Below are positions 1 through 8,631 of a stretch of DNA of 8,631 bases, in pieces. Numbering within the stretch: the stretch's first letter is position 1; each line of letters starts with the position of its first letter. The DNA is taken from assembly GCA_044229145.1 (NCBI GenBank), contig JBGATO010000123.1, positions 1 through 8,631 of the forward strand, written 5' to 3'. A program made the translations under genes and the position numbers. The stretch is from Candidatus Eiseniibacteriota bacterium. GTDB taxonomy: Bacteria > Eisenbacteria > RBG-16-71-46 > CAZEPH01. Below the pieces are notes generated by a model. That model saw nothing but the letters and a program-made list of their open reading frames with translations. It did not search any database and had not been told where the DNA came from.

Positions 1-2669
1 TAGACGCCGTCGGCGTGGCACGCCAGACACGCCGCCGTGACGTGCGCGCCGGTCAGCGGGAACTGCGACGCGTCGTGATCGAAGGTCGAATTCGACCACG
101 TCGTCGTCGTGTGACAGGTCTCGCAGAGGGACGACGGGTAGCCGCCGCTGACGTGGTTCGGTGCCGAGGTGAAGTCGGCCATGTGACAGGCGTCGCACGC
201 CGTCGGCTTGCCGTTGTAGACCTTGTCAGCGTGACAGGCCTGGCAGTCGGCGCTGACGTGCGCGCCGGTGAGCACGAAGTCGGTGCGCGTGTGGTCGAAC
301 GGCGCGCCATCCCACGAGGATGTCGTGTGGCAGGAGGCGCACTCGGCCGGCGGCATCGCGGTGGCCGTGTGCGGCGGATCGGCTGCACCGTCGTAGTCGG
401 CCTGGTGGCACGACTGGCACGCGGTCGATTTCCCGTCGAACACGTTGTCGGCGTGGCACGCCATACAGTCGGCGGCGACGTGCGCGCCGGTGAGCGGGAA
501 TTGGGTCGTGTTGTGGTCGAACGTCGCGCCGGACCACGTCGTCGTCGTGTGACACGAGGCGCACGCGTTCGACCCGTAACCGGCGGCGCGGTGATCCGGC
601 GTCGCGCGGTCGTAGTCGTCCATGTGGCAGGCGTCGCAGGCGGTCGGTTTGCCTGCGTAGACGCCGTCGGCGTGGCACGCCAGACACGCCGCCGTGACGT
701 GGGCGCCGGTGAGCGCAAAGCCCGTCGACGCGTGATCGAACGGGGCGCGCGACCACGTCGTCGTGGTGTGGCAGGTGGCGCACTGCGCGGCGACGAAGCC
801 GGCCGCCGCGTGATCCGGCGTGGCACGCGAGTAGTCGTCCGCGTGGCAGGACTCGCACGCCGCCGGCTTGCCGGCGTAGACCTTGTCGGCGTGACACGCC
901 TGGCAGTCGGCGCTGACGTGCGCGCCGGTGAGCGCGAAGTCGGTGCGCGTGTGGTCGAACGGCGCGCCATCCCAGGACGAAGTCGTGTGGCACGCCGCGC
1001 ACTCGGCCGGCGGCATCGCGGTCGCCGTGTGCGGTGGATCGGTCGCGCCGTCGTAGTCGGCCTGGTGGCACGACTGGCACGCGGTGGATTTCCCGTCGAA
1101 GACGTTGTCCGCGTGACACGCGAGGCACGCGGCGTCGACGTGCCGCCCGGTGAGCGGGAACGAGGTCGTCGCGTGGTCGAAGTCGGCACCCAGCCACGTC
1201 GAGGTGGTGTGGCAGCCGGCGCACGCGTTGCTGGCGTAGCCCGCGGCGCGGTGATTCGGCGATGCGCGGTCGTAGTCGTCCATGTGGCAGGCGTCGCACG
1301 CGGACGACTTCCCCGCATAGACGCCATCGCCATGACACGCCGCGCACGCCACCGGCACATGCGCGCCGGTCAGCGGGAACGTGGTGCGCGCGTGATCGAA
1401 CGGCGCACCGGCCCAGCCCGCGGTCGTGTGGCACGCCGCGCACTCGGCAGGCGGCATCGCGGTCGCCGTGTGCGGCGGCGTCGCGCGTTGGTAATCCGCG
1501 GTGTGGCACGCCTGGCAGGCGCGATCGAGTCCGCGGTACACGCCGTCGCTGTGGCATGCGAGACACGCCGCGTCGGCATGCCGGCCGGTCAGCGGGAACG
1601 CGGTCCGCGTGTGGTCGAACGGCGCGCCCGCCCAGCCTGCGGTCGAGTGACAGGTGGCACACTTCTGCGGCGGCATGCCATCGGCCGTGTGCGGCGGCAC
1701 CGCGCGCGTGTAATCCGCGGCATGGCAGGCGTCGCAGGCCGTCGGCGTGCCAGCGTAGACGCCCGACGCGTGACATGCTTGGCACGCGGCCGCCGTGTGG
1801 CGACCGGTCAGCGGATACGCGGTCCGCGCGTGATCGAACGTCGCCCCGCTCCACTGCACCGTGGTGTGACAGGCGCCGCACTCCGCCGCCGGAAACGCCG
1901 TCGCGTCGTGCGGCGGGCGCGCGGCGGCCGTGTAGTCACTGTGGTGACAGGCGTCGCACGCCGTCGGCGTACCGGCGAATTGCCCGCCGGTGTGGCAAGC
2001 GCCGCACGCGGTTTCCGCGTGTGCCCCGGCGAGCGCGAAGCCGGTGCTCGCATGATCGAACGCCGCGTGCTCCCACGTCATCGTCGTATGACAGGTTTCG
2101 CACTGACGCGGATAGCCGCGCGTCACGTGATCGCGCGCGGTGGCGAACTGCTCGGCGTGACACGCATTGCACGCGGTCGCGGTGCCGACGAACTGCAGTT
2201 GCCCTTGCGCCGCCGGCGTGTGGCACATCTCGCAGTCCACCGCGCCGTGGCTGCCGGTGAGCGGGAATCGCGTCGCGGCGTGGGCACGCAACACTTGGCC
2301 CCGGTCGATGAAGCTCGTGGTGCCGTGGCATTGACCGCAGGCAGTGCCCATCTCGCCGCGATGGGGATCGTCATGACACGCCGCGCACGACGCCGGGGTC
2401 TGCGCGAAGGTGAGCGTGCGGTGACACGCCGTGCAGGCGGCCGACGCATGCGCGCCCTCGAGCGCGAATTTCGAGGACGCCGCGTGGTCGAAGCGCGTGC
2501 TGATGCGTGCCGGCTTCCAGCTGTCGGCGCGGTGGCACACTTCGCACTCGTCGCGCAGCGGACCGTGCGGATTGCCGGTGGCCGGCGCGTCGCCCGCGCG
2601 GGCCGCCGCCGCAACCAGCGCACACAACACGATCAGGCACGCGGCCACGCCGCGCAGGCGGTTACGCAT
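1..2669 (-). CDS. Giant repetitive multiheme cytochrome c (>=35 CxxCH), Sec-exported; truncated by the window edge
   Basis: Not in the ORF track, so translated by hand from ATG 2669: MRNRLRGVAACLIVLCALVAAAARA|GDAPATGNPHGPLRDECEVCHRADSWKPARISTRFDHAASSKFALEGAHASAACTACH... The frame stays open for 889 codons to position 3 (...FPLTGAHVTAACLACHADGV). I counted 35 CxxCH motifs. It has a Sec-type signal peptide (basic N-region, hydrophobic core, ARA cleavage site) and a GGAG RBS at 2678-2675. The last two bases read TA, and the paralogous repeat at 657-659 predicts TAC (Tyr) rather than a stop. Confidence 0.96.
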   Translation of the reverse strand, partial: MRNRLRGVAACLIVLCALVAAAARAGDAPATGNPHGPLRDECEVCHRADSWKPARISTRFDHAASSKFALEGAHASAACTACHRTLTFAQTPASCAACHDDPHRGEMGTACGQCHGTTSFIDRGQVLRAHAATRFPLTGSHGAVDCEMCHTPAAQGQLQFVGTATACNACHAEQFATARDHVTRGYPRQCETCHTTMTWEHAAFDHASTGFALAGAHAETACGACHTGGQFAGTPTACDACHHSDYTAAARPPHDATAFPAAECGACHTTVQWSGATFDHARTAYPLTGRHTAAACQACHASGVYAGTPTACDACHAADYTRAVPPHTADGMPPQKCATCHSTAGWAGAPFDHTRTAFPLTGRHADAACLACHSDGVYRGLDRACQACHTADYQRATPPHTATAMPPAECAACHTTAGWAGAPFDHARTTFPLTGAHVPVACAACHGDGVYAGKSSACDACHMDDYDRASPNHRAAGYASNACAGCHTTSTWLGADFDHATTSFPLTGRHVDAACLACHADNVFDGKSTACQSCHQADYDGATDPPHTATAMPPAECAACHTTSSWDGAPFDHTRTDFALTGAHVSADCQACHADKVYAGKPAACESCHADDYSRATPDHAAAGFVAAQCATCHTTTTWSRAPFDHASTGFALTGAHVTAACLACHADGVYAGKPTACDACHMDDYDRATPDHRAAGYGSNACASCHTTTTWSGATFDHNTTQFPLTGAHVAADCMACHADNVFDGKSTACQSCHQADYDGAADPPHTATAMPPAECASCHTTSSWDGAPFDHTRTDFVLTGAHVSADCQACHADKVYNGKPTACDACHMADFTSAPNHVSGGYPSSLCETCHTTTTWSNSTFDHDASQFPLTGAHVTAACLACHADGV
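75..2492 (-). repeat. Intragenic tandem repeat of 216-222 bp encoding a 72-74 aa tri-heme module (about 11 full copies visible)
   Basis: FDH codons have their lowest + coordinate at 75, 291, 513, 732, 951, 1173, 1392, 1611, 1830 and 2052 (spacings 216-222 bp), then an RAH variant near 2280 and FDH at 2484. Consensus: FDHxxTxFPLTGAHVxAxCxACHADxVYxGKPTACxxCHxxDYxxAxPxHxAxxxxxxxCAxCHTTxxWxGAP. Confidence 0.95.
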
Positions 2670-4416
2670 GGCAGCTCCGGCAGCTGGCCTGCACCGGCGT
2701 GTAGCGGACATACAGCCGTCCGTCGGCGTCGCGCACTTGTCCGTGACACCGCGCGCACGGCACCTGCTGGTGGCCGCCCTCGAGCGTGAACGACGTGTCG
2801 CGCGTGTGGTCGAACTTGGAGGCTGGCACGAACGAGGCGGTGTCGTGACACCGCTCGCACGCGCTGCCACCACGCCGCGCCGCGAACTGGCCCCGGTGGA
2901 CATCGGCGTGGCAGTCGGCGCAACCGTGCTTGGGCACTGCCAGGCCCATCACCGGCAGCGTGGCGCCGGCAAGCGTCTTGGGCGATGGCTTCGCCTTCAA
3001 CTCCTGATGGCACTCCTGACACGGCACCGCGCGATGCGCGCCCTCGAGCGGGAAGCCGCTGTCGGCATGCGCCTTCTCGTCGTAGGTCGAGGGCCGGAAC
3101 GTGTCGAAGCCGTGGCACGCCAGGCAGTCGTTCGCCCGCGCGCGCGCGCCGCCGGGGCGGAAACGGCCGGCGTGCGGATCGGCGTGGCACGCCACGCATG
3201 CCGCGTGTGCCGGACGCAAGTCGACGTGCGCGCTGCCGAGCGCCGCGTCGCGCTGGCGATGCGTGTGGCAGGCCGCGCATGCGGCAGCCGCGTGGCGCCC
3301 GCGCAACGGATACGCTGACGTCTGGTGCTGCGCCACCGTGTACGTCGAGGGCGCAAACGCGCGCACGTCGTGGCACGCCGCGCAGTCCACCGCCTTGCCC
3401 GCCAGCGTCGCCGTGCCATTGTGCGCGTCGCCATGACAGTCGGTGCAGCGGGCGAACGCCGGCTTCTGCGCGTTCGGCTTGCGCGGATCGTGGCACTTGT
3501 CGCAGGCGACCGCCGCGTGCGCGCCGCGCAACGGATACCGCGTCTTGTCGTGGTCGAAGGCACCCCGCGCGATCCGGCTGAACGAATCGGTGGTGTGACA
3601 CGACGCGCACGAACCGCCGAAGCGTCCGGCGTGCGGGTCCTTGTGGCAGGCATCGCAGTCGCCGTGCGGCAAGGGCGTCCAGCGCGGAATCGGCTGCCCC
3701 TTCGCATCGCGTCCGCGCGCCACCGCCGGCGTCGCGTGACAGGCCGCGCACGCGGTCTTCACGTGCGCGCCGGTCAATGGATAGTCGGTGCGCGCGTGAT
3801 CGAATCCGGCCGCGGGCTTCCACCGCGCTTGATCGTGGCACTTCAGACAGTCGTTGCCGAGTTGCGCCTTGTGCGGGTCTTCATGGCACGCGGTGCAGGA
3901 CGATTCGAGCCCGATCCATCCCGTCTTGGTCCGCTTCACTTTGCTCGCCGCGAGCGCGGGCGACTTCTGCAGCGGCCGTGTGTGACACTTCGTGCAGGCG
4001 AGCGACGCGTGCTTGCCTTCGAGCGCCCATCCGGCGCGACGGTGATCGAATTTCTCGGGCGCGCCACCGTCCCAGACGATCATCGCGAAGTCGCGCCCGC
4101 CGTGATCCTTGTGGCAGGCGGTGCAACTCTTGGACGCAACCGCGGGCGCGCCATGCAATCCCCGGCGATGTGTTCTCATCCACTGCACCTCGCCGTGACA
4201 CGCGAGGCATTGCGGATCGAGCCCCGCCGACCCCTTGGTCTTGGCGTGGCACTGGAAGCACTGGAGCGGACCTTCGAGCGAGCGGTGCGGCGCGGCCAAC
4301 GGGCCGGGCGACACCTGGGCCGCCGCGCGCGGACCGCCCGCGCACAGCGCGAGCACGGCGACGGCAACTGCCGTCCCCCAACGAACACCGGCGCACACGT
4401 CACGCAGGCCGCGCAC
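2662..4416 (-). CDS. Multiheme cytochrome c with 20 CxxCH motifs, Sec-exported
   Basis: The track ORF 2662..4590 has 20 CxxCH motifs (CFQCH to the terminal CRSCH) and the same FDH..[FY]PLxG[AR]H module. I moved the start to the in-frame GTG at 4416 (alternative GTG 4398) because a purine-rich GGAAAGGG/GAGG precedes it and a signal peptide follows (..WGTAVAVAVLALCAGGPRAAA|QVSPGPL). The exact start is uncertain. Confidence 0.95.
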   Translation of the reverse strand: MRGLRDVCAGVRWGTAVAVAVLALCAGGPRAAAQVSPGPLAAPHRSLEGPLQCFQCHAKTKGSAGLDPQCLACHGEVQWMRTHRRGLHGAPAVASKSCTACHKDHGGRDFAMIVWDGGAPEKFDHRRAGWALEGKHASLACTKCHTRPLQKSPALAASKVKRTKTGWIGLESSCTACHEDPHKAQLGNDCLKCHDQARWKPAAGFDHARTDYPLTGAHVKTACAACHATPAVARGRDAKGQPIPRWTPLPHGDCDACHKDPHAGRFGGSCASCHTTDSFSRIARGAFDHDKTRYPLRGAHAAVACDKCHDPRKPNAQKPAFARCTDCHGDAHNGTATLAGKAVDCAACHDVRAFAPSTYTVAQHQTSAYPLRGRHAAAACAACHTHRQRDAALGSAHVDLRPAHAACVACHADPHAGRFRPGGARARANDCLACHGFDTFRPSTYDEKAHADSGFPLEGAHRAVPCQECHQELKAKPSPKTLAGATLPVMGLAVPKHGCADCHADVHRGQFAARRGGSACERCHDTASFVPASKFDHTRDTSFTLEGGHQQVPCARCHGQVRDADGRLYVRYTPVQASCRSCHA

Positions 4417-4812
4417 GCGCCTCGGCCCTTTCCATGGGCGACGACACACCAGTGAGAGGACGACGCGCGCATTCCGCCGCGCGTCGTGAAGTAGTGCAAT
4501 GCATGTTGCAGGTCCCCAAGCATGCAGGAATCGGAGCGCGCCGGCGCCGACCGCGCGCGGTTGGGGATCCGCGCCGTGGCTCGCCTTCACCGCCTGCGTC
4601 GGGAGTCAACAGGCGGTCACGCGCACAGCCGAACGGTTATCGGCACACGGCCGACGGAGAGGGAGAGTCTTCGCGCGCGGGCCTCGCATGCCTGGCGGGA
4701 CGGGCACCGCGCGATGCCAGCCGTGCACAGAAGATGCCGCCGACTCTGCGGGAAATACCGGCGCACTGAGAAAGGGCCATTGGAGGTATCCCAGGCGCGC
4801 GCGAATTCCCAC

Positions 4813-4842
4813 TTGCACTGCCCATGCGAGCAGTTCTACAGT
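4813..4842 (+). promoter_or_regulatory. Putative sigma70-type promoter for the 4881 gene
   Basis: TTGCAC (4813-4818), 18 nt spacer, TACAGT (4837-4842), in a locally lower-GC patch; GGAG RBS at 4871-4874 upstream of ATG 4881. Confidence 0.45.
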
Positions 4843-4880
4843 TGACGCATCCTCCCACCCTTTCACGATCGGAGACCTCG

Positions 4881-5645
4881 ATGCCCGCCTTGCAGCACGC
4901 TGACTTCTGCGATCGGCTCGCCCCGCTCGTCCACCGCATGGCCGATGTCCTCGAGGGCGCCGACCTCTCCGCCCCGGTCCCCACCTGCGGCGACGACTGG
5001 ACGCTGTACAGCCTCGCGGAACACCTCGGCTTGATCCACCGCTGGGCGGAACGCCTGGTGCGCGATCTCTCGCCCGAACGCATCGACCGCGCCGCGCTGG
5101 GCGTGACCGTCCCGGACGCCGCCGGCATGGCGGCGTGGATGCGCGCCGGCGCCGCTCCACTGGTCGCCGCATTCCGGGCGACGAATCCGGACGCGCCGAT
5201 GTGGGCGTGGGGCGCCGACCAGCACGCGCGCTTCTGGTCGCGCCGCCAGGTCCACGAAACCGCGGTGCATCTGCACGACGCGGAACTCGCCGCGGGCGTC
5301 GCGGTGTCGCCCATCGAGCCCGCAGTCGCGGACGATGGTGTGGACGAATTCCTCGTCAACATGCCGTGTGCGGCGCGCTGGGCGCCGCGCATCGCCGAAT
5401 TGCGCGGCCACGGCGAGGAGATCGCCTTGCACGCCACCGACACAGGCAGCGAGTGGACGCTGACGCTGACGTCGGAGGGTCTCACGTGGTCGCGCGCAGT
5501 ATCGGCCGCTCCCGTGGTTCGCGCGGCCGCCACGGCCGAAACGCTGTACCTGCTGCTCTGGCAGCGCCGCGGCCTCGAGCACTGCGCGGTCGAGGGCTCG
5601 CCTGGCGCACTCGCCACCGTGCTTGCGGCGGTCGAGGACTTCTAA
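4881..5645 (+). CDS. Maleylpyruvate isomerase family (MDMPI-like, DinB superfamily) metal-dependent enzyme
   Basis: 254 aa from ATG 4881 with a GGAG RBS. The motifs APVPTCGDDWTLYSLAEHLGLIHRWA and FWSRRQVHETAVHLHDA match the MDMPI N-terminal pattern (His...Glu-x3-His metal triad). The C-terminal part (ADDGVDEFL...LHATDTGSEW...LYLLLWQR) resembles the MDMPI C-terminal domain. Confidence 0.88.
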   Translation: MPALQHADFCDRLAPLVHRMADVLEGADLSAPVPTCGDDWTLYSLAEHLGLIHRWAERLVRDLSPERIDRAALGVTVPDAAGMAAWMRAGAAPLVAAFRATNPDAPMWAWGADQHARFWSRRQVHETAVHLHDAELAAGVAVSPIEPAVADDGVDEFLVNMPCAARWAPRIAELRGHGEEIALHATDTGSEWTLTLTSEGLTWSRAVSAAPVVRAAATAETLYLLLWQRRGLEHCAVEGSPGALATVLAAVEDF

Positions 5646-5673
5646 CCGCGTCGCCCAGCATCACGACACGCGC

Positions 5674-5707
5674 GACGGCGGAGGCGCCTCGAGGCCCCTC
5701 CGCCGTC
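5674..5707. terminator. GC-rich hairpin between convergent genes, probable bidirectional terminator or 3' stabiliser
   Basis: GACGGCGGAGG (5674-5684) pairs perfectly with CCTCCGCCGTC (5697-5707) around the palindromic core GCCTCGAGGC. It lies between the stops at 5645 and 5726. There is no strong U-tract. Confidence 0.65.
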
Positions 5708-5725
5708 CGCGCTTCCGCGAGCTGT

Positions 5726-6262
5726 TCAGCGAATCTGCCGGTCCGTCGGCATCGGCACCGAGACCCGCTCCCACTCGCGTTCCAGTCCCGACCGCTCACC
5801 CTTCTCGACGAAGGCGCGCAGGTGGCGGTTGAACAGTTCGGTCCAGCCGCGGGTGTAGACCGCTTCGAGGCGCGGCGTGAACAACCCCATCGCGTGGTGC
5901 GCCAGATGCAGCTGCGTTCCCTTCGGCGTGTCGGTCAATTCGAGGTGTACGCGCCCTTCCACCGGGCCGCGAATCCCCATTGCCCCGCGGAGGTCCACCG
6001 ACACGTTCCGCTCGAAGCCGGTGATGGTCGCCCACATCGCCCCTTCGCCCTCGCCCCAGTCTTCGTAGAGCCGGCCGCCGAGGCGGGTTTCGAGCACCAC
6101 GGTGCGCGCCCGCGATGGATTGCGCAGGTACGGCGCGCCCCACCACGCACCGATCGAGCCCGTCAGCGCGCGAAACACCTGCGCCCGCGGCGCGTCGATG
6201 AAAAAGTCCAATTCGATGCAGAGCGACTGCATCTCGCGAATGTTGCCCATCTCGAACGTCAT
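5726..6262 (-). CDS. SRPBCC/START-fold (AHSA1-like) domain protein
   Basis: 178 aa from ATG 6262 with an AAGGAG RBS (6274-6269). The pattern IDAPRAQVFRALT...GAWW...LETRLGGRLYE...GTQLHLAH...YTRGWTELF..HLRAFVE is typical of the AHSA1/SRPBCC family. Confidence 0.85.
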   Translation of the reverse strand: MTFEMGNIREMQSLCIELDFFIDAPRAQVFRALTGSIGAWWGAPYLRNPSRARTVVLETRLGGRLYEDWGEGEGAMWATITGFERNVSVDLRGAMGIRGPVEGRVHLELTDTPKGTQLHLAHHAMGLFTPRLEAVYTRGWTELFNRHLRAFVEKGERSGLEREWERVSVPMPTDRQIR

Positions 6263-6637
6263 GATCGTCTCCTTGTCGCGGGCGATGCGACGACTCACCC
6301 GCGTGCTGGCCAGCATCAGCGCGATCATCCCGCCGCGGCAGGCCCGCCGCTATGCGACGTGAGGGAAGCGTGGTCGTGCAACTTCCGAGGGACGCGGACC
6401 GGTCCGCTCGCAGCACTGCGACCGAGGGTGCGGCGGTCCTTCGCCTTCCAACCCGTGGACAACCCGCGCCCGTCGTCCCACGGTGGCGGGGTCTCCGTGT
6501 GCCGGCACGTCCTCCACGGCCAGGCACCAGACGGCGGACGGCGGCCACGCGAGCGTGCGGCTCGTGCCGCTCGGCGCGCTCCGCGACGTCGTACGTGTTG
6601 CGCCGTGGCACTCGAGCGGCACGAAGCGAGTCGAGCC

Positions 6638-7372
6638 ATGCGCTTGTCCGTTCTCGCATGCGCCCTTGGCGCATGCATCGCGGTTGGCCTCGCCGTCCCC
6701 GCCTTCGCGGCGATCACCCCTCCGAACGTTCGCCCTCAGCCTGTCGAGGGCACACTGCTCCAGGATCACTTCAGCCGCCTCGGCGAGGCGATCGACGTCG
6801 TCGCCGATCAGTGCAATGCGTGCTCATGGACGTTTGCTTCGGGCGCGTCCACCACACTGACCCTCACGCTCGTCTTGGGAGGCACGCCGGCCGCGCAATC
6901 GATCGGCCTCTACGACGTCGCCCGCCCGGAAAGCGAACGTGAAATCTTCCCCGCGATCGCCGGCAACGGATGGACGGCGCGCATCGCGATCGACCACTGG
7001 GATCCCGGTCTGTTGCGGATCGAGGTCTTCGACGTGCACGGGGACAGGTATTCCGTGCGCTACGCGGACACCGAGGATCTCGAGACCTTTGGCTTCTACG
7101 TCCATCCGACCCCGACCGCCGGCTCCGCCAAGTGCTTCCACACCGAGGACCACGAGAACGGCTGCCTGCCCGGCGGGACGCTGGTGCCGCAGGCACTCGT
7201 CTACCCGGCGGCGGTCCATGGGGACGACGCCTGGTGGGTGGCGTTCCAGGAAACCTCCACCACCGCAAAGCCGCACAGCTTTGCCGACATCCTCGTGTTG
7301 GTGCAGCGCGACACCGTGACGCCGGTGCCGCGGACAACCTGGGGGGCGATCAAGTCCATCTTTGCCCACTGA
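6638..7372 (+). CDS. Secreted protein of unknown function (DUF4114-like C-terminal half) with a TWGxxK C-terminal tail
   Basis: This is the 3' part of track ORF 5135..7372. From ATG 6638 (244 aa) there is a clear signal peptide MRLSVLACALGACIAVGLAVPAFA|A and normal amino-acid composition, and it ends VTPVPRTTWGAIKSIFAH*. The DUF4114 resemblance is by eye only. Confidence 0.8.
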   Translation: MRLSVLACALGACIAVGLAVPAFAAITPPNVRPQPVEGTLLQDHFSRLGEAIDVVADQCNACSWTFASGASTTLTLTLVLGGTPAAQSIGLYDVARPESEREIFPAIAGNGWTARIAIDHWDPGLLRIEVFDVHGDRYSVRYADTEDLETFGFYVHPTPTAGSAKCFHTEDHENGCLPGGTLVPQALVYPAAVHGDDAWWVAFQETSTTAKPHSFADILVLVQRDTVTPVPRTTWGAIKSIFAH

Positions 7373-7412
7373 CCCGCAGTTCGCACGCCGGGCGCCCCTG
7401 AGGCACCCCGTC

Positions 7413-7454
7413 GTCCGGGCGCCGAGTCCGGCCTGTCCGGCCCGGCGCCCGGAC
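7413..7454 (+). terminator. Hairpin downstream of the 6638 gene
   Basis: GTCCGGGCGCCG (7413-7424) and CGGCGCCCGGAC (7443-7454) form a perfect 12 bp stem, followed by AGTTTCC. Confidence 0.5.
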
Positions 7455-7486
7455 AGTTTCCTGGCGAACCCACAGCTTCTTGGCAG

Positions 7487-7515
7487 TTGACGAGCCTGCC
7501 ACGGCAGAGTAGCCT
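7487..7515 (+). promoter_or_regulatory. Putative sigma70-type promoter for the 7625 gene
   Basis: TTGACG (7487-7492), 17 nt spacer, TAGCCT (7510-7515), immediately after the hairpin that closes the upstream gene. Confidence 0.6.
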
Positions 7516-7624
7516 TTCGTCGACTTACCGCATCAAGGAAGACCTCTCGGGGATCCAGCCCCATCCTTCCTCTGCACCGTTGTCTGGTTCACCTGGCATC
7601 TTCGCGCCGTTTAGGAGGATCCCC

Positions 7625-8548
7625 ATGCAGTCTCGCTCCAAGGCCGCCGCCTTGTTGCTCTTGCTTCCTGCGCTATTCCTGGCCCGGCCGGCCCGCGCGC
7701 AGCTCACCTATGACCCGGTGTCCATCAGCGTGACGTCGCTCGGACACGGCAAGGTGGCGCTTTCCGTCACCGCGGGGCAGAGCGGCACGCCGAACGGATT
7801 CGCGCTCTGGTGGATGACCTCCGCCCAGTTCGCCTCGCTTGGCTACCAGTGGCCCGACAACTTGGTGACCGGCGAAGGCTGGGCCAAGTTCACCGGCATC
7901 CCGACGCTGAACGTGTTCGCTGGCGAGCCCGGCACCTTCGTCCTCGGCCCGAACCAAACGATCACCGTCGAAATCGGCGACCTCGCCGATGAAACCGGCC
8001 GCACCTCGAACATCGTGTCCGAGCTCGACTACGACGAGTCGTACGTGTTCTGTGCGTACGCGCGCGGCGACCAGACCATCGGCAACAGCCCGCTCTCGAC
8101 TACCGAAACCGGCGTGACGACCAACAGCGTGAACTGCACCTACACGGTCGGCTACTGGAAGAACCACACGTCGGCGTGGCACGTCTCGAGCCTCACGCTC
8201 GGCACCGTCAGCTACAGCGCGAGCCAGTTGCTGTCGATCCTCAACAAGCCGGTGGCCGGGAACGGCCTCATCTCGCTGTCGCACCAGTTGATCGCGACGA
8301 AGTTGAACCTCGCCAACGGCGCGGACCCGACGGCCGCCCTCCCGACGGTCAATGCCGCGGACGCCATGATCGGCAGCTTGATCGTGCCGCCGGTCGGCAG
8401 CGGCTACCTGTCGCCGAGCTCGACCTCGGGCTACACGCAGATCCTCGACAACTTCAACAACGGCGTCATCGGCCCGGGCCACTGCGGCAGCGTGACACCG
8501 GTGTCCCCGTCGACGTGGGGCGGCCTGAAGGCGCTCTACTCGCGATAG
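7625..8548 (+). CDS. Secreted two-domain protein (beta-rich N-domain plus CTxTxGYWKNH domain) with a TWGxxK C-terminal tail
   Basis: A perfect AGGAGG RBS (7613-7618) precedes ATG 7625 (307 aa). Signal peptide MQSRSKAAALLLLLPALFLARPARA|Q; Ser/Thr/Gly/Asn-rich composition typical of extracellular proteins; ends VTPVSPSTWGGLKALYSR*. Confidence 0.9.
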   Translation: MQSRSKAAALLLLLPALFLARPARAQLTYDPVSISVTSLGHGKVALSVTAGQSGTPNGFALWWMTSAQFASLGYQWPDNLVTGEGWAKFTGIPTLNVFAGEPGTFVLGPNQTITVEIGDLADETGRTSNIVSELDYDESYVFCAYARGDQTIGNSPLSTTETGVTTNSVNCTYTVGYWKNHTSAWHVSSLTLGTVSYSASQLLSILNKPVAGNGLISLSHQLIATKLNLANGADPTAALPTVNAADAMIGSLIVPPVGSGYLSPSSTSGYTQILDNFNNGVIGPGHCGSVTPVSPSTWGGLKALYSR

Positions 8549-8585
8549 GCAGCGACGCCGTCTCGGCGTCTCAGCGGCAACCAAT

Positions 8586-8621
8586 CGACGGCCCGGGAGG
8601 CATCCGCTTCCTGGGCCGTCG
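8586..8621 (+). terminator. Hairpin downstream of the 7625 gene
   Basis: CGACGGCCCGGGAGGC-atcc-GCTTCCTGGGCCGTCG forms a 16 bp stem with two G-U pairs on the + strand, about 40 nt after the stop. There is no U-tract. Confidence 0.6.
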
Positions 8622-8631
8622 TGGCTCGAGA

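Follow-up and report, generated by a model that had tools for sequence, protein, structure and literature searches.

The window analysed here, a stretch of 8,631 bases, is the entire contig C57. Its minus strand carries two adjoining multihaem cytochrome genes, and since the window ends with the contig, the second of them, the giant cytochrome, is cut at base 1. The features of the locus, together with the barrel gene described below, are as follows:

2662..4590, minus strand: upstream 20-haem cytochrome, with 20 CxxCH motifs and Pfam c7/c3 matches
3..2669, minus strand: giant multihaem cytochrome, first 889 codons, with 35 CxxCH motifs and a match to Pfam PF14522 at 1.8e-46
2595..2669, minus strand: signal peptide, residues 1-25, with an AxA site between ARA and GD, from the translation read by eye; orthologs have the same beginning
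2061..2594, minus strand: 7-haem head, residues 26-203, with a haem spacing of 37/16/16/35/21/23 as in orthologs
3..2060, minus strand: nine complete three-haem modules of 72-74 residues and the first haem of a tenth, arranged in a three-module super-repeat
L001:1690-3276: outer-membrane barrel gene, with 22 strands in its AF2 model

The original prediction, made from the sequence of the window, had described a minus-strand cytochrome frame missing from the ORF track, with a signal peptide and 35 CxxCH motifs in 889 codons, and the frame is present as claimed. Its absence from the track is most likely due to the fact that it runs off the end of the contig, as ORFs of this type are omitted by default. 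According to the ORF listing, the open frame extends over 3..2903 of the minus strand with an open 3' end. The ATG at 2903 was rejected as start codon, as it would imply an overlap of about 240 nt with the upstream gene and 78 residues ahead of the signal peptide. After the Met at 2669 come MRNRLRGVAACLIVLCALVAAAARA and then GD, which, read by eye, correspond to a Sec-type signal that has an AxA site but lacks a classical lipobox. From this Met the frame contains 73 His, 72 Cys and 12 Met, has a GC3 of 0.87 and is devoid of CX3CH, CX4CH and CXXCK motifs. The 35 CxxCH observed compare with a mean of 0.47 and a maximum of 4 in 2000 residue shuffles, and with 0.012 in nucleotide shuffles; the remaining five frames of 1-2669 contain none. 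The two genes overlap by 8 nt (ATGCGTAA), from the ATG of the giant gene to the TAA stop of the 20-haem cytochrome gene, and the giant gene is directly shown to be translationally coupled to its neighbour. The start codon of the 20-haem cytochrome is uncertain, position 4590 being the farthest GTG, and the mature protein likely begins at QVSPGPL.

The giant cytochrome had been depicted as made almost wholly of one c7-type module, with three CxxCH and three additional conserved His in each copy. This is true from residue 204 on, where FDH anchors recur every 72-74 residues, but not for residues 26-203, which constitute a separate conserved 7-haem head, 55% identical over 174 aa to that of the ortholog at locus L024. 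At the DNA level, TRF finds in the array a period of 219 nt repeated 7.4 times with 69-70% matches. In 87 four-module stretches, drawn from the window protein and 17 relatives, every module retains without exception its three CxxCH and the His of GxH and PxH, and the His of FDH shows the same invariance in three of the modules and is almost invariant in the first; the six His per module are therefore confirmed as invariant or nearly so, and no Met appears in the consensus of these stretches. Such a pattern suggests that the haems are bis-His ligated throughout, as is typical of electron transfer. The assignment to the c7 type also holds, as Pfam Cytochrome_C7 (PF14522) matches nine stretches of the protein with 156.2 bits against a cut-off of 24.8, and the module profile matches GSU1996 (3ov0) at E 5.6e-5 with an alignment that runs along 3ov0. 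The NCBIfam model TIGR04257 (nanowire_3heme) is narrowly missed: against a cut-off of 40, the window part reaches 38.6 bits and the part on contig C76 reaches 32.3 bits. The array is rich in Thr, Ser, Ala and Gly. A model of four modules, predicted with moderate confidence (pLDDT 72, pTM 0.38), had 0 matches among solved folds with Foldseek and none with Z >=2 in the wide VIA-align search, a result that refers to the haem-less form of a protein with little secondary structure. For 110 of 136 modules the nearest relative lies within the same protein, and modules may have been expanded independently, lineage by lineage.

For the remaining haems, a C-terminal tail and an adjacent beta-barrel partner, the original prediction had looked to the downstream contig, and contig C76 supplies all three through a join that we infer. 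C76 starts in register with six further modules, followed by a conserved 3-haem tail, a stop codon and the barrel gene. C57 and C76 share an exact overlap of 12 nt with matching module phase, joining them puts the super-repeat back in order, and in the whole genome there is only one such head lacking a tail and only one tail lacking a head. The haems encoded across the two contigs are 35 + 23 = 58, and the complete gene is likely to encode this number or more. Among the Logan contigs and the two best sequencing runs, which come from the same sample, possibly the source itself, and are thus not independent, no read or contig spanning the join was found. Over window positions 1-3000 the Logan contigs cover the array in pieces of 70-1326 bases, none of which extends past base 1. 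None of the listed sequencing runs carrying the window sequence is an RNA run. Relative to the unique part, the repeats show a 1.3-2.7-fold word depth, an excess to be taken as a hint only, against an assembled multiplicity of 1.0-1.5; as the depth exceeds the multiplicity, 58 is a minimum for an array that the assembly resolves only in part.

An array of this kind could also have been created, or altered in length, by mis-assembly of a shorter repeated gene: the contig ends inside a repeat, and in the two best runs the Logan contigs break up within the array, with some joints that skip repeat units. This explanation is nevertheless very improbable, since DNA identity between neighbouring repeats is only about 70%, the 31-mers of the array are mostly unique in the assembly, and the open frame keeps a perfect haem spacing over its 889 codons. 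Moreover, orthologs with 43 to 63 haems are internal to contigs that measure from 13 kb to 4.2 Mb, and the depth suggests more repeat copies rather than fewer.

The barrel is present in 74 of the 206 genomes of the phylum, and a haem-rich ORF lies directly 5' of it in 18 of 19 loci. The trio formed by the 20-haem cytochrome, the modular cytochrome and the barrel recurs in genomes labelled as Eisenbacteria, Gemmatimonadota and Acidobacteriota, while no proteobacterial title occurs among the 80 listed barrel loci; the expected partner gene is thus not only adjacent but also conserved. In 34 of 35 long loci the upstream position is occupied by a 20- or 23-haem ortholog. The middle cytochrome is complete from head to tail in 44 of the 80 loci, and in all 44 its haem number equals 10+3n, with a range from 13 to 61, in agreement with the earlier proposal that length is set by repeat number. 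Orthologs with 61 and 63 haems were found on long contigs. Upstream of the trio, a membrane protein is encoded in 34 of the 35 long loci and an FeS flavoprotein in 33. The former bears two WX3HX13H motifs in 33 of the 35, and a crude hydropathy scan of it gave 3 segments against the five membrane helices expected. Both genes are absent from the window's own cassette; in this genome they occur solely on contig C148, next to a second cassette with 16 haems, where the membrane protein also carries SGXXG. The genome encodes cytochrome c assembly proteins. Downstream on C76, a convergent gene for an NHL beta-propeller with a type IX sorting tail was considered as a further component and discarded, as it has no counterpart near the 35 related loci.

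The barrel protein has a signal peptide, ends in GLSYRF at its C-terminus and, in its AF2 model (pLDDT 79), forms 22 strands at 131-528. Its best structural matches are 22-strand TonB-dependent barrels, BtuB being the first (Z 15.1, 327 residues aligned, rmsd 3.9), whereas MtrB (6r2q_B) ranks 39th (Z 12.0, rmsd 5.8, 342 aligned). No Pfam or NCBIfam family, MtrB/PioB included, is assigned to it at E 0.01. A 23-member profile retrieves 2662 cluster representatives at E <=0.001, and the barrel is a member of a large family for which Pfam and NCBIfam have no model. When an ortholog barrel was modelled with its 13-haem cytochrome, the complex reached an ipSAE of 0.66, compared with 0.00 for the best of 3 controls; the ipSAE mark is attained by 116 of 157 solved complexes and by 2 of 215 mismatched pairs. 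The runs share at least 57% of contacts with a partner pLDDT of at least 72, and the contacts involve every second residue on many barrel strands and residues 37-176 of the cytochrome, which map approximately onto window residues ~67-205 (about 2055-2471). The complex was modelled in the absence of haems, on self-built alignments and for an ortholog whose head and barrel are 55% and 46% identical to those described here; given the existence of a solved MtrAB porin-cytochrome complex, its success may partly reflect memory.

On this evidence, with a slightly better than even chance, the modular cytochrome is the outer cytochrome of a porin-cytochrome conduit of the PCC3 type, with its head in the barrel and its array projecting from the cell. 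According to the model, haems 2-7 of the head would occupy the lumen of the barrel and form a wire through the membrane, in the manner of MtrA within MtrB. The 20-haem protein, constant in length, would bridge the periplasm, electrons would enter from the membrane protein, presumably of a two-haem-b type, and the FeS flavoprotein, and the variable array with its tail would leave the barrel on the opposite face, most likely towards the outside. If the array were as extended as GSU1996, where 12 haems occupy 12 nm, its reach would be roughly 50 nm.

A different possibility is that the protein is a free periplasmic c7 polymer similar to GSU1996, unbound to the barrel, and that the neighbourhood reflects shared regulation only. 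The Pfam c7 membership, the weak profile similarity to 3ov0 and the absence of a membrane anchor from the sequence would agree with it. This alternative is quite improbable in view of the position of the cytochrome directly 5' of the barrel in 18 of 19 loci, the framing of a variable array by a conserved head and tail, and a complex model that passes while its controls all stand at 0.00; in addition, the six invariant His of each module contrast with GSU1996, in which one haem of every domain is of the His-Met kind.

The location of the array outside the cell, as supposed in the conduit reading, is itself only inferred. The complex model does not assign the array to either side of the membrane, and in the 25 listed contact pairs the local strand directions conflict in sign as to the orientation of the cytochrome. 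As the signal is an ordinary cleavable one and both a lipobox and a type IX sorting tail are absent, there is no known export route for a folded array of 50 haems. It may therefore be asked whether the array is instead a periplasmic capacitor with a surface tip, in which the head sits in the barrel, only the N-terminal first haem is exposed at the surface and the periplasmic array both collects electrons and stores charge. Besides the undefined orientation and the plain signal peptide free of surface-sorting tags, this arrangement has the advantage that only about 36 N-terminal residues would cross the membrane, with no need to export a large folded haem protein, and c7 polymers of the GSU1996 type are periplasmic and have been proposed as capacitors in the available text of PMC10138318. 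Even so, the lineage-specific expansion and the Thr/Ser/Ala/Gly-richness of the array match the PCC3 cytochromes predicted to be extracellular, as far as these are described in the accessible part of PMC5566968. The constant 20/23-haem partner, moreover, already fits the periplasm-spanning role. Finally, the haems beyond the head vary from 6 to 54, whereas the width of the periplasm is roughly constant. The capacitor is, on the whole, unlikely, although a serious contender.

A further step beyond the conduit reading, tentative and of appreciably less than even probability, is that one chain acts both as a membrane-crossing wire and as a free-standing external nanowire: its fixed 7-haem head would be locked into the 22-strand barrel, and its reach, from ~6 to >50 nm, would be set by the number of module copies (1 to 17+), which each lineage would have multiplied independently. 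Should the array be external, single-chain protein wires tens of nanometres long would exist, whose length is encoded by repeat number, unlike that of the polymerised OmcS/OmcE/OmcZ filaments, and extracellular electron exchange would also be predicted for uncultured members of the Eisenbacteria, Gemmatimonadota and Acidobacteria living in sludge, soil and groundwater. With haem numbers that run naturally through 13, 16, 19 and up to 61 on a constant head and tail, these proteins represent a ready-made test set for length, which could reveal how the rate and reach of electron transfer scale.

From a comparative perspective, the giant cytochrome is a very long representative of an already predicted kind, the PCC3 porin-cytochrome c gene cluster, proposed from genomes in 2017 (He et al., PMC5566968). 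No close identity to a characterised protein emerged, the whole protein having 0 phmmer matches among PDB sequences, but the kind has been published. In the accessible parts of the descriptions, the PCC3 cytochromes of Gallionellaceae have 10-35 haems and those known from other bacteria 63 and 85, with low-complexity repeats rich in Thr, Ser, Ala and Gly (PMC5566968, PMC9900912), and the inner-membrane protein has ~300 aa, an SGXXG motif and two WX3HX13H motifs (PMC5566968). The likeness, which concerns published layout, haem counts and motifs rather than sequence homology, consists of a barrel (here by virtue of the proposed join between C57 and C76), a large repeat-rich cytochrome of variable haem number and one of ~21 haems (20 here), to which relatives and C148 add a ~300-aa membrane protein bearing SGXXG and two WX3HX13H motifs. 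In contrast to PCC3, the gene order is reversed, an FeS flavoprotein accompanies the membrane protein in the present cassettes, and neither of these two proteins is encoded in the window's own cassette. The available PCC3 descriptions contain neither a strict head + 3n + tail build nor a head modelled inside the barrel. These place PCC3 in Proteobacteria, whereas the present cassette belongs to genomes labelled as Eisenbacteria, Gemmatimonadota and Acidobacteriota. Among the literature matches listed, PCC3 is treated in Proteobacteria or in passing, and none reports the cassette in Eisenbacteria or Gemmatimonadota; the available text of PMC11475568 names none of the three groups. The four clusters with 8-13-haem cytochromes in the accessible part of a peat preprint (10.64898/2026.05.27.727921) were considered and set aside as different systems.

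With GSU1996, GSU0592 and GSU2210 of Geobacter sulfurreducens the giant cytochrome shares tandem three-haem c7-type domains in one chain, but these polymers have 12 or 27 haems compared with 58 or more here. GSU1996 also has one His-Met haem per domain, where six His per module are invariant in the giant cytochrome, and the available text of PMC10138318 describes it as periplasmic, with no mention of a barrel partner. The resemblance to MtrCAB of Shewanella (PDB 6r2q) lies in the predicted insertion of a multihaem cytochrome in an outer-membrane barrel as an insulated wire. The ~22-strand barrel is nearer to TonB-dependent barrels than to MtrB, and the score with the DmsE/MtrA family model TIGR03508 is 32.7 bits, where the cut-off is 192.2. 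In the proposed reading, a single chain would do the work that in MtrCAB is divided between MtrA and MtrC.

The giant multihaem cytochrome gene on the minus strand of the window is real, and its size is remarkable. When open ends were allowed in the ORF listing, a minus-strand frame was found at 3..2903 with its 3' end open, and the default omission of such frames is most likely why the earlier ORF track lacked the gene. From the Met at 2669 (-), followed in translation by MRNRLRGVAACLIVLCALVAAAARA up to the break before GD, the frame comprises 889 codons with 35 CxxCH motifs, 73 His and 72 Cys, no variant haem motifs being present across it. Residue shuffles of the frame (n = 2000) gave a mean of 0.47 CxxCH and a maximum of 4, nucleotide shuffles gave 0.012, the other five frames of the region have none, and GC3 is 0.87. 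Translation and shuffle controls thus confirm the unlisted frame of the original prediction. With the upstream gene, which ends in TAA, the frame shares 8 nt at its ATG (ATGCGTAA); a start at ATG 2903 was rejected because the overlap would then be about 240 nt.

The prediction of a protein built almost wholly of one module stands from residue 204 on, where modules of 72-74 residues begin, but residues 26-203 are a separate head with seven haems. The module follows the pattern FDH..GxH..CxxCH..CxxCH..PxH..CxxCH and was aligned over 87 four-module stretches from the giant gene, its part on contig C76 and 16 relatives. The three CxxCH and three extra His (FDH, GxH, PxH) claimed for each module are largely borne out: throughout these stretches CxxCH is invariant, as are the GxH and PxH His in all four modules, while the FDH His, at above 90% in the first module, is invariant in the other three; Met is absent from the consensus. 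The count of six His per three haems is compatible, as judged from sequence, with bis-His ligation at each module haem, the arrangement of free c7 cytochromes. At the DNA level the repeat period is 219 nt (7.4 copies, 69-70% matches). The protein scores 156 bits with Pfam Cytochrome_C7 (cut-off 24.8) and 38.6 bits with NCBIfam nanowire_3heme, below the cut-off of 40. Among PDB sequences the module profile matches the 16-haem HmcA (1z1n, E 1.4e-7) and GSU1996 (3ov0, E 5.6e-5); the whole protein has no PDB match.

The downstream contig, sought for the haem total and the tail, is probably C76. A tblastn search of the genome places the module elsewhere only on C76 and C148, plus a weak match on C133. 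The first bases of C76 keep the module phase of the window end, with which they share 12 identical nt; joined, the two contigs restore a module of the kind expected from a three-module super-repeat. This contig contributes 563 residues and 23 CxxCH: the remainder of the split module, six further modules and a non-repeat 3-haem tail with the motif W-F-P-I-Y-S-G-x-H and a stop codon at its end. The genome has a single tail-less head and a single head-less tail, which points to C57 (the window) and C76 as the two ends of one gene, taken as 7 + 3x16 + 3 = 58 haems in about 1448 residues. The tail, stop and barrel gene lie on C76; the join is inferred, and 58 is a minimum. The gap is spanned by no read or contig, and for the two best runs the Logan contigs are fragmentary over the repeat. 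In the Logan contigs, word depth over the repeats (window 1-1400) is 1.3-2.7x that of the unique head, above the 31-mer multiplicity of 1.0-1.5 in the assembly, a weak hint of missing module copies; the real number of modules may exceed 16.

The upstream gene, 642 codons long, encodes 20 CxxCH and has Pfam c7/c3 matches. Downstream of the giant gene, on C76, lies an outer-membrane barrel protein of 529 residues with a signal peptide and the C-terminus GLSYRF, which matched no Pfam or NCBIfam family. Its AF2 model, built from 23 orthologs (pLDDT 79), has 22 strands between residues 131 and 528, preceded by a small beta domain and a disordered linker. Foldseek returned generic outer-membrane barrels only; in VIA-align, 22-strand TonB-dependent barrels rank first (BtuB, Z 15.1, 327 aligned, rmsd 3.9), with MtrB (6r2q_B, Z 12.0) below them at rank 39. 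The N-terminal domain (C76 1756-2070, residues 23-127) is conserved, with one nearly invariant Cys and the pattern RVTYLxGxSVYVDAG...SSHRASCDT; its Pfam FlgT_C and DUF5666 matches are faint.

Other genes were observed around this cassette and elsewhere in the genome. Convergent to the barrel gene, a 652-aa NHL/SGL beta-propeller with a type IX secretion sorting tail (C76 3357-5312, minus strand) has no equivalent in the ORFs flanking 35 related loci. On C133, about 11800-23400, a multihaem cytochrome island has frames of 18, 13, 10, 9 and 5 CxxCH, and the genome totals 16 frames with at least 4 CxxCH (198 motifs). The window, an entire contig of 8631 bases with about 70% G+C, requires care in gene calling because long open frames of the two strands overlap, e.g., 4637-5617 (-) and 4824-5645 (+). 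The window's other genes appear to have no connection with the cassette:

4824-5642, plus strand: DinB/MDMPI_N-type protein (E 9e-16)
5729-6328, minus strand: SRPBCC/AHSA1-type protein (E 6e-6)
7487-8545, plus strand: 353-aa frame matching no family

Of 206 genomes in the window's phylum, 74 have a match to the barrel. At 18 of the 19 best loci the frame immediately upstream is haem-rich and on the same strand; the nineteenth is interrupted by a contig end. Thirteen wider loci have the order 20-haem cytochrome, head-modules-tail cytochrome, barrel; the first has 23 haems in one of them, and the second has 13, 16, 19, 23, 28, 61 or 63 and at one locus is not seen in a single frame. The barrel profile matched 2662 cluster representatives at E <=0.001 among 1.84 billion proteins (719 at <=1e-30). 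The wider family of the cytochrome is of great size: 6144 of 7999 candidates scored (lengths 488-1556) were matched at E <=1e-10, the best 120 being 34-58% identical and named, where at all, as hypothetical or multihaem cytochrome. A barrel-alignment scan with one genome per species gave 173 relatives, of which 80 were kept, titled mostly Candidatus Eisenbacteria, then Gemmatimonadota/Gemmatimonadales, then Acidobacteriota, with one Polarisedimenticolia and one Anaerolineales. At 44 of these 80 loci the middle cytochrome is complete and shows the spacing signatures of head and tail, and all 44 have 10+3n haems; the other 36, interrupted by contig ends or departing from the signature, were left out of the count and include 17, 18, 24, 30, 59 and 62 haems.

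Haem numbers of the middle cytochrome at the 44 complete loci.
13 haems: 6 loci
16 haems: 11 loci
19 haems: 10 loci
22 haems: 3 loci
25 haems: 2 loci
28 haems: 3 loci
31 haems: 1 locus
34 haems: 1 locus
37 haems: 2 loci
43 haems: 1 locus
49 haems: 2 loci
52 haems: 1 locus
61 haems: 1 locus

Two modules of the window's genome are 97% identical and, across 16 proteins, 110 of 136 single modules have their nearest relative within the same protein, which argues that the arrays expanded, or were homogenised, independently in each lineage.

Upstream, among 35 loci spanning 19 kb or more, a membrane-protein gene is found on the same strand in 34, and a protein with 4Fe-4S and pyridine-nucleotide-disulfide-oxidoreductase domains in 33. 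The membrane protein carries two WX3HX13H motifs at 33 loci; an ortholog matched cytochrome b561 below threshold (27.4 bits, cut-off 30.1). In the window's genome both genes are on C148 only, in a second cassette:

C148 (locus L002) 1079-6345: FeS flavoprotein (509 aa), membrane protein (322 aa), 16-haem cytochrome, barrel paralog

The C148 cytochrome (7+6+3 haems) belongs to the same head-modules-tail family, the barrel paralog is 29% identical (E 6e-15), and in the membrane protein the WX3HX13H motifs are at residues 120 and 290, with SGXXG at 160. The system, which resembles the predicted porin-cytochrome gene cluster PCC3, is thus split across two loci: the window's cassette is without the membrane protein and FeS flavoprotein, and that of C148 without a 20-haem cytochrome.

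A complex was predicted for the barrel and 13-haem cytochrome of an ortholog locus (L024), from alignments built for this analysis; the heads of this cytochrome and of the window's share 55% identity. The score was 0.66 (runs 0.66, 0.67 and 0.59), the best of three controls 0.00; of 157 solved complexes 116 reach the mark applied, as against 2 of 215 mismatched pairs. Between runs, at least 57% of contacts are shared, with partner pLDDT of at least 72. Confident contacts involve alternate residues on many barrel strands, between 118 and 506, and cytochrome residues 37-176, which bear haems 2-7; the model is read as placing the head in the barrel lumen, like MtrA in MtrB, and the pass may partly reflect memory because the MtrAB structure is solved. 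The 7-haem head would then be a wire through the lumen, the 20/23-haem protein, constant in size, would span the periplasm, and the variable array would lie outside the cell, reaching about 1 nm per haem when scaled from GSU1996, reportedly a 12-haem 'extended 12 nm protein'. The complex model itself carries no orientation, and the main rival is that the array is kept in the periplasm as a store, the surface being reached by the first haem only. Genes for cytochrome c assembly are present in the genome, as are three secretins, from which no export route follows.

The giant cytochrome belongs to a kind already predicted in print. PCC3 was defined from the genomes of Proteobacteria, iron oxidisers among them, with an 'extracellular' cytochrome of median 34 haem sites (examples of 63 and 85), a porin, a 'periplasmic' cytochrome (median 21) and a membrane protein; low-complexity repeats were noted and wires proposed (He et al., 2017; PMC5566968). 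A Gallionellaceae survey described 10-35 and 21-27 haems, with long, mostly linear models, and put forward a capacitor and extended reach (PMC9900912); the passages of these two papers considered here report no experiment on the complex. The C148 membrane protein shares WX3HX13H and SGXXG with the inner-membrane protein of PCC3 and PCC4, a likeness by published motif description (PMC5566968). GSU1996, as described in the relevant part of PMC10138318, has one His-Met haem per domain, in contrast to the six His per three haems seen here, where the ligands are predicted. New here are the build of fixed head, 3n-haem module array and tail, the 13-to-61 haem series, the lineage-specific module expansion, the modelled placement of the head in the barrel, and the division of the system between two loci in this genome.

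Follow-up and report, generated by a model that had tools for sequence, protein, structure and literature searches.

A conserved C-terminal W/G/K tail on small exported proteins of a Candidatus Eiseniibacteriota bacterium accompanies type IX secretion

Results

Two neighbouring genes for exported proteins end in the same tail

The window analyzed here, that is, the whole stretch of 8,631 nucleotides from contig JBGATO010000123.1 of Candidatus Eiseniibacteriota bacterium (assembly GCA_044229145.1), contains two neighbouring genes, A and B, with the following features, the start codons being those assigned by a codon-model gene caller:

6638-7372, plus strand: gene A, tail carrier; its translation is a predicted exported protein of 244 aa
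6638-6709, plus strand: signal peptide of A, 24 aa, read from the sequence as MRLSVLACALGACIAVGLAVPAFA followed by A, predicted cut between AFA and A
7316-7369, stop codon 7370-7372, plus strand: tail of A, VTPVPRTTWGAIKSIFAH, profile match 37.7 bits, E 1.1e-8
7625-8548, plus strand: gene B, tail carrier; its translation is a predicted exported protein of 307 aa
7625-7699, plus strand: signal peptide of B, 25 aa, MQSRSKAAALLLLLPALFLARPARA followed by Q, predicted cut between ARA and Q (sequence and crude predictor)
8492-8545, stop codon 8546-8548, plus strand: tail of B, VTPVSPSTWGGLKALYSR, profile match 37.6 bits

A first-pass annotation had described A and B as Sec-exported proteins with dissimilar bodies and a shared C-terminal tail, and this picture was borne out. 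Both signal peptides are recognizable, the two tails align without a gap at the coordinates listed above with eight of 18 residues identical, and a BLASTP comparison of the two proteins aligns the tail alone (19 aa, E 0.001). A and B are therefore not paralogues. Given the predicted cleavage, mature B would begin with glutamine. Residues 10-13 of A (LGAC) are also lipobox-like.

Protein A has no Pfam or NCBIfam match at E<=10 and no homologue besides itself among 5.8 billion proteins; one paralogue is encoded within its own genome, on contig C19. The family of B comprises 1217 protein clusters at E<=1e-5, every one of which is named hypothetical and none of which carries a Pfam domain. B itself lacks an NCBIfam match at E<=10 and yields only an unrelated weak match to GldM_3rd in Pfam. 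Its AlphaFold2 model (mean pLDDT 86.4) retrieved FN3 domains as the sole matches in Foldseek, and B belongs to a widespread unnamed family with an FN3-like sandwich and a helical domain. Residues 290-296 are modelled as a disordered linker (pLDDT below 50) and residues 298-306, at low confidence, as a helix (pLDDT around 60) that does not pack against the body, in agreement with the earlier suggestion of a short helix behind a Pro/Thr linker. Among the family members listed, which are about 55% identical and stem from several named phyla, 116 of 120 have kept the tail and the remaining four end in near variants of it. A role for B as core machinery was rejected, as the family is patchy and occurs in only nine of 41 relatives at E<=1e-30.

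The tail is strictly terminal and general to the genome

The consensus TP(V/A)xPx(T/S)WGx(I/V)Kx(L/I)(Y/F)R-stop spans 17 residues and is conserved from T-7 and P-6 through R+8 with fixed spacing. A search of the called proteome with the motif [TSA]WG.[ILVM]K..[FYWM] returned 61 copies, compared with a mean of 0.29 and a maximum of two in 100 residue-shuffled proteomes. Sixty of these copies lie within 15 aa of the stop, and the single exception is located 23 aa from the end. The first-pass annotation had proposed such a scan, and its outcome, about 60 terminal copies mostly on signal peptide-bearing proteins with diverse domains, fits what had been anticipated. That W, G and K look invariant in the logo is partly imposed by the regular expression; a profile search without the W/G/K requirement recovers the same set: 61 places pass E<=1e-5 with scores of 28-46 bits, whereas the next-best score is only 20.8 bits. 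The W/G/K tail is a strictly terminal motif that is general to this genome, where tail genes account for about 1.7% of all called genes (60/3478).

Thirty-one of the 60 proteins end directly after Y/F-R; at most four residues follow in 59 of them and 12 in one, and arginine is the final residue in 46. The mean hydrophobic moment of the tail amounts to 0.40 when calculated for a helix and to 0.35 when calculated for a strand. The tail matches no Pfam, NCBIfam or PDB entry, nor, as had been stated in the first-pass annotation, any of the LPXTG, PEP-CTERM, GlyGly-CTERM and T9SS-CTD signals, and we found no description of it in the literature. As Pfam and NCBIfam hold no model, thousands of proteins are now annotated without it, and a profile of the tail would improve secretome prediction in tail-bearing lineages.

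Tail carriers are small exported proteins with diverse bodies

The carriers are small, with a median length of 224 aa compared with 748 aa for proteins bearing the type IX secretion (T9SS) C-terminal domain (CTD). When any in-frame start was allowed, a strict signal-peptide test was positive for 55 of the 60 tail genes and for 876 of 3077 other genes. A permissive test was positive for 59 of the 60 and also for 34.5% of other genes, and gene caller and signal-peptide tests alike are crude. Fifty-nine tail bodies fall into 39 BLAST similarity groups and match 24 Pfam families. They are of the soluble type, with NHL, FN3-like, LamG and CBM domains among them. NCBIfam assigns four bodies to the 'choice-of-anchor' families C, L or W and five to an NHL family whose name refers to PEP-CTERM proteins; these body families bear other sorting tags elsewhere.

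Distribution across lineages

Of 101 genomes sampled from the phylum, 86 have the tail, and in 20 of 20 matches sampled from 20 related genomes only 0-3 aa separate the motif from the stop. Record titles also place it in Eisenbacteria, Krumholzibacteriota, Latescibacterota, Zixiibacteriota, Fibrobacteraceae, and Gemmatimonadota, with at least four tails in one genome of a Fibrobacter-type lineage. Of the lineages named in the first-pass annotation, Eisenbacteria and Krumholzibacteria were thus recovered, and Poribacteria were not seen. Within the phylum, one family (f9) is tail-poor: the tail is lacking in 12 of its 20 sampled genomes, including all four of genus g33, whereas it occurs in 77 of the 80 others. 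The f9 genomes keep SprA, PorV and CTD cargo (9-23 proteins per genome at E<=1e-7).

The tail accompanies the type IX secretion system and differs from its CTD signal

In type IX secretion, PorV acts as the shuttle, SprA as the pore and PorU as the sortase. SprA scores above the cut-off in the genome studied here and was detected in 41 of 41 relatives, among them those of f9, as well as in five of five genomes from other named phyla; the genomes tested for SprA include all 45 in which the tail was also seen. Genes for PorU and for a PorV-like protein carrying PF19572 are adjacent to each other on contig C39, both under the curated cut-offs. In a search run without a positive control, nine of nine genomes yielded neither GldL nor GldM.

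With our own CTD profile, 221 CTD cargo proteins were identified in this genome. The same profile matched none of the 60 tail proteins, no CTD family appears among the Pfam and NCBIfam matches of 59 tail proteins at E<=0.01, and an hhalign comparison of the tail profile with the CTD profile of the genome gave a probability of 0.1%. Not one of 281 proteins bears both tail and CTD, as expected of alternative signals.

The two sets of proteins are nevertheless related in several ways. A composition classifier that recognizes 95% of CTD cargo and miscalls 6.5% of other proteins assigned all 59 tail bodies to the cargo-like class, with an arginine content of 2.5% for the cargo-like composition as opposed to 7.5% in other signal-peptide proteins. 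Eight of the 60 tail bodies share homology with domains that lie N-terminally in CTD proteins, and the targets of this homology comprise eight of the 221 CTD proteins compared with 10 of 3197 others. Of the 60 tail genes, 18 have a CTD gene as immediate neighbour, compared with 122 of the 1029 other genes that encode a signal peptide (odds ratio 3.2, p 2.5e-4), and CTD genes adjoin one another at an equal rate (69/221). The tail accordingly accompanies T9SS but is not its CTD signal, and it is not independent of known systems, because SprA is present in all tested tail genomes and tail proteins resemble and adjoin T9SS cargo.

Candidate readers of the tail

The first-pass annotation had proposed a search for machinery co-occurring with the tail. 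PorV number, exosortase, and the conserved protein g2721 do not follow the tail. PorV paralogues number 4-6 in tail-poor f9 and 5-6 in small tail-bearing genomes of family f11, and SprA, being ubiquitous in the relatives, does not discriminate either. The unannotated envelope protein g2721 (1084 aa), encoded beside a TPR protein and a lipoprotein, is conserved in 40 of the 41 relatives, and all six f9 genomes are among these. Exosortase (PF09721) was detected in three tail-free genomes (G029, G035, G040) and was not found in the tail-rich genomes G014, G032, G007, and G026. A search for sortase (PF04203) found no match in the genome studied here, which is 89% complete, and gave matches in control genomes. 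A further unannotated protein, g1840 (1362 aa), was dropped as it has no relatives in five genomes, and the other large signal-peptide proteins scanned belong to known families (Sortilin/BNR, LptD, TonB receptors, TamB, RHS, GH92, GH31, and tricorn-like). The lipoprotein encoded just downstream of SprA belongs to the Peptidase_M28 family. When PorV (residues 26-329, alignment of 51 rows) was co-modelled with the C-terminal 46 residues of B (alignment of 50 rows), ipSAE values of 0.00 and 0.01 were obtained relative to a mark of 0.32, which count neither for nor against an interaction. No reader of the tail was found among PorV number, SprA, exosortase, sortase, g2721, and the large signal-peptide proteins. 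The first-pass annotation had also asked whether the giant cytochrome of the window ends in the tail. This gene runs off the contig, and what is probably the remainder of it, on another contig, has no tail at its end.

Discussion

Possible functions of the tail

In the first-pass annotation, the tail was read as a signal for some secretion or anchoring pathway. This reading gains from the strictly C-terminal position of the tail on many diverse exported carriers, and loses from the failure to find a reader. The explanation we favour, albeit tentatively, is that of a portable C-terminal tag that docks small Sec-exported proteins to an envelope receptor, such that they would be surface-bound beside T9SS cargo. 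The tag would be made up of the Pro/Thr linker (TPVxPxT) and the short segment WGxIKxLYR, a predicted helix, and would mark the approximately 60 small Sec-exported proteins of the genome. It likely docks its carriers to the receptor and thereby brings them to the cell surface alongside the T9SS cargo. This presupposes that some protein reads the tail, that the outer surface is the destination and that the tail is retained, uncleaved, as a non-covalent docking peptide. The retention of the tail in the family of B would speak for selection, and the fixed spacing of its conserved positions for specific recognition; the cargo-like composition, the CTD neighbours and the domains in common with CTD proteins would suggest the same destination as that of T9SS cargo. 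Shared composition and shared domains could, on the other hand, stem from a common fold class, that of beta-rich binding modules, rather than from a common location, and the enrichment of CTD neighbours is also expected from the general clustering of secretome genes.

A more far-reaching version appears doubtful to us, though worth considering. The tail might be the address label of an undescribed sorting route in diderms of the Eisenbacteria type, with an outer-membrane receptor or pore of its own, which would operate beside a T9SS for which GldL and GldM were not found, serve 1-2% of the proteome and occur in at least six named lineages.

Two further readings are rather unlikely. The tail may be an extremely reduced T9SS signal that PorV and SprA recognize and that PorU cuts off in the manner of a type A CTD. 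The presence of SprA in every relative and every genome from other phyla that was tested, including all tail-bearing ones, the occurrence of PorU and PorV in this genome, the composition, neighbourhood and domains common to tail proteins and CTD cargo and the absence of doubly tagged proteins would all be in line with this idea. A precedent for shortened signals exists as well: Prevotella intermedia employs short CTDs of 40-51 aa, and GFP was secreted and attached when provided with no more than the final 22 residues of the CTD of Hbp35 (PMC11969387). Against it speak the failure of TIGR04183, Pfam and our own CTD profile to match any of the 60 tail proteins, the negligible hhalign probability, the length of only 17 aa with a predicted helix rather than a beta-hairpin, and family f9, which retains SprA, PorV and CTD cargo and yet comprises 12 tail-less genomes among the 20 sampled.

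We judge a second possibility to be improbable to much the same degree, namely that the tail is an in-plane amphipathic anchor which attaches to a membrane leaflet without any machinery, as in PBP5, PBP6 and MinD. Known membrane-targeting helices can be as short as about 10 residues. On a helical wheel drawn from the consensus, W, I, L and Y share one face and are flanked by K and R, the mean helical moment is 0.40, the model predicts a free helix at the terminus, and the lack of a reader would be accounted for. However, generic anchors keep a pattern and not identities, whereas W, G, K and the Pro/Thr spacer are fixed across phyla; a glycine right behind the tryptophan is unusual in a plain helix, the strand moment of 0.35 comes close to the helical one, and the cargo-like composition with its low arginine content argues against a location in the periplasm.

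Finally, it is very unlikely that the tail is a tag by which its carriers bind T9SS cargo, often the product of a neighbouring gene, and ride with it through the wide SprA pore. In its favour, 18 of the 60 tail genes adjoin a CTD gene, 13 of 19 adjacent tail-CTD pairs are co-directional, mostly with gaps of 44-193 bases (one overlap of 25 bases, one gap of 982 bases), and the pairing of a gene for a tailed NHL propeller with a beta-helix CTD gene recurs as a cassette on contigs C131 and C154. Against it, 42 of the 60 tail genes have no adjacent CTD gene, and neither A nor B has a CTD neighbour on the contig.

Returning to the docking tag, short C-terminal tags have repeatedly led to envelope machines, as exemplified by sortase, exosortase, rhombosortase, myxosortase, and T9SS. 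The tail described here is conserved over several phyla that are little known and for the most part uncultured, it is attached to modules of the binding and 'choice-of-anchor' types, and the contrast between f9 and the rest of the phylum offers a route to the reader via phylogenetic profiling.

Comparison with known C-terminal signals

The signal recognized by the BAM complex is a terminal aromatic residue on a beta-barrel, whereas the tail mostly ends in arginine (46/60) and sits on soluble-type bodies. With the membrane-targeting sequences of PBP5, PBP6 and MinD, the tail has in common a short, possibly helical terminal segment with an aromatic/aliphatic face, flanking Lys/Arg residues and a flexible linker; it differs in that the W/G/K identities and the linker spacing are conserved across phyla and in that the bodies are composed like secreted cargo.

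The tail also resembles the tripartite sorting signals LPXTG, PEP-CTERM, GlyGly-CTERM and MYXO-CTERM, which are processed by sortase, exosortase, rhombosortase and myxosortase, respectively. Here, too, a short motif ends dozens of unrelated exported proteins per genome, and some of the tail bodies likewise belong to 'choice-of-anchor' families. Unlike these signals, the tail has neither a transmembrane helix nor a basic cluster behind the motif, and it is not tracked by the presence of exosortase or accompanied by sortase PF04203 in this genome.

The T9SS type A CTD (TIGR04183/PF18962) likewise tags Sec-exported proteins at the C-terminus, and the bodies of these proteins are diverse and of the surface type. 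The CTD measures 40-100 aa and forms a beta-sandwich with motifs B, D and E, whereas the tail consists of 17 aa with a linker and a predicted helix, bears no likeness to these motifs, shows no model or profile-profile match to it and is scarce in f9, where T9SS and its cargo persist. Among the genomes tested for SprA, the tail was seen only alongside this protein, and tail and CTD are mutually exclusive on any one protein, with composition, domains and gene neighbourhood common to both.

A C-terminal tail that recurs throughout the genome

The window is contig C57 (8631 bases) of a draft genome of 4.23 Mb (69% G+C, 164 contigs, 89% complete), and two adjacent genes in it end in the tail analyzed here:

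6638–7372, + strand: gene A, 244 amino acids, Sec-type signal peptide, ending in VTPVPRTTWGAIKSIFAH
7625–8548, + strand: gene B, 307 amino acids, Sec-type signal peptide, ending in VTPVSPSTWGGLKALYSR

The first-pass annotation had placed both tails exactly, and its description of the two bodies as unrelated also holds: a BLASTP comparison of A with B aligns only 19 tail residues (8 identical, E 0.001). When all six-frame open reading frames of the genome were scanned, 47 C-terminal copies and one internal copy of the strict motif were found, and the many matches that had been anticipated were returned by the relaxed motif (60 terminal copies, the sole real exception lying 23 residues from the end). 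The motif was seen 61 times against a mean of 0.29 in 100 residue-shuffled proteomes. Aligned on the tryptophan, the conserved positions read T(−7), P(−6), V/A(−5), x, P(−3), T/S/A(−2), T/S(−1), W, G, x, I/V, K, x, L/I, Y/F, R. The regular expression demands W, G and K, which by itself accounts for part of their invariance; the same set was recovered by a 26-column profile of the tail, which matched 61 places at 28–46 bits, the next match scoring 20.8 bits. The stop directly follows the final arginine in 31 of the 60 tail proteins and comes one residue later in 18 more.

Carriers of the tail

Gene calling with a crude codon model yielded 3478 genes. The tail proteins are small (median 224 amino acids, range 90–391), and 55/60 of their genes pass a strict signal-peptide test when any in-frame start is allowed, as opposed to 876/3077 other genes; at the start chosen by the caller the figures are 26/60 and 292/3077. 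A permissive test is passed by 59/60 with a free start and by 50/60 at the called start, compared with 34.5% of other genes. After removal of signal peptide and tail, 59 bodies fell into 39 BLAST groups, the largest with seven and five members, and matched 24 Pfam families, among them NHL propellers, LTD, DUF642, CHRD, NIDO, Laminin_G_3, TED, Big_1 and CBM_4_9. The proposal that the tail sits on signal-peptide proteins with diverse domains is supported.

Proteins A and B themselves have no NCBIfam match at E ≤ 10, and their sole Pfam match is a weak, unrelated hit of GldM_3rd on B. Gene A has one paralogue within the genome and no relative apart from itself among the 5.8 billion proteins searched. 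Gene B is a member of an extensive family that has neither a name nor a Pfam domain nor any Pfam or NCBIfam model (1217 clusters at E ≤ 1e-5), whose source names include Krumholzibacteria, Eiseniibacteriota and Latescibacteria, whose identity of about 55% holds across the named phyla, and which has many invariant residues (e.g., C171, W178, W185, C287 and the motif NCTYTxGYWKNH). Just 9 of the 41 class genomes contain this family; with so patchy a distribution it is cargo rather than machinery.

The tail was not found on the multihaem cytochromes of the window:

3–4356, − strand: two multihaem cytochromes with 35 and 20 CxxCH motifs

The one with 20 motifs matches cytochrome c7/c3 families, and the 3′ part of the larger one lies beyond the contig end. 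Contig C76 (locus C76:2–3279) begins with a stretch 95% identical to residues 668–833 of the larger cytochrome and probably continues it. This frame ends in ...ACHPRGKA, without tail or CTD (the type A C-terminal domain of type IX secretion, T9SS, cargo), so that the giant cytochrome probably does not end in the tail; the 14 called proteins with at least five CxxCH motifs all lack it. The C76 frame is followed by a 529-residue open reading frame with no Pfam match that ends in ...GLSYRF, as in outer-membrane barrels. A similar pair lies on C148, and both pairs look like porin–cytochrome conduits. Between the cytochromes and the tail genes, the window holds two ordinary cytoplasmic-type genes (4881–5645, + strand, and 5726–6328, − strand), one with an MDMPI_N (DinB-like) and the other with an AHSA1/SRPBCC-type domain.

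Distribution

The tail is real and general. Of the 41 class genomes, 40 gave tail matches at E ≤ 1e-4 (copy number per genome 0 to 62), and 86 of 101 genomes of an even phylum sample did so at E ≤ 1e-6, the genomes without it being concentrated in one family, f9 (8/20 with the tail versus 77/80 for all other families together). Sampled best matches, one from each of 20 relatives, all have the motif 0–3 residues before the stop, and 16 of them show a signal-peptide-like start (one doubtful) within the 900 bases taken. At least 130 stretches in contigs representing one genome per species matched a degenerate nucleotide pattern encoding T-W-G-x-[IV]-K-x-L-Y-R-stop; the 80 matches listed comprise Candidatus Eisenbacteria (21), Latescibacterota or Latescibacteria (6), Krumholzibacteriota or Krumholzibacteriia (5), Fibrobacteraceae (3), Gemmatimonadota (3), Zixiibacteriota (1) and entries named only "bacterium" (41). 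Eisenbacteria and Krumholzibacteria, which the first-pass annotation had named, are thus both represented among the titles listed. Five of these genomes gave at least 21, 14, 9, 19 and 4 tail-profile matches at E ≤ 1e-5, lower bounds from 150 candidates scored per genome, and SprA was present in all five.

Association with type IX secretion

Tag-bearing lineages possess a T9SS of the SprA/PorU/PorV type. In the draft genome its components are:

C127:8704–15264: SprA, 2186-aa gene
C101 and C39, split: PorU, adjoining the PorV gene

Seven further PorV-like matches were found; searches for GldM and GldL, run without a positive control, detected neither in 9/9 genomes (this one and eight relatives). 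With a profile of our own, 221 of the 3478 called genes (6.4%) encode a CTD matching TIGR04183; the curated model gave 65 matches among 150 candidates scored. No protein in the genome bears both tail and CTD, and CTD proteins are large (median 748 amino acids) compared with the small tail proteins. CTD proteins are the most frequent neighbour family of tail genes: 18/60 tail genes have an immediate CTD neighbour, versus 308/3197 of all other genes and 122/1029 of other signal-peptide genes (odds ratio 3.2, p 2.5e-4 for the latter). CTD genes adjoin each other at the same rate (69/221), and 13 of 19 adjacent tail–CTD pairs are co-directional. Tail bodies and CTD cargo also share an unusual composition, low in Lys, Glu and Leu and high in Asn, Ser, Thr and Gly, with arginine at 2.5% and 4.1%, respectively, versus 7.5% in other signal-peptide proteins. 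A logistic composition classifier, which in cross-validation recognised 95% of cargo and miscalled 6.5% of other proteins, called 59/59 tail bodies cargo-like. Eight of the 60 tail bodies have homologues in the N-terminal domains of large CTD proteins, with identity reaching 61% over 161 residues; the proteins matched were 8/221 CTD proteins versus 10/3197 others.

Several loci were noted in passing. At C154:12333–18503 and C131:22236–28214, an NHL-propeller gene with the tail (about 335 aa) alternates in repeated cassettes with a CTD-ending right-handed beta-helix protein, and at C149:8708–19873 four tail genes lie next to the gene for another CTD-ending protein, of 1145 aa, which is matched by the C25-peptidase portion of the PorU model. 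Directly downstream of SprA (C127:7772–8707, − strand) lies a gene for a 311-aa Peptidase_M28-type lipoprotein, which might be a glutaminyl-cyclase-like enzyme; crude cleavage predictions give an N-terminal Gln after signal-peptide removal for 8/59 tail proteins, B included.

Candidate readers and interpretation

In its behaviour the tail resembles a C-terminal address or docking tag, portable and under selection, that is attached to small proteins of the surface type. We tentatively favour, at somewhat below an even chance, a docking or sorting tag with a putative reader; the reader, any cleavage of the tail and the destination of its carriers are what we infer. Among candidate correlates, SprA (kept in f9), the number of PorV-like genes and an unannotated, conserved envelope protein of 1084 aa, whose neighbours are a TPR protein and a lipoprotein, do not track the tail. 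Of possible co-occurring processing enzymes, exosortase is uncorrelated with the tail (present in the tail-free genomes G029, G035 and G040, not found in the tail-rich genomes G014, G032, G007 and G026), and a sortase was not found in the draft genome.

That the tail is instead a minimal T9SS signal is unlikely in our view, but we keep it as a live rival because the literature has one precedent for very short signals: PMC11969387 describes short CTDs of 40–51 residues in Prevotella intermedia and cites experiments in which GFP was secreted and attached with no more than the final 22 residues of the Hbp35 CTD. Against it stand the dissimilarity of tail and CTD profiles and family f9, whose small genomes (2.1–3.5 Mb; e.g., G035, G040, G058, G092 and G093) keep SprA, 4–6 PorV-like genes and 9–23 strong CTD matches each, yet have 0–3 tails per genome (none in 12/20 at E ≤ 1e-6). 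The T9SS thus seems to go with the tail in every genome tested but is no predictor of it. The same family offers a ready-made contrast for locating the reader of a docking or sorting tag.

Drawn as a helical wheel, the tail has W, I, L and Y together on one side, flanked by K and R, and the helical moment (0.40) is only slightly above that for a strand (0.35). In an AlphaFold2 model of B (50-row alignment, mean pLDDT 86.4), an FN3-like sandwich (33–164; Foldseek returned FN3 domains only) and a helical domain (175–278) are followed by residues 290–296 at pLDDT below 50 and a free helix at 298–306 (pLDDT about 60). A plain amphipathic membrane anchor is as unlikely in our view as a minimal T9SS signal, and a hitch-hiker tag we consider very improbable.

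Comparison with known sorting systems

The tail belongs to no catalogued signal family. No Pfam or NCBIfam model covers it; the tail profile has no match among PDB sequences, and full-text searches of non-subscription literature on T9SS and sorting in these phyla, on known sortase-type systems and on the motif strings listed nothing on it. A term search of the myxosortase preprint (10.1101/2023.06.07.544157) returned neither these taxa nor the motif. An hhalign profile–profile comparison with the CTDs of the draft genome gave a probability of 0.1%, and at the level of sequence profiles the tail is no recognisable CTD. The bodies match the NCBIfam families choice-of-anchor C (two proteins), L (one) and W (one) and an NHL family named for PEP-CTERM proteins (five). 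Going by their names and definitions, we take these to be body families that bear other sorting tags in other lineages.
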